NCBI GenBank assembly: GCA_964610875.1
Contig: CAZSWP010000009.1
Coordinates: 33,058-97,057, forward strand
DNA length: 64,000 bases
Source of the DNA: an uncultured archaeon
GTDB lineage: Archaea > Asgardarchaeota > Thorarchaeia > Thorarchaeales > Thorarchaeaceae
Reading direction: 5' to 3'
Below the pieces are notes generated by a model. That model had not been told where the DNA came from, made no database searches, and saw nothing but the letters and a program-made list of their open reading frames with translations. Below are positions 1 to 64,000 of the stretch, piece after piece; the first letter of the stretch is position 1; the number at the start of each line of letters is the position of its first letter. The position numbers and the translations under genes are program-made.

Positions 1-1232
1 TGAACACTAAATCTGGCAGATAGCATATTGTTTGACTCTCTCTCTAATGTGACTTCATGGACAATCTTCTCTCGTATCAAATCAGAACGCCTGTGTGAAA
101 CTCGTTTTGGAGTTCTCTGTTTTATGGTAACACCGGTCAGCTCTCTCTCTGCTTTTTTCAACATCTCTTCTGTTACTTCGCCTTCGACCCTGATCTTTGC
201 TTTGTACTCCTTTATGTTTTCAGAGGCTTCCAGCTTTAGTCCCTGAGCCTCACTTCTTTCCGACATACGGAGTCCAAGAACCTCAATCTTTTCCGAAGCA
301 TGATGATTGATGACTTTTCGTAATTCATCTAAATCAGGATGACGTATCCTTGGTTCTGACACCTCTAAAACGAATGGTCTTCCCGTTCCTAACATTAGAA
401 CATCGATATCCTCTCTTCCTGCCGCATGCACTTTGAAGCGAGTTCCATTTAGTATTTCGAGCGATGGTGTTCCAATATACTCTGATACCGAATCAGGATA
501 TTTACGACCCGTATTATTACATTCTTCGCACCCTTTTCCTCCACATGATTTACAGTCCCATCGACTTTGTGGTATTCCCCGTACCAGCTTACGGTATCGC
601 CCGTAGATGAACACTGGATTTATCTGAAGTTTGAAATCATCCTGAGCCATATCATAGAGGACTACTACATCAGGCTGTTTGAAGTCCACCTCTTGTGGCA
701 TCATGGTATCGAGATATTTTCCAATTTCTCGATTAAAATCCGACTTGAAAGTCTCTCCATATAACAAGTTGTTATTAGCACGTAGTTCATCCTCTCGTTC
801 TGCCAATTCAGCTATTGGAATAGTGCCTACAAGAAATGTATCGAATTGGATTTCATCTAATTGTTCCATCACACGTTTAGAAATAGATGGAATTCTTTCA
901 AAGACAGAATGGTTGTTTTGAGAACATAAATAGCACGACTCCTTTTTCTCATATTCGATATCATATCGCTTGCATAAGCTACCAGCTTGTTCGGATAGCC
1001 CATTTGAAGCTAGATTCCTTAGAAGATGCACACCGTTCTCTTTCAAGCCAGAACGTATTTGCTCGTCAGCAGTCATTACAAGAACGGTTTTCACTGCTTT
1101 TCCACGTTCATCATTCGTTGTTTCTGTGCTCAACCATGCAAACTGTCTTCCCAGACATTGATCACATAGGACATGGTTATGTAGTAGCTTCTCAGCTTTT
1201 TGTAAAACATCTGATTCTACTACCTTTGCCAT
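1..1232 (-). CDS. pus10: tRNA pseudouridine(54/55) synthase Pus10 (3' end runs off the window)
   Basis: Not in the ORF track. Manual translation from ATG 1232 gives MAKVVESDVLQKAEKLLHNHVLCDQCLGRQFAW..., GRYRKLVRGIPQSRWDCKSCGGKGCEEC and the catalytic FKVHAAGREDIDVLMLGTGRPFVLEV. Confidence 0.95.
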   Translation of the reverse strand, partial: MAKVVESDVLQKAEKLLHNHVLCDQCLGRQFAWLSTETTNDERGKAVKTVLVMTADEQIRSGLKENGVHLLRNLASNGLSEQAGSLCKRYDIEYEKKESCYLCSQNNHSVFERIPSISKRVMEQLDEIQFDTFLVGTIPIAELAEREDELRANNNLLYGETFKSDFNREIGKYLDTMMPQEVDFKQPDVVVLYDMAQDDFKLQINPVFIYGRYRKLVRGIPQSRWDCKSCGGKGCEECNNTGRKYPDSVSEYIGTPSLEILNGTRFKVHAAGREDIDVLMLGTGRPFVLEVSEPRIRHPDLDELRKVINHHASEKIEVLGLRMSERSEAQGLKLEASENIKEYKAKIRVEGEVTEEMLKKAERELTGVTIKQRTPKRVSHRRSDLIREKIVHEVTLERESNNMLSARFSV

Positions 1233-1284
1233 ATAGACATCCCCATTTCATTTGTAGTTGTCTTGGGTCGCGAACAGATACTAA

Positions 1285-1465
1285 TAATCAGGACAAACCT
1301 TGACATTATTGTGTAGGTGCTTATATAGGACCGGTAAGGATATTTTAGTGAGGGTGTCTTGACACACGATCTTACCCTCGCAAAGCCAGTCCCAGTACCG
1401 TTGTCTGGGAGGACAAAGCTTTGGTGTCCAGATTTGTCCAACTTACAATGAACGGTTCTTGATAT
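1285..1465 (+). ncRNA. Putative structured RNA or non-autonomous repeat element, copy 1
   Basis: Homologous to 43033-43210 (42/46 identical over 1412-1457 vs 43160-43205). Long imperfect hairpin 1291-1439 with compensatory changes between copies; G-U pairs mostly favour the + strand. Confidence 0.6.
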
Positions 1466-1481
1466 AGATGTAGCTATGGGG

Positions 1482-2693
1482 CTATACAAATGGATTCAGG
1501 TGTACTATTATTCTAAATGCGAGAAAAATCATTCTTGGGTCCTTGAATATATCAAGAATGACCTTCTTTTGCATATCCATATCTCCTTCACGCTTGATTA
1601 TATTAACAAGTCCAAATTCATTTGCAGATTCGATTAGACGATTTAGTCCAGTATCTGAGAGTGATATGATTGCTCTCTGCGCATAGTACATTGTACGTAG
1701 CTCTTCAATGAATTGACCTCTCCATCTCTTATCATAACTCCTCAAATCAGGCAGCTTGTCTGATAGAAATGTGGCTGCAGTCTTTCCCGCAATTTTAGAT
1801 GTTAGCCCTCCCAATATTACGCCTCCTCCAGTAGTTGCTTTTACAATACCCGCTGCATCTCCTAGAACCATGCTTCGGTTCTTGGCGGTCTCTCTGATTG
1901 GTTTCCCAACCAATACGGTTCCTCCCATACTTCTGGTGATTGTGATATTGCTCAGACGTTCTTTCATGACTCGATGATGTTTAATTGCGGCATCAAGTCG
2001 TTTTTTTGGAAAGTCTTTAGACGCAACACCAATCCTTGCTTTTCTCTCTCCGAGTGGAATGATCCATGCAAAGAATCCTCTTGATATGCGCCTTCCATAG
2101 AACATCTCCACGAAATCAGTGTCAAAATTACCTCCCGTAACTTCATACTGGAATGCAGGTAGTTTTTGTTTCCGTGGGATTATTGGAAACCCCAATTGCG
2201 ATGATATCTTGCATTTTGATCCTTCCGCACTCAATACGATTTTTCCCTGTATGTCTGTTGTTTCATTTCGTAGTAACACTTTGAAAAGGCCAGATTTTTT
2301 TTGTCGTATTACGTTCACATGAGTCCCTGTGAATAACTTAACACCTCTCTCAGTTGCTCTACTTGCTAACCAGCGGTCAAACTCTCTGCGGTCAACTACA
2401 TGTGCTTCACGTTTCCCTCTTTCTACCGTTATATTGGACCCATTAGGAGCGAAAATACGGGCGCCCCGCACAACATGCTGGACGACATCTTTTGGTGGAT
2501 TCAGTCCGAGTCGTTTTAATCCAGTTGAACTGAGAAGTCCCGCACAATGATCTGGCTCTCCAATGACATCATGTTCTTCAAAGATACACACATCGTGTCC
2601 ACTTGCTGCAATCTCCGTTGCTGCAAGTAATCCCGAAGGACCTGCACCTACGATGATAGCATCTCTTTTCAACGGTTTTTCCTCTTGATTCAT
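1482..2693 (-). CDS. Geranylgeranyl reductase family FAD-dependent oxidoreductase (DGGR-like)
   Basis: IVGAGPSG Rossmann motif, HCAG, VDRREFD, FAWIIP, GDAAG..KATTGGG. Start placed at ATG 2693 because the longer ORF overlaps pth2. Confidence 0.9.
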   Translation of the reverse strand: MNQEEKPLKRDAIIVGAGPSGLLAATEIAASGHDVCIFEEHDVIGEPDHCAGLLSSTGLKRLGLNPPKDVVQHVVRGARIFAPNGSNITVERGKREAHVVDRREFDRWLASRATERGVKLFTGTHVNVIRQKKSGLFKVLLRNETTDIQGKIVLSAEGSKCKISSQLGFPIIPRKQKLPAFQYEVTGGNFDTDFVEMFYGRRISRGFFAWIIPLGERKARIGVASKDFPKKRLDAAIKHHRVMKERLSNITITRSMGGTVLVGKPIRETAKNRSMVLGDAAGIVKATTGGGVILGGLTSKIAGKTAATFLSDKLPDLRSYDKRWRGQFIEELRTMYYAQRAIISLSDTGLNRLIESANEFGLVNIIKREGDMDMQKKVILDIFKDPRMIFLAFRIIVHLNPFV

Positions 2694-2759
2694 CCTTACC
2701 AAGACCCTTTTTAATCTCTCACAACTGCCCGGTATAAGAACAACAAATCGGTGATAGCA

Positions 2760-3128
2760 ATGAATGAACGGTCTTTCAAATACAAACAAGTTATTGCTGT
2801 CAGGACAGACATTGGAATGAGTAAAGGAAAGATGGCCGTTCAGGTTGCTCATGGTGCTGTATCTGCGGCTGAGCACTGTAGGGTTTCCAAACAGGAAGTT
2901 TGGAAATCTTGGCTCCATGAAGGACAAAAGAAGGTGGCAGTGAAAGTATCTTCGGAAGAGGAGCTACAGAGTCTACTAAGGGAAGCTGTCAATCATCGCT
3001 TACCTTATGCTCTCATTCGTGATGCTGGAATGACTGAGCTTCCATCTGGAACGGCGACGGTGTTGGGCATAGGTCCTGGAATAGCTGAAGATATTGATAG
3101 AGTGACGGGCGAATTAAAACTCCTATGA
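2760..3128 (+). CDS. pth2: Peptidyl-tRNA hydrolase Pth2
   Basis: KQVIAVRTDIGMSKGKMAVQVAH, GQKKVAVKV, IRDAGMTE, TVLGIGP. Confidence 0.97.
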   Translation: MNERSFKYKQVIAVRTDIGMSKGKMAVQVAHGAVSAAEHCRVSKQEVWKSWLHEGQKKVAVKVSSEEELQSLLREAVNHRLPYALIRDAGMTELPSGTATVLGIGPGIAEDIDRVTGELKLL

Positions 3129-3140
3129 GAGGAACATTAC

Positions 3141-4487
3141 GTGCACGAAGCTAATTTTCCTCTTGAGAAATCCATTGGCATGGAACTCTATAGTACCGAC
3201 TTCGAAGGAATCGGGGGTATTCTGAAACATAGGCCTAGTGATTTTATTGTTGAAGAGATTACCGAAGATGGTAGTGTCCAATCAGTTCATCCGTTTACTA
3301 AAGAAATACGTCCTCCTATTGCAATCAATGGGGCAAGGAAGAAAGCTCGCAATATCCATCTCACTGTTCAGAAAGAGAATCTGACAACGATGGATACTGT
3401 AAATTTGATGTGTGCTGCTCTTCGTCTTTCAAGAAATATGGTTTCATATGCTGGTCTTAAGGATAAAAGAGCCATCACCTGTCAGAGAATGTCTGTTCCT
3501 GTCCAAGTAGAAAATGAACTCAAAGAACTAAAGATTGCAGGAGTACAATTTCGTGATTTCGAATATTCTCGGCAACCTATTAAGATTGGTGACCTATGGG
3601 GTAACCGATTTACCATTCTGCTTCGAAATTCAGATTATGAGCCAGAAACTGTAGTTCAGTATTTCAAAGCAATGGCTAATACTGCCCTCATCAACTTTTT
3701 TGGTGTCCAACGATTTGGTGTAGTAAGACCGGTCACACACAAGATAGGGAAAGCACTGGTGCAGAAAGACTACGAAAAAGCAGCTAAGGTTATTTTATCA
3801 ACTCCGGGGAAGTACGAGTCAGATACTCTTCAGGAAGCACGGAAAAGAATGGAGGATGGTGAATTTTCTGAAACCGTTCTCAAGGAATTGCCTCGGGATA
3901 TGAGATATGAGCGAATCGTTCTCAAGGAATTGATAAACCATCCTAACGACTTCAAGAGAGCCATATTCAAACTATCACCTCGCCTTCAGACTCTCTTTGT
4001 TCATGCTTTTCAATCCTATTTATTCAACAGATTGATCAGCAAGCGTTGTAGACTTGGCATGCCAATTAATAGACCCAGCGTTGGTGACTTCTTGATTGGA
4101 CTTGATGATGCCCACACAGGTCGAGATGATTGGATATTTGTTACAGACCAGAATCTCTCTCAATGTATTGCTCTCACTACTGAGAAAAAATACGGTGTGG
4201 CAATAGTCATACCTGGCTACGCTTCAAAGATGCCAAATACCCGTCAAACAGAATTAGTCAAGAAGACGCTCACAGAAGAGGAGATTTCTTTTGGGGATTT
4301 TCGAAATCCTGAGAATAGACATCTTGATTCACTTGGTGGATTGCACCTTGCTAGTATTGACATAAGAGAGCCCAGAGTAGATATTTTGGAAGAGGGTCCC
4401 CAGTTCTCGTTTAAATTGAGAAAGGGTTCATATGCTACAGTCGTTATGCGCGAGATTATGAAGAATGAACCCGTGAATCGTATCTAA
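3141..4487 (+). CDS. truD: tRNA pseudouridine(13) synthase TruD
   Basis: SDFIVEEI, YAGLKDKRAITCQ, GDLWGNRFTI, NFFGVQRFG, AFQSYLFN, KGSYATVVMRE. Confidence 0.96.
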   Translation: MHEANFPLEKSIGMELYSTDFEGIGGILKHRPSDFIVEEITEDGSVQSVHPFTKEIRPPIAINGARKKARNIHLTVQKENLTTMDTVNLMCAALRLSRNMVSYAGLKDKRAITCQRMSVPVQVENELKELKIAGVQFRDFEYSRQPIKIGDLWGNRFTILLRNSDYEPETVVQYFKAMANTALINFFGVQRFGVVRPVTHKIGKALVQKDYEKAAKVILSTPGKYESDTLQEARKRMEDGEFSETVLKELPRDMRYERIVLKELINHPNDFKRAIFKLSPRLQTLFVHAFQSYLFNRLISKRCRLGMPINRPSVGDFLIGLDDAHTGRDDWIFVTDQNLSQCIALTTEKKYGVAIVIPGYASKMPNTRQTELVKKTLTEEEISFGDFRNPENRHLDSLGGLHLASIDIREPRVDILEEGPQFSFKLRKGSYATVVMREIMKNEPVNRI

Positions 4488-4488
4488 C

Positions 4489-5070
4489 TTATCCAGAACG
4501 ACTTGAAAAGTCCTTCATTCGCTCATCAAATTCGTCAGGTTCCTTTTCATCTTCCTTCTCAATACGTTCATCTTGATATTGGAAGATTACCGATTCACCT
4601 ACAACAGCTGAAACAATCTTTCTGAGTTGGTCCTTAGAGTATTTTATTCTGGATCTATCTTCTGGCCGAAGCATTACTATGCTTTCTTTGAATCCATTTG
4701 GCAAATAGAGACTATTAACGCCCACTTCTACCGCGGGGCGGATAAGATATCTGACGATAGTCCTAAGGTTTGCTGGACCTTTTACAATCATGACATCCCC
4801 ATATTCGTCCTTTAAGGTTTCAAGAAGCTCTTCATCGTCCTCGAGTAATTCTTTGCTCTTTTTCTTGACAACAAGCACAAGTAAGTTGTCCAATTTCAGG
4901 GCTCTTACTAAATTCAAGTCATTAAGGTTGGGGTGCTCCTTTGATAGTTCTAATATCCACTTACAAAATTCGATATCAAAATCTGTGATTTCACCTCTAT
5001 CCAATCGCTCTTGACAATTTGGACAGAGCATATCGGACTCCAAATCAAAGACACATACAGGTAGGCGCAT
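4489..5070 (-). CDS. Archaeal NusA-like KH-domain protein with N-terminal Zn-binding motif
   Basis: N-terminus LPVCVFDLESDMLCPNCQERL..GEITDFD is typical of the archaeal NusA paralog family; lies next to alba. Confidence 0.7.
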   Translation of the reverse strand: MRLPVCVFDLESDMLCPNCQERLDRGEITDFDIEFCKWILELSKEHPNLNDLNLVRALKLDNLLVLVVKKKSKELLEDDEELLETLKDEYGDVMIVKGPANLRTIVRYLIRPAVEVGVNSLYLPNGFKESIVMLRPEDRSRIKYSKDQLRKIVSAVVGESVIFQYQDERIEKEDEKEPDEFDERMKDFSSRSG

Positions 5071-5144
5071 AGACTTATCCTCTCTAAATTAAGGGGCTCG
5101 ATAGTATTCGAGCAGTAATGAAGGCAATATGAGATTTGCGACAA

Positions 5145-5471
5145 CTACTTAGATAATATGATATCTATGGTTGAAACGTTCAAGTCACTACCTTTGTCAG
5201 TTTGAACAGTGGTAGTATCTATGATAATGTCTTTTACTGTCAGTCCTTCGATGAATCTGTGCCTTGTTATCTCTGCAACATCGACTGCTCTGCTAATCAG
5301 TCTCCCTCTTGCTTTGATAACAACTTCTGTAGCTCCTTTGTTAAATAATGTTACACATGCAAGCACATAGCTCATTACATTCTTGGAACCAACTAAGATG
5401 GTAGAATCACCATGCTCGTTGCTCTCATTGTTTTTACTTGTCTTTTCCTCCGCCACACGCAGACTCTCCAC
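5145..5471 (-). CDS. albA: DNA/RNA-binding protein Alba
   Basis: [40 protein letters not shown]. True start may be GTG at 5456. Confidence 0.95.
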
Positions 5472-5677
5472 TAGCTGTCAACGGGTCAACTCATATGTGG
5501 AACATTGTTGCTTCTGATATAGATTTCGTTTACGATAATTCCTGCTTCCAGTGTTTTCGAATGCCTTCATTACCTGAAACACCATTTATGAGTACATACA
5601 TTACTATTGGATAGTGAACCCTCAATCGGAATGCTTTTCTTATGAACAAAGGGCTTTGGGTTTGGATGTCTATATAG

Positions 5678-6946
5678 ATGACAAAACTATCATTCTTAGG
5701 TTCCTGCAGAGAGATTGGTCGCTCTGGTTTTGTTTTAGAAGAAGCTGAAGAGAGCATTCTTGTTGACTACGGTACTAAATTCACAAATCCCCCTTCATTT
5801 CCCGACTTACCACCAATCGAAACTTTACAAGGTGTAACAATCACACATGCCCACCTTGATCATTCAGGAGGCATTCCCCGGGTTCTTGCTCAGGATAGCA
5901 ATATCTCACTTTTTTGCACTCCTGCCACAAGAGACCTCAGTCTATTACTTTGTAGAGATATGCTGAAGATTTCTGGTGGACGCTTACCTTATGATAAAAA
6001 AGACATCACTCGTATACGGCGACAGTATCAACATATGTCCTATGAGGAAACTGTACCATTAGGGCGCCGTTTTGAAATGACATTATTCAATGCTGGTCAT
6101 ATTCCGGGAAGCTCAATGGTTTCTGTGCGTGTTAACGGAAAGCGTATTCTGTTCACTGGAGATTTCAATGCAACAGAATCCAGACTAAATCTCGGTGCAA
6201 GGAAGAACCTGCCCAAACATGATATTGTTGTCACAGAAAGCACATACGCTCAAAGAGTCAATCCTAACAGAGAGGAGATAGAGAAAGCTCTTGTTGACAG
6301 TGTGATCCAAACTCTGGAAAGGGGTGGTGTCGCACTGATTCCCGCTTTTGCTGTTGGTAGAAGTCAGGAGGTCATGTGTATACTTGAACAATATGGCATC
6401 CCTTCAAAGTATCCCATCTATGTTGATGGAATGGCACGAAAAGTGAATGATGTTGTAGTAAAACATCCAGAATATATTGGCTCACCACGTGCTTTTACAC
6501 GAGCTGTCAAGCGAACCCGTGTAATTCGTGATAATCGAGATAGAAACAATGCCATGAAAGGCCCTAGCATTATCATATCACCAGCTGGTATGTTAAAAGG
6601 CGGCGCCTCACATTTATACTTCAAAAAACTACATGATGATGAGAAGAATTCTATCATTCTTGTGTCATTTCAGATTCCAGGCACTCCTGGTGCTCAGCTT
6701 CTGGAAAAAAGAAAGGTCACTATTGGAAACCGTGATTATAGGGTTGAAGCAGATTTATTCTATCATCATCTTAGCAGTCATTCAGACTCAAGAGGAATAA
6801 TGGACATGTTGATGAACATTCCTGGCAATCCAGAGTTTTATGTTGTGCACGGTGAGAGCGAGTCATGTGATAAACTAAAAGAACGAATCGAAAAGAAAGG
6901 TCGAAAAGCATATGTGCCTGAAAGAAATCAAATCTTTGAAATCTAG
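5678..6946 (+). CDS. MBL-fold beta-CASP ribonuclease (aCPSF2-like, no KH domains)
   Basis: FLGSCREIGRS, THAHLDHSG, AGHIPGS, FTGD, TESTY, PAFAVGRSQE, SSHSD, VVHGE. Confidence 0.92.
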   Translation: MTKLSFLGSCREIGRSGFVLEEAEESILVDYGTKFTNPPSFPDLPPIETLQGVTITHAHLDHSGGIPRVLAQDSNISLFCTPATRDLSLLLCRDMLKISGGRLPYDKKDITRIRRQYQHMSYEETVPLGRRFEMTLFNAGHIPGSSMVSVRVNGKRILFTGDFNATESRLNLGARKNLPKHDIVVTESTYAQRVNPNREEIEKALVDSVIQTLERGGVALIPAFAVGRSQEVMCILEQYGIPSKYPIYVDGMARKVNDVVVKHPEYIGSPRAFTRAVKRTRVIRDNRDRNNAMKGPSIIISPAGMLKGGASHLYFKKLHDDEKNSIILVSFQIPGTPGAQLLEKRKVTIGNRDYRVEADLFYHHLSSHSDSRGIMDMLMNIPGNPEFYVVHGESESCDKLKERIEKKGRKAYVPERNQIFEI

Positions 6947-7158
6947 ATTTCTTCTGTCTTTGGTCTCGCTTCTACTATCTGGCAGCTGATATTCTCTAGT
7001 ACCTTTTCAGCCTTCTGGGGTTCAAGAATGATTGTGTAAAGATATTTAGATGTGCGTAGTTTTAGCTTCACTCTGTTGCTTTCCCTTTTTACACGACATT
7101 CAATAGCATCCTCACTCATTTCGAGGAATTGATCAGCATCGTACATTTGCTTTGGCAT
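6943..7158 (-). CDS. rpl38e: Ribosomal protein eL38
   Basis: MPKQ...FLE...ECRVKR...VKLKLRTSKYLYT. Confidence 0.9.
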   Translation of the reverse strand: MPKQMYDADQFLEMSEDAIECRVKRESNRVKLKLRTSKYLYTIILEPQKAEKVLENISCQIVEARPKTEEI

Positions 7159-7185
7159 TCTATTTGTACCCCTTTTGACTGATTA

Positions 7186-7292
7186 TGGTGGGCCGGACGA
7201 GATTCGAACTCGCGATATTGGCGATAATCAAGGGAAGTCCCTGATATATCCGCCGTGTGAAGGCGGCGTCATAGCCGCTAGACCACCGGCCC
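7186..7292 (-). tRNA. tRNA-Val(CAC) with a 31-nt intron in the variable region (7218-7248); CCA encoded
   Basis: Minus strand: GGGCCGG acceptor stem, D arm, CCGCC-TTCACAC-GGCGG anticodon arm, insert, GCGAG-TTCGAAT-CTCGT T arm, CCGGCCC-A-CCA. Confidence 0.93.
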
Positions 7293-7320
7293 TCTCTCGA
7301 GCGGCTTCCCATAGAAGGAA

Positions 7321-7479
7321 CTATGTCTTCTTCCTTCTTTTTGGTCTGAGATCCTTATTCTTGCACTTTCTACACTTTTTCGCGTTCATTGGATTTGTCG
7401 CACCACAGTCCCGACAAATTTTCTTGTATAGCAAATAGTGTTGTGCTAGTCTTCGTTTCTCAATATCGGAAACTGGCAT
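7321..7479 (-). CDS. rpl40e: Ribosomal protein eL40
   Basis: Below the ORF-track cutoff: MPVSDIEKRRLAQHYLLYKKICRDCGATNPMNAKKCRKCKNKDLRPKRRKKT. Confidence 0.95.
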   Translation of the reverse strand: MPVSDIEKRRLAQHYLLYKKICRDCGATNPMNAKKCRKCKNKDLRPKRRKKT

Positions 7480-7583
7480 TTTTTGGACCTCACGATTAGC
7501 TTTTGGACTGATTTGTATTGTGTCCGCTCAGCCCTTCCGATAAGCTAGTCATTTAAACCTATTCCTTTAACAAAATAGATTCA

Positions 7584-7615
7584 GGAGTGGAGGGATACAC
7601 CATTCCCTCTACTCC
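7584..7615. terminator. Stem-loop downstream of sucD (possible terminator or processing site)
   Basis: GGAGTGGAGGGA-N8-TCCCTCTACTCC, 12-bp stem. Confidence 0.45.
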
Positions 7616-7635
7616 AATCTGCTGTAATCTAGTTT

Positions 7636-8505
7636 TCACATGAGATCTTTGAGAATCCGTGCAACATCACTCGGCTTTTCAGCAACCTGTACTCCTGCTT
7701 TATTCAGTGCTTCAATTTTAGCCGCAGCAGTGCCACTACTCCCACTTACAATGGCTCCCGCATGTCCCATTCTCTTTCCTTTTGGAGCAGTGCGTCCTGC
7801 TATAAAACCTACAACAGGCAAGTCATAGTTTTCTTTAATATAAACAGATGCACGTTCTTCTGCATCTCCTCCAATCTCACCAACTAAGACCAATGCTTTC
7901 GTATCCTTATCTGTTTCAAAGAGTTTGACTGCTTCAATTGTTGTTAGGCCAACACATGGGTCGCCTCCCAGTCCAATAGCAGTAGAAATACCAATTTTTG
8001 CATTCGTCATGCCTGCAGCTATTTCGTATGTCAGTGTGCCACTACGTGACATTAACCCCACTTCCCCTGCTGAGAATACATGTCCCGGCATGATTCCTAG
8101 CTTCTGTTTCGCACCAGGCGTGATGATACCAGGAGTGTTTGGTCCGATAATTGCAGTACCTTTGCGCTTAGCCGCATATATCATTCGAATTTCGTCTTGG
8201 ACTGGAACATGCTCTGTGATTACAACAACTGGGTCAAGGTCTGCAGCAATTGCTTCCAGAGCCGCATCCGCAGCAAATGGGGCTGGTACAAAAATCACTG
8301 AGGCTGTGACATCATTCTCTTCTTTTGCTTCGAACACGCTATCATACACGGGAATTCCATGGATTTCTTGTCCACCTTTTCCTGGTGTTGATCCTGCAAC
8401 AATCTTGGTTCCATATTTCAGCATAGCTTCTGTGTGGAAAGTCCCCTGTCCACCTGTGATTCCCTGCACCAATACTCTCGTGTCTTTCTTAACAAGCACG
8501 GCCAT
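7636..8505 (-). CDS. sucD: Succinyl-CoA ligase alpha subunit
   Basis: VQGITGGQG, GPNTPG, SRSGTLTYE, GEIGG, phospho-His motif RMGHAGA. Confidence 0.97.
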   Translation of the reverse strand: MAVLVKKDTRVLVQGITGGQGTFHTEAMLKYGTKIVAGSTPGKGGQEIHGIPVYDSVFEAKEENDVTASVIFVPAPFAADAALEAIAADLDPVVVITEHVPVQDEIRMIYAAKRKGTAIIGPNTPGIITPGAKQKLGIMPGHVFSAGEVGLMSRSGTLTYEIAAGMTNAKIGISTAIGLGGDPCVGLTTIEAVKLFETDKDTKALVLVGEIGGDAEERASVYIKENYDLPVVGFIAGRTAPKGKRMGHAGAIVSGSSGTAAAKIEALNKAGVQVAEKPSDVARILKDLM

Positions 8506-8506
8506 T

Positions 8507-9652
8507 CTATTTGACCTCCTTTACGAGTTCGACGACTTTCGATGCCGCATCTTCCATTGTTTTTAGGAATGGAATTCCTGCATCATTCAGAATTTCTTGC
8601 CCTCTCTGTTCATTTGTTCCGACCATTCTGATTACCATAGGCACATCGATTCCTTTGTCTTCTCGAGCTGCAATTATTCCCCTTGCAACATCATCACACC
8701 GTGTGATGCCTCCCATGATGTTTACGAGGATTGCTTTCACCTTGTCATACATTAGAGCAATCTCGATGCCTTTCTCGACTCTCTCTGCATCGGAGCCGCC
8801 ACCAAGATCAAGAAAAGTACAGGCTTTGCCTCCATAAAGCTCAACTGCATCCAAAGTGGCCATAGTAAGACCGGCACCATTACAGATACAGGCAATATCA
8901 CCATCAAGTTCAACATAGGCCATTCCCTCCTCAGATGCCATACGTTCACGGTCATTCTGTTCGAGGGGTTCTCTCTGAAGTTTTTCGATTATATCTTTGT
9001 GACGGTACAGTGCATTATCATCAATATTCAATCGAGCGTCTGCAGCTAGAAATCTGCCATCCTTTGTAAGAATGAGTGGATTGATCTCAGTAAGTTCGAC
9101 ATCATATTTTTCCACAATGTTCCACAGTTTTAGAAAGAAACTACCGAGTTTGTTGATATCCTTTCCCTTGAATCCCATGTCAATTGCCAACTCTCTAGCT
9201 TGATATGGTTGGAAACCAAGACCTGGGTCCACATGCATTTTGATTATTTTCTCAGGACTCTCCTCAGCTAGTTCTTCAATTGACATGCCTCCTGCTGCAC
9301 TCCCAATAACTACGTATTTTCTTTCGTTGCGATCAACTGTGATACCCACATAGATTTCCTGTGCAATATCGAGTTTTTCTTCTATCAATACTGCTTCTAC
9401 AGGTAAGTCATTGATTCGCATTGCGAGTATTTCTTCAGCCAGCTTTTCAGCTTCCTCTGGAGTATCAGCAAACTTGACTCCCCCTGCTTTTCCTCTCTTT
9501 CCTGAGAGGACTTGGGCTTTTACAACCACAGGTTTTCCTACTTCTGCAGTCACCCTTTTTGCTTCTTGCGGAGTCATTGCTACTCCGCCTGGGGGTATTG
9601 GCATGCCAAAGTTCTGGAAGATCTCCTTTGCTTCATGCTCAAACAGCTTCAT
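8507..9652 (-). CDS. sucC: Succinyl-CoA ligase beta subunit
   Basis: MKLFEHEAK, KAQVLSGKRGKAGGV, EINPL, NGAGLTMATLD, FLDLGGG, GGITRCD. Confidence 0.97.
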   Translation of the reverse strand: MKLFEHEAKEIFQNFGMPIPPGGVAMTPQEAKRVTAEVGKPVVVKAQVLSGKRGKAGGVKFADTPEEAEKLAEEILAMRINDLPVEAVLIEEKLDIAQEIYVGITVDRNERKYVVIGSAAGGMSIEELAEESPEKIIKMHVDPGLGFQPYQARELAIDMGFKGKDINKLGSFFLKLWNIVEKYDVELTEINPLILTKDGRFLAADARLNIDDNALYRHKDIIEKLQREPLEQNDRERMASEEGMAYVELDGDIACICNGAGLTMATLDAVELYGGKACTFLDLGGGSDAERVEKGIEIALMYDKVKAILVNIMGGITRCDDVARGIIAAREDKGIDVPMVIRMVGTNEQRGQEILNDAGIPFLKTMEDAASKVVELVKEVK

Positions 9653-9754
9653 TGGTTCATTCCTTCCTTTTATCGAGGACTATCTATGGTCCTTACAATC
9701 TAGTGCGGCATCAATAGATGCTACATAAAAACGTTTCAACATACCAATATCTAA

Positions 9755-11956
9755 TCAATCGATAGTATCAAGTGCTTTTTGAAGGTCTTTCCTTATTTTA
9801 TCGAGTTCTTTTAATAGAAACTCTTGTTCACCACTTACTAAACTACACAGTATCTGACTCATATATTGTGTTTCTTCCAGTATGTTTTCAACAACACCCG
9901 GTCTGTCATTTTCACAATATTCTATCTCTCCAGATTGAACCGAATTAATTATTCTCCTGACGGTTTTGATAGACACATCTGATCTGGAAGCAACCAGCCC
10001 TTCAAGCACATCATGGATTTTTGCTCCTCTCTTGGAAATAGCGCGAAGTGCTATTGTAGCATCCTTAACTGGAACTCCTAGTAATGCAATTTTTTCTCCT
10101 AGTGAGGTACACTTAATGGATTCCTTATCCCGCACTATCAACCGTTCTCTTTCAAGTCCACTGTAAACTTCAAGACCTCGTAAAGCTTGAAAGATCACTG
10201 AAACTCCGTATTGCCTGATTTCCTCCCTTTCTATAGCAAATTCCGTAAATTTCAGAAGATGTTTGCACAGACGATGTCTACGAATTCCTTGATATTTCCA
10301 TGACTCGCAAGTGCATGATACCCCTTCTTTTGCTTTCAAAACAACATGGTGCCATAAGTCCCTACTGCGACTATGGACAAGTCCCTCAATTTTTTCAGGA
10401 GTCACAGATACAAGTCGAACATCATCATCAGGGATTTCGTTTGTTCTAGTAACTGTTGATTTGGTTATCCGTCGTGAAATTAGGTCCCTTGCATTCTCAA
10501 CTGTTTCCAGCAGAGATGATTGTAGATCAACACTTCCTACACGATTACTTGCTGCCCAAAATGTTCGACTCAGAATCATAAATGGGTCATCATCCACTCG
10601 GATTCTGCCACATAATTGACTTAGAACAAGATCCTGAACATTCTCCGGGTCATCCATAGCACTGTCAACTTCTCCTTCTCTTGGAGTAATGAAACCATCT
10701 GGTTGTTGAATAAAGTATTTTGACAACACCCGTTGACGTTCCGATTCATTATCAACAATGACAGTACCAAATCCTTCATTATCCTTTCCTGTTCTTCCTG
10801 CTGATTGAAGTACATTATTCATTTGCCACTCAGATAGGATAGTGAGCCCCTCATCATCTAGAGTTCCTCTCTCTACTTCTTGCATATACACTCCCAGAAG
10901 AAAGACATCTGTAGCTCGGAGTCCGCTAGCAAGAACAAATCGAGTAGGTAAGATAAGAACAGGTAGTAATTCATCCTCCCATGCTGCTGTAATTGCTCTT
11001 CTCTGGGTTCTTGAAACTCCAGAATGCATGAACGCTACCCCTGATGTAATCACCTGTTTGAGATTCTGAGTCAGTTTGCACTCAGGATAATACTGTTCGA
11101 CTTCAGAGGCAAGCTCTCGTAATTCTTCACGATGCCCTAGCGTGAGATCAAGGTCAAGTATCCTATTCTCCTTTTTAGTACCGGTTAGTTCCATGGCTAA
11201 TCGTTCTGCCTCTTTCATACTTGCACACAGAATCATCACTTGCTCCTTTCTTCCATGCACAAATTCCACAAGGTCAGCAACCGACTCGTTGATATTCTCA
11301 AATGATTTAACACCAAAGATACGTTTGACATCTGCTTTTCTATCTCTAACAATGCGTCCTGACAACCAATTGGCCAAGTCTTCTACGTCTGCAACTGGTG
11401 AACAAACAGCTATATATTGTGGTTTCAGTCCTTGACCTCTAATTGTCACTAGTGCTGTTTCGAGTCTTGCACCAATCTCCGGTTGTCCAATAAGGTCCAG
11501 GCGTTCAATAAGAATACAGTCTAAATCCTCCATTATTCTGGGATGTGATCTAAGCGCTATACTCAATGAACGGAATGTCGATACGATAATCCGCCCTTTG
11601 ATTTCACCCTCTGATGTTGCCATACGCCTTCTCGTAATTGAGGAAACAGGAATTCCAAGTCTTCTGGCTCTTTGACTCAGCGTTCTCAATCTTTTTTCTG
11701 CTTGATGTGGGTTTGGACAGATAATCAATACCTTTGTTCTAAAATTCGAGGCTACTTTGTTTAGAACTGAGATCTCTCCAATCTGATACGCTTCTTCATA
11801 GTCATATGTGATAAGTATTTGACTGATGTTTCTGGTGATACCCTCTTCTACAGCTGTCTTTTGGAAGTCTGTAAGACTCGCGAGTCCCTCCCTTCTCAGA
11901 ATCTCAAGTAGTCTAGGTGAGATTCTTACAAGCTCCAATTCTCTGAGGGTACTCAC
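9755..11956 (-). CDS. Degenerate Ski2/Hel308-like SF2 helicase fold with SWIM Zn finger
   Basis: Q motif LTDFQ, VAFMHSGV, QSAGRTG and SWIM CTC...CKH are present; Walker A and DExH are not recognisable. Confidence 0.7.
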   Translation of the reverse strand: MSTLRELELVRISPRLLEILRREGLASLTDFQKTAVEEGITRNISQILITYDYEEAYQIGEISVLNKVASNFRTKVLIICPNPHQAEKRLRTLSQRARRLGIPVSSITRRRMATSEGEIKGRIIVSTFRSLSIALRSHPRIMEDLDCILIERLDLIGQPEIGARLETALVTIRGQGLKPQYIAVCSPVADVEDLANWLSGRIVRDRKADVKRIFGVKSFENINESVADLVEFVHGRKEQVMILCASMKEAERLAMELTGTKKENRILDLDLTLGHREELRELASEVEQYYPECKLTQNLKQVITSGVAFMHSGVSRTQRRAITAAWEDELLPVLILPTRFVLASGLRATDVFLLGVYMQEVERGTLDDEGLTILSEWQMNNVLQSAGRTGKDNEGFGTVIVDNESERQRVLSKYFIQQPDGFITPREGEVDSAMDDPENVQDLVLSQLCGRIRVDDDPFMILSRTFWAASNRVGSVDLQSSLLETVENARDLISRRITKSTVTRTNEIPDDDVRLVSVTPEKIEGLVHSRSRDLWHHVVLKAKEGVSCTCESWKYQGIRRHRLCKHLLKFTEFAIEREEIRQYGVSVIFQALRGLEVYSGLERERLIVRDKESIKCTSLGEKIALLGVPVKDATIALRAISKRGAKIHDVLEGLVASRSDVSIKTVRRIINSVQSGEIEYCENDRPGVVENILEETQYMSQILCSLVSGEQEFLLKELDKIRKDLQKALDTID

Positions 11957-12142
11957 GATTTCTACGCTCCCGCCTTTCTTTTGCGCATTTTTTCTTATAG
12001 GGTGTTTTATTTTATGCTATTATCCTTTTTTAATCATGCTTGTCGATTCATATCAATCTCTTTCTATTTTTAGAAATATTAGATACACTATGACACTTTA
12101 GAAGACTTTAATTCTAAATACAATCTCTAAAGACATGGTGAG

Positions 12143-12808
12143 TTGATTATGGAAATCTCTCAGTCAATATGTTGCAAAGAACTGAAGAATTCGGATGTAT
12201 TGGATACAACCGGCAATAAAATAGGTCGTATTGGTGACTTCACATTCAAATTCGATGGTGAGTTGAAACTTGCACAATTTATCCTGGCGGGGCCACGGTT
12301 TGAGGAGTTTTTGGAAGCTGTTAAAATAAAACCGGACAAGGATCCTATCTTTGATGCTTCTCTCATAAAGAAGCTCGGTGATGAAGTTCATCTTGATACA
12401 ACAGCCAACACATTGAAGACAACTCTAGACGACTGTGCCATAACAGATGACGAAATACGCTTATCTGATTTACAAAAGCTGGAGATATATGATAAGAAAG
12501 GAGAAAAAATAGGTAAGACACTTGATGTTGACTTCGATACAGATGGTTCTGCATCATTGATTGTAGGTGGAGGGTTCTTTGAGGAGAAACTTGAAGCTCT
12601 AGGGTTCAAAAAAGATGTTGACTTGATTGTTCCTGGAAATGTTATCGAGGAAGTCAGTGATAAAATCACTTTGAAAGTGGAAAAAGATGAACTAAACAAG
12701 ACAATGGAAGAATCTTTTGAACCAGAGGAGAAGAAGAAAGCTCGTACTGAAAAGACTATACATAGAGATGTGGCAAAAGTACGTCTGTTTACACACAGAC
12801 CATTCTGA
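12143..12808 (+). CDS. Tandem PRC-barrel domain protein
   Basis: Two repeats: LKNSDVLDTTGNKIGRIGDFTF and LQKLEIYDKKGEKIGKTLDVDF. Confidence 0.75.
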   Translation: MIMEISQSICCKELKNSDVLDTTGNKIGRIGDFTFKFDGELKLAQFILAGPRFEEFLEAVKIKPDKDPIFDASLIKKLGDEVHLDTTANTLKTTLDDCAITDDEIRLSDLQKLEIYDKKGEKIGKTLDVDFDTDGSASLIVGGGFFEEKLEALGFKKDVDLIVPGNVIEEVSDKITLKVEKDELNKTMEESFEPEEKKKARTEKTIHRDVAKVRLFTHRPF

Positions 12809-12825
12809 TTCTGTAGGAAATGATT

Positions 12826-12847
12826 GGTGGGGCTATTTGCCCCCACC
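12826..12847 (+). terminator. GC-rich stem-loop after the PRC-barrel gene
   Basis: GGTGGGG...CCCCACC. Confidence 0.35.
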
Positions 12848-12961
12848 GAAACCTATCTGATAGATATACTGTGCATTATCAGAGTCATATACACATACAA
12901 AAGACAATCTGCTTGTCAAATTAGTAGCAGATGATGGTTTTAAGATTCATAATATAGAGGA

Positions 12962-13711
12962 TTGAAGATTATGGCTTTCGTGGCAACAAAAGACACGAGT
13001 TTCAAAATAATACTAAAAGATGGCTTTAAAGTAAAACCGGGTTCAAAGTTCATAGTGGGATTTCATGGTCTTGGTGAAGTCGGGTTTCTAAGTACAGCAC
13101 ATTTGACCCGTGCATTAGAAGCTGAAAGGGTAGGATTCATCAAGAGTGACATGCTTCCATTATTTGTATCCATGGAGGATGGAAACCTTGTTCTTCCTTT
13201 CGAATTATACTCCTATGAGGACAAGAAAATGGTATTCTTAGTTCCTCGGTTTCAACCACATCAAGCTGAACAATGGCAATTCATAGAAAGATTAGCGGAA
13301 TGGATTATGGAACAAAAATTCGAAGAAGTATTGCTATTGGGGGGGCTTGATGCCAGTTTCAAGGAAGATGGTGATGATATGCGTAGCGTTCCGACAGCGG
13401 CATACAAAAAACACTTGGAGAAATGGAATATTCCCCTTCTTGAAGAAGGCCTTTTTGTGGCTGGTCCTTTAGCATTGTTGATTGCAGAGCTTGAGATGCG
13501 AGGTGGTTCCGCAGTGGGAATATTATCCTATGCTACCCGTGGAAGACCAGATCCCAGATCGGCTGCTACCATGCTTGAGAAGATAAATGAGGTCTATGGT
13601 GTTTCAGCTAATGTTGACCAGCTCATTGAAGAGAGCAAAGAGATAGAACGCTTAGAAAAGATGAGAAAATCAATTGAATCTGATACAGACCCATCTCAAA
13701 TGTATCTCTGA
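12962..13711 (+). CDS. PAC2 / proteasome assembly chaperone family (PbaA/PbaB-like)
   Basis: GFHGLGEVG, LLLGGL, AGPLALL, PDPRSAA, C-terminal MYL (HbYX). Confidence 0.88.
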   Translation: MKIMAFVATKDTSFKIILKDGFKVKPGSKFIVGFHGLGEVGFLSTAHLTRALEAERVGFIKSDMLPLFVSMEDGNLVLPFELYSYEDKKMVFLVPRFQPHQAEQWQFIERLAEWIMEQKFEEVLLLGGLDASFKEDGDDMRSVPTAAYKKHLEKWNIPLLEEGLFVAGPLALLIAELEMRGGSAVGILSYATRGRPDPRSAATMLEKINEVYGVSANVDQLIEESKEIERLEKMRKSIESDTDPSQMYL

Positions 13712-13733
13712 TGAGATGACCGTTTTGGGTCTC

Positions 13734-14312
13734 TCATCCCATCTTTCTAATATACCATCCAATATCAACGAGATTCTTCCCAATGAGGTCATTGTTCTTT
13801 AGTCTATTCACCATTGATGAAGAAACTGTCAACACAGCTAACCCAAGTACTTCTCCAGATTCAAGTTTGACTACAACCTTTTGCCCTCTTTCCAATCCCT
13901 TCCCTACTTCAACAGTTGATTCTTTCAATACACTTCTACCATAGGTAAAGACTTCGCCGCCATGTTCTGTTACAATCAGAATGTTCCTGGTGATGTCTGC
14001 AATCCTCTCTAGAACCCCTAGACTGATTCGGAAACCCTTTTCTGTTTCATCTCCTAACCATATTCCCAAGGATTGAACATCATAATCCCCAAAATCTATC
14101 TCTGTCATCCCTCTCCATTCATTTGGAATCAAGTACACAGATTTGTTCTTATTCCGTTCAATAGAAACTGGTAACATGTTCCCTGCAAGGGATTTAGTCA
14201 CACCTTCTCCAAACTCACTGTCTATACTCTCAACAATATTATTCCAATTGGCAGGCTCCATATGTACCGGTTTCATCAGTAACACTTTAGCTCTGTAATA
14301 TTCCATCCGCAC
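13734..14312 (-). CDS. Nip7-like PUA-domain ribosome biogenesis protein
   Basis: SLGIWLG, VFTYGRSVLKES, VLGLA, KNLVDIGWYIR. Confidence 0.8.
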   Translation of the reverse strand: MRMEYYRAKVLLMKPVHMEPANWNNIVESIDSEFGEGVTKSLAGNMLPVSIERNKNKSVYLIPNEWRGMTEIDFGDYDVQSLGIWLGDETEKGFRISLGVLERIADITRNILIVTEHGGEVFTYGRSVLKESTVEVGKGLERGQKVVVKLESGEVLGLAVLTVSSSMVNRLKNNDLIGKNLVDIGWYIRKMG

Positions 14313-14340
14313 TTAAGGTTGTGTCACAATCTTTTGAAAT

Positions 14341-15996
14341 CTATTCTGGGTTAGATAATCGAAGCACACCCCCGGCAACTGTCAGTGCACCAAATAGCAG
14401 CAGTGGGAAACCGCTAATCAGAATGACACTAATTGTGACTCCTGATATAATTGTAAGTGCTAGAGAGTATGAGAAAGAGATCAGCATAATGACCATAACA
14501 CCTGTTATTGTTATGATGGTGTTCAAATAGAATGCACTACTCTTTGTGTTCTCATACGTAGGATTCAAAGCAGTGATTCCTGTAGCGAATAGAATAGATC
14601 CAAGCACGATTATGTATGCTTGAAATATGAGTAATAATAAACCAATGAAATCGATTCTAACGAGCATTGCCACAATAACTGAAGGAATTATTGAGATGGG
14701 TATTCCAAGAAATGATGATTGTATAAGTCTTGCCCTAACGTATTTTCGTACACCTTGAGGAGCACTTCGTATTATCCAGAGTTGGTCTTTTGATTCAATA
14801 AATCCAATACCACCAAACGTGATTCCGCAAATCATTCCAAGCATCATACTTACCATTAGCGATGACATTACAAATACAAATTCTGGATCGCCAAGATCGT
14901 TTACAAAACTAGCATTAAGAATCACAGGTAAGAGAATTGATAGAAATATCCCGTATACCACTCTCGATAGGTTCTGCACCTTTCTAGTGAACTCCTTAAT
15001 CATCGTCACCAGAAGCACACCATGTGCACCACTCTGTGTTCTTCTAAGCAGTCGGAGCACAAGATTCTCCTTGCCAATTGTTGTTATTCTCTCACTCCTT
15101 ACATTCCCTCCTAAGGAAAACAGCTTGTCCGCGAACAGCACTCCTCCTAGAGATACTATGATTGAGAAAACCAAGATGAGTATTCCATATACCGCAATCG
15201 GTAGAGGAAGCATTCCAAACAACGATTGAAGCACTATTTCAGGAACAGTGATTGTCCTGAACTGCAATGTGGACCAGGTAATGATATCCGCACACCAAGA
15301 AGAAGGAAGAAGGAGAAAGAGATCAAGCCCCATCACTTCTGCTAGTGGTTCTGCAAAATATATCATACCATACATTGGTAGAAGCACAACCAATGCGATC
15401 AGCACACTGAGTGCTTTTGCTAAATCATTACCCCGTTCTGATTCCCCTAATCTTCCTTGAATTGCTGAACTGATAACGACTGATAACCAGAGTGTTGCAA
15501 TAGATAATAGGTATAATGTTCCATACATTATTGTCTGTCCAATAAGGTCCACTCCGAAAATCACAACAAATGGGGTCAAGAGTATTGGAGCTCCAAATAG
15601 CACTAGTAGCGAATATGTAGGAATCTTTCCAAGAAATGTTCCAAGAAGGAGTGATCTCGCGCTAACATTATTACTCAAAACAATCTCCCATTGGCCAATC
15701 TTGATGTCCCTAAGTGAATATGTGATTGGGTACACCAATACCAAGACCCAGAGAAGGAGAATGACTGAACGCATAACACCTGGTAAGGTCGTCATGAGAA
15801 TTGAACTGGTTTGTTGTCCTAACAGATTCACAACACCTGTGACTATTGTGGGTATCAATACCATTGCCCAGAATACACCAAATGCAAAAACTCCCAATGT
15901 AGCTATTTTCCTGATTGCACGAAATTTCGCTGTCTGAACAAAGAACTCAGCTTTGGCGATTGCCCACCAGCCCTTTGTCAGTCCTATTCCCTCCAA
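14341..15996 (-). CDS. Multi-pass ABC-type exporter permease
   Basis: Many TM segments in two halves; overlaps the upstream ABC ATPase gene. Confidence 0.7.
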   Translation of the reverse strand: MEGIGLTKGWWAIAKAEFFVQTAKFRAIRKIATLGVFAFGVFWAMVLIPTIVTGVVNLLGQQTSSILMTTLPGVMRSVILLLWVLVLVYPITYSLRDIKIGQWEIVLSNNVSARSLLLGTFLGKIPTYSLLVLFGAPILLTPFVVIFGVDLIGQTIMYGTLYLLSIATLWLSVVISSAIQGRLGESERGNDLAKALSVLIALVVLLPMYGMIYFAEPLAEVMGLDLFLLLPSSWCADIITWSTLQFRTITVPEIVLQSLFGMLPLPIAVYGILILVFSIIVSLGGVLFADKLFSLGGNVRSERITTIGKENLVLRLLRRTQSGAHGVLLVTMIKEFTRKVQNLSRVVYGIFLSILLPVILNASFVNDLGDPEFVFVMSSLMVSMMLGMICGITFGGIGFIESKDQLWIIRSAPQGVRKYVRARLIQSSFLGIPISIIPSVIVAMLVRIDFIGLLLLIFQAYIIVLGSILFATGITALNPTYENTKSSAFYLNTIITITGVMVIMLISFSYSLALTIISGVTISVILISGFPLLLFGALTVAGGVLRLSNPE

Positions 15997-16754
15997 CTAA
16001 GTAAGGTCTTTTTATCAACTTCTTGACCTACAATCTTCAGATATGCTTCTTCCAGATTGGATGTATTTGTTCTCTCCATAATCTCTTTCGGAGAACCTTT
16101 GATTTGTAGTCGTCCTTCATTCAGGATTCCTATAATGTCACATACATCTTCTGCAAAATCTGTCATATGTGTACAGATGAAGAAAGTAGTATCTGTTTCA
16201 TTAGCCATTGCCATAATGAGTTCTTTTACTAGCGCGCTTGCAGCTGGATCCAATCTTGAAGTTGGTTCATCAAGGAAAACTAGCCGTGGTTGATGAATTA
16301 TTGTTGAAGCAACAAGGACTTTCTGTTTCATGCCAGAACTATAACTCTCCAGAAGATTGTTTCGCCTACCTTCCAGTCCAAGAATTCCAAGAAGTTTCTC
16401 AATGCGTTTTCCGAGTATTGTTCCACTGAGATTATTCAAACCTCCAATGAACTCTAAAAACTCTACTGCAGATAGTTTTGAGTATAGTCCGGGTGTTTCT
16501 GGTAACAAACCGGTTACCGCTTTGATTGCGTCCCGTTGAGTTTCAATATCATATCCACAAACTGTTGCAGTCCCATTTGTTGCCCTTAAAAGTCCTGATA
16601 GGATTCTTACAGTAGTTGTTTTACCTGCACCATTTGGTCCCAAGTACCCGAAAGTATTCCCTTTGATTAATTCTAAATCTAAGCCAATCAAAGCATGTAT
16701 TCTATCAAAGGTCTTACTCAATCCGGATGTTCTAATCACAATATCCTTGCTCAT
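15984..16754 (-). CDS. ABC transporter ATP-binding protein (ABC-2/DrrA-like)
   Basis: GPNGAGKTT, YSSGMKQK, FLDEPT, CTH. Confidence 0.93.
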   Translation of the reverse strand: MSKDIVIRTSGLSKTFDRIHALIGLDLELIKGNTFGYLGPNGAGKTTTVRILSGLLRATNGTATVCGYDIETQRDAIKAVTGLLPETPGLYSKLSAVEFLEFIGGLNNLSGTILGKRIEKLLGILGLEGRRNNLLESYSSGMKQKVLVASTIIHQPRLVFLDEPTSRLDPAASALVKELIMAMANETDTTFFICTHMTDFAEDVCDIIGILNEGRLQIKGSPKEIMERTNTSNLEEAYLKIVGQEVDKKTLLSWRE

Positions 16755-16808
16755 ATACCTCAGGACCTCATTGAAGCTTTCAAAGATATAGGTCTTAAGA
16801 ATTCCCTC

Positions 16809-17807
16809 CTAAGCAGTCTTCACCAATTTACAGATGAAGAAACCTTCAGTACCGTGCAGATGCGGGAGAAACCGTCGCGCAAGTTTGAGGGACTCGTCCA
16901 ATTGTACTCCATATGGTGCATCATACCCTTTAGTACCAAATTCTAATTCAATGGGTATGAGTTTCATTTCAGAATGTCTTCTTAAAATTTCATCAATGAT
17001 GAACTCATTCTCTTCAGGTGCAATAGAACAAGTTGAATAGACAAGAGTGCCTCCTGGTTGCAACTTTTTGATTGCCCTCTCAATTAGTCTATCCTCACGA
17101 GTAGCGCAGTATCGTATATCTGCCATTGATTTACTTGTCTTTCTGGTGGGATCTATTGGAATCAACCCTTCTCCAGAACATGGTGCATCAAGTAGGATTC
17201 TATTCGGCTCTATAGGAAGAGTATCTAACTTCATAGCATTTCCTCGAAGAACGATGCTATTACTCACTCCACATCTTACTATGTTACTATGCAGACTTTG
17301 AATTCTTTGCCTATCCATCTCTATAGCAACCACAATTCCTGTGTTCTCCATTATCTGTGCAATATGAGTGGTTTTTCCACCTGGTGCTGCTGCAAGATCG
17401 AACACAGTCTCTCCCATTTGTGGTGCTAGTACTTCTACAACTGTCATTGAGGGGATGCCCTGTATGTAGTATTCCCCTAACATATGCTCAAACAAAGCTC
17501 CTGGTGAGAAACCTTGGAAGTCCGCATAGAACCCAGACGGAATCCAAGGTATTCTCTCCAAGTTGACCCCTTTCTCACTCAGTCTTACTTTTGCATCTTC
17601 GATATCAATTTTCAAGGTGTTAATTCTAATAGCAGTTCTAATGGGATTCTCACATGCTTCAATGAAATTGATAGTTTCTTCTTCTCCCCAGAGTGCTAGA
17701 TATCGTTCTATCATATATGCTAGATATCCATGAATTTTTGCAATCTCCTTAGCTTTATCTTTTCGTTCACGTCTGGATAGTTTTTCTGAGGAGTCATGTG
17801 TTTTCAA
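16809..17807 (-). CDS. RsmB/NOP2 family RNA m5C methyltransferase
   Basis: DLAAAPGGKT, ILLDAPCSGEG, VYSTCS, ENE, EGFFIC. Confidence 0.95.
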   Translation of the reverse strand: MKTHDSSEKLSRRERKDKAKEIAKIHGYLAYMIERYLALWGEEETINFIEACENPIRTAIRINTLKIDIEDAKVRLSEKGVNLERIPWIPSGFYADFQGFSPGALFEHMLGEYYIQGIPSMTVVEVLAPQMGETVFDLAAAPGGKTTHIAQIMENTGIVVAIEMDRQRIQSLHSNIVRCGVSNSIVLRGNAMKLDTLPIEPNRILLDAPCSGEGLIPIDPTRKTSKSMADIRYCATREDRLIERAIKKLQPGGTLVYSTCSIAPEENEFIIDEILRRHSEMKLIPIELEFGTKGYDAPYGVQLDESLKLARRFLPHLHGTEGFFICKLVKTA

Positions 17808-17812
17808 AATAA

Positions 17813-18256
17813 TTACTCACCAATATCTTCATTCCAAAGTTCGCGATTGTTCCTTATGAAGTCGGTCATAAGACTGGTGCATTCTTCGTTTTCGAGAATC
17901 ACGAGTTCAACTCCTTGTTCTTTAAGATAGTCTTCAGGTCCCTGAAATGTTCGGTTCTCTCCAATCACAACCTTCTTGATTCCATAGAGGAGAACCGCTC
18001 CGCTGCACATATCACATGGTGAGAGCGTTGAATAGAGTGTGGCTCTTTGGTATTCTTTTGCTTTCAAACGTCCTGCATTCTCAAGACAATCCATTTCTGC
18101 ATGTAATATTGCACTGCTCTTTTGCACCCGTCTATTATACCCTCTCCCAACTATCTTGTCATCGAGGACAAGAACAGACCCAATGGGAATTCCTCCCTCA
18201 TCAAGACCTTTCTTTGCTTCCTCGATTGCCGCGGTCATATAGGTTTCATGTGACAT
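17813..18256 (-). CDS. Zn-dependent cytosine deaminase (FCY1-like)
   Basis: EGGIPIGSVL, LHAEMDCLENAGR, TLSPCDMCSGA, WNEDIGE. Confidence 0.88.
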   Translation of the reverse strand: MSHETYMTAAIEEAKKGLDEGGIPIGSVLVLDDKIVGRGYNRRVQKSSAILHAEMDCLENAGRLKAKEYQRATLYSTLSPCDMCSGAVLLYGIKKVVIGENRTFQGPEDYLKEQGVELVILENEECTSLMTDFIRNNRELWNEDIGE

Positions 18257-18275
18257 GGTTTGTCAAATCCTTTTT

Positions 18276-19529
18276 TTATGTTTCATATTTTTGAAGCCCT
18301 TCTTTGAGGTCCGTAATCTTAGGCATGATTACAGGAACATCAGGTAGCAGTCTGTCAGGAGTTGAAAGATCTTTGAATCCGGAACCAGTGATTGGTACAA
18401 TAACACAATCAGAGGTATCTATAACACCCTCATTTTGTAGTTTCTCCAATCCTGCAAGTGCAGCAACACCGCTCGGTTCTGCAAAAACACCCTCGTACTT
18501 TCCAAGTAAAACTAGATATTTTTCAATCTCTTCATCAGATACTGCAACTACTTCACCATGTGCAATTTTGAGGTACTTTATTGCTGCATCACCATCCCAA
18601 GGAAACGGATCTGCAAGCCCTCCTGCTACTGTTTCATTGGAATCCCATGGAGTTATGTCTAATGGATCATGGTTTTCTTTATACGCTCTTACTATTGGAG
18701 CACACCCTTCGGGTTGAACTACCACTGGCTTTGGAATGTCATCGATAAATCCCATTTCTTTGAATTCCCAGAACCCTTTCATCGTACCAGCCATAAGTCC
18801 TCCACTACCAGTGGGGAATAAGATCCAATCAGGAACTTTCCAATTGAGATGTTCTGAAATCTCGTATCCCATGGACTTTGTACCCTCAAATTGAAATGCG
18901 TTGAACGGCCCGAATGAAGGACATGGTGTCCATCTAAGAGTGCTGCAGGCTTCTCGCAATAGGGTAGTTGTTGGATCAACACCCTCCTTTTCCTTTCGCA
19001 CCCTGAAAACTTTCGCTCCCAAAGTTCTAAGATGTATGAGTTTCCCAGCTGGTGCATTCTCAGGTACAAATACTACTGCTCTAAGTCCGGCTTTGGCAGA
19101 ATATGTTGACATTGCTGCAGCTGCATTACCTGAAGATGCAGCTGACACTGTATCTGCTCCATCTTCTACAGCTCTTGACACTCCTACACAGATTGGTCTG
19201 TCCTTAAAAGACCCCGAAGGATTAGAGGTTTCGAGTTTCAACCATAGTTCTTTCATTTGAAGAAATTTGCCTAATCTGTTCGCCTTTACGAGAGCTGTGC
19301 CACCTTCTCCCAAAGTCACAATATTCTCCCTTTTGCGAAGTGGCATAAATTCGAAGTATTTCCAGAGTCCTTGTGTACGCTTCTCAAGTGTTTCCCTATT
19401 GATTGAATCCTTAATTGTTTCTAGGTCCAAAGTGATATCAATACGACCACCACATCCATCATTTGGTGGAACATTGTCTTCACTGTATGTCTTTCCACAT
19501 TTTGCGCATTTGTATCGCCGGTATGTCAA
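18276..19529 (-). CDS. thrC: Threonine synthase family PLP enzyme
   Basis: TLGEGGT, NPSGSFKDR, ASSGNAAAA, EGTKS, PTGSGG, AEPSG, TGSGFKD. Confidence 0.88.
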   Translation of the reverse strand: MTYRRYKCAKCGKTYSEDNVPPNDGCGGRIDITLDLETIKDSINRETLEKRTQGLWKYFEFMPLRKRENIVTLGEGGTALVKANRLGKFLQMKELWLKLETSNPSGSFKDRPICVGVSRAVEDGADTVSAASSGNAAAAMSTYSAKAGLRAVVFVPENAPAGKLIHLRTLGAKVFRVRKEKEGVDPTTTLLREACSTLRWTPCPSFGPFNAFQFEGTKSMGYEISEHLNWKVPDWILFPTGSGGLMAGTMKGFWEFKEMGFIDDIPKPVVVQPEGCAPIVRAYKENHDPLDITPWDSNETVAGGLADPFPWDGDAAIKYLKIAHGEVVAVSDEEIEKYLVLLGKYEGVFAEPSGVAALAGLEKLQNEGVIDTSDCVIVPITGSGFKDLSTPDRLLPDVPVIMPKITDLKEGLQKYET

Positions 19530-19639
19530 TCTGTCACCAACCTCTAATCAATGATGCAGCTTGAATAAGTGGATTACGCCAGTACCACAAACAGAAATAC
19601 ATAACTCATCTTTCCCTCTCTTTTGGACTCTGGTGATAC

Positions 19640-20212
19640 TTGTTGGATACTCAGGTCTATGAAGCAGAGATCAAATTACCTGTAGATAACCTGGAAGAGG
19701 TCAAGAGGAGTCTCATAAATAAAGGAGCTACATATCTCAAAACTGAAACACAAATTGACACCTATTATGCACATCCCTGTAGATCCTTTTCAGAAACGGA
19801 TGAGGCATTCAGAACTAGAGTCATACATTGCAAGAAAAATGACACTCTCACTACTACTAATGAGGCAACTTACAAAGGTCCAAAAATAGATGAAAAAACA
19901 AAGACTCGAATAGAAACTAGTATAACAATCTCTGAACTTGCATCTTTCGTAAAACTGCTGGAACATTTGAGTTTCGAGAGGGTGGCCAAAATAGAGAAGA
20001 CTCGGATGTTTTATACTCTTGATAATATCACAATCGGTCTTGATGATGTGAAAAACCTTGGTGGTTTCATTGAACTGGAATGCATCATAGATGAGAAAGC
20101 AAAGCTCGAGTCTGCAAGCAAGGCTCTTTTTGCATTGGCGAAAGAGTTAGCTTTGCCGCTTGAACGAACGATACGCGAATCATATCTTGAGCTGCTGCTA
20201 TCTCAGGAGTGA
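19640..20212 (+). CDS. cyaB: CYTH family / class IV adenylate cyclase
   Basis: EAEIK, QIDTYY, DEAFRTR, TYKGPK, KTR, LGGFIELE, SYLELL. Confidence 0.88.
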   Translation: MLDTQVYEAEIKLPVDNLEEVKRSLINKGATYLKTETQIDTYYAHPCRSFSETDEAFRTRVIHCKKNDTLTTTNEATYKGPKIDEKTKTRIETSITISELASFVKLLEHLSFERVAKIEKTRMFYTLDNITIGLDDVKNLGGFIELECIIDEKAKLESASKALFALAKELALPLERTIRESYLELLLSQE

Positions 20213-20805
20213 ACATCCTCTGACAATTCCACTCTTAGTTCATCGACGAAATTTCTGAGTACAGTATGTCTTTTTCTCGCCAATTTTCTTCCATGGTCCG
20301 TGTACATCAAATCCTTCAGTTTCAATAGTTTCTCATCAGCATGACTAAGAAAACGCTCTACTCCCCCTTCGTTCTCCACTGCATGTGCAATAGCTCTAAA
20401 GACACCAATAGCTCCTAATGCATCTAATTTGTCTGCGTCACTGAGAATCTTTCCTTCTATAGAGCTTGGTGTCAATCCTTCACTAAACCGATGTGTTCTG
20501 ATTGCATCAACGACTGCATCAATCTCACACTCATTGTAATGAAGTTTTGTCAAAAGGGGTATTGATAGTTCTCCAGAAACAATGGAATGTGACAATCCTG
20601 TTTCTCTCTCTTGAGGCCTCCCAATATCGTGCAGTAGTGCAGCTGCTCCTAGTATTTTGATATCCGCCTCAGTGCTCTCAGCAATTCTAAGGGCTATATT
20701 ATACACACGTTTCGTATGATCGTATGCATGAGCTCCTGCTTTTTCTTTAGCAAACAGATTTTTTATGAAGTTATCAATCTCTTTTTCGGGGAACAATTCA
20801 ACCAC
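20203..20805 (-). CDS. HD-domain phosphohydrolase
   Basis: AHAYDHTKRV, AALLHDIGR, HRFS, DADKLDALGAIG. Confidence 0.9.
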   Translation of the reverse strand: MVELFPEKEIDNFIKNLFAKEKAGAHAYDHTKRVYNIALRIAESTEADIKILGAAALLHDIGRPQERETGLSHSIVSGELSIPLLTKLHYNECEIDAVVDAIRTHRFSEGLTPSSIEGKILSDADKLDALGAIGVFRAIAHAVENEGGVERFLSHADEKLLKLKDLMYTDHGRKLARKRHTVLRNFVDELRVELSEDVHS

Positions 20806-20993
20806 TCCATATTTAGGAATTAATGATGAGGTCAGAAAAACATCTCGCTACTGAACATTCAATTCGAAAAATAAACGACCCTAGTCCTAGAAAGCCTTTA
20901 ATCATTAGGTCTTTTCTAAAGTATATTGAGTGATGAACAGAAGTTCCCTCACCAGAAGCCTGCCACCGACCTGGCAACCGAGAGGCCATCTAC

Positions 20994-23900
20994 TTGAGTG
21001 CCGCAGAAGAACTTGCAAAGAAAAAGATGAGTAAGACTACTATTATTAGTACACTCGCTATAGTCATAATGCTTGTGTTCAGTGTAGTGACAGTGATACT
21101 CATCCAGTTTGACTCTGTAAGAACGAAAACACCACATACACAATATGAGCAAGTCGCTGATTGGCCTTATGATATTGATTGGGCTGGTGGACGCAGTAGT
21201 TGGTTTGATAATATAAATTACACAGACCTTCCGTTAGACCAGGAATTACCCGAAGACCTCCTTGAGCAGATGGAGAATGTTGTATTCGTTGCAGAACCTG
21301 ATGCTCCTCCACAGTTATGGAGGCGCAGTGCATATGATGCCTACGATGGTTCGGGCTGGGCGAAGACCCTTACTGGTGAAGAGCCTATCTCATTGATATC
21401 CTATGATACTGCTGTATCTCAGGGTAATGAAATCTATACAGTATATCTCAATATCACTGTTGGACCAAATGTTGGTTCAATCGAGCTACCTATACTCTTT
21501 CCTGGAATCCAAGTAATTGATGGTACATTTAGAACCGATCCAGATGATGCATTACTCAGCTACGAGGTCAGTACGGATGACTATGACACCTTACTCGTGA
21601 GTCCTTTTCTCAGGGGTGAAACTGGTGAAACCGTTCTATTGAGTTATGATGTTACTTACGAAAATCAAGACCTCGAAGCCATTGCAGCGAACGCACTAGA
21701 GGGTATCTCAGCTCCTCCCGGCATTGCTAATGTCTACTCTGTTCTACCATTCACACCCACTCAACGTGTATTAGATGAGATAGATCCTTTCCGTCTTGTA
21801 GGCGAAAACGCCTATGAAAAAGCTCGAACTGTTGAAGTCTATTTCCAGAGCCAATATGATTTGATTCTTGATGAAGATCGGGTTATGGAACGACCTTCAG
21901 AAGGACAAGAGGTGACTGATTGGTTCATAGAACGTGGTGGTGGCCTCCCAATGGACTTCGCCACAGCTTATTGTGTCTTCATGAGGGAACTTGGAATCCC
22001 TGCTCGAATGGTGACAGGGTACGCAGTTGGCGATGCAGTAGATGGCCAACGTATAATACGAGTTCGGCACATGATGTTCTGGGCAGAAGTATTCATCCCC
22101 TTATCTACAGGTGATGGTGAATGGATTCAAGTTGTTCCAATAGCTCTACCATCAAATATGGGTGGAGGAGAACTTCCTGAGAATACTGAAGAATCACAGG
22201 TCGAATTATTAGTGCTACAACCAACATGGGGATTCAGAGGCGATACGCTCAACTTCAGTGCTATTCTTCTCGCTAACATGGTCGCAATATCAGCTCCTGA
22301 AGATATTTACTTCTATGATGACACTGATGGTGTTGAGATGGGTGCGGCTACTATTCAACCTGATATGATTCAAGGAATAATTCCTGCGGCAAACATCTCA
22401 TATGATATTCCACTAGATGCATCTTTTGGAATTCATAATGTTTCAGCAACTTGGATATCTCCAACTTACTCGATCACCAATTATACATATTTCTACACGG
22501 TGGGAAGCGCAAGTCCTCTTAGTAAGACCACAACAGAAAATGGTCCTACTTCGTATTTTACTCCAAGTGAAACTTTTGATATTAATCTCAGACAGGGTCT
22601 CGATAATCATATTGCTCATTGGAATGATACACTACACGTGTTTGGTGTTCTCAGAGATGCTGATGGCAATCCAATTGATGGAACTACTCTTGAAAATGAT
22701 CAGGTCCTGATATATTGGGATGAAGATATCTATGGCTCAGCAACAGTTCAGTCAGATGGAAGTTATTCATTGGATATCTTTGTTGATGCAACAGATTTGA
22801 TACGGATGATGGTTGGCGACCATCTTGTATGGGCAGAATATCTTGGGGAATACGATTCCGAGTCTGGATTACCAATTCTCTTACCGGGCCGTTCTGCTGA
22901 TAACTCTACAGTTGAAGTACGAGGACTTCCTGAATTTACCCTAAACAGTCAATCAATTGCTTATCGTGGTGGAAACCTAACCTATCAAGGCACGATGCTG
23001 CTGCAGAACGGTACAGCTTTCGCAGGAGAAACAATAGGTCTTATACTTGATGGGGTGCTAGTTGGTACTTCTCTCACTGATGCATCTGGCAATTTCCTTG
23101 AAAACTACACGATTCCTAGTGGCTATCCAACAGGATTCAGCACTTTTCAGGTAAATTGGACCTCTCCATATTCGTTGCTTGATGGTGGAATAAGTGTGAC
23201 TGAATCTGTCGAGATTGTCAGTGGGGCGACGAATCTTACGATTGATTCTAATCCGAAGAGTCCTGATCCTGTCCATCTCTCAGAAAATATCACCATCTTT
23301 GGTTATCTTACTGAAGCAATTAGTGGTGATGGAATAGTTGGATACACTATCAATATCTATTGGGACAACGGGACTGGACCAGAGTTAATCGGTACTCCCA
23401 CCACAGTAGCTGGTGGATATTATGAGTTCAATTTTACTGTTCCTACAGACTACGAAGGTACTGTGACTTACTATTCTGAATTCATTTCTTCGACTCAACA
23501 ATATATTGATGCACAGTCAGATAACATGACCATTCTTGTGAAGAAATATGATTTGGCCATATCAATATCCGTCGCGCCCAATCCTGGACATGTGACTGAA
23601 GATATCACTATCCAAGGTGTTCTTTATCTTCCTGAATTTCTACCAACTCTTGCGGTTCTTCCAAATGAACATCTGAATATCTGGTGGCAAAATAGCTCGG
23701 GTGTCTTTAACCTGACAGGCATCTATACAAGTGCTGTAGATGGCACCTACTCGTATACATATAACATCCCATTGAATCATGCATTTGAAACAGTCCAAAT
23801 TTGGGTAAATTACTCTTCGCCGTACGTTGAAATATCAAGTAATCAATCGATTGTAGAATTCTTGCCAGTGACATATTTTACATCAAATATGACAATACAG

Positions 23901-26900
23901 ACAAATGCAACAAGCAATATTTTCTACCTGAATGAAACTGTATGGATATCTGGTTATCTAAGCTTAGAAAATGGAAGTGCTCTAACTAGTGCTCTAGTCA
24001 ATGTTTCATGGACCAATGCTACTGATACATACTATTATACAGTGTATACAAATGGCACTGGTTGGTATAATTTCTACTACAATTGTTCAGTTACTACCGA
24101 CTCTGCAGGCTCTATCACTGTATCTGCAATACACAATAATCTCACACGCGTCTATGATGGTTGTTCTGTTTTACTATCACCTAATGTTTCCTTAGAACTC
24201 TATCAACTAACAATAGATGCAAATACCAATGCTACAGAGATACATCAAGATGAGGTTCTTCAATTCTCTGGAACCATCACCTTTGACAATAATGGTGCTC
24301 CCCTCTCAGGCGGAACCGTTGTTGTTTATTACAAAAATAATACTGGCACCTACCTATTTCCAAAAGTGACTGATGCTGCTGGTAATTTTTTGTTTCTATA
24401 TAATTATTCAATAAATGATGCATTAGGTGCAGTATATCTATGGGCTAGATATACGAGTTCAAATCCCCTCTGGGACAATGCCGAGTCACTTAACCGAACT
24501 GTAAATATCATTCTCTATCAACTCACTATTACAACCCTCACAAACAGTACGTCTTATCACCAAGATGAAGTCGTACATGTCTATGGCAGATTAACATTTT
24601 CTCATAATGGAACTCCATTGGAAAATCAGCCTATACGTGTCTATTGGAATAATGGGACCGAATATTATTTCCAATGGTACATTACAAACTCAACTGGATG
24701 GTACAATTTCTATTATAACTTGTCGCTAAATGATGGCCTTGGCAGTGTAGATATATGGGCCACTTACAACAATTCGATTGGTCTACTAGACAATGCTACC
24801 AGTTACCCTGGTATTTCTATTGATATTATTCTTTATTCATTGACTTTAACCACTACAACTGATTCAGGTACATATTATTTGGACGAAGTAGTGTATGTAA
24901 CAGGACAACTGTATCGGGATGGTGTTGGACCAGTTGTTGGGGAAACTGTAGAGATTTATTGGTTCAATGGGACTGAATATATCATTGCAAGTCGTATCAC
25001 GAACACCACGGGTTATTACAATTTCACCTATGTTGTTTCGACAGAAACTGATGATGTGGGTTCGGTTTCAATCTGGGCAACATATACTTCGACCAACCCT
25101 CTATGGGATAATGCAACTAGCTACCCCGGTGTCACAATAGACCTCAATCTCTATTCTCTTACTCTAACTACATCTACTGATCTTTCAATATACCACCTTG
25201 ATGAATCGATATTTGTAGTAGGACGATTGACTTTCAATGTAAACGGAAGTCCTATCAGCGGAGCTTCAATCAGGCTCTATTGGAACAGTACTGGTACATA
25301 TTTTGATGGTATCATCACAAACTCAACAGGATACTTCAATTTCACATATGACTTGTCACCCCTTACTGATAGTACTGGGCCTCTAACAATATGGGCCACT
25401 TACACAGCCTCTAATCCTCTCTGGGAAAATGCAAGCTCGTCTCCTGGTAGCACCGTAAATATTGTACTTTACACACCAATTATGGACATTTTCCTCAATC
25501 CGAATCCTGTGTACCTGAACGAAACTATAGAGATAGCTGTTCGTCTATATTTCTCAAATGGTACTGGCATTGCTGGCGAATTGGTATCCTTCTATTGGAA
25601 TAATGGTACCGAGTATCTCATAACATCCGTATCAACGAATGCTTTGGGTTGGGCCAACATTACTTATGATCAAATGGATGAGGATGCTGTTTGGACGGTA
25701 ACCATTCGAGCCGATTTTGCAGGAAATGACTATGTTGCAAGTGTGCAGGTAACTGACATACTAACACTGCAACAATGGTTGACTTACATTTCTGGCTTTG
25801 GTACAGGTGGCATCACTGACTATTATCTTGGTGAAACGATAGTTGCAACTGGCAATCTCTACTATGACACTGGTGGTTCTGACCCTCCATATTATAACAT
25901 AATCGTAGAGCTGATTTTTGATGGATTAGTCGTTGCCACTGATGTGACCGCGCCTGATGGATCTTTTTCAATATCATGGGTGATTCCACAAGACACAACA
26001 CCAGGCACGTATGATGTCTACGTCAGATTCAATTCATCATTAAATTGGATTGCTGATTCTGCAGCCACACCAATTTCAATCAATCTAGACGCATACTATC
26101 TGATCTGGCAATTTGACCTTTCCAGAAATGTAGTATATCGTGGAGAGTACATAGTAATATCCGGTAATGTCACCATAGACAATGGTACTGCATATGCTTC
26201 TCAAGCTATACTTCTTTATTGGATTAGGGCTGGAACTGGTGGACAGGATGAACTCATAACATCAGTGTTAACACAGTTAGATGGTACATTTTCGTACTCG
26301 CTGTTAATTGAGGTAGATGCAAATCTTGGTACATATGAATTTTGGGCAGGTTGTGTACCTAGCCAGCCAACAATCACAGCAAGTAATTCGTCATCAAGCT
26401 TTGCTGATATAGAACTTGTACCTGTTTATCTGACACTAATTACTAACTCCTCAGTAGTGTATCGTGGCAATACTATAACATTCTCTGGCACGTTGACTTT
26501 TGGTGATGGTATATCCAGCGGCAATGGTTCCGCAATGGTTGGATACGACGTTGAAATATTTCTAAACGATGAATTAGTCGCAACAATAACGATAACAAAT
26601 TCCTCAGGTTACTTTACATACTCGCATCCAATTGCATGGGATCAAGACATTGGTGTCAATTTCTATTATGGTGAATTTTTGCAGCCGTCTATTGCTTTTG
26701 AGGATGAAGACACATCAGATGAGAGTCGGTCATTTGAAGTTCGTGATATGCTTACAGTAGAATTGGATACTCAAACGGTTACCATAATGTTTAGAGGTGA
26801 CACTATAGATGTTACCGGTATTATCTCGAATCAACAGGGTGGTATTTCAGATGTCACGGTCGAATTGGTTGTGGATGGTGTAGGCCAACAAATCTATGAT

Positions 26901-27812
26901 ATAACCTCGTCAACCGGATCATTTTCTGTCAGCTGGGATGTACCATCATCTGCTACCATTGGCACATATAATTTTACGATTAGTGTCGGTGCTATATATT
27001 ATGACATTGATTCGAATTCGGATTTCTGGGAGATTGACCTTCATCTTCTCTCACAAATAACCGGAGAATTATCAAGCTATCCCGATATCATGCCTGGTGA
27101 GGAGTTCGTGTTCATATTCGGTTTAGCAGATGAAGATGGTAATGCTCTGGTCGGCGAAGATGTACAAGTCTTTCTAAATTCGACTTCTTTAGGCACTTGG
27201 ACTGTTACAAGTGCAGGAAATAACCGAATAACCCATACACTACCAGAATCATGGCCTTCGGGTAATGGGTATTATGTCATACGTGTTGTCTATGCGGGAA
27301 GTGGTTCCATTAATGGTTCATCCGAATCGGGTGATAACAGGATGCATGTTTTCGTAGATATTGTATTTGCGTCTCCTAGTCCATCACAAACAGCTCCAGA
27401 TGTGCCATTCATAATAAGTGGAATCCTTGAAGATAGTGATGGAATTCCCATAGCAGAACGTACTGTAAGAATCACACTAAACGATTCAATTACGCATGAG
27501 ATACTGACCAATGATCAAGGATATTATGAATATCCGGTAAACGAAGGTTACCCTGAAGGATCTCTTTACTCTTACAGTGTTGCTCTATTAGATGCAGAGG
27601 GTGCAGTAATAGCATCGGAATCATTCGAGATTCTTATTCAAACTGGGCCCGGACTTAGCACAGCTTTGTTAATCATATGGGCTGTAGCTATTGGAGCTGA
27701 AGTTGTAATAGCACTGCTTGTTGTATTTCGTACAAAACTCTTTCAGCGAGGTACTGGAATAGGCAAAAGCAGTGATACAAAAGAAACCAAGAAACCAACA
27801 TTAGAAAGGTGA
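20994..27812 (+). CDS. Giant membrane-anchored surface protein: transglutaminase-like domain plus many Ig-like repeats
   Basis: N-terminal TM, LWRRSAYDAYDGSGW, MRELGIPARMVTGY, WAEVF, repeated beta-rich ~100-aa units, abundant NxS/T sequons, C-terminal TM and basic tail. Confidence 0.85.
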   Translation: MSAAEELAKKKMSKTTIISTLAIVIMLVFSVVTVILIQFDSVRTKTPHTQYEQVADWPYDIDWAGGRSSWFDNINYTDLPLDQELPEDLLEQMENVVFVAEPDAPPQLWRRSAYDAYDGSGWAKTLTGEEPISLISYDTAVSQGNEIYTVYLNITVGPNVGSIELPILFPGIQVIDGTFRTDPDDALLSYEVSTDDYDTLLVSPFLRGETGETVLLSYDVTYENQDLEAIAANALEGISAPPGIANVYSVLPFTPTQRVLDEIDPFRLVGENAYEKARTVEVYFQSQYDLILDEDRVMERPSEGQEVTDWFIERGGGLPMDFATAYCVFMRELGIPARMVTGYAVGDAVDGQRIIRVRHMMFWAEVFIPLSTGDGEWIQVVPIALPSNMGGGELPENTEESQVELLVLQPTWGFRGDTLNFSAILLANMVAISAPEDIYFYDDTDGVEMGAATIQPDMIQGIIPAANISYDIPLDASFGIHNVSATWISPTYSITNYTYFYTVGSASPLSKTTTENGPTSYFTPSETFDINLRQGLDNHIAHWNDTLHVFGVLRDADGNPIDGTTLENDQVLIYWDEDIYGSATVQSDGSYSLDIFVDATDLIRMMVGDHLVWAEYLGEYDSESGLPILLPGRSADNSTVEVRGLPEFTLNSQSIAYRGGNLTYQGTMLLQNGTAFAGETIGLILDGVLVGTSLTDASGNFLENYTIPSGYPTGFSTFQVNWTSPYSLLDGGISVTESVEIVSGATNLTIDSNPKSPDPVHLSENITIFGYLTEAISGDGIVGYTINIYWDNGTGPELIGTPTTVAGGYYEFNFTVPTDYEGTVTYYSEFISSTQQYIDAQSDNMTILVKKYDLAISISVAPNPGHVTEDITIQGVLYLPEFLPTLAVLPNEHLNIWWQNSSGVFNLTGIYTSAVDGTYSYTYNIPLNHAFETVQIWVNYSSPYVEISSNQSIVEFLPVTYFTSNMTIQTNATSNIFYLNETVWISGYLSLENGSALTSALVNVSWTNATDTYYYTVYTNGTGWYNFYYNCSVTTDSAGSITVSAIHNNLTRVYDGCSVLLSPNVSLELYQLTIDANTNATEIHQDEVLQFSGTITFDNNGAPLSGGTVVVYYKNNTGTYLFPKVTDAAGNFLFLYNYSINDALGAVYLWARYTSSNPLWDNAESLNRTVNIILYQLTITTLTNSTSYHQDEVVHVYGRLTFSHNGTPLENQPIRVYWNNGTEYYFQWYITNSTGWYNFYYNLSLNDGLGSVDIWATYNNSIGLLDNATSYPGISIDIILYSLTLTTTTDSGTYYLDEVVYVTGQLYRDGVGPVVGETVEIYWFNGTEYIIASRITNTTGYYNFTYVVSTETDDVGSVSIWATYTSTNPLWDNATSYPGVTIDLNLYSLTLTTSTDLSIYHLDESIFVVGRLTFNVNGSPISGASIRLYWNSTGTYFDGIITNSTGYFNFTYDLSPLTDSTGPLTIWATYTASNPLWENASSSPGSTVNIVLYTPIMDIFLNPNPVYLNETIEIAVRLYFSNGTGIAGELVSFYWNNGTEYLITSVSTNALGWANITYDQMDEDAVWTVTIRADFAGNDYVASVQVTDILTLQQWLTYISGFGTGGITDYYLGETIVATGNLYYDTGGSDPPYYNIIVELIFDGLVVATDVTAPDGSFSISWVIPQDTTPGTYDVYVRFNSSLNWIADSAATPISINLDAYYLIWQFDLSRNVVYRGEYIVISGNVTIDNGTAYASQAILLYWIRAGTGGQDELITSVLTQLDGTFSYSLLIEVDANLGTYEFWAGCVPSQPTITASNSSSSFADIELVPVYLTLITNSSVVYRGNTITFSGTLTFGDGISSGNGSAMVGYDVEIFLNDELVATITITNSSGYFTYSHPIAWDQDIGVNFYYGEFLQPSIAFEDEDTSDESRSFEVRDMLTVELDTQTVTIMFRGDTIDVTGIISNQQGGISDVTVELVVDGVGQQIYDITSSTGSFSVSWDVPSSATIGTYNFTISVGAIYYDIDSNSDFWEIDLHLLSQITGELSSYPDIMPGEEFVFIFGLADEDGNALVGEDVQVFLNSTSLGTWTVTSAGNNRITHTLPESWPSGNGYYVIRVVYAGSGSINGSSESGDNRMHVFVDIVFASPSPSQTAPDVPFIISGILEDSDGIPIAERTVRITLNDSITHEILTNDQGYYEYPVNEGYPEGSLYSYSVALLDAEGAVIASESFEILIQTGPGLSTALLIIWAVAIGAEVVIALLVVFRTKLFQRGTGIGKSSDTKETKKPTLER
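24198..25466 (+). repeat. Four tandem ~106-aa Ig-like coding repeats
   Basis: Units start at 24198, 24513, 24831 and 25149 (period 315-318 nt): LY(Q/S)LT...H/Y-x-DE...G...IWATY...WDNA. Confidence 0.85.
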
Positions 27813-28267
27813 TAAAAATGCAACTACTAGAAATCATGATGCCCGCTGTCGCTTTAACTGGCGCAATCATAGTGGTATTGCTCTACTTGTATTACGTCAA
27901 AGGGATGTTTCGAAAGCCTATGAAGACAACTAGTGTTGATATTCCAGGCAAACTAAGAAACATCAAGAAATTGGCTGATGCAGGAAAGTATGGACAAGCA
28001 ATTACATTAGCTTATAGAACATTTGAACAGATGTGTGGTACGAGAATACGTGCTGACCGCTCAAACTCTGAATCAGCAAGAGAATTCATTGAACGGGTTC
28101 TCCAGACCTTGCCATTGGATAGCGAGTCTGTAATGGAGTTTGTGCAAGCCTATGAAGAAGCAAGATTCTCAGGAAAAGAACTCCCTCGGGAAAGATATGA
28201 GTTTGCAATCAAAGTATTCTCTGATCTATATCCCCGTGTAGAGGGTGGATCAATTACCAGTAGATAA
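27809..28267 (+). CDS. DUF4129-like membrane-anchored protein
   Basis: N-terminal TM, SESAREF, YEEARFS. Confidence 0.75.
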   Translation: MIKMQLLEIMMPAVALTGAIIVVLLYLYYVKGMFRKPMKTTSVDIPGKLRNIKKLADAGKYGQAITLAYRTFEQMCGTRIRADRSNSESAREFIERVLQTLPLDSESVMEFVQAYEEARFSGKELPRERYEFAIKVFSDLYPRVEGGSITSR

Positions 28268-28287
28268 AAGATGATAACTATGTATGT

Positions 28288-29682
28288 TTGGTGAAGTCAA
28301 TGGGTGTTAAGGAAGCGCTACAAATCACATTATTTATCCTATCTTGGGTGCCAATTGGTTTCTTGGTAGTAACTCCTCTATTACCATATGATTCAAGCTT
28401 TACTCATGACTTCTCGATATACAATACAGAATGGAACGGAATGAGTGATTTTAGAGAACAAATAGAGAGTGATGGCTATACTACCCAGACCATTCAATCG
28501 TCAATGAGTGTTATCACAAGGACCAATGGTAGTGGGGTATTGTTTATTGTTGGGCCTGTAAGAGACTTTTCGATAGATACGCTAACAATCTTCAATCATC
28601 TAATGGCAGGAGGTTCAGTTGTTATAGCTGACGACTTTGGTACAGCTAATAGTTCTCTTGCGCTCTTGAACACCTTCTTTGGCGGTTTTGGTGGTTTGGA
28701 GAGTCAACTACAGGGTGCTGGTGTAACCGGTATTCTGTCTTTTGCAGACGGTGTTTTACTTGATTTGGATTCCTACGATCGAAGTCCAAAACTTCCTGTT
28801 ATCACTGACCTTAGGCCGCATCCTCTAACCCAAGGTGTGACGAATATTCACCTGAATAATGCAACAGCTATCACACCTACAAGCGTCTTGGGTGCATTGG
28901 GTATTGCATGGACAACTAATCGTGCTTGGTGCGACCGTAATGTAACACTTGAGAATCCATCTCCAGATGGTAACGAGTTGAACGGAAGTTTACCTGTTAT
29001 TGGTGCCCTTGATATGAGTTCAGTTGGGACTTCCGGAGGCAAATTAATTGCTATCTCTGATCCGAGTATATTCATCAATGATATGTATGATCGATTTGCA
29101 GGCAACCGACAACTTGCTAGCAATATCGTCGATTGGTGTACTGATGGCAATACATCAATCCCCATAGTATTCTGTGAGCAGCTTCTAGCCACACCAATTC
29201 TCTCCGGTGAATTCCTATTTGGGTCTTTTATGGGTCGCATTTTTTGGGCATCTACAAGCTTCTTTCTTGCTCCTGCTTACCCCTTAATGACTGCTATAGG
29301 TATCAAAAAATATCTACCAGATATTCAAAATCCCGAGGTGAGAAGTGTTTCTGAAGTATTCCTAAGGAAAGGAAGGACGTACTTCAGTGAAAGGATGTCC
29401 TACTACAGGTCTGAAGGCAACTACGCTAGGGTGGTGAAAATGCTTTACCGTCGACTACGACGGGAGACTCGACGAAAATATCAATGGACCGAATTTAAGA
29501 CTGATCAAGTCTGGGAGCTAATGAAATACAAAGACTCGAAATTAAAGGAACAAGAATTCTTCAAAGTAATTGACAGGATTGAGGAAATATCCCAAAAACA
29601 GGATATGAGAATAAAAGAGGGTGAGATGATGTCCCTCTTTTTCTTCATGCGTAATATTCAGAATAAATTAATTGAATCATAA
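28288..29682 (+). CDS. DUF4350-like membrane protein
   Basis: FSIYNTEWNGMSDF, GGSVVIADDFGTANS, ISDPSIFINDM. Confidence 0.75.
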   Translation: MVKSMGVKEALQITLFILSWVPIGFLVVTPLLPYDSSFTHDFSIYNTEWNGMSDFREQIESDGYTTQTIQSSMSVITRTNGSGVLFIVGPVRDFSIDTLTIFNHLMAGGSVVIADDFGTANSSLALLNTFFGGFGGLESQLQGAGVTGILSFADGVLLDLDSYDRSPKLPVITDLRPHPLTQGVTNIHLNNATAITPTSVLGALGIAWTTNRAWCDRNVTLENPSPDGNELNGSLPVIGALDMSSVGTSGGKLIAISDPSIFINDMYDRFAGNRQLASNIVDWCTDGNTSIPIVFCEQLLATPILSGEFLFGSFMGRIFWASTSFFLAPAYPLMTAIGIKKYLPDIQNPEVRSVSEVFLRKGRTYFSERMSYYRSEGNYARVVKMLYRRLRRETRRKYQWTEFKTDQVWELMKYKDSKLKEQEFFKVIDRIEEISQKQDMRIKEGEMMSLFFFMRNIQNKLIES

Positions 29683-29700
29683 TGAGGTGGAACATAAAAA

Positions 29701-30687
29701 ATGACATCTGAAGCGACTCTGCCAGAAGCGGAAGACATTGGCCCCCCAATGTCCATTCAAGAAGTTCATACTCTGTCTTCAGAGATAATCCGTGAATGTC
29801 AGAGGGTAATTGTTGGAAAAGGTGATTTGATGGCAGATGTGCTTACAGCATTTCTGTCTGATGGTCACGTAGTATTGGAAGGTGTACCTGGTCTTGCAAA
29901 GACATACATGGCTCGAACTTTCGCATCTATTCTGGGTTGTGCTTTCAAACGAATCCAGTTGACAGTTGACACTCTTCCTGCAGACCTACTTGGTAGTAAC
30001 GTCTTTAATCAGAGTACGGGCGAATTCTGGTTTCGGAAAGGTCCTGTCTTCTCAAATCTTGTCCTAGCAGATGAGATTAATCGTTGCCCACCAAAATCAC
30101 AGAGTGCTCTGTTAGAGGTCATGGAAGAACGTCAGGTATCAACTGAGGGTGTTACAAGGAAGCTACCACTCCCCTTCTTGATTATTGCGACTCAAAATCC
30201 AGTAGAGCAAGAAGGTACCTACCCATTACCAGAAGCACAACTTGACCGGTTCATGTTCAGAATCATTCTGGACTATCCTACTGCTGCAGAAGAAGCTGAG
30301 GTAATCAGACGGAAACACATCGGTGAGGTCACTGACCTTCGAGTTCTTGCAGATCCTGATAAAATAGTAAGGATGCATCAAGCTTGTAGAACCGTCTTTC
30401 TTGATGAGGATATCATCAGCTACATTCGTGATATCATTGTAAGAACAAGAAATGATCCGCAGATTCTCTTAGGCGGCTCTCCACGTGCTTCTCTTGTATT
30501 AATGAATGCATCAAAGACAAGGGCTGCTATGCATGGACGTGAATATGTTGTACCTGAAGATGTTCGCAAACTCTGTATACAAGCTCTAAATCATCGATTG
30601 ATGCTGAAACCAGAAGCTGAACTCGAAGGTCTGACGGTTGAACGTGTAGTAAGCAAAATACTAGGTGAAGTTGACTGTCCAAGATAA
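29701..30687 (+). CDS. moxR: MoxR family AAA+ ATPase
   Basis: HVVLEGVPGLAKT, LADEINR, QSALLEVMEE, ATQNPVEQEGTYPLPEAQLDRF, GSPRA. Confidence 0.96.
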   Translation: MTSEATLPEAEDIGPPMSIQEVHTLSSEIIRECQRVIVGKGDLMADVLTAFLSDGHVVLEGVPGLAKTYMARTFASILGCAFKRIQLTVDTLPADLLGSNVFNQSTGEFWFRKGPVFSNLVLADEINRCPPKSQSALLEVMEERQVSTEGVTRKLPLPFLIIATQNPVEQEGTYPLPEAQLDRFMFRIILDYPTAAEEAEVIRRKHIGEVTDLRVLADPDKIVRMHQACRTVFLDEDIISYIRDIIVRTRNDPQILLGGSPRASLVLMNASKTRAAMHGREYVVPEDVRKLCIQALNHRLMLKPEAELEGLTVERVVSKILGEVDCPR

Positions 30688-32038
30688 CACAAATACTTCG
30701 GAGAGCGAAAAGACATTGATAACACGTAGAGGATTTGTAGTGGTCTTCGGTGGAGTACTCCTCTTGACAAGTGGATTTGCATTCGTCAATTTCTATCTAA
30801 CATTAATTGGAGTATATCTTATTGTAGGTTTAGTGATTACTCTTCCTCTATTCGCTTCAACTGCTAATCTCTCCGGAATTGTGGTTGAGCGGTCTATAGA
30901 TAAAGTAAAAGTCTTCTCAGGAGATTTTTTGCGGGTCCGGGTGACCATTAGAAACGAATCTCGACGCCACTTCGATTTCATTGAAGTGCATGACCTCTAT
31001 CCGGAAACTTGGATTCTCGCAATAGGTGCAAACTTCATCGCATCTCGTATTGAGCCGAACGGGAGTATTACATTCTCCTATATTCTTCAAGCCAGAATGC
31101 GCGGCCGCTACTTCCTAGGGCCTACTGATGTGATTATGCGTGACCGACTAGGATTGCATTACTACAAACGAATTGTTGTTGAGAAGACAGAGATACTCGT
31201 CTTGCCTACCTGGAAGGATGTCCGTCGTTTGCAAGCCCTAGGAAATCAACGCCAATTGGGTCTTATGTTTGGTTCACATAGAACCAGATTTGTAGGAATG
31301 GGGACTGATTTTGCTGGCTTTAGAGAATATGCGCCTGGTGATTCATTTCGACTTATTGACTGGAAGACCACCGCAAAGCGTGGAAAGCTGGTCATAAAAC
31401 AATATGAAATGGAAAAGAACATCCAGATTATATGTCTGGTTGATTCCAGTGGAAGTATGGGTAATGGTTATCCTGAAAACACAAAATTAGAATATGCAAT
31501 ACGTGCTGCTGTTCTGTTGACCTTCATGGGGGTTGAACGCAAGGACTTGGTTGGAACCTGCGTCTTTAGTGACCGCGTGCATTCATTTATTCCACCTAGA
31601 ATATCACAAAATCATATGTATGATGTATTAGATGCACTGGCATTAGCAGAACCAAGCGGTTGGAGTGATTATGAAAGAGCTATAGAATATGTAACGCAGC
31701 AGACCAAGAAAAGATCTCTCATAATCTGGTTGACCGACTTAGAAGAATCCCCTGCCCCATTACTCAACGCCATGAAGAAAGTTGTCGCTAATGGACATAG
31801 GTCTATGGTCATCAGTCCTTTTGGACCGTGGTTTGAAGCACCAGTTGGCCAGTTTGGTCCTGTGGAAAGAGTCCTCGCTGAAGCGGTATCTGAAGAACTT
31901 TGGGAGCGCCGAAGAAAGATATCAAAAGCACTATCACGTTTTGGGATATCTGTAGCAAATGTAGGGCCTGAAGATTTTCTACCCACGATAATAAAACAGT
32001 ACGAGATGGCAAAGCAACAGGGGGTCGCAATGTTTTGA
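30665..32038 (+). CDS. DUF58 / vWA-domain protein
   Basis: RGRYFLGP, FREYAPGDSFRLIDWKTTAK, MIDAS-like DSSGSM. Confidence 0.9.
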   Translation: MKLTVQDNTNTSESEKTLITRRGFVVVFGGVLLLTSGFAFVNFYLTLIGVYLIVGLVITLPLFASTANLSGIVVERSIDKVKVFSGDFLRVRVTIRNESRRHFDFIEVHDLYPETWILAIGANFIASRIEPNGSITFSYILQARMRGRYFLGPTDVIMRDRLGLHYYKRIVVEKTEILVLPTWKDVRRLQALGNQRQLGLMFGSHRTRFVGMGTDFAGFREYAPGDSFRLIDWKTTAKRGKLVIKQYEMEKNIQIICLVDSSGSMGNGYPENTKLEYAIRAAVLLTFMGVERKDLVGTCVFSDRVHSFIPPRISQNHMYDVLDALALAEPSGWSDYERAIEYVTQQTKKRSLIIWLTDLEESPAPLLNAMKKVVANGHRSMVISPFGPWFEAPVGQFGPVERVLAEAVSEELWERRRKISKALSRFGISVANVGPEDFLPTIIKQYEMAKQQGVAMF

Positions 32039-33411
32039 AAGTGGTTCCTATTATCCTAAGAATTCTCTCTCTTGTAACCTTCATTGCCATGTGTTATCTC
32101 GTGTACAATACACTTTCTGGTCATTGGGATTGGGATGCTCCTTACATATTCATTGTAACAATCTTTCGTCTCATGTCGATGGTGTTCTTTTTCTTCACTT
32201 CGCTGGTTTTTAGTGGACTTGTTGCCAGTTTGACAGGGAGTGCTTCTTCTGATATTTTCATAGGTCTCTATAATACACTCTTACTCAGAATGTGGTATAT
32301 GCAACCATTTGGCCTTGAAGACCCTTTAACTGATATCAACGCTGTGTATCGCCACTTCACTTTTAATTTAGATAACGTCTGGTTGATTTTACAGAATAAT
32401 ACCTTTACCTTTCTTTACTTCTTGTTCGCGGCACTAGGTGTAGCCTTTTTCCTTCAATCCATGTTCAGAATAGATCACAAATTTGTTGGTGGTGCATTTC
32501 TCTCAATACAAGCAATTCTAATTGTCGGAGCTTTTAGATTACTGGCAATTCCTAATTTTATTGCATTTCCTGCAGATTTCATGGTCTTCTTTGTTTCCAA
32601 TGTACAGATACTCGCAATAGTGTCCTTTGCGTATCTTGAAATCAGCTATCAAATGCTTTACAGTCAATCTGTTGGAAAACCCGTTGAAGAAAGAGAAGAA
32701 ACTCTGAAAAAACAGTTATTGGCCCTAAGACAGGCCACACGTAAGCAGGATGCAATTGAGCGGGGAGATAAGGTTAGTGTCACTACAATGAGTAGATCTA
32801 CAAGTGCGACAGCTTTTTCATTTCTGAGAGAAGCAATTGAAAGAAAGGTTGTTGGAGACAAAGATGCGTTAGAAAACCTCGATGCTGTATCTGATGTTAG
32901 ACGCCTGCAGATATATGTTGATGAATTACTCGAAAGTGATGAAAATGCCAGAGAAGAACTCACCGCTAAGGCTGCAGCACCATCTGAATCATATGTCATA
33001 ACATCCACTTTGACTGGTTCTATCATTCGATTCGCTGGTGTAGTAGTATTGGCATTCATTTTCATGAGTCCGGTACTATTCGTTTCATTACTCAATCTTC
33101 CTCCAGGAGTGGCGTTTAGTCTAGAACTAGAGCAGCCTGAAATGGTCGTCTTCTTCCTCATGCCAATCATATTGTTATTTCCTCTTATTGCAATGATTAT
33201 AGGCTGGAGTACAACTAGAGAGGCCCTAGATGAAATCGATAAAGAAGAAGAAGAAGAGGAAAAGAAGGAACGTAGAAAGAAGCTGAGGGAAGCCGCAAAA
33301 CTGCGTAGGAAACGAGAAGCTGAACGGAAAAAGGTTGCAGAGCGTGAAGAACCAACTGATGAATGGGATCGTGCTCTTGAAGAATCCTTTAAAATCGGGG
33401 ATAAGGAGTAG
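32035..33411 (+). CDS. Multi-pass membrane protein of unknown function, coupled to the DUF58 gene
   Basis: About 8 TM segments, a long helical loop and a highly charged C-tail; overlapping stop/start. Confidence 0.75.
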   Translation: MKVVPIILRILSLVTFIAMCYLVYNTLSGHWDWDAPYIFIVTIFRLMSMVFFFFTSLVFSGLVASLTGSASSDIFIGLYNTLLLRMWYMQPFGLEDPLTDINAVYRHFTFNLDNVWLILQNNTFTFLYFLFAALGVAFFLQSMFRIDHKFVGGAFLSIQAILIVGAFRLLAIPNFIAFPADFMVFFVSNVQILAIVSFAYLEISYQMLYSQSVGKPVEEREETLKKQLLALRQATRKQDAIERGDKVSVTTMSRSTSATAFSFLREAIERKVVGDKDALENLDAVSDVRRLQIYVDELLESDENAREELTAKAAAPSESYVITSTLTGSIIRFAGVVVLAFIFMSPVLFVSLLNLPPGVAFSLELEQPEMVVFFLMPIILLFPLIAMIIGWSTTREALDEIDKEEEEEEKKERRKKLREAAKLRRKREAERKKVAEREEPTDEWDRALEESFKIGDKE

Positions 33412-33420
33412 AGAATTCGG

Positions 33421-34386
33421 ATGTCGTTTGTAGTTAGTCATGGCGATGTTGATGGCATAACCTCAGGTGCTATAGCTATGCAAAAGTTTCCCGGTTCAAC
33501 TTTTTACTTTTCAAAACCGTCCCAATTACCCACTGACCTCTTCCGCATTGCCAAAGATAAACCTGACCTCGTTTGTATCAGTGACATTGCTGTCAATGAG
33601 CAACGTTTTGCGGACATCGTACGAGCTCTTGATAGATTTCCTTCACACACCAAAATCCATTGGATTGATCATCATCCAATGCGTCGAAAGCATCTTGGTA
33701 TATTATCGAAGAAGACGGATTTGTTTCATGAGATTGGACCATGTGCAGCTGAGTTAGTATACCGAAGGTTTCAAGATGAGCTACCTGAGAGTGCATTAAG
33801 ATTAGCCCTTTATGGCGCAATTGCCGACTACTGTGATGATACGCCATTCACACAAGTCCACTTCGATGATTATGATAAACGAACACTCTATCTAGAGGCA
33901 GGTCTTCTTGTGCAAGCTTTACAAGAAATAGACTATCGTAGAGAATCGAAGGACTTGGTACGAGAACTTACTCTTGGTATTGCCCCCAGTGCAATGAATC
34001 ATATTGTAGAACTCGCAATAAAAGCAACCAGAATTGAGCATGAAGTCTTCAGATATGTGAAGAATTATGCAAGAAAACTGGGTCCTATTGGATATATCTT
34101 AGATATGCCAATTGATGGGTATCGTGGAAAATCGGCTAAATTTTCAGCTTATGTGACTGACTCCAATATAGGAATAAGTGCAAAGACATCTGAAGATGAG
34201 ATGGATATGAGTATTCGTAGAAGGGCCACAAATATCGATCTTAACAAGGCCTTGAATGAGATACTCATCGAGTTCAATGATGCCCATGGCGGAGGGCATC
34301 CTGCTGCAGCAGGAGCAAGTATGTATAAGAACGATTTCCCAACTTTTCTACAAAGATTCGCAGATTATATGTCCACAAAGAGCTAA
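33421..34386 (+). CDS. DHH/DHHA1 family phosphoesterase
   Basis: SHGDVDG, SDIA, WIDHH, GAIAD, GGGHPAAAG. Confidence 0.9.
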   Translation: MSFVVSHGDVDGITSGAIAMQKFPGSTFYFSKPSQLPTDLFRIAKDKPDLVCISDIAVNEQRFADIVRALDRFPSHTKIHWIDHHPMRRKHLGILSKKTDLFHEIGPCAAELVYRRFQDELPESALRLALYGAIADYCDDTPFTQVHFDDYDKRTLYLEAGLLVQALQEIDYRRESKDLVRELTLGIAPSAMNHIVELAIKATRIEHEVFRYVKNYARKLGPIGYILDMPIDGYRGKSAKFSAYVTDSNIGISAKTSEDEMDMSIRRRATNIDLNKALNEILIEFNDAHGGGHPAAAGASMYKNDFPTFLQRFADYMSTKS

Positions 34387-36572
34387 AGTAGGGTATTGAG
34401 TGCACTCCAGAGCACCCATATCACTGTTACAATTGCTTCACCAGCAACTATCCCGCTCAATAATCTACTTGTCTTTTCGTATGTTTTTCTCTCGGTAGGA
34501 GAAGGATTTCCCTCAGAAGCGTCTTGCTCTAGATTGGGATATTTCTTCTTTAACCTATAATCTACAAACCCTCCAATCAATATAGCAACAGTCGTGGCTG
34601 GCGGAATTAAGAGGCCTACTGCAAGACTCATAGGACTTAGCCCTCGCTTAATGAAGAATCTCCCTAAGAGAAAACCAATCGCTCCAAATGATATTAGGTA
34701 GATGAATACAAGAACAGGATGCACTCCTTCATAGTTACTAAAACCAGGAAGTTGTAAGTTACCTAATCCTGAAAGACTATTGATGAGAAAACCAAAAAGT
34801 TGAGCAGCTGGAGCAGGAAAATCAGTGTTTCCAAAACCATAGAGAATGTATATGCCATACGTTATCAACGAACCAACAAAGGTTCCAAGTAGAGCTCCCA
34901 CACCCACTGCCTTTCCGATGGTCTTTCCCCTAACTCCAGTCATCTGTCCCAGTTTTAGATGGACTAGCATTGCAATCCCTGCATCTTGAAGCGCTCCAAG
35001 CATCGACATAAATGTCGTAATGGCTGAGAATGAAACTCTGAAGAAGAGAATAGCCGGAATTGCAACCATGTCTGATATATATCCAGCAAGCATTCCTGTT
35101 TCACATATTGATTTGGCAGTGAAGTACGCAGAAATCAACGCAATTGGTGCCCCGAACACGAACAGCAACCAGCTAATATCCAGACCTGTAAAAGGTCTTA
35201 TGACTGAGAACAGGATGACCCCTGTAGTAATGAATAACACAATAGAAACAACTGCTACCCATGGTGGTAGTTGCCCACGTCTCCTCACCATATACTCTCG
35301 TGGATTGTCCACTATCTGACGTATTTCTTCTTTTACAGACTCCAAAGAGAAGAGCTCACTCTTCACCCGTTCAATCATCCTACCTCCTATGGTGAGTGGA
35401 GGTACATGCTTATCTTCCTCAATCCATTCAGCCTTGGCTGCATCATCCACATCTGTATCCTTGCTGGATAATACATCTCCAAGAATGACTGTGGCAAATG
35501 TACCCAGCGCTAGGTAAAGAATCTCTGGTCTGGTAAGATGTTCCCCAAAGGGTATTGATATTGCTCCCTCCAGAAAAATCCATATCAGTAGAGAAAGCAG
35601 GCTACCTACAGCCATCACAATTGTCCTCTTCCAACCCACAAAAAAACCAATCGCAGCAATTAATGGTGAATTACTAATGCCAATCCAATCTGGTACTGTG
35701 GATGCAACTGCATGAGGAAAGGACCCAAAAGGTGATGGATTATCAATGGTGACATACGGTACTTCTGCAATCTTTGTCAAAGCTGTCCAAGCACCAGCTG
35801 CCAGTAAACCGGTAACTACGGTTTGTTTAGCTTCCTTTTCCGCCCCAAGAGATTTGATGGTTTCTGCTTGTGGTTGAATTTGTGGCCACGGTTCATCATC
35901 AAATTTCTCTCTGAATGGTGCCATAAGCAACAAACCAAATAATGCACTAATCCCCGTCACGAAAACGATGAATTGGTATGTTATCAAGTCAACAGCAATT
36001 GCGGGTTGAAAGATTGCAATCGCTGGGAATGTGATCAGCACACCAATTGAAACCATGGATGAAGTATTAGCTATGGAAACAACTATCGTATTTTCCTCGG
36101 GAGTATAACGACCATGAACTGTAAGAACAAGAAAGCCAAGCAGTTCAGCACCAACAAAATAGACAACACCTAGTTTTAGTGCAAGATAGATTCCTAGAAA
36201 AGTGATAATTATTCCAACAACAATACCTGTACTAATGGCTCTCTTGGTGAGCGGAAATTTTGGTTCACTTGTCACAGCAGCATAAATCGCAACACCCGCA
36301 GCTGCCATGACTGTCACTTCAAAGCCTTCAAATACTGCTATAAGTCCAAAAGCGACCCAGAGATAACCGAAGATGAACAAAATAAGTACTGCTAATCCCT
36401 TCTTGTTTGTTCTATCTTTTAGTATGGACGCAATAAGAAGTGATACTTCTAGCAGCAATGCAGAAATTGTATTGAAATTGATGACACCTTCACTGATTAC
36501 TAATAGTGCATAAAACATCCCTGCTCCATATAATCCAACCAGTAGTGATTTTGGAGAGCTGAGTTTTTGCAT
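34383..36572 (-). CDS. OPT/YSL family oligopeptide transporter-like protein
   Basis: LTKRAI..G, YLALKLG, EENTIV, FPAPAAQ, SGIVAGEAI. Confidence 0.75.
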   Translation of the reverse strand: MQKLSSPKSLLVGLYGAGMFYALLVISEGVINFNTISALLLEVSLLIASILKDRTNKKGLAVLILFIFGYLWVAFGLIAVFEGFEVTVMAAAGVAIYAAVTSEPKFPLTKRAISTGIVVGIIITFLGIYLALKLGVVYFVGAELLGFLVLTVHGRYTPEENTIVVSIANTSSMVSIGVLITFPAIAIFQPAIAVDLITYQFIVFVTGISALFGLLLMAPFREKFDDEPWPQIQPQAETIKSLGAEKEAKQTVVTGLLAAGAWTALTKIAEVPYVTIDNPSPFGSFPHAVASTVPDWIGISNSPLIAAIGFFVGWKRTIVMAVGSLLSLLIWIFLEGAISIPFGEHLTRPEILYLALGTFATVILGDVLSSKDTDVDDAAKAEWIEEDKHVPPLTIGGRMIERVKSELFSLESVKEEIRQIVDNPREYMVRRRGQLPPWVAVVSIVLFITTGVILFSVIRPFTGLDISWLLFVFGAPIALISAYFTAKSICETGMLAGYISDMVAIPAILFFRVSFSAITTFMSMLGALQDAGIAMLVHLKLGQMTGVRGKTIGKAVGVGALLGTFVGSLITYGIYILYGFGNTDFPAPAAQLFGFLINSLSGLGNLQLPGFSNYEGVHPVLVFIYLISFGAIGFLLGRFFIKRGLSPMSLAVGLLIPPATTVAILIGGFVDYRLKKKYPNLEQDASEGNPSPTERKTYEKTSRLLSGIVAGEAIVTVIWVLWSALNTLL

Positions 36573-36669
36573 CGTATCAAATCCTCCGTTATAGATGGAG
36601 GGTGTAATTCAGGTTATTCTACATCCATTAGAATGAATGAGGGTATCTTTATGCCAGATTCTGCATTAT

Positions 36670-36987
36670 TTATTGTTTATGACACGTCTGCAATACATCA
36701 CTTATTGTATCAAGCTGTGAATCTATGATGAGTAGAATCTTCTCTCTAGATTTACGTCCCCCCACGATAATAACTTGGCTTGTTGACAATCCTAGTAATT
36801 TTGAGAGTCTTTTAACAAGCTCTGTGTTTGCTTTTCCTTGACGAGCTGGCCCTCTAAGATTCACAAGAACATGTGTCTCAGAGATTTCCTGTATCAAATT
36901 CTGTTCTTGTGATTGAGGTCGAACTACAACCCGAAGAAATACTCCTTTGTCTGACTCCCATACAGCTTGCTCAGTCATATCTTTCAT
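36670..36987 (-). CDS. DUF167 (UPF0235/YggU) family protein
   Basis: VVVRPQS, PARQGKANTELVKRLSK, GRKSREK. Confidence 0.88.
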   Translation of the reverse strand: MKDMTEQAVWESDKGVFLRVVVRPQSQEQNLIQEISETHVLVNLRGPARQGKANTELVKRLSKLLGLSTSQVIIVGGRKSREKILLIIDSQLDTISDVLQTCHKQ

Positions 36988-37096
36988 CTTGGAAACAGGC
37001 TTTATGAGTATGTTCCATCAAGGATTCCTTTTTATGGGAATATTGTTAGAATCTCTCAAAGACCGTGTGTATTCAAACATACGGGGTGAGGTACAA

Positions 37097-37477
37097 ATGT
37101 CGGATCCCGTCATGGACGCATATACTGAAGCATACAATGCCTCTGGACAGATGATTCAAGCTTTCGGAGTAATCAAGGCTGATGGATCAGTCCTCTGGCA
37201 GAGCAACAATTGGGACTTGACTGCTGATGCCAAGAGTCTTGTAGCAGCGGTTAATAGCAGGGCTGCAAGTGTCACACAGAATCAAGTAAAATACAGTACA
37301 ATGCGAACAAGTCCTGAGAGTCTTGTAGCACGAAATACCGGTGGAAATGGTATTCTTGTACTCGCCAAGATTGAGGGTGACAAATGGGTAGTGGCATGGG
37401 CTTCTGCTGATGCTGCTCCTGATGGAGTCTATGTTGATGTAGACCGTGCTGCAAAATCTCTTAAAGGCAAAGTCTAA
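37097..37477 (+). CDS. Asgard-type profilin (paralog 1)
   Basis: 126 aa after a GGTGAGG RBS. IQAFGVI..DGSVLWQSNNW, VTQNQVKYSTMRTSPESLVARNTGGNGILVLA and WVVAW resemble Asgard profilins. Confidence 0.8.
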   Translation: MSDPVMDAYTEAYNASGQMIQAFGVIKADGSVLWQSNNWDLTADAKSLVAAVNSRAASVTQNQVKYSTMRTSPESLVARNTGGNGILVLAKIEGDKWVVAWASADAAPDGVYVDVDRAAKSLKGKV

Positions 37478-37495
37478 TTCAAGTCTACATTACTA

Positions 37496-37525
37496 AAGGG
37501 GTGGTTTTCATACCTATCCCCTTTA
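37496..37525 (+). terminator. Stem-loop between the profilin paralogs
   Basis: AAAGGGG...CCCCTTT flanking GGT...ACC. Confidence 0.35.
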
Positions 37526-37565
37526 CTCTCTGTTGCTTCTTGAAATTCTCAATGGTGGCCACAAA

Positions 37566-37940
37566 ATGTCGTCGGTTGTAGAAGAGGCATGGGGTTTTCT
37601 CTATTCAATGAATCCAAAGATACAAGCATTTGGTGTCTGTAAAGATACTGAGATTATTTGGCAAACTAGTAATTGGAATCTAGTGAATGATGTAGATGTA
37701 ATTATCAACGCCCCCGCAAAAGATGCTGCATCTATCAAGGTAGATGGAACTGAGTATTTTAGAGTGGCCTCTTCTGCTGAAACATTTGCTGGAACTGATA
37801 AGAAACAGGATGGGCATATTCTCATCGCTAAAGTTTCCAATGATGTTTGGATTATAGGATGGGCTCAAGCGAATGCAGATCCTGAGCTCGCCTTAGTTGA
37901 TTTGACATATACTGCAAGTCGTCTTGATGGACAATTATAG
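37566..37940 (+). CDS. Profilin-like paralog 2
   Basis: Colinear with paralog 1: IQAFGV, IIWQTSNWNL, DGHILIAK, WIIGWA, A(D/A)P...VD. Confidence 0.7.
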   Translation: MSSVVEEAWGFLYSMNPKIQAFGVCKDTEIIWQTSNWNLVNDVDVIINAPAKDAASIKVDGTEYFRVASSAETFAGTDKKQDGHILIAKVSNDVWIIGWAQANADPELALVDLTYTASRLDGQL

Positions 37941-38050
37941 CTCTATCTTTGAATATAAGTTCTGGAATCACATTTTTAAGACGATTCAAGGAGCATAAAG
38001 AATAAGTGTGAGGTAGAAATTGCACTTTACTAGTCAAGAGGTTAATAGAC

Positions 38051-38293
38051 ATGGCGAACATTCTTGCATTTATATTGATGACCGTTGATATGCCAGCGCA
38101 AAGGGAAATCCTTGGAAAACTACAACAATTCGATGAAGTCAGAGAGGCTCACATTATCTTCGGTGCATTTGACATAATCGTGAAAGCAGAATTCAAGGAT
38201 AACGAGGAGCTCAGTTCCTTCGTTGTTGATAAGGTCAAGGCTATTATAGGTGTTGGTGACACACAGACAAATGTCTGTGCTAGCACAAGCTAG
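38051..38293 (+). CDS. Stand-alone Lrp/AsnC ligand-binding (RAM) domain protein
   Basis: AFILM, EAHIIFGAFDIIVK, GVGDTQT; no HTH. Confidence 0.85.
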   Translation: MANILAFILMTVDMPAQREILGKLQQFDEVREAHIIFGAFDIIVKAEFKDNEELSSFVVDKVKAIIGVGDTQTNVCASTS

Positions 38294-38350
38294 AATCACA
38301 GATGCTTTTGCTAGGCATGCTGAGGTAACAGAACCTCGATGAACTGGTAA

Positions 38351-39130
38351 CTATGTATCAGGGAAAATCAGTTTCGTTATTTGTTTGTGCAAATCAACAT
38401 ACTCGTCGTTTCTGATTGCATGAATATGTATTAGAAACTCGTACATATCCAGTACTTCTTTGTCAGCGATATCCCCTTTGATTTTAGCAGCTACTTTTGA
38501 TCTACCATCATATTGCATCATGAATATCTTATATCGCAAGTCTTCCAGCATTTTTTGTTGTTCTTCAGTGAGGTCTAAATCAAATACTTTCATCATTCGC
38601 TCTGTGTATTTTGATAATTTCTTGCGCATGTGTTTCTCATCATGCATCAGCATTCCGGTAGTCAACACAAATCCCTTTGCTGTGCGTCTGTAATAGTCCG
38701 TTGTTCTTTTCCCAGTAGTTATTGTTCCAAATTTGATAATAAAACCAGCATCAATTAGTTTCGGCAGATGATGATATACTTGATTTTTAGTGATATCTTC
38801 GATATCTTCATGCACTCCAGATTTTTTCACAATCTCTACCACTGAGAGTGCATAACGAGTAACATCGCGTTGACGGATAATTGTGTCACCAGTCGCCTCA
38901 TCGGTTGTCTTTGTTGTCTTTGTGTCAGGGACACCTCTTTTGAGCACAGTAATGATAGCATAACGTACAGGATCGTCTAATGTTTCTGCGCGTTCTTCAT
39001 CCCGCACAAAAATAATTTCATCTTGAGGTTTCTTTCCCTCTTCAGTTATTTCGAATTTTTTGTCATCCTTTTCTTCCTCCTCTATCTGGAAGGTATCCGT
39101 TATCTCGTCATTCATACTTGATTTCACCAT
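38351..39130 (-). CDS. ArsR-like winged-helix transcriptional regulator
   Basis: LDDPVRYAIITVL, KNQVYHHLPKLIDAGFI, YYRRTAKGF. Confidence 0.8.
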   Translation of the reverse strand: MVKSSMNDEITDTFQIEEEEKDDKKFEITEEGKKPQDEIIFVRDEERAETLDDPVRYAIITVLKRGVPDTKTTKTTDEATGDTIIRQRDVTRYALSVVEIVKKSGVHEDIEDITKNQVYHHLPKLIDAGFIIKFGTITTGKRTTDYYRRTAKGFVLTTGMLMHDEKHMRKKLSKYTERMMKVFDLDLTEEQQKMLEDLRYKIFMMQYDGRSKVAAKIKGDIADKEVLDMYEFLIHIHAIRNDEYVDLHKQITKLIFPDT

Positions 39131-39221
39131 GCTCGAATGTAATTATTTCGTCTTCTCTTGATATCCTTAACACATTTTGGTTATTAAAGCCTTTTTATTT
39201 ACACACCAATTTACATAATTA

Positions 39222-39283
39222 GTAATAACTACAATGTTTTTTATTACAAATGGTTTTACATACAAACCTTTATATATAAAGGT
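39222..39283. promoter_or_regulatory. Divergent promoter region with palindromic TATA element and inverted repeat
   Basis: Perfect 18-bp palindrome ACCTTTATATATAAAGGT (39266-39283); inverted repeat GTAATAA-N12-TTATTAC (39222-39247). Confidence 0.6.
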
Positions 39284-39319
39284 GTATATCATATAAATAC
39301 AATAACTCGGTGAATAACA

Positions 39320-39427
39320 ATGTCTATTGAAAAGAATGCCCGAAAGTTCGATGAGAAGATGAACAAGTCCATTGCTCAGTTCCCGTCAACTGATGCAATT
39401 GCCTATAGCTACAAATACAGGAGGTAA
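39320..39427 (+). CDS. 35-aa micropeptide 1
   Basis: GGTGA RBS, ATG start; MSIEKNARKFDEKMNKSIAQFPSTDAIAYSYKYRR. Confidence 0.65.
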   Translation: MSIEKNARKFDEKMNKSIAQFPSTDAIAYSYKYRR

Positions 39428-39432
39428 ATAAT

Positions 39433-39525
39433 CTGGCACTAGCAAAACAGGTCAAGAAGAGCAACAAACAAGCTCCAAAGAAAATCTCTACTGACGCCAT
39501 TAGTTTTCAGTATCTCTACAGGTAG
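39433..39525 (+). CDS. 30-aa micropeptide 2 (probable CTG start), homologous to micropeptide 1
   Basis: GGAGGT RBS 7 nt before CTG; (M)ALAKQVKKSNKQAPKKISTDAISFQYLYR. Confidence 0.55.
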   Translation: MALAKQVKKSNKQAPKKISTDAISFQYLYR

Positions 39526-39531
39526 ATTACA

Positions 39532-39651
39532 ATGACAAATGAACAAACCGTTATTGATACTGACCTGAACAGCATAAGGGACATGGAACGTGCGAAACCC
39601 TCCAATAATCAAGTAACTTTGAAAGAAATACTCCTCTGGGAAGCAACCTAG
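39532..39651 (+). CDS. 39-aa micropeptide 3
   Basis: AGGT RBS, ATG start; MTNEQTVIDTDLNSIRDMERAKPSNNQVTLKEILLWEAT. Confidence 0.45.
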   Translation: MTNEQTVIDTDLNSIRDMERAKPSNNQVTLKEILLWEAT

Positions 39652-39665
39652 AGGAGGACTTTTTT
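39631..39665 (+). terminator. Hairpin plus T-tract ending the micropeptide operon
   Basis: CTCCTCTGGG-AAGCAA-CCTAGAGGAG followed by GACTTTTTT. Confidence 0.55.
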
Positions 39666-39680
39666 ATTCAATATTCATAT

Positions 39681-40490
39681 CTATTTTTTGAGAATCAATT
39701 GGTAAAAGGTTTCTCCCATAACATACGAGATTTCGATATCTCTCGCCGTATCAGGAATCTGTTCCAATGGTGGTCTATAGGCAAAGAGTGTATTTTGCTC
39801 AATGATTGCTTTCCCCCTATCTGTATTTCTCAGTTTGGGCGATAGTCCTTCATCAATTATTATTACAATACCTCCCTTTCTAGTCACACGTAGCATCTCT
39901 TCCATTGCCTTGGTGATATCTGAAAACGTGTTTATGCCACCGGAATGTAAGACAACATCGAAATAATTTCCAGTGTATGGTAAATTGAACACACTTGCTC
40001 TAATTAATCCCGCCGGAATGTTGGATTTCATCATCTTTTCTCTTGCTACTGCCAACATTCCCTCTGAAACATCAAGGCCGTGAATTTCTATCCTTTCAAG
40101 TCCATCTTTGAGATATTTTTTGAGCGCAACGACATTGGCCCCTGTACCAATACTAACCTCCAGCATTCTTACATTACCTTCATGAGGAATCATAACACCA
40201 ATTTGTTCCCGTTCTCTCATGATATCGATCCCAAGGAAATCATTGTACTGTAAAACGAGTTCATCATATCTTGGTGCCATCTCATCATATTCAGTGACCC
40301 ATTTCTGATCCTCTTTTATTAGAGGGGGATGTAACAGTCTTGGAATCCCTGTGATGACATCCCATTGATGTCCTTTATCGCAACATAGTGATGCTTCTTC
40401 TATCTCTGTGGTTTCCAAGCGAACATCAGTGAGTTTCAGGTTTCTCTGACAGATTGGACACCTGATGGGTTTGAAAAAATCCCTCTTCAT
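39681..40490 (-). CDS. Class I SAM methyltransferase with N-terminal Trm112-like Zn module
   Basis: IRCPICQ...CCDKGH..GIPRL, LEVSIGTG, GLDVSEGML, FDVV; start placed at ATG 40490. Confidence 0.85.
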   Translation of the reverse strand: MKRDFFKPIRCPICQRNLKLTDVRLETTEIEEASLCCDKGHQWDVITGIPRLLHPPLIKEDQKWVTEYDEMAPRYDELVLQYNDFLGIDIMREREQIGVMIPHEGNVRMLEVSIGTGANVVALKKYLKDGLERIEIHGLDVSEGMLAVAREKMMKSNIPAGLIRASVFNLPYTGNYFDVVLHSGGINTFSDITKAMEEMLRVTRKGGIVIIIDEGLSPKLRNTDRGKAIIEQNTLFAYRPPLEQIPDTARDIEISYVMGETFYQLILKK

Positions 40491-40634
40491 TTTGAACAAT
40501 CTCAAAATTCCATGGTCTGACTTTCTAGGTATAAGTATACTTATGGAAGCACTATTGATTATAATGCAATATCTAAAACAAATCAAAAAACTAGGTGATA
40601 AAGGAAATTTGAAGAAATCGATTATGAGATGATT

Positions 40635-41705
40635 TTAAGAACTATCTTCGAAATCATTCATTTCATTGATAATCTGTTCAAGATATCTACTTTGATAATT
40701 CTCCTTTTCCAATGAATATCCTTCGATCAACTCTGGTTCATTAATGTTCAAGATGTCTTCTTCAGAAATCTGAATGATCGGATCATTGGCCCAGCTTAGT
40801 ATACCTACAACAGAGGGAGTCAGATTCACCAGCATTAGTGTCAATGAAAATGACACTATAATGGTTGGGTCTGCACCTATTCTTCCTAGCATAAATAGTA
40901 ACACTCCTTCTCGAATTCCAAGTCCTTGTACTGATATTGGAATTGCTGTGAGCATTGTAGATAGGCCAAGAGAAATAGCCAGATAGTACCAGGTGACATC
41001 TATGCCATATGCACATGCGAGAATGTATGCTTGTACTGTAAAGACCCCCCATGAACCAAGGGCAAAGAGAAGGCTTATGGTGATATTTCTTCCGCCTATT
41101 GACCTAAGTAATGAAGGGATACTAAAAAGGAATTTACCTGTTATGCCCTCGGTCATCAGCTTTCTTGTCCTAGCTTTGACAACCCAGTTCCATACGGTAG
41201 CTTTCAAAAAGCGATACATTAGGTACACTCCCACAATCCATATTGTCACAATCAATAGTCCTTCTAATGTCACATCAAAATCAAACACATATAATATGGC
41301 AAGTACTCCAGCTGACCATGGAACGATTGATCCTAGAATTGCATCAATAATCAAGCTCACGATTGATTTGTCTGTTGGATTTCCTCTATTGGTCATATAT
41401 GGGACTCTTACAAGGTCTCCAATACTACCCGGAAGGGCGAGATTCATCATCTGTGAAATGCATAGAGCTTCTGTTGCTCTGATTGCTGAAATTCTCAGTC
41501 CAAGTCCCTGAGAAATTGCTTCCCACCTCGCACCCTTCAGAATCATTATTGGAGCAACAAGGCCGATTAATAGGAGTGTGATTAAGGGTGAAAGGTTGAA
41601 TGAAGCCTCAAGCATCATCTGAACATCTATACCTAGAAGTATGTATATGAATACGAATACACCTATCAAGCGCAGGGCGTGCCGCGCAATCATACTTCGA
41701 CGCAA
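40635..41705 (-). CDS. UPF0104 / lysylphosphatidylglycerol synthase TM-domain (flippase-like) protein
   Basis: KGARW, NLALPGSIGDLVR, IPISVQGLGIREG. Confidence 0.85.
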   Translation of the reverse strand: MRRSMIARHALRLIGVFVFIYILLGIDVQMMLEASFNLSPLITLLLIGLVAPIMILKGARWEAISQGLGLRISAIRATEALCISQMMNLALPGSIGDLVRVPYMTNRGNPTDKSIVSLIIDAILGSIVPWSAGVLAILYVFDFDVTLEGLLIVTIWIVGVYLMYRFLKATVWNWVVKARTRKLMTEGITGKFLFSIPSLLRSIGGRNITISLLFALGSWGVFTVQAYILACAYGIDVTWYYLAISLGLSTMLTAIPISVQGLGIREGVLLFMLGRIGADPTIIVSFSLTLMLVNLTPSVVGILSWANDPIIQISEEDILNINEPELIEGYSLEKENYQSRYLEQIINEMNDFEDSS

Positions 41706-41707
41706 TT

Positions 41708-41947
41708 CTATCCCTCACACAGCACAATGACTATTGCATTTGGGTTCTCACTGCCACACTCATCCCTGTACTTCTTTTTGTGCTTCCATATTTTAGTTAC
41801 TCGGTTATGTCCTTTTTTGATCCAATTTATTCCGATGCAAAGTGTAACCATTGACAAAAGACCGCAGCTAGACGCTCCAGTTCCATTTGTACTTGGTTTT
41901 CCCATCCCATTTGGGGACGAAATATTGTAAGCCACGGCAGATTTCAT
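41708..41947 (-). CDS. Small hypothetical protein
   Basis: Fits tightly, co-oriented, between two genes; no recognisable motif. Confidence 0.35.
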   Translation of the reverse strand: MKSAVAYNISSPNGMGKPSTNGTGASSCGLLSMVTLCIGINWIKKGHNRVTKIWKHKKKYRDECGSENPNAIVIVLCEG

Positions 41948-41963
41948 TGAATTCTGGTGCCTC

Positions 41964-43004
41964 TTAGCTCCCTAGCACATATTCTATGTAAGCTGATGCT
42001 CCATCATCAACTCGATAGAACTCAGCAAATATCCTGAAGACATCATTAACTATATGATTGAAATCTCTTGGTTCATCGTTAAAATGCCTAGAGAAGATAT
42101 ATTTTGACATTTCTTCAGCTTCAATACCAATCTCCTTCAGTAATGCAATGTGTTCATCTTTGAAGTGTGATTTCTTCGGGATATACTGACCTCCTGAAAT
42201 TTGGAAGTATAGCGACTCTCCTTTTTTCTTATATTGAAAGTTTACCCAACAACCGTCAATAACAACCATGCAATAGTTCCCTCCCTTGGCTGATTTAGTC
42301 AGGTTCTCCAAGGCATACGCTGGACCCTCTTTGGGCCTTGCTCCAAGTTCTCGACTGGTTTCAAGGCGTCGTGCAATCTCCCCTATCTTACTCTCCCCTG
42401 AACCACCGGAACCTTCTTGCTGCCCTCCTAATGACTCCATCATTTTCACTAGCTTGGTACTATACAGACCTTTTCTTAATCCGTCCTCAATCTCACGTTC
42501 AGCAGCTTGTTGAATCTGTGCGACAAGCTCCGGATTGTCGAGGAATATCTGACGCACCTCCTCAATTTCTGGAACTTGTTCTACGTAATGTTCTCCCTCA
42601 TGGTCTACAACTGAATAGTAACTTTCAGTCTTTATTATCATACCATATGCGTTCAATGTAGCAGTTTCATCTTTCAGACGCTCCGTTTTTGTTGCCAACA
42701 CCAATTGTTTATCGAATCCAAGGATTTTGTGACGATAGTATAATGTGATATCTTTCAAATGATGTGTTGAGTCCTCTGAGAAGAATTCGAATACAACTGG
42801 AAAGCAAGCATACATGGGATAATAGTCTGGAACTACCTCAAATCCGACTCTCTGTTGATGAAATGCCATAGCACTCGCAGTGACCATGAAGAATCGGGGC
42901 ATGTTAAGAAATCTTATGGTGAACCTATTATCGCCAAACTTGACCATTTCGAGTTTATCTGAATGTTTAATTCTTTGAGCCGTGATTGATTGTGCTGTCA
43001 TCAT
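41964..43004 (-). CDS. Hypothetical protein; C-terminal domain loosely resembles the YbjN/T3SS-chaperone fold
   Basis: 346-aa ORF; GS linker followed by WVNFQ...LYFQISGGQY...FRIFAEFY. Confidence 0.6.
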   Translation of the reverse strand: MMTAQSITAQRIKHSDKLEMVKFGDNRFTIRFLNMPRFFMVTASAMAFHQQRVGFEVVPDYYPMYACFPVVFEFFSEDSTHHLKDITLYYRHKILGFDKQLVLATKTERLKDETATLNAYGMIIKTESYYSVVDHEGEHYVEQVPEIEEVRQIFLDNPELVAQIQQAAEREIEDGLRKGLYSTKLVKMMESLGGQQEGSGGSGESKIGEIARRLETSRELGARPKEGPAYALENLTKSAKGGNYCMVVIDGCWVNFQYKKKGESLYFQISGGQYIPKKSHFKDEHIALLKEIGIEAEEMSKYIFSRHFNDEPRDFNHIVNDVFRIFAEFYRVDDGASAYIEYVLGS

Positions 43005-43032
43005 TATGAAATTGGGTTGCTAGCAGCTCCAA

Positions 43033-43210
43033 AAATCCTAGACAAAGCTAGACATGTTTCACTGGGAGCTTATACACTTCAGGACGGAATCAATTCACAG
43101 GTCACCTGACACCGTTGTGTTGACCCCACGGAGTGACGTTCCAGTGCCGTCCCTGGACAGACAAAGCTCCGGTGTCCAGATTTGTCTAGCTTACAATGAA
43201 CGGTTTGATA
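43033..43210 (+). ncRNA. Putative structured RNA or non-autonomous repeat element, copy 2
   Basis: Homolog of 1285-1465; rod closed by CTAGACAAA (43038-46) / TTTGTCTAG (43181-89). Confidence 0.6.
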
Positions 43211-43461
43211 GGACCTCCTGAGATTCCTGTTATATTGCTAGGAAAGAATGCTAGGACTCCCGGCCAATTCACAATTCCTGCACTGGGTATTAGTATAGTG
43301 GGTTGTGCATCAATTGAATATGTGCCATTGAGTCCTTTGTCTGTTTTTTCAATATTAATGGTTATTTCGAAAGGGATGAGATATCTGACCTCGTGATTAT
43401 GATCATTGGTTCCTCTGGTGGTAATTATTCCTTCAAAGTACTCTCTTCCTGGACTTGACAC
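43186..43461 (-). pseudogene. Probable 3'-truncated ORF that ends inside element copy 2
   Basis: GTG start after GGAGG; the last residues IKPFIVS* are read from the conserved element tail. Confidence 0.35.
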
Positions 43462-43465
43462 CAGA

Positions 43466-44199
43466 TCACGCCTCCTCCTTCTCAGCAATCATTGTTGTCA
43501 GAACTGCTGTTTTTTCATCTAATTGCGAGATGACGTCCGTAAGCTCTTCATTCTGTTTCTCCACATTTTCTGAGATATTCTTTAGCTTCTCCTGCATCTC
43601 TTCTGAAACTGAGAGGTCATCTTGCGATCTCTTGAAAGCTTTTTCCATCATTTTGCGGATAGACTTCATCCTCTTTTCAGACTCTTTTCTTGCATCCTTT
43701 GAAGATATAGATCCTTTGATTAATTCCGCTCTAACTTTTTCAAAGTCATGGATTTCTTTATTGAACTCAGAGAAATAATCAGAAGTAGAGTGATCAAATG
43801 TTTCTCTTTGCTGTTTTGAAACTGTATCAAGCTTTGATATTAGTTCTTGAATCTCCTGAGTCGTTCCACCAAATTTGACTCTGAAATCACCACCTACAGG
43901 TTTTCGTTCTTTCTTTTTCTCCTGTGGTTTCTCCGGTTTTACTTCTGATTTCTCAGGTTCAGGTTTCTCTTCTTTCATACCGGGTATATCAAAACTGAAT
44001 CCCATTTTTCCCATTGAAGCTTTGATTTTTTGAGCTTGATAGTCCGAAAATACAGTTGCTCTAATTCTTTATTGGAAACTTCATCATCGGGACCAAGCAT
44101 CCCTGCATCAATTAGTTCCTTCTTCCAGCGTGCTCTCATCTGTCCATAAAATCCATTACACCAACTCCTTGGCCACGCTATCCAGTATTCTCCATACTG
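43466..44199 (-). pseudogene. Frameshifted coiled-coil hypothetical protein (main ORF 43466-44014)
   Basis: Upstream frame QYGEYWIAWPRSW...MRARWKKELIDAG...EQLYF joins the main ORF if one T is added to the run at 44047-44050. Confidence 0.5.
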
Positions 44200-44336
44200 T
44201 TAAATTATGCAATTATTTTTTGGTTAATTAGTGTTGGCACAGAAGTAGGATTTTGTCCAAATCAGTGCTGATTGTATTTTTGGTCATAGTTTTGCCATGT
44301 ATCAATGATTATTAGTATACAAAACGAGTTGGTTTC

Positions 44337-45731
44337 ATGCCATATCGAAGAACAAAGATGCATCGAGTAATCTCATGGGCATTGGCTGTCTTCTCCTTAG
44401 CTACCGTAACAACTGGATATAGTCTTGCTAGAGGTTGGTTATCTGAAATTTACACAATATCTGCAATTCATAGAGTCTTCGAGATTGGTTTCATTGTAAC
44501 GATGGTACTTCATATTGGAATCACGTTGAAATATTATGGTCTGAACTACCGCAAAATGGTAAAGATGCTTAAGGAAAGGCGTGGTACTAAGATTCATGGA
44601 TTAAGACTTGTACAACGCATTTCAAGCTGGTTGATTGTTATCTTCGCTCTTCTGATCATAATACCCGGATTGAATGGGTATCCTATCTTTGCACAGGTTC
44701 TCGAAAATGTAATTCCTTTTAAACTACACACCGTTTTTGATTTTCTTCTTGTTTCAGTAATCATTATTCATATTGGGGTCGGTCTGAAATTCGCAGCAAT
44801 ACGCAAACGCATGACAGGTATCAAAGTCGATGTTCCCATTGCAGCATTAGTAATATCCCTTCTCTTGGTCACAGTCATGCTAGAAGTAACTCAGACACCC
44901 ATACCTCTCTCTGGTGGCCAGAACCCCTTCCCCCCTCATGGCGTAATTCCCGTTGATTCTTTTGGCAATGTTACCGGCTATATCACTGTTGGGGCGTATC
45001 AGTATAGTTTCAATTCAGATAATGTAGAAACTACACGTCCAGATATATTCAGGCCTGGTGCATTCTCTATGTTTGACGTTTTGGTGCATGTTGCAAGCAA
45101 GAGTTCCATTGACCTTGTCTACTATTTCAATGAGAGTATGAACACTCATGTAATTGATTCAATAAATGGGACTGAAAATTGGTGGTATATGGCGTGGTAT
45201 AGTGGAGGTTGGCCCGAACGAAATGTATACCGCATGGACCATTATCACTGGAAGAATGGAACCACTCTCGAAATGTATCAGGAATCAGAGGAATATCTGG
45301 AGTCTATTTACGCTTCTTACATTGAAGAAGCCGATAGATTACAGCATAACAATGGTTCAATAACTATTCCAGAGGTAAATATCTATGGTAATACCTTTAG
45401 AAAGGAATTTTTCAACGTTTCAATCACTGCTCATGGTCTAAGGAATGACATCTTCCAACCATCTGTGATAACTGCAATAGACATCATAATGTCATTGGGC
45501 GATGCGGGGGAAATTACCTATCAATTGACTTGGTATGATGAAATTGGAAGAGCTGGCGTGGTACGTAACTATTTTGTCACCGCAATCGATATGGATGTAG
45601 CTGTGGGTACATGTGGTTTTGTCTACGAAGCAGGTGACGCTGATCTTGGTCGTAATCATATTCACCTGCCGTCAGATTCCCGTGTGCTGAACGCACCTGA
45701 ATATTCCCTATGGTTCTGGATATGTCTATAG
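44337..45731 (+). CDS. Membrane protein: cytochrome b-like His-bearing TM region plus duplicated extracellular domain
   Basis: TM His pairs AIHRV/VLHIG and KLHTV/IIHIG; repeated FDVL..IDLVYYF / IDII..ITYQLTW units. Confidence 0.6.
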   Translation: MPYRRTKMHRVISWALAVFSLATVTTGYSLARGWLSEIYTISAIHRVFEIGFIVTMVLHIGITLKYYGLNYRKMVKMLKERRGTKIHGLRLVQRISSWLIVIFALLIIIPGLNGYPIFAQVLENVIPFKLHTVFDFLLVSVIIIHIGVGLKFAAIRKRMTGIKVDVPIAALVISLLLVTVMLEVTQTPIPLSGGQNPFPPHGVIPVDSFGNVTGYITVGAYQYSFNSDNVETTRPDIFRPGAFSMFDVLVHVASKSSIDLVYYFNESMNTHVIDSINGTENWWYMAWYSGGWPERNVYRMDHYHWKNGTTLEMYQESEEYLESIYASYIEEADRLQHNNGSITIPEVNIYGNTFRKEFFNVSITAHGLRNDIFQPSVITAIDIIMSLGDAGEITYQLTWYDEIGRAGVVRNYFVTAIDMDVAVGTCGFVYEAGDADLGRNHIHLPSDSRVLNAPEYSLWFWICL

Positions 45732-45743
45732 CCTAAGAAAAAC

Positions 45744-46883
45744 TCAGTCTACTTCAGATACAGTCGTTACAACAACACAAGAATCATCTTTTCCATTGAA
45801 ATAGAATATGACAAAAGACACCATCGACATTACTGCGGCGTAGACTATGATTGGCAAGTATGTTGGCCAGATTACCCAAAGAATTGTAGCAATGATCGGA
45901 CCGATCACTCCTGAGATGGACAATATAGATTGCAAAAGTCCTGCTGCTGTTGACCTGTCCTCATTTCTCTCTGTGACATATTTTAGTGCTCCAACGTAAA
46001 GGCACGCCCATGCAAAACCAAGCAATACCTGAGATGGAAATATTTGCCAAATTTCTGTCACGAATGCAATCCAAGTGAAAGTCGCAGATGTTGCTAGTAA
46101 GCCAACTAGAACAAGTTTACGGCAGTCATATTTGTCAGTCATTCCAGCCATAAACACGACTTGTGATAGTGAGTTTGCAGCTTGAACCAACCCAATGGTG
46201 AACAAATCGCCTCCCAAATCAAAGAGAAAGAGTGGCCATAGCGTCCATAATGCAAATGCACTACTATGTCTAAGGAATATAGCAAGATAGACTGATGCAT
46301 TTCGTTTGAAAGTTTCTATTGGAAAGAGAGGAACTCTTACTGGTACTCGTTCGATTTTTGGAAGGGTCATTGCACTTCCGAATGCGACTACAAAGAACAA
46401 AGCTGCTACAGAGAATGCATAGTATATATTAAACCCTGCAGCATACCCTGCCAAAATATTTCCGGCTCCCCATCCAAGTGCACCAAATGAGGCAAACTTC
46501 CCCATTTTCATCTCTGACTCATAAGCATATGCTGCTAATGCTCCAGGATACATGCCTATGCAGAATCCATTCAAAACACGAACGATAAAGAGCACTTCAA
46601 GGGAGGCTGTGAAGATTATTAGCGCAAAACTGATTGTAGCAAGAAGAAGACCAACTCTTAGGATAATCCTTCTTCCGTAAATGTCTCCTGCTCGTCCAAA
46701 GAGATAACTGGAAACAAATGATGCAGTGGCATATGCACCGACCATGAGTGTGATGAAAAACTCGTTTGCTCCTAGCTGGTCTCTTGCAAGTATTGGAATA
46801 TAGGTGAAGGCTGAGAGTACTGCTGCTCCTGCCATTAGCTGGATTGTTTCAGTCTTCAACTCCACACACTTATTTTTCGGCAT
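45744..46883 (-). CDS. MFS transporter
   Basis: 12 TM pattern, FGRAGDIYGRR motif A. Confidence 0.9.
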   Translation of the reverse strand: MPKNKCVELKTETIQLMAGAAVLSAFTYIPILARDQLGANEFFITLMVGAYATASFVSSYLFGRAGDIYGRRIILRVGLLLATISFALIIFTASLEVLFIVRVLNGFCIGMYPGALAAYAYESEMKMGKFASFGALGWGAGNILAGYAAGFNIYYAFSVAALFFVVAFGSAMTLPKIERVPVRVPLFPIETFKRNASVYLAIFLRHSSAFALWTLWPLFLFDLGGDLFTIGLVQAANSLSQVVFMAGMTDKYDCRKLVLVGLLATSATFTWIAFVTEIWQIFPSQVLLGFAWACLYVGALKYVTERNEDRSTAAGLLQSILSISGVIGPIIATILWVIWPTYLPIIVYAAVMSMVSFVIFYFNGKDDSCVVVTTVSEVD

Positions 46884-46920
46884 GGATAGCCACTAATTAA
46901 GCGTCTGGTGTGAACAATTC

Positions 46921-47370
46921 TTGCAAAACCTTTTCTTCTTTCAAGAGAAGAATGTCACAGACTATAATCAGGACGTTTCAATCGTGGTATCACCTAGAGT
47001 CAAATTCATTGCAATAACTGTTGACGAGTTAATCTTAGTTCCAGTCGCATGGCTAATCATATACTATCTCGCACAAGAATGGTTTTGGATAAGTGTCGTT
47101 GTGGGAATTATTGGTGCTGCAATATTCGTTGCTGGAAAATACTATCTCATTTATCCAGAGCTACAGGAAGGGTCTAGCCACAAGCTCTACGATCTGAAAG
47201 GTATCAATGGTAAAGTCATTGCCACAGTTACTCCTACAAGCGGTAAAATCAAAGTTGGGCAGGAGATTTGGGAAGCTCGCTGCGACTCTGGAGAAATCTC
47301 AGTGGGTACAGAAGTTGAGATACTTGCTCGTGAGAGTATGAAGGTACGTGTTGTTCCAGCAAATGACTAG
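46921..47370 (+). CDS. NfeD family protein (short form)
   Basis: TM segments then GKVIATVTPTSGKIKVGQEIWEAR...GTEVEIL; real start may be ~46984. Confidence 0.85.
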   Translation: MQNLFFFQEKNVTDYNQDVSIVVSPRVKFIAITVDELILVPVAWLIIYYLAQEWFWISVVVGIIGAAIFVAGKYYLIYPELQEGSSHKLYDLKGINGKVIATVTPTSGKIKVGQEIWEARCDSGEISVGTEVEILARESMKVRVVPAND

Positions 47371-47396
47371 ATTGACGTGATTCCATATTTCCCAAA

Positions 47397-48434
47397 TCAG
47401 TTCAATAGAAATTTATACACAAGATCAATAGCGGTATTCACATCATCCAAGTTGATAGTTTCAAAACTACTGTGAGTATATCTACAAGGAATGCCAATAG
47501 TTGATACCGGCAGTCCCTGTGCCGCTATTGGAAAGCCATCTGTTGCATAATTGTGATAAACTGCTCTCTGAATGGCAATATCATTCTTCTCTGCAACTTC
47601 AAAGAAAATCCTGTTTTGTTCATGTGAGTAGACAATTTGTGAGTCTTTGATTACAATCACAGGTCCTGCACCCAATGAAACCCCTGCTTCATTTGAAGTA
47701 CCAGGATAATCATCAGCAAGCCCTACTTCAAGTACAACCGCTCCATCTACATCAAATTCTCTAGCAATGGCATTCACACCCTTTGCTCCAATCTCTTCCA
47801 TGACAGTTGAGGCAAATGTTACGGTTGGACGTTCCTTCTCTGAAAGAGTTGATAGTTTCTTACAGAGCTCAAGAATCATGAGGAGCCCCACTCTATCATC
47901 AAAAGACTTTCCCATGACATTCTTACCCACCTGTTTCACTACGGGTGCGTAAACAACTGGAGTACCGACATGTATTCCTAGCTCTTCTACTTCCGCTTTA
48001 TTTGATACTCCAATATCAATGAAGACCTCTTCCCATCGTGGAATCTTTCGTTTCCCTGCAGAACCTGCAATGTGGGCTGTTTTGACACAAAAACAACCTT
48101 GTACCATTCCCGACTCGGTCATTAGTTCAACCCATGTCCCTGGGAGAAGTCTTAGGTCTGGCTGATATCCTTGTGTATTCCATTTTGCCTGAAGGAATCC
48201 ATTATCATCAATATAACTGACAAGAAAACCAACTTCATCCGCATGAGCAACTAGAGTATAATGCTTTCCAGACCCTGGTAGTGTGGCAATCAAATTGCCA
48301 ATCCTGTCTTGTTCAATCTCCGAACAATACTCACTCAAACAGTCATGGATGAACCTCTGTACAAGTGTTTCTCTTCCAACTGGACCTGGTGTAGTACAGA
48401 GTGTATGCAATAAATTGAAGCGTCCTTCGGTCAA
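47397..48434 (-). CDS. M42 family (TET-like) metalloaminopeptidase
   Basis: PGPVGRE, AHADEVG, FDDRVG, MEEIG, RYTHS. Confidence 0.92.
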   Translation of the reverse strand: MTEGRFNLLHTLCTTPGPVGRETLVQRFIHDCLSEYCSEIEQDRIGNLIATLPGSGKHYTLVAHADEVGFLVSYIDDNGFLQAKWNTQGYQPDLRLLPGTWVELMTESGMVQGCFCVKTAHIAGSAGKRKIPRWEEVFIDIGVSNKAEVEELGIHVGTPVVYAPVVKQVGKNVMGKSFDDRVGLLMILELCKKLSTLSEKERPTVTFASTVMEEIGAKGVNAIAREFDVDGAVVLEVGLADDYPGTSNEAGVSLGAGPVIVIKDSQIVYSHEQNRIFFEVAEKNDIAIQRAVYHNYATDGFPIAAQGLPVSTIGIPCRYTHSSFETINLDDVNTAIDLVYKFLLN

Positions 48435-48520
48435 TTTGATTCCTCCTTTAGTGTGTGGGCTTTCTCCCAGATAAGCTAAATGCTTATCACACTTCAGATA
48501 GCTATCGTCATGTGGATAAT

Positions 48521-48715
48521 ATGATTGAGATTATACTTGCCATCGTGGTAGCAATAATTGCATTAATCATTATTGCACCAAGTCTCAGAAGAATGGATAC
48601 AAACAATATGGATAGGCGAACAGATGCTGCTACTGAAATAGAAGCTGAGATGGAGAGAAAACGAGATGAAGTAGCCTATCGAGAACGGATGCGACAAGGG
48701 GGCAGTGCATTCTAA
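48521..48715 (+). CDS. Small single-pass membrane protein
   Basis: MIEIILAIVVAIIALIIIAP followed by a charged helix. Confidence 0.55.
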   Translation: MIEIILAIVVAIIALIIIAPSLRRMDTNNMDRRTDAATEIEAEMERKRDEVAYRERMRQGGSAF

Positions 48716-48760
48716 CTACAGAACACTTTATTGAGGGTTTTGCAGGAATAGACTTGCTGA

Positions 48761-49750
48761 GTGCCTCATATGATTATTACCGTTACCACTGTTGTTGTAC
48801 TCGTAGTTGGTTTAATCTCTCTTGGGGTCGCACTGTATGGTGGAATTATATCTCTCAACGTGATTGAGGGGCAATCAGGTGATATCGAAACGCGTCATAC
48901 TGCAGAACAGAGATATTATCTTCTTGGAATGATTGGTATCGTTGTCCTTCTTGCACGTATCCTCATTGTTCCAATATTCTTTTGGATGTTACAGTCGTTA
49001 GTACCCTATTGTCCAGGAGCTATGTGTGCATCTGGTGTAGTGAATGTGTCGGAACCTTACTCGGTGATAGCAATTAGTCTGAAACTCATTCTTCCTGCAA
49101 TCTATGGTCTCTGGTTACTGATAGAAATATCAAATCGGAGTCAAGCAAATCTTCCATTCCTCTCGTCACTTGCAAAATCTTTCCTGTATCTCCTGTTACC
49201 TTTAATCTTAATCGATAGTGCTGTAGATGTTCTTCTAGTGTCTACGATACGTCCTATCTATGCCCCTTGCTGTTCAAGTATATATGATGTAAATCCCCCA
49301 TTCTCACCTTCTGCCATTTTTGGTGCTGAATTTGGTATGTTCATAACAATTCTCACTGTAATAATTTCTATCTCATTGGTAGTCATTCAATGGCTGGGTG
49401 TGGACAATGCAAAGTCACCTTGGTTGAACATATCAATAGCATTTTGTGCATCCATTTTGTATCTCATTACTCTTCATGACACTCTTGCTCCAGTCGTTCT
49501 GGGGTTATCAACGCATCATTGTCCCTATTGTCTATTTCAAGAATTTCCTGATACTGCTATCTTTGCAACGCTATTCTGGGTTGGTGTAGTTTCAGTTTCA
49601 TGGAACTCGATATTACAAATTCTCTGGATCAGAAGAGGATTAGATGTTAGTGATATTCAACGTCTATCAGTATTGTTACTCAAAGTTTCATCTGTAGCAC
49701 TGATTTTCAGTATGACAAGTCTTGTTTCACATCTATTGGTGGCAATATAA
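48761..49750 (+). CDS. Cys/His-rich multi-pass membrane protein
   Basis: CPGAMC, PCCS and THHCPYCL motifs in the loops. Confidence 0.75.
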   Translation: MPHMIITVTTVVVLVVGLISLGVALYGGIISLNVIEGQSGDIETRHTAEQRYYLLGMIGIVVLLARILIVPIFFWMLQSLVPYCPGAMCASGVVNVSEPYSVIAISLKLILPAIYGLWLLIEISNRSQANLPFLSSLAKSFLYLLLPLILIDSAVDVLLVSTIRPIYAPCCSSIYDVNPPFSPSAIFGAEFGMFITILTVIISISLVVIQWLGVDNAKSPWLNISIAFCASILYLITLHDTLAPVVLGLSTHHCPYCLFQEFPDTAIFATLFWVGVVSVSWNSILQILWIRRGLDVSDIQRLSVLLLKVSSVALIFSMTSLVSHLLVAI

Positions 49751-49756
49751 GGCATC

Positions 49757-50452
49757 TCAACTTATTCCATCTAAGAACGCGCCATGTTCCATCAAATGTA
49801 CCTCATCTGCCCAATCGAGTACTTGTGGATCATGCGATGCAACAAGTACTGTTAATCCTCTCTCAGTCATCATGTTCCGTAATATTCTCAGCAAATCTGT
49901 AGTAAGCTCCTTGTCAATAGAACTACTTGGTTCATCTGCTATCAATAATCGTGGTTTATTCATAAGCGCACGTGCAATACTCACTCGCTGTTGTTCTCCC
50001 CCACTCAGTTCTGCCACCCTGAAATCAATACGTTTCTCCAAACCCAGCGAGATTAGAATATCTCTCGCCATGTCTTCAGCTTCATTTCGTGATACATCCA
50101 TACAGAGCATTGGAAGGGATACATTTTCTATCGCTGTGAGATGAGATAGAAGATATTGTGCTTGAAAGATAAAACCATAATCATTACGACGTTTCTTTGT
50201 ACAGAACACTTCTGATATTGTTGTGTAATCATACCCGTCTAGAATGACTCTCCCCTTTGTTGGTCTGGTCAACAGTCCAATAATGCTCAACAATGTGGTC
50301 TTTCCAGACCCACTTGGTCCCCCTATTGCCACAGCCCTACCCTCATGTACTTGAAAATCTACTCCTTGGAGGGCATTGACCTCCCTCGCTGTACCTGCAC
50401 CATATATCTTCCAGATATCCGTTACACTCACAAGAGTAGTCATATCACACAC
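49757..50452 (-). CDS. ABC ATP-binding protein (LolD/MacB-like)
   Basis: GPSGSGKTT, LSGGEQQRV, ADEPS, SHD. Confidence 0.93.
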   Translation of the reverse strand: MCDMTTLVSVTDIWKIYGAGTAREVNALQGVDFQVHEGRAVAIGGPSGSGKTTLLSIIGLLTRPTKGRVILDGYDYTTISEVFCTKKRRNDYGFIFQAQYLLSHLTAIENVSLPMLCMDVSRNEAEDMARDILISLGLEKRIDFRVAELSGGEQQRVSIARALMNKPRLLIADEPSSSIDKELTTDLLRILRNMMTERGLTVLVASHDPQVLDWADEVHLMEHGAFLDGIS

Positions 50453-51680
50453 CTCTCAGAACTATGTCTGGTTCAACAATGGAACTCCGCCAAGAAGGTA
50501 TGACCGATGCCGCCATGACCGGAATAATCGAGACGGTATAGATGATGAACAATGTAACAGGTGATATTGCTAGAGGAATTCCTGCATTAAGCAGTAGCAA
50601 ATTCCATCCCAAAAGATAACCCGCTAGTAATGGGGCTCCTAGTATGTAAGTATAAATGATGGCAAAGGAAATACCAAGACTTCCACCTAGTAATCCAAGA
50701 GTGAATGTTTCAAACATTCGTATCTCTATAATATCCACCGTGTCAAATCCGAGTGCCTTCAAGAGCCCTACCTCTCTTCTTACTTCATCAGAACCAGCAC
50801 TGGAAACTGTGAATGTAATCAGGAGAACTATGATAATCATCATTGTCCAAATTAGACTAATTATTCCTGCTCTTCCACCATAGGTCTTCAGCATATTATC
50901 ACTTATTGCATCTCTGGATAAAATGCGTGCCTCCGAAAATCTAGTATCAAGCCGGAATGCCACATCGTTAAGATACGCACCAGAATCTGTCCATACTGCT
51001 ATATCTGTGACTGATTCGTTTGAAAGCCCAAATACTTCTCTTGCACCGTGGATATCAGTCAAAATCAAGTCATAGCTGAATATCTTGGATTGAGATGAGA
51101 ATATTCCAATGATTTGAAACTCGAGAAGTGAACCATTTTGAGATATTAATGAGAGCACTGAACCGATTCCAACTTCCACTCTTGCAGCGGAAGCCCTCAT
51201 GAGATCGATAATTCCCTCTCCAACAATCATCTTTCTGTAATCGGAGCTATTGAGAAACCGACCATTTTCTAACACATCCGTTCCAACAACGTTTGCCGCT
51301 TGCTGATACTCTTCTGGTTCTATTCCCATCACTGTAAGAAGACTACCACTTCCTATGTCTGTATATCCCCACACCCTAGGTGTTGCAATTGCTACTCCTG
51401 CTACATCACTCATATTTTGAAGCCAAACCTCTGGTACCTCTACCTGTCTACCCCCGCTAAGTTTCTGGACAATAATATCTGGTCCTTCCTCGAGAGACCT
51501 ACTAATGTCCTGTTCAACGCCTTCTCTGATGAACTCTGTTGAACAGAGAAGAGATGAAGCCATAATTATCGCAAATACTATCGTAACGGTCCTCAGGTAG
51601 TACTTCAGTACGTTTCCCAAAGCATAAGCTGCTAGATTACTATGTCTTTGCAGACCCATATGATCTCCTCCCGATGACAA
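50445..51680 (-). CDS. FtsX/MacB-type ABC permease
   Basis: TM1, large extracellular domain (GRFL, IIGIF), RREVGLLKALGF, 3 further TMs. Confidence 0.88.
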   Translation of the reverse strand: MSSGGDHMGLQRHSNLAAYALGNVLKYYLRTVTIVFAIIMASSLLCSTEFIREGVEQDISRSLEEGPDIIVQKLSGGRQVEVPEVWLQNMSDVAGVAIATPRVWGYTDIGSGSLLTVMGIEPEEYQQAANVVGTDVLENGRFLNSSDYRKMIVGEGIIDLMRASAARVEVGIGSVLSLISQNGSLLEFQIIGIFSSQSKIFSYDLILTDIHGAREVFGLSNESVTDIAVWTDSGAYLNDVAFRLDTRFSEARILSRDAISDNMLKTYGGRAGIISLIWTMMIIIVLLITFTVSSAGSDEVRREVGLLKALGFDTVDIIEIRMFETFTLGLLGGSLGISFAIIYTYILGAPLLAGYLLGWNLLLLNAGIPLAISPVTLFIIYTVSIIPVMAASVIPSWRSSIVEPDIVLRGV

Positions 51681-52068
51681 GAATTATGGTTAGAGGTAGC
51701 ATTGTAAATGCAATTGCAAGAATAATTGGCATATAGTCAATTGGTGGTGTTCCAAATGTTATCAGTTCATTACCAATCATCCATTCTGATAGATTAACTT
51801 CTTTGAACCCATCGAAAACTCCTCCATTATACAGGGAGTACCCTCCTGGGACGTCTCCAATCATACCAAATGGTGACTCAAGCGATGGTGCACCATAGAA
51901 GTATGAATCTTGTATGATTGCTGGTCCTAAATCGATAAGAAACCAAGAAGTTGTATCAACATTGAATACAGCCCAGAGTGAAAATAGAATATTGAATACA
52001 ACCGTTCCAACAAGAACTATGATCATAATTCTTTGCCGATTCATTCTGGACCATCTAATCCCAGACAT
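51640..52068 (-). CDS. Hypothetical two-TM membrane protein
   Basis: TM segments at both ends; overlaps both neighbours in the operon. Confidence 0.55.
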   Translation of the reverse strand: MSGIRWSRMNRQRIMIIVLVGTVVFNILFSLWAVFNVDTTSWFLIDLGPAIIQDSYFYGAPSLESPFGMIGDVPGGYSLYNGGVFDGFKEVNLSEWMIGNELITFGTPPIDYMPIILAIAFTMLPLTIILVIGRRSYGSAKT

Positions 52069-52528
52069 ATGGATTGGAAATTATATTCCCTCCATATATG
52101 TCAATAAAGTGACTCTCACACAAGTCCGCTTCAGGAACATCCTCACAGAGTGGCACAATTGTTGCTTCGCCAGTAGTAGGATTTTCATAACTTTTTGCGT
52201 AGACCCACACAATCATTGGGTCATTCCAATCCATCAACATTCCACACATAGGACATCTTACTTCTACATTCTCTAAGATGGATAACTGCCCTTGGTTCTT
52301 CAATTCAGAGAAAGCTAGGAGAGAAATATTGACACCACAATAGAAATTGCGTGTACCATTACTAAATGTAAATGTGACTTCATGTCCTATCCTTTCTTGA
52401 ATTTCAAGCCCAGTCCAATCACAATAATGGTACACTGGAGTAGCCAAAGTTGTATATGCATAGATCCCAAAGACTCCAAAGATGACGAATAAAATCTGTA
52501 AGTTTCTCTTCTGCTCGGAATTAAGCAT
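52055..52528 (-). CDS. Membrane-anchored Cys-rich metal-binding protein (NosL/TRASH-like)
   Basis: N-terminal TM, YCDWTG, NFYCG, RCPMCGM, FIDIYGG. Confidence 0.6.
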   Translation of the reverse strand: MLNSEQKRNLQILFVIFGVFGIYAYTTLATPVYHYCDWTGLEIQERIGHEVTFTFSNGTRNFYCGVNISLLAFSELKNQGQLSILENVEVRCPMCGMLMDWNDPMIVWVYAKSYENPTTGEATIVPLCEDVPEADLCESHFIDIYGGNIISNPYVWD

Positions 52529-52546
52529 TTACGATCGCTCCAATGA

Positions 52547-52732
52547 CTATTCAGGTTTCATGAGACCAATAACACCTAGTACTATGACTAAAATTCCGAG
52601 CACTGTTTCTACATCCCTAGTGAAATAACAGCGCATTTCGGTCATACAGACTGGTGCGAATGTCCAAGGAGCAAGGGCGATAAGTGCGCCTAAGATTATA
52701 ATTAGAATGTTGAGAATCACTGTGAGTTTCAT
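52547..52732 (-). CDS. DUF4418-like small membrane protein
   Basis: PWTFAPVC...MRCYFT between two TMs. Confidence 0.65.
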   Translation of the reverse strand: MKLTVILNILIIILGALIALAPWTFAPVCMTEMRCYFTRDVETVLGILVIVLGVIGLMKPE

Positions 52733-52744
52733 GTAATCACCTTT

Positions 52745-53155
52745 CTATGAAGCTTCCATTTGAATTGTTAGAGTTTCAGAGTCACTAGGATTTGCATTGA
52801 TAGAGTTGTCATATGCGGTCACATAGAATTGAATCGAACTAGCATCACTTGGAGTGCTAAAACTTGCCACCCATCTTCCTCCAGCAATACAGAGGCATAT
52901 AAAGAACTCCATGTCCCTAGAGAACCATTCCTCGCCATCATAAGTGTAGTATAAATCTGATGCAGATACTCCTGATGAATCAATGCAATAGATTGTGATA
53001 CTGATGGTATCTCCAGCTACTGGCTCAATTGGAACCACATCTATCTGATATATCAAAGGGCCTTCAACATCATCGAAGACTGCCATTATGATGATTCCCG
53101 AAAGGAACATCATAAAGATGGCTCCAATGAATATGAGCTTGGTCTGATTTCTCAT
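52745..53155 (-). CDS. Membrane-anchored Ig-like exported protein
   Basis: N-terminal TM, DVEGPLI, DSSGVS, YVTAYD, with a CLC insert. Confidence 0.6.
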   Translation of the reverse strand: MRNQTKLIFIGAIFMMFLSGIIIMAVFDDVEGPLIYQIDVVPIEPVAGDTISITIYCIDSSGVSASDLYYTYDGEEWFSRDMEFFICLCIAGGRWVASFSTPSDASSIQFYVTAYDNSINANPSDSETLTIQMEAS

Positions 53156-53257
53156 CTGGTCAATCCTTCTCGAAGGCTTGCATTAATGTAATTCGGTCAT
53201 TGAAGTGGAGCAGGTATTTAGTCTTTCTAAAATGAGCTGTTATCGTTTCGACAATTT

Positions 53258-54001
53258 GTGAATTCACTAAAGGAGCCCGGTTTGTTTCAAAGGAGTTTCC
53301 AAGCAGAACTCTCTGTCGGCACGCCAAGATTTTGTTTCCGCGTTAAATGCTTCTGCCCAGAGGACATATACAAGCGAGTGCTTGTAATCAAGTATCAGAA
53401 GCTCATAAATGATGCACTTGAGATGAAGGCGATTCTTGAAGATGAAGGTTATAATATTGCTCTGGCCATTAATGCTGCTGGGACAAAAGATAACTTCTTG
53501 CTACTCTTTGATTGGCTAGTTGCCAATGAAGGTCCAGATTCTGAAGTAGTCTTCTTCTTTTCAGGTCATGGTTCAAGAACTCAGGATGGTAGTTGGGACA
53601 CAGATGTTGAATCTGATGGATATGACGAATGTCTGGTCTCTTGGGACTTTTATGCCATTAGTGATTCATATGTTTCTGGTAAAGTTGCTGAGATGGAATC
53701 GAATCATATTGCAATGATTTATTGCAGCTGTCATAGTGGTGGTATGTTCGATCAATCCTATGAAACCCGAATTGGAGTCGTCTATATTGATGCCGCAGAA
53801 GCTGACCAATATGGCTGGGATTATCTTGACTTACAGAACACTCTGTTCTTCTACTACTTTGGTGACCAAGGAATTCTGAATGGTCCTTACAATAACTTGC
53901 AGGATGCATTCGATTATGCAAGACCCTATGTCATTGCTGAGCAGCCTGATAGTTGTCCAGTAATGATAGATCTGCTTGGTACTCCATTCTATGTGAAGTA
54001 A
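53258..54001 (+). CDS. Caspase (peptidase C14) family protein, probably 5'-truncated
   Basis: NDALEM, FFFSGHG, DECLVSWD..ISD, SCHSGG; homology starts only at ~53408. Confidence 0.75.
   Translation: MNSLKEPGLFQRSFQAELSVGTPRFCFRVKCFCPEDIYKRVLVIKYQKLINDALEMKAILEDEGYNIALAINAAGTKDNFLLLFDWLVANEGPDSEVVFFFSGHGSRTQDGSWDTDVESDGYDECLVSWDFYAISDSYVSGKVAEMESNHIAMIYCSCHSGGMFDQSYETRIGVVYIDAAEADQYGWDYLDLQNTLFFYYFGDQGILNGPYNNLQDAFDYARPYVIAEQPDSCPVMIDLLGTPFYVK
53267..53404 (-). pseudogene. 3' fragment of a gene that has lost its start
   Basis: ELLILDYKHSLVYVLWAEAFNAETKSWRADREFCLETPLKQTGLL* has no start codon and abuts the caspase homology. Confidence 0.4.
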
Positions 54002-54031
54002 GGGGTCTCCCCTTCTTCCCTCTCTTTTTTT
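54001..54031 (+). terminator. Short hairpin plus T-tract
   Basis: AGGGG-TCT-CCCCT...TTTTTTT. Confidence 0.4.
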
Positions 54032-54139
54032 CTGTACACTCTACATGTATTGGAATTCAGCATAGTTTTCCATGAAATGATACCTAGATATCATCCCACA
54101 ATTACCTGAGAATATATGCAATGATGTACATAGACAAGT

Positions 54140-54595
54140 ATGGCCTTCGAAGACACATTACTTGGACTATCTATAGGGCTCCTCATTACTGCTATAGTGT
54201 ATATAGCATTGCGTATGCGGTTGCGCCATAGAATCTCTCAGGTTGAAGCTGAATTTCGAGCTCTATGGGCTGAACAAGAATCATCAGTTAGAAAGGATGC
54301 TGCACAGAGGAGTCGCCATGTTCTGAAGGGAAAAATTGCAGAGCACATGGTTCCACTGTTTGTGGACATTTTTCCCTTTGAACCATCTGATGCACGGTTC
54401 ATTGGTGCTCCCATAGACTATCTGATATTCGATGGCTATACCGCTGCTAAAGACTTGAAATCCGATGACCCTATTACAGTGGTCCTCGCAGACATAAAGA
54501 CAGGTAATGCGTCACTTAACCGTACTGAGAGAATGATCAAAGAAGCTGTTGAAGCTGGAAGAGTTCGTTGGGAAACCATACGGGTTGACCTCTAA
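54140..54595 (+). CDS. Holliday junction resolvase-like PD-(D/E)XK endonuclease with N-terminal TM
   Basis: SRHVLKGKIAEHMVP, DARFIGAPIDYLIFDG, DIKTG, V.WE. Confidence 0.88.
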   Translation: MAFEDTLLGLSIGLLITAIVYIALRMRLRHRISQVEAEFRALWAEQESSVRKDAAQRSRHVLKGKIAEHMVPLFVDIFPFEPSDARFIGAPIDYLIFDGYTAAKDLKSDDPITVVLADIKTGNASLNRTERMIKEAVEAGRVRWETIRVDL

Positions 54596-54659
54596 TTGCA
54601 TTGCGTAAAAGAATCTCCTCTTATTTTTGATTTTGATTAGAGGAATCACGTGAAGAAAG

Positions 54660-55304
54660 ATGAGTAAAGAGGAAGGTCATAAACTCCATGATAAATATGA
54701 GATAACCTACTATGACTTGTTGAAGAACATCTACGAAGGACGTATCTCTCTAATTCGAGAACTCGAACGGGTTTTTGGAAAAGAGAATGTTCACAAAGCC
54801 GTTGAGGAGTTCTATGCAAAACGGTCCACTGAGAGTTGTACAGCCAGGATGGAAAAACTAGAGAATAAACCTGAAACTATTGAAGAATTGAGGGACTTTC
54901 TAAAATCTACAAAAGAAAACGACTTCTCAAAACAGACTCAAAGTGACGTCTGGCCTGAACAGAAGGAAGATAAAATTGAGTTCCATACTACCGAATGCCT
55001 CTGGGCTGATATCTTTAGAGAGCTTGATGCTAGTGATTTGGGTGAAATCATGCTGTGCAAAACTGATTTTGTCACAGCTCCATGTTTTCATCCTAAACTC
55101 CGTCTTAACAGAACTAGGACTTTGATGGCTGGCGATGAATACTGTGGTTTTCTATATACTCTAGAAAATGAATCTGAGAAATTGGATAAATGCTTCACAA
55201 TCATCCACAGAAGCAAGTCTTCATTGCAATTTGAAGCAGAGCATCACGTATACTACCCTCATCTGGAACACCAAGGATACTCCTATCACATATCTGAATC
55301 GTAG
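54660..55304 (+). CDS. L-2-amino-thiazoline-4-carboxylic acid hydrolase family protein
   Basis: TECLWADIF, LCKTD, RTRTLMAGDEYCGF. Confidence 0.8.
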   Translation: MSKEEGHKLHDKYEITYYDLLKNIYEGRISLIRELERVFGKENVHKAVEEFYAKRSTESCTARMEKLENKPETIEELRDFLKSTKENDFSKQTQSDVWPEQKEDKIEFHTTECLWADIFRELDASDLGEIMLCKTDFVTAPCFHPKLRLNRTRTLMAGDEYCGFLYTLENESEKLDKCFTIIHRSKSSLQFEAEHHVYYPHLEHQGYSYHISES

Positions 55305-55530
55305 GCAAGCCAATGACTCCAGCCTCTTCAGCAATTTCTGACTCTTCTTCTACATCTACTTCATAGACAACATTGAAGTCCATTCCAAAATCTGCTATCA
55401 CTTCATCTAAGACATCCCGTGCTGGCTTACAAAAGAGGCATCTGTTTCCTTTGTAGAACATCACACAGCCCTTTCGTCCACATACTGGACTACAAGAGCA
55501 TTTGGTATCTGATGCAGTATCTGTATGCAT
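55201..55530 (-). CDS. Thioredoxin-family protein
   Basis: CLFC, VYEVDVEE, GVIGLPT, ILGVP. Confidence 0.8.
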   Translation of the reverse strand: MHTDTASDTKCSCSPVCGRKGCVMFYKGNRCLFCKPARDVLDEVIADFGMDFNVVYEVDVEEESEIAEEAGVIGLPTIQICDRSILGVPDEGSIRDALLQIAMKTCFCG

Positions 55531-56045
55531 GTCGTACCTCCCGACATTGTTGTTTTCATTTCGCCAATAACCAAAAATTCCGCTTTCTTTGGTAAACGGC
55601 TTGTCCCTTTGCAGTATGAGATGACATTTTCAGTATATAGAGGTAATTTGTCTGAATATCTGACTATATTATCATTTAATATCTTCAATCTATTCGATTT
55701 ATGATAGCAATTCTACATTTTTCTCATCAATTCTTGACTATACTCAAATCGCTGGAATGTTTATGGAATGATCTACCAAGTTATCACCAGTCAATTACAC
55801 AGTCATAGTGCATTACATGAAGATATTGATGATAGTCATGAACGGTTGTCTGCACCTACTCGTATCAATGTGATTTTTCAATTAGGTTCTCTCTTCGAAC
55901 AACAAAACTAGAAAAGGACGATTTGTTTAGAACATAATTAACTTAGAAACACTCAAGTCGCTTGGACCCTCCTCATAGCGATCTTCTCACATCAACGGAT
56001 GTGCTCATTGGAAACCAACACTTGAAACCGGGCTTGGATGCGTGT

Positions 56046-56945
56046 ATGTATATGGAAGATGATTTACAGAAAGCAGTAGAATCGTTGATAAAAAAGGGGA
56101 AGCATTTCCTCCACTTTGGTGAACTTCCTGCCTCTGAAGAAGCAATTAAATCTGCTCTAAAGATTGATGGGTCAAATGTCCGTGCTTGGGATGTTCTCGC
56201 TCAGGTTTATCATGATTCTGAAAATCTGACCAAAGCAAGAGCGTGTTACAAAGAAGCGGTTAACGTTGATCCAAATGCTATTGAAATATGGGCAAAGTTG
56301 GGGACGCTTGAGTATATTATGGGCGAATTCAAGGATGCCTTACAATCCATGAAATCTTACAAAAAAAATGGGGGAGGTGAATTCAAACATTTGTTGACAT
56401 TGGCACGAGCCGCCATGGAGAATGATGATTGTTCAACAGTGCTCTCTGTCACATCTGAACTAATTGAAACTGATGAGGATGAATATGAGGTCTGGGAGCT
56501 TCGAGGAATATGTCAAGCAAAGACAAACAAATTCAATGCGGCTTGTACAAGCCTCAATATGGCCATCGAATTACATCCTGAATCAATAAAGGCAATGAAT
56601 CATGTTGGTGACCTTTTGTATGATATTGAAAACTATTTTCGAGCTGCGGATTTTTACAAATTGAGTCTTGTTGTGCAACCAAGCCAACCATCTATTCTCT
56701 ACAGGTATGGATACTCTCTATGGTCTGAGGATAAATGGTCTGAAGCAATTACTATTCTAGAAAGGTATGTTGAACTAATGCCTGAAGATCCAAAGGGTTG
56801 GAACAACCTGGGTGTAGCTCTTCGAGAGAAAGGAGAGGTAAAACGGGCTCTGGAATGCTACAATAAAGCTCTTACTATCGATCCCGAGCTTGACATCGCA
56901 AAAAGCAACATTGACACTGCAAAAAACATGGAAATGATTCCCTAG
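56046..56945 (+). CDS. Tetratricopeptide repeat protein
   Basis: Multiple TPRs, e.g. GWNNLGVALREKGEVKRALECYNKALTIDP. Confidence 0.9.
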   Translation: MYMEDDLQKAVESLIKKGKHFLHFGELPASEEAIKSALKIDGSNVRAWDVLAQVYHDSENLTKARACYKEAVNVDPNAIEIWAKLGTLEYIMGEFKDALQSMKSYKKNGGGEFKHLLTLARAAMENDDCSTVLSVTSELIETDEDEYEVWELRGICQAKTNKFNAACTSLNMAIELHPESIKAMNHVGDLLYDIENYFRAADFYKLSLVVQPSQPSILYRYGYSLWSEDKWSEAITILERYVELMPEDPKGWNNLGVALREKGEVKRALECYNKALTIDPELDIAKSNIDTAKNMEMIP

Positions 56946-56982
56946 CATTCAAATATCGCTCTGCAATAAATCCACAAATCTG

Positions 56983-57384
56983 GTGATCGTCTTGAACAGA
57001 GCAAAATATCATAAATTCATGTATTCTATTGCAGCGATATGGAACTGGATTCTAGCAATCACATTTCTATCGCTACCAAGGATTAATTCAGACTACTTCT
57101 TAATCTCGGGAAATATCGTTCCTCCTACTCTTTTATGGTTCGATTGCTTCATGGGACTAGTCTTTGCTTTTGGTTGGGGGTTCTATTTCATCAGTCTTGA
57201 TATGACTAAAAACCATGGACTGGTGATGATTGCAATCTTTGAGAAGTGCTGGGTATTTGTTATTGGAATGTATTACTATCTATTACTACAGGCATCAATT
57301 TGGGTTGTTCTGGTAGTTACTGGAGATTTCATCTTCGGCATACTTTTTCTTGAGAATTTTCTTTCAATCAGAAGGAAGAACTAA
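56983..57384 (+). CDS. Four-TM hypothetical membrane protein
   Basis: AAIWNW, FAFGWGFY, EK, GDFIFG. Confidence 0.65.
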   Translation: MIVLNRAKYHKFMYSIAAIWNWILAITFLSLPRINSDYFLISGNIVPPTLLWFDCFMGLVFAFGWGFYFISLDMTKNHGLVMIAIFEKCWVFVIGMYYYLLLQASIWVVLVVTGDFIFGILFLENFLSIRRKN

Positions 57385-57497
57385 AACACGAAACTATCAT
57401 TGCTTAGAGGTCCATATCATAACAGACTAAAATTTTCATTCTGGCGGGAAATTCGTGATGTGGCCTCCAAAGAACCGTTTCAAATCTGTACTGTCAA

Positions 57498-58598
57498 TTA
57501 GCGTTTGTAATGATTCCTGATCACATCAATATAGTCTTGAACAGGAATCTTCCAACAATTGTTCTCCTTATCAAACAAATCAAAGAGTTGGAGATACTCC
57601 GAGTCGATGAGGTCCGGGAGATGGAACTGAAATGAGTATGAGTTGAGCTTGCTACGAATTAGTCTGAATCCTTGCATGAAATGCTTCAAGTCTGTTGTTG
57701 AAAGACCCATTCTGATACAGTATTTCGAGTCGTCCTCTATCAGAACTATCCCTGGAAATGGCATGTCTAGTATAGAATGGAGAACACCTGGTATGGAATC
57801 ATTGATGTCTATGAAACATGAGAACCAGAGCAGATCTCCTACAAATCCATAGGCTCTTTTGACTCCTCTCAAAACATCACTCTTTCTGAGTCTCTGAATT
57901 CGTTCTCTTATCTCTTCAATTGGCACATCAGTCAGAGAGGATAATGCAGTTGCAGATGTATCGGGGTCTATCTTGAGTTGCCTTACTATTGTGACATCAA
58001 TATTATCATAGTCTAGAATGTCACCGTGTGCTGTAAGCTCTATCGGAGATTCAACATCGTCTGTGAGATTGTCTTCAATATCATCTATCCATGTCTTCCA
58101 ATCCCAGACCCATTCACCACTTGGCCTATATTGTTGAAAATCAATCTCTTTTGATTTATAGTCGACAATCTCAAAGAAACTACACTTGTTGATGAGACCT
58201 GCTCCTTTCAACTCTTCTGTAAGATCATCCAAAGCTTCTGGATGAGTGAGGTCGTATACCGTGTGAATAAGATAACCATCATATTTCCCATGAGTGGGAA
58301 TATACCAGTAGAATATGGGTAGTTTTGACATAAGATCTTCTAGTTCTGCACCTCTCCCGGGGGCCTCCTGAACAATCAGTATTCTCTCTCCTAGGCCAAT
58401 CCTCCTCTCATAAGTCTGCATGAATGAAGGAAGGAGTATTCCTCGCTCCATTAATTTTGAGATTCGATAACGAACTGTTCGTGCTGGTACTTTGATTTTC
58501 TCGCCTATCTCAAGAGCTGTTGCATTGCCACCCATCTTGTCCAGTGCATCAAGGATTTTCAAATCCTTCCTGTCAAGATCGTATTCCTTTGACAACAC
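57498..58598 (-). CDS. Lrp/AsnC-type regulator with two HTH modules
   Basis: LDRKDLKILDAL...RTVRYRISKL and a second DNIDVTIVRQL...IRERIQRL. Confidence 0.8.
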   Translation of the reverse strand: MLSKEYDLDRKDLKILDALDKMGGNATALEIGEKIKVPARTVRYRISKLMERGILLPSFMQTYERRIGLGERILIVQEAPGRGAELEDLMSKLPIFYWYIPTHGKYDGYLIHTVYDLTHPEALDDLTEELKGAGLINKCSFFEIVDYKSKEIDFQQYRPSGEWVWDWKTWIDDIEDNLTDDVESPIELTAHGDILDYDNIDVTIVRQLKIDPDTSATALSSLTDVPIEEIRERIQRLRKSDVLRGVKRAYGFVGDLLWFSCFIDINDSIPGVLHSILDMPFPGIVLIEDDSKYCIRMGLSTTDLKHFMQGFRLIRSKLNSYSFQFHLPDLIDSEYLQLFDLFDKENNCWKIPVQDYIDVIRNHYKR

Positions 58599-58773
58599 AT
58601 CACATCCCTGAGCACATATGCCGAATTAATATTCATGGCATCATAAATCTGCGTTTTATCGCTAGATTGCTGACGGCAAAAGTCTTTTTAAGGGATTTGC
58701 CGTACGTAATATTGGTCTACGGCAAGATTATGGCGGTCAAATTGCCGTGGTCCGATGTAAATGGTGGAAAAAA

Positions 58774-59070
58774 ATGGCCGATGTCTTTGCTGGACTTGGT
58801 TTGACTGCGAGCTCAGTCGTAGTTCTTCGTGAATTAACAGATAAGGGTCCCATGACACCCAAACAAATTCGTGGCGAGGTCGACTTATCACAAAGAACTG
58901 TTTCTGATGCCCTCCGCAGACTCTATGATACTAGACTATGCAAGAAGATGCCAAACCTCGAAGATATGCGACAACCTCTTTATTATGCAAATAACTCACG
59001 TATGAAAGAGCTTGAGATTGACTTCAGTCAGAACCGTGCTATGTTTCGCGTACATAGAAGCCCCATCTAG
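58774..59070 (+). CDS. Winged-helix (MarR/TrmB-like) regulator
   Basis: LTDKGPMTPKQI...SQRTVSDALRRL...PNLEDMRQPLY; ATG after GGTGG. Confidence 0.8.
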   Translation: MADVFAGLGLTASSVVVLRELTDKGPMTPKQIRGEVDLSQRTVSDALRRLYDTRLCKKMPNLEDMRQPLYYANNSRMKELEIDFSQNRAMFRVHRSPI

Positions 59071-59209
59071 AATCATGTTTTGTGCTTGTATCTCTATCTG
59101 GATAAATCACTAGAGGATACTTCATACCTCTCACAAAGCAGGATTTTGTTTAGTATCAAAATAATGAGAGAGCAGTGGATTTGGATAATCGCACCACTGC
59201 ATTACTGTT

Positions 59210-59584
59210 CTATTTGAATATCCAGACAACTTGGACCGATGTGACATCTGTCAGAGTAAAGATGCTATTGACTTCTCCTCTGACCACTACTATCGAACCA
59301 ACTGCAGGGATATCTCCATCCCACTCAAAAGTTAAGCCATAGCTATCATCATCGAGGTCTGCGATGAAGACCCGTGTTCCAAGTATTGGCAGCGACACAA
59401 TTGCTGTTACTTCTCCTTTCACTGTTACAACAGTTCCAGTGTTTACATCTCCCTCATTGATATCTTGTATCGATGTGGCTCCAATTACTCCATCGTGCCA
59501 GGCTACGACTGAAATACCTACAACAATGAGAATGACAATTAGTACGTAGAGATTCTTTCTTGATGACTTCTTTTTCCTAGGCAA
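59210..59584 (-). CDS. Membrane-anchored OB-fold protein
   Basis: Basic N-terminus, TM, VTVKGEV...GSIVVVRGEV. Confidence 0.65.
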   Translation of the reverse strand: MPRKKKSSRKNLYVLIVILIVVGISVVAWHDGVIGATSIQDINEGDVNTGTVVTVKGEVTAIVSLPILGTRVFIADLDDDSYGLTFEWDGDIPAVGSIVVVRGEVNSIFTLTDVTSVQVVWIFK

Positions 59585-59726
59585 ATCTTTCCTCTCCCAA
59601 ACGAAATCAGTTGCTATCAGACTTCATTAGAATTGAATGGTGGTAGCGCAAGATCACCAACCATCAACAAGATAGATGGAAGAATGAACCTCCTTAATGC
59701 TTTTCGATTGCTAGAAATACTAGCTA

Positions 59727-60251
59727 TCAGAGCTTTAGTTGGAAAGTCTTCTTCACTTTTTCCAATTTGGGTTTGATCACAATACGACAGTATCCTTGGT
59801 TTGGATTAGTTCTATAGTAATTTTGATGGTAATCTTCTGCACGATAGAATTCTTCCAAAGGCATAATCTCAGTAACAATCGGATTCTTCCATTTTCCACT
59901 TTTCTCTAGTGTGGCTATGTACTGGTCTGCTTTTTCTCTCTGTTCTTCAGAGTGATAGAGGATTATTGAGCGATACTGAGTGCCTACATCTGCACCTTGT
60001 CGGTTTAATGTCGTAGGATCATGTGCTTCAAAAAAGACCTCGAGTATCTCATCAAAGCTGATATCTTCTTCATCATAATATATCTGGCACACTTCAGCAT
60101 GACCTGTCTTTCCTGCTGTCACATCTTTGTAGGTCGGATTCTTTGTATGGCCACCTGCGTATCCTGAAACGACGGATTTTACTCCTTTAATCTCTTGAAA
60201 TACCGCTTCAATGCACCAGAAGCATCCGCCACCTAATGTTATAGATTCCAT
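59727..60251 (-). CDS. msrA: Peptide-methionine (S)-S-oxide reductase
   Basis: [37 protein letters not shown]. Confidence 0.97.
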
Positions 60252-60330
60252 AAGAAAAGATTCACACAGATATTAATTAACTATTGTAAATGCACATGGG
60301 ATTTCCCATAGTCCAAATGCTTGAATTGCA

Positions 60331-60975
60331 TCACAAAGCTTTCTTTGCAGCAGCAATCCAGCTCTTCACTTTTTCTAGGGTGAATTCGTAACCAGCTGGT
60401 ATTCGCACCTTCTCTTGTGCGACTGCTTTCTGAATCTGAACTAGAAGTTTGTTTGCGTCTGCTTTTGCAAGTCCTTTGAGGTCTTGAATTCCTACAGCAA
60501 CAACGATAGCTTCTGCATCTTCTTCAGATATTACTTCAAGCTCTGCAAAGCGTGCCATAGCAATCCATCTTTCTGCTTGACGTGACCTGACTCCCGTTAT
60601 TTCAGCAACTCTCTTTGCATCTGCATTAACTAAATCTTGGACACTATCAATTCCTTCTGCACGGAGTAGTTTTCCAAACTTATCTCCTATCCCCTCAATG
60701 GTTTCTATGGGTAGTTCACTCAGGACTACTTTTGCTTCTTTTACCTCAGGTACATATTCTTCTTCATCTTCTTCTACTTCAGGTAGAAAATCGTCAAGGT
60801 CAACTTCTTCTTTGTATCTCATGTATACAACTAGCGGGATACCCCAAGCTGCTACCATTAATGCATAAGCAATGGTCTGATCTATTCTCCACATCACAAC
60901 AGAAACTATTGCTAGAATGATTCCGATAATCACTGATATTACAAAAAGTGTGTCGCCCCTGATTCCCGAGCTCAT
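60331..60975 (-). CDS. DUF4332-like HhH protein with two N-terminal TMs
   Basis: IETIEGIG..FGKLLRAEGIDSVQDL, W..MA, VKSWIAAAK. Confidence 0.7.
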   Translation of the reverse strand: MSSGIRGDTLFVISVIIGIILAIVSVVMWRIDQTIAYALMVAAWGIPLVVYMRYKEEVDLDDFLPEVEEDEEEYVPEVKEAKVVLSELPIETIEGIGDKFGKLLRAEGIDSVQDLVNADAKRVAEITGVRSRQAERWIAMARFAELEVISEEDAEAIVVAVGIQDLKGLAKADANKLLVQIQKAVAQEKVRIPAGYEFTLEKVKSWIAAAKKAL

Positions 60976-61079
60976 CGCAAGTCAACTCTTTGCTATTGTA
61001 GATAGCTCTATCCGATATGAACTAACCGGCGATATCTATTTGTTGATTAGTCTAATCATGATATGAGTGAAGGTATGAA

Positions 61080-61385
61080 CTAACGATAGGCTTCAACAAA
61101 TCTGATTATTTCCCCTGTAATCGCGTCCAGAATCACGGTAATTCTATTATCATGTGCCATAATTTTGGTATCGTTATCAAACCAGGCGTAGCTATCATAT
61201 TTTCCGACGATTGTGGCTAGTATCTCTCCTGAATCCGCATCGAGAATCAAAGCTGGTTCATCATCGTCATTCCATGCAACCAACTTGGTTTCATCTCCAG
61301 ATAGAATTTGGTGGTCATACATACTTTTTGCCTGCTTTGACTTTCTATTATTCATATCTACGCTAAAATGCATTCGTTTGTACAA
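61080..61385 (-). CDS. Short hypothetical protein or fragment with two beta repeats
   Basis: ILDADSGEI / ILDAITGEI. Confidence 0.35.
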   Translation of the reverse strand: MYKRMHFSVDMNNRKSKQAKSMYDHQILSGDETKLVAWNDDDEPALILDADSGEILATIVGKYDSYAWFDNDTKIMAHDNRITVILDAITGEIIRFVEAYR

Positions 61386-61717
61386 AAACTATCTCGTTCA
61401 TAACGAAACAAACGTAAAAGATCAAGCCCTTTATTCCAGTCATCATCAGTCAAAGGCTTTGGATACATTTCAATCAGATAACATTCCTATTCGCATTAAA
61501 TAATTCTAATCAATATTTTATTTATATGATACAACCTGCTTGTTCTATATCGTTTACTATTTCATTCATTCAAATAACAAGAGTGTTCTTTCGATACTCA
61601 TTATGATGGCATTATTTTAGAACACGTGTTCTAAAACAGTATACCAACAGGAATCCCATAGATTGATTAACAGGTTCCAGTAAGCATCCTGAACATCACT
61701 TGCAATGAGGGAAGTGG

Positions 61718-63811
61718 ATGAAAATAGACTATCCGGCAACAAAGAGGGAGGATGTCATCGATGACTACCATGGTGTAAAGGTAGAAGATCCTTATCGCTG
61801 GTTAGAAGATATCTCAAATCCTGAAGTGCAGAACTGGATTGATCAGCAAAACAAGCTCGCAAAATCTGTACTAAGTTGTTACTCTGGAAGAGATATTGTC
61901 AGTAGAAGAACCAAAGAACTTCTTGAGTTTGAAACAATCATAGGAGAGGGACGTCTCTCCCTTGATATTCGTGAAACCTCTGATGGAGTTCGATTCTTCT
62001 ACATGTACAAAAATGCCGGTGCAAATCAGCCAATTCTGTGTTATCAAGATGGCGAAAATGGAAAACGAGTAGAGATAATCAACCCATTTGAAATCAATCC
62101 AGATGGGTCCACCTCAATTGATTGGTTTTATCCTTCTTGGGATGGAAGATATATTGCTTATGGCATATCTGACTTGGGTACCGAAGATAGCGTTCTTCAT
62201 GTATTTGATCTGAAAACCAACAAGAACCTGAGTGATATTATACCAAAGACACGATGGGCTAGCCTTGCCTGGAACAAAGAAAACACAGGTTTCTATTATT
62301 CAAGATACCCACTGCCTGGGACAGTCAGTGAAGAGCAGATGAATTACTACAAACATGTGTATTTTCATACACTGGGGACGGATTATCATGATGATCCAAA
62401 GGTTTTCGGAGATGGTAGAGCCCCTACCGAGATCTCTTTTGTTCGTACTTATCCTGATCATGGATGGATTTTACTTGGTGGCTGGCGGTATAATTCAGCT
62501 GATATCTATATCACAAGTAAGTCAGTCGATTCAAAACTGATTCCAATAATAGAGAGCGATTCAAAGGTGAGTGGTGCATATCTCTCTAAGAACTGCGTTT
62601 ATCTTGTGACTTTTGTCGGTGCTAAGAATGGTAGAATTCTTAGATACAACTTTGAAGAATTATCTGATGTGGAGAATATCCCTCAAGGCAAGATTGTTGT
62701 GGAAGAGAGCAAATATCCTATTGAAATCGGAAAGGTTTCCACTGACGACTACTTGTCATATGCAATACTTGAAGACGCGAGTAGCGGAATCCGAATCCAT
62801 GATTTAGAATCCGGTTCCCTCATTGATTCGATTGAGTTTCCATCTCCTGTGACTGTTAATTACATCAGAACATGTCCAAAGACAAAGAAACTGTATCTCT
62901 CGATATCCTCTTTTATTGAACCTGACTCTATTCAGATTTACGAGGTAGGAAAGGGGCTGCAGCCGTTCTATATTCCAAAAGTAAACTCGGACTCCAAAAA
63001 ATTCACGGTGCAACAAATTTGGTATGAATCAAAGGATGCGACAAAAGTACCCATGTTCGTGATCAGCCACAAAGACACCGTGCCAAACAAAAAAACTCCA
63101 GTCCTGATACGTGGTTACGGAAATGGTGGGATACCTTATACGCCCATGTTTCATCCGGAATATTCAATTTGGTTGGAGCGTGGTGGAGTGTTAGTCATAC
63201 CAAACATTAGAGGTGGCGGCGAATTTGGCGAGGACTGGGAGAAAATGGGAAGCAGAGCAAATAAGCAGAACACCTATGATGATTTCATCGCGGCCACTGA
63301 ATGGCTACATAATAATGGATATGGCTCTCCTGAAACAACGGCTATGATGGGCAGAAGTGCAGGTGGTCTCCTTGTCGGAGCTATATTAGTTCAACGTCCC
63401 GAACTCTATGCATCGGTCTATTGTGCAGTGCCACTATTAGATATGTTGAGGTATCCAGAATTTACTGTTGCAAAGATATGGATGTCTTATTGGGGCAATC
63501 CTAAAGTTAAGGAAGAATTTGATTGGTTATACCCGTACAGCCCCTATCACAATGTTAGAAAAGACGCAACATATCCGCCGGTTCTATTCTATTCTGCAAT
63601 GGGTGATATACGTGTTGACCCCTCTCATGCGATGAAGATGGCAGCGAGTATGCAGGAAGCCATTGAGTCGCATGACACTGATCATCCAATACTTCTCAAA
63701 GTTGACCGAGGAGCTGGTCATGGCGTCGGTCTTTCAAGTGAGAAATTAGTAGAGATTAGAACAGACCAAGTAATTTTTCATGCGAAACACACAGGTCTAA
63801 CACTAAAATAG
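61718..63811 (+). CDS. Prolyl oligopeptidase (S9A)
   Basis: EDPYRWLE, NIRGGGEFG, catalytic GRSAGG, DIRV, AGHG. Confidence 0.95.
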   Translation: MKIDYPATKREDVIDDYHGVKVEDPYRWLEDISNPEVQNWIDQQNKLAKSVLSCYSGRDIVSRRTKELLEFETIIGEGRLSLDIRETSDGVRFFYMYKNAGANQPILCYQDGENGKRVEIINPFEINPDGSTSIDWFYPSWDGRYIAYGISDLGTEDSVLHVFDLKTNKNLSDIIPKTRWASLAWNKENTGFYYSRYPLPGTVSEEQMNYYKHVYFHTLGTDYHDDPKVFGDGRAPTEISFVRTYPDHGWILLGGWRYNSADIYITSKSVDSKLIPIIESDSKVSGAYLSKNCVYLVTFVGAKNGRILRYNFEELSDVENIPQGKIVVEESKYPIEIGKVSTDDYLSYAILEDASSGIRIHDLESGSLIDSIEFPSPVTVNYIRTCPKTKKLYLSISSFIEPDSIQIYEVGKGLQPFYIPKVNSDSKKFTVQQIWYESKDATKVPMFVISHKDTVPNKKTPVLIRGYGNGGIPYTPMFHPEYSIWLERGGVLVIPNIRGGGEFGEDWEKMGSRANKQNTYDDFIAATEWLHNNGYGSPETTAMMGRSAGGLLVGAILVQRPELYASVYCAVPLLDMLRYPEFTVAKIWMSYWGNPKVKEEFDWLYPYSPYHNVRKDATYPPVLFYSAMGDIRVDPSHAMKMAASMQEAIESHDTDHPILLKVDRGAGHGVGLSSEKLVEIRTDQVIFHAKHTGLTLK

Positions 63812-64000
63812 ACATGAATCCTAATTGGGGGACTTGTAGGAGTTGGTTAAGGAAGGACTACCTCCGGCTGAAGACGTCCTAAAATATATTAAGAAGAGGA
63901 AGGATAAACCTTCTTACACGTAATTTGATGCTCATAGCACTCCTACTTGAGTGGAACGTATGCAGAGCTCTTCGTTGCGCCAATGCCGGGATTACCATGC

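Follow-up and report, generated by a model that had tools for sequence, protein, structure and literature searches.

A coupled operon of three micro-protein genes, restricted to one family of Thorarchaeota and present in multiple homogenised copies

Sequence comparisons firmly establish a new family of micro-proteins that appear to be translated from a coupled three-cistron operon, that are restricted to one family of Thorarchaeota, and that are encoded in multiple, homogenised copies. The representative described here is located in the window, by which we mean the whole stretch of 64,000 nucleotides that was analysed. Its genes encode two basic peptides (P1 and P2) followed by an acidic one (P3). 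We judge this feature to be far beyond what chance would produce, given its conservation at more than 100 loci in relatives.

Organization of the locus

The operon and its surrounding elements are listed in Table 1. An earlier note on this region, which was made from the letters alone, had described a TATA element, three ORFs of 35, 30 and 39 aa separated by 5 to 6 nt, and a hairpin followed by a T-tract. All of these are found where the note had placed them, with spacers of 5 nt between P1 and P2 and of 6 nt between P2 and P3. The RBS-like motif it had assigned to each ORF could be located in every case as a Shine-Dalgarno (SD) motif (GGTGA, AGGAGGT and AGGT, respectively), and the differing codons it had quoted for the S-T-D-A-I residues shared by P1 and P2 are correct.

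The gene located 3′ of P3 is convergent with the operon. Across all six frames of the complete 3.75-Mb genome, the P1 and P2 sites are the only ones at which the strict STDAI-type motif occurs. The region from position 39150 to 39635, including the CTG start codon of P2, shows zero differences in contigs from two metagenome runs, which belong to a single study and are probably the source samples. Among the runs listed as containing this region, none is an RNA run.

Table 1. Features of the peptide operon and its flanking elements, numbered by position in the window
Feature	Position	Strand	Description
Divergent winged-helix regulator, 259 aa	38351..39130	-	Candidate repressor of the peptide operon (inferred)
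Operator-like palindrome GGTTTT-N5-CAAACC	39252..39268	.	Abuts the TATA box on its upstream side
Perfect 18-nt palindrome ACCTTTATATATAAAGGT	39266-39283		Encloses the TATA box; from sequence reading
TATA box TTTATATA	39269..39276	+	Read from sequence; orthologous loci retain the AAACC-TTTATATA block
P1 SD motif GGTGA	39309..39313	+	6 nt ahead of the P1 ATG
P1, 35 aa, basic	39320..39427	+	ATG 39320 to TAA 39427; C-terminus STDAIAYSYKYRR
P2 SD motif AGGAGGT	39419..39425	+	Formed by the two Arg codons of P1 and the first base of its stop codon
P2, 30 aa, basic, P1 paralogue	39433..39525	+	CTG 39433 to TAG 39525; end STDAISFQYLYR
AGG TAG (last codon and stop of P2)	39520..39525	+	Doubles as an SD-like motif for P3 (AGGT 39520-39523)
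P3, 39 aa, acidic	39532..39651	+	ATG 39532 to TAG 39651; C-terminal end KEILLWEAT
Terminator	39631..39665	+	10-bp hairpin (39631-39656) that overlaps the last P3 codons, plus TTTTTT (39660-39665)

Conservation and coding status

P1-type ORFs adjoin the orthologous regulator gene in 16 of the 19 loci fetched from related genomes, and the complete P1-P2-P3 set is present at ten of these 19 regulator loci. ORF boundaries and SD motifs are conserved across more than 60 unique loci.

The pattern of codon differences was evaluated over the conserved tails of the three ORFs, with the two shifted reading frames serving as the control. For P1, 42% of the codon pairs that differ are synonymous in frame and 6-8% in the shifted frames, and for P3 the corresponding values are 48% and 2-11%. 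The in-frame share for P2, again measured over conserved tails, is 26%. When the tails of P1, P2 and P3 are taken together, the shifted-frame share spans 2-11% and the in-frame frequency is 3 to 25 times higher. Third codon positions are the most variable ones in these tails. Selection at the protein level, as had been proposed from the window itself, is upheld by this in-frame synonymous excess and by the retention of ORF order, stop codons and SD motifs in relatives. A search of Rfam returned nothing above threshold for the peptide locus, and the two sub-threshold matches are at chance level. We conclude from these comparisons that P1, P2 and P3 are best described as protein-coding genes and not as a conserved RNA.

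Other details of the alignments concern the signals between the genes. P1 in the genome from which the window derives has a profile score of 55 bits. Most of the 17 P1-type ORFs listed carry GGTGA or GGAGGT at a distance of 5-8 nt upstream of the start codon. The sequence (A/C)GG AGG T at the end of P1 is retained wherever a P2 gene follows, whereas the Arg of P1 is encoded as AGA at loci where no P2 gene is located downstream. Therefore, the Arg residues themselves are under selection.

Features and predicted structures of the peptides

P1 and P2 are paralogues. They share a conserved N-terminus (M-A-L-A-K-N-T-R-N), which is followed by a variable middle segment rich in Lys and Arg, and then by the C-terminal motif (S/T)-T-x-A-(I/L/V)-x-(Y/F/H)-(A/S)-(Y/F)-x-Y-R-R. 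On average, these peptides are 32 aa in length, with a pI of 10.3, a net charge of about +5 and a GRAVY value of -0.8. They are thus hydrophilic, and neither an N-terminal hydrophobic stretch nor an export signal was found in them. Members of the P3 family are also hydrophilic and are mildly acidic on average (mean net charge about -2). Their conservation is limited to the C-terminal end, which reads T-x-E-E-V-L-x-(W/L)-E-A-T.

The conserved C-terminal motif of P1 and P2 had been interpreted in the earlier note as an alternating-aromatic β-strand that serves in docking. The first Ala of the motif is invariant, and the second small residue (Ala or Ser, rarely another) occurs four positions on. 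This i, i+4 spacing of the two best-conserved small residues lends no support to a strand. Likewise, when supplied with the family alignment (30 homologues), AlphaFold2 predicts helices for P1 at residues 2-20 and 24-33, the second of which covers the motif with a pLDDT of about 81. Models of peptides are weak evidence, but this one does not support the β-strand reading. AlphaFold2 also predicts helices for the natural in-frame P1-P2-P3 read-through product (17 sequences, stops read as Gln), with a pLDDT of 58 and a pTM of 0.25. No packing between peptides is observed among the three helices of this model, and therefore an assembly of P1, P2 and P3 is unsupported by the modelling.

Distribution, copy number and concerted evolution

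A profile for P1 and P2 yields matches in 81 of the 85 genomes of one Thorarchaeota family and in none of the 315 other genomes of the phylum. The P3 profile has matches in 57 of the same 85 genomes and, again, in none of the 315 elsewhere in the phylum. A degenerate DNA motif pattern matched 63 records among 185,579 GTDB species genomes. Most of these records are Candidatus Thorarchaeota metagenome-assembled genomes (MAGs) or archaeal MAGs whose label stops at a higher rank, and they include SMTZ1-45, AB_25, OWC2 and TEKIR. About 14 of the matching records are bacterial, compared with an estimate of ~17 chance matches. Among viral contigs, there were zero matches to the pattern.

The number of P1/P2-type matches per genome of the family ranges from 1 to 13. 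The genome from which the window derives has further complete operons on two other contigs (C3:30049-30391 and C47:10061-10409) and a lone P1-like gene on a third (C8:33586-33702). The neighbours of these paralogous operons, namely PolX, an EamA transporter, a GNAT protein and unknown proteins, show no relationship to one another or to the regulator. The paralogous operons share a promoter that differs from that of the main locus and in which a GTCAC-N5-GTGAC-type palindrome, which takes the form of a half-site direct repeat in this genome, is followed by the TATA box and then by the SD motif. In the paralogous units, too, a T-tract lies 3′ of the final stop codon.

One relative carries four units of ~410 nt at unrelated sites; these are 93-97.5% identical, with homology that begins at the operator and stops at the T-tract. 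Some sites, among them that of the unit adjacent to PolX, are conserved in position across five genera. When the units are placed in a tree, those from the same genome or genus group together, whereas the positional orthologues adjacent to PolX do not. This pattern fits old duplications that would have been homogenised by gene conversion, and not transposition. A mobile-element origin of the 410-nt units was considered and rejected on two grounds: neither terminal inverted repeats nor target duplications are visible when the units are aligned, and their sites keep the same position in different genera. Some operons do not include P3, or consist of only one to three P1-type genes, and therefore an obligate heterotrimer is unlikely.

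Codon usage was compared between the peptide ORFs and other genes of the same genome. The peptide ORFs use G/C-ending two-fold codons at a frequency of 0.44-0.63 and have a GC3 of 0.45-0.50 (small samples of 43-56 informative codons each), versus genome means of 0.36 and 0.345, respectively. The values for EF-1alpha are 0.70 and 0.51, and the ribosomal proteins L2 and L3 and the thermosome fall at 0.43-0.46 in this comparison. The shift seen in the peptide ORFs, small as the samples are, would fit high expression.

Promoter, regulator and genomic context

In most of the 16 orthologous promoters that were aligned, a GGTTTG-N5-CAAACC palindrome abuts the TATA box. Most relatives, but not the window, have a second such palindrome between the TATA box and the SD motif. 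Palindromes placed around the TATA box in this way are typical of the layout of an archaeal repressor. The adjacent winged-helix protein is the obvious candidate and may repress the operon. Of 24 family genomes, 23 carry an orthologue of this protein, which is almost absent elsewhere. The regulator had been called 'ArsR-like', for which the sole basis is a pair of sub-threshold matches to HTH_20 and PadR over residues 98-153 in a Pfam scan. The same scan shows nothing beyond this sub-threshold winged helix, and no TPR domain.

The operon belongs to a block of genes that is collinear within the family and that comprises a profilin-like gene (an unverified label), an AsnC-like gene, the regulator, the peptides, a Trm112-methyltransferase fusion and an LPG-synthase-like gene. 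Because the whole block is collinear, the adjacency of regulator and peptides says little by itself. The only enzyme that is a conserved neighbour is the convergent Trm112-methyltransferase fusion. In a survey of 87 loci, mostly of the main type, and of 23 paralogous loci, no radical-SAM, YcaO, P450, ATP-grasp, protease or transporter gene is a recurrent neighbour, and clustering of the neighbours yields only the regulator, the methyltransferase and unrelated housekeeping genes. The absence of a co-transcribed modifying enzyme, which the earlier note had remarked upon, holds both for the window and for the 23 paralogous loci examined.

Searches for the operators in the genome from which the window derives gave nothing convincing beyond the peptide operons. 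One similar operator site is located 5′ of a gene for a 421-aa repeat protein on contig C17, and one extra GGTTTG-N5-CAAACC site is present on contig C3.

Translation signals at the junctions

At every junction, the SD motif is embedded in the end of the preceding ORF and the spacers are 4-7 nt in length, which on sequence reads as classic translational coupling. P2 orthologues start with ATG-GCN-CTN-GCN-AAR. In the window, the P2 frame has no ATG, GTG or TTG downstream of the preceding in-frame stop at position 39406, and the earlier note had proposed that P2 starts at CTG. This start codon recurs in four species of another genus. Specifically, the P2 start codons recorded in our scan are 49 ATG, 4 CTG (those of the four species just mentioned) and 2 TTG, to which the CTG of the window is additional. 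The P2 ORFs in all five CTG cases are intact and retain the core S-T-x-A-(I/V) motif, and therefore initiation or re-initiation at the CTG codon is probably functional.

The junction between P2 and P3 in main-type operons is conserved as TAC AGG TAG ATY RCA ATG. The stop codon is TAG in 47 of 50 main-type junctions into P3, and the spacer is 6 or 0 nt in 42 of 50. Paralogous operons use TAA, TGA or TAG as stops, with 4-6-nt spacers and mixed frames. Programmed read-through of the TAG codon was down-weighted for this reason: with all three stops and mixed frames in the paralogous operons, read-through is not a family-wide requirement. We therefore regard an extra product made by read-through of the P2 TAG as having a low probability. 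Pyrrolysine-type recoding at this stop was also rejected. There is no PylS match in the genome, no tRNA with a CUA anticodon was found by ARAGORN in intron-aware mode, and TAG is not depleted in that it ends 34% of long ORFs.

Three public proteins of 70-90 aa (P0009, P0027 and P0032) resemble fusions of P2 and P3. They have Gln exactly at the position of the TAG codon in relatives, and one of them also has Gln at the P3 stop. Their sources are ENA contigs shorter than 1.7 kb, and every full-length genomic match is interrupted by one or more stops between its P2 and P3 portions. Because of these observations, the 'fusion' proteins appear to be gene-calling artefacts in which TAG was read as Gln.

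Database searches

P1, P2 and P3 have no match in a Pfam scan at E≤0.1, and NCBIfam and PHROGs scans at E≤1 gave nothing for them. A single weak PHROG match (E 0.09) was obtained with a homologue. For the peptide family, PDB sequences gave no match to the profiles at E≤10, and Foldseek returned no match with the P1 model. None of the Pfam, NCBIfam, PHROGs, PDB and Foldseek searches revealed homology to a nucleic-acid-binding family. The suggestion in the earlier note that the peptides represent an undescribed family agrees with the lack of any Pfam, NCBIfam, PHROG or PDB match, and no description of the family was found among 8.4 million full-text papers with the terms used.

Among 1.84 billion representative proteins there are 42 matches, nearly all of which are 29-49 aa in length. 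The exceptions are a few calls that are N-terminally extended, the three 'fusions', and one repeat protein that we judged to be spurious. The public source names for proteins of the family are 'hypothetical protein' only. The P1 and P3 sequences of the window are missing from a set of about 15 billion predicted proteins.

Candidate functions

The explanation that we favour, albeit tentatively, is that the operon produces abundant, stoichiometric, stand-alone micro-proteins whose C-terminal helices associate or dock, whose basic segments bind a polyanion, and for which P3 acts as a modulator. Under this proposal, a stand-alone unit of ~400 nt would give rise to three translated micro-proteins. 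Its transcription would be driven by a strong BRE/TATA promoter with flanking palindromic operators and would terminate at the oligo-T tract. Translational coupling would then ensure that P1, P2 and P3 are made in roughly equimolar amounts, and would permit P2 to start at CTG in some lineages. Each peptide would consist of a flexible, charged segment and a short, N-capped amphipathic helix, with P1 possibly forming a helical hairpin. We infer that the conserved helices may mediate self-association, hetero-association or docking, and that the basic parts may bind a polyanionic partner such as a nucleic acid, the ribosome or an acidic protein, with P3 serving as an accessory modulator. The presence of several homogenised copies, along with codon usage that resembles that of EF-1alpha, points to high abundance upon induction.

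A more elaborate version of this proposal, which we consider rather unlikely, holds that the operon encodes a Thorarchaeota-specific system of two basic Tyr-helix peptides and an acidic partner, with up to about six gene-converted copies and expression at the level of translation factors. Such a system would constitute a new abundant component of the cell, for example of the chromatin-, RNA- or ribosome-associated type, and CTG initiation, together with possible low-level TAG read-through that fuses P2 to P3, may add products.

Other explanations would also account for some of the observations. Short multi-copy genes whose products have an invariant aromatic motif at the C-terminus, and whose N-terminus is conserved as well, are reminiscent of precursors of RiPPs or peptide cofactors, in which case the Tyr-rich C-terminus would be a core that is cross-linked or excised by unlinked enzymes, and the N-terminus would be a recognition leader. 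Prochlorosins, PqqA and MftA are all made from short precursor genes. Prochlorosin genes occur in multiple copies, some of them far from the enzyme, and PqqA and MftA are Tyr-bearing cofactor precursors, such that the likeness includes a conserved C-terminal segment with Tyr. However, no maturation-type enzyme, linked or recurring, is found beside the operon at about 80 main-type loci or at the 23 paralogous loci, and the sole conserved enzyme neighbour, the Trm112-methyltransferase fusion, is part of the collinear block. Moreover, precursors are not usually laid out as a fixed trio in which two basic peptides are accompanied by an unrelated acidic one and translation is coupled, and the peptides differ further from known examples in that both of their ends are conserved and the middle is variable. 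We therefore see a precursor role as distinctly unlikely. Conservation is concentrated in the final 9-13 codons ahead of each stop, and the stop-start junction of P2 and P3 is extremely conserved, as might be expected if these were cis-acting leader or arrest peptides whose C-termini stall ribosomes, or if the transcript were chiefly a regulatory RNA. Such a role is very improbable in our estimation, given that P3 is followed by a T-tract terminator and a convergent gene, that the paralogous units end at a T-tract, that no Rfam family scores above threshold, and that the N-termini are conserved as well.

The earlier note had raised the possibility that the peptides are ligands of the adjacent regulator. 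Here the peptides would be intracellular signals that act on the divergent winged-helix protein in a feedback loop, as in the regulator/peptide pairs of Gram-positive bacteria. This idea draws on the divergent orientation of the genes, the palindromes in their common promoter region, the restriction of both regulator and peptides to the same family, and their adjacency in 16 of 19 genomes. Yet this adjacency carries little weight within a generally collinear block, and in 3 of the 19 genomes the regulator has no neighbouring peptides. The paralogous operons adjoin unrelated genes and have a different operator, and a regulator paralogue (on contig C57) is on a different contig from any operon found in the genome. 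The peptides have no export signal and the regulator shows no TPR domain, as would be relevant for an RRNPP-like pair. We hold this proposal to be improbable. An addiction- or defence-type cassette would require that basic, toxic peptides be neutralized by the acidic P3, with autoregulation through the palindromic operator. Although compact, dispersed multi-copy units with palindromic operators, tight coupling and variable copy number would suit such a cassette, as would the opposite charges of P1/P2 and P3, the units occupy chromosomal sites that are positionally conserved across genera, and none were found in viral contigs. Furthermore, the copies are homogenised rather than diversified, P1-type genes exist without P3, and the peptides are hydrophilic, unlike small toxins that are active on membranes. 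We accordingly rate this possibility as highly improbable.

Comparison with known systems

Tandem micro-ORF operons are a kind of gene arrangement that is already known, for example from phenol-soluble modulins and leaderless multi-peptide bacteriocins. The operon described here differs from these in its host domain, in the hydrophilic chemistry of its basic and acidic products, in the lack of export and immunity genes, and in the concerted evolution of its multiple copies. The phenol-soluble modulin alpha operon of Staphylococcus aureus consists of tandem micro-ORFs of ~20-40 aa, each with its own RBS, and was long missed by annotation. It is a short, stand-alone unit with a regulator-controlled promoter, and its products are exported, lytic, hydrophobic amphipathic helices. 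The likeness is thus one of tandem micro-ORFs with individual RBSs in a short stand-alone unit. In contrast, the Thorarchaeota peptides are hydrophilic (by the GRAVY value given above), are archaeal and include an acidic third member, and Pfam, NCBIfam and PHROGs scans reveal no sequence similarity to phenol-soluble modulins.

In the case of leaderless bacteriocins, for example aureocin A70 and garvicin KS, the cationic peptides measure 30-35 aa, are hydrophobic and Trp-rich, and are encoded by three or four genes in tandem at loci that include transporter and immunity genes. The resemblance lies in tandem genes for small cationic peptides that have no leader, but no transporter or immunity neighbour is present at any Thorarchaeota peptide locus examined. 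With regard to the favoured proposal of abundant micro-proteins, Sul7d of Sulfolobus, which has duplicated genes, and archaeal histone paralogues are relevant as abundant, small, basic proteins with homogenised multiple copies. They are comparable to P1 and P2 in their small size and basic character, in the presence of several near-identical copies, and in codon usage of the high-expression type. However, there is no homology, the Thorarchaeota peptides are at most half the size and are polycistronic with an acidic partner, and their binding to nucleic acid is only putative.

Implications

Public databases should be consulted with caution for this family, given that the 70-90-aa 'fusion' proteins they hold appear to be products of reading TAG as Gln. 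For archaeal translation, the operon provides examples of SD motifs that are situated within the preceding stop, and of a CTG start that has been kept in at least five species. The motif can also be used as a marker of this family of Thorarchaeota.

Of the prokaryotes known to date, the Asgard archaea stand closest to eukaryotes. Most genes that are specific to their lineages have yet to be explored, and annotation regularly overlooks ORFs of 30-40 aa, which leaves a gap. Within this gap, the peptide family offers a concrete target, in that it is strongly conserved, restricted to one family, and composed of members small enough for chemical synthesis or cell-free expression.

Conserved neighbours of the peptide operon

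Two genes that flank the divergent regulator and the peptide operon are retained in relatives (see table). The ORF beside the regulator has a homologue in the same position in 19 of 19 relatives (E values of 1e-26 to 1e-39). It has no Pfam profilin match at E ≤ 0.1, and its sole Pfam match is a weak one to DUF316. The convergent gene adjoins the peptide operon in most relatives. In its product, an archaeal Trm112-like zinc ribbon (residues 33-87; a match to NCBIfam NF038101 that falls below the cut-off) is fused to a UbiE/MenG-type class I SAM methyltransferase.

Coordinates of the features considered
Feature	Location	Strand	Remarks
Trm112-like/methyltransferase fusion gene	window 39681-40586	-	convergent neighbour of the peptide operon
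ORF conserved beside the regulator	window 37533-37937	+	
Paralogous peptide units with a common operator	own genome (G000) C3:30049-30473, C47:10061-10491, C8:33504-33702; relatives' loci L088-L097		
Operator near 4627, gene start 4535	G000 C17	-	similar to operator of paralogous units, plus TATA
Predicted tRNA-SeC(tca), 31-nt intron	window 7186-7292 = G000 C9:40243-40349	-	ARAGORN call, intron mode
Second tRNA-SeC, intron-less	G000 C12:21809-21899		

Expansion of the peptides and a possible regulon

Some relatives carry three tandem ORFs of the P1/P2 type (basic peptides), namely locus L007 (G006:C6) and loci L104 and L105 (G364), and therefore the ORFs have expanded within the operon. Two of the three in L007 start with TTG. 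The acidic peptide P3 is encoded downstream of the three ORFs in L007, and is absent from L104 and L105.

The paralogous peptide units share an operator with the core TCAC-N5-GTGA; in one relative the operator reads GTCACAAATTGTGAC. As a lead only, this operator is similar to the glycolytic motif of Thermococcales, to which regulators of the TrmB family bind. The gene behind the similar operator on C17 encodes a 421-aa protein of GGS-x-KV-x-G repeats, which on visual inspection resembles a bactofilin. This gene may share a regulon with these units.

Apparent P2-P3 fusions in public collections

Three public proteins (P0009, P0027 and P0032) from ENA contigs of 641-1609 bp appear as P2-P3 ‘fusions’, with Gln where TAG stops stand. 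The most probable explanation is that genes on these short contigs were predicted with a TAG=Gln code, and such predictions may introduce spurious fusions into large protein collections.
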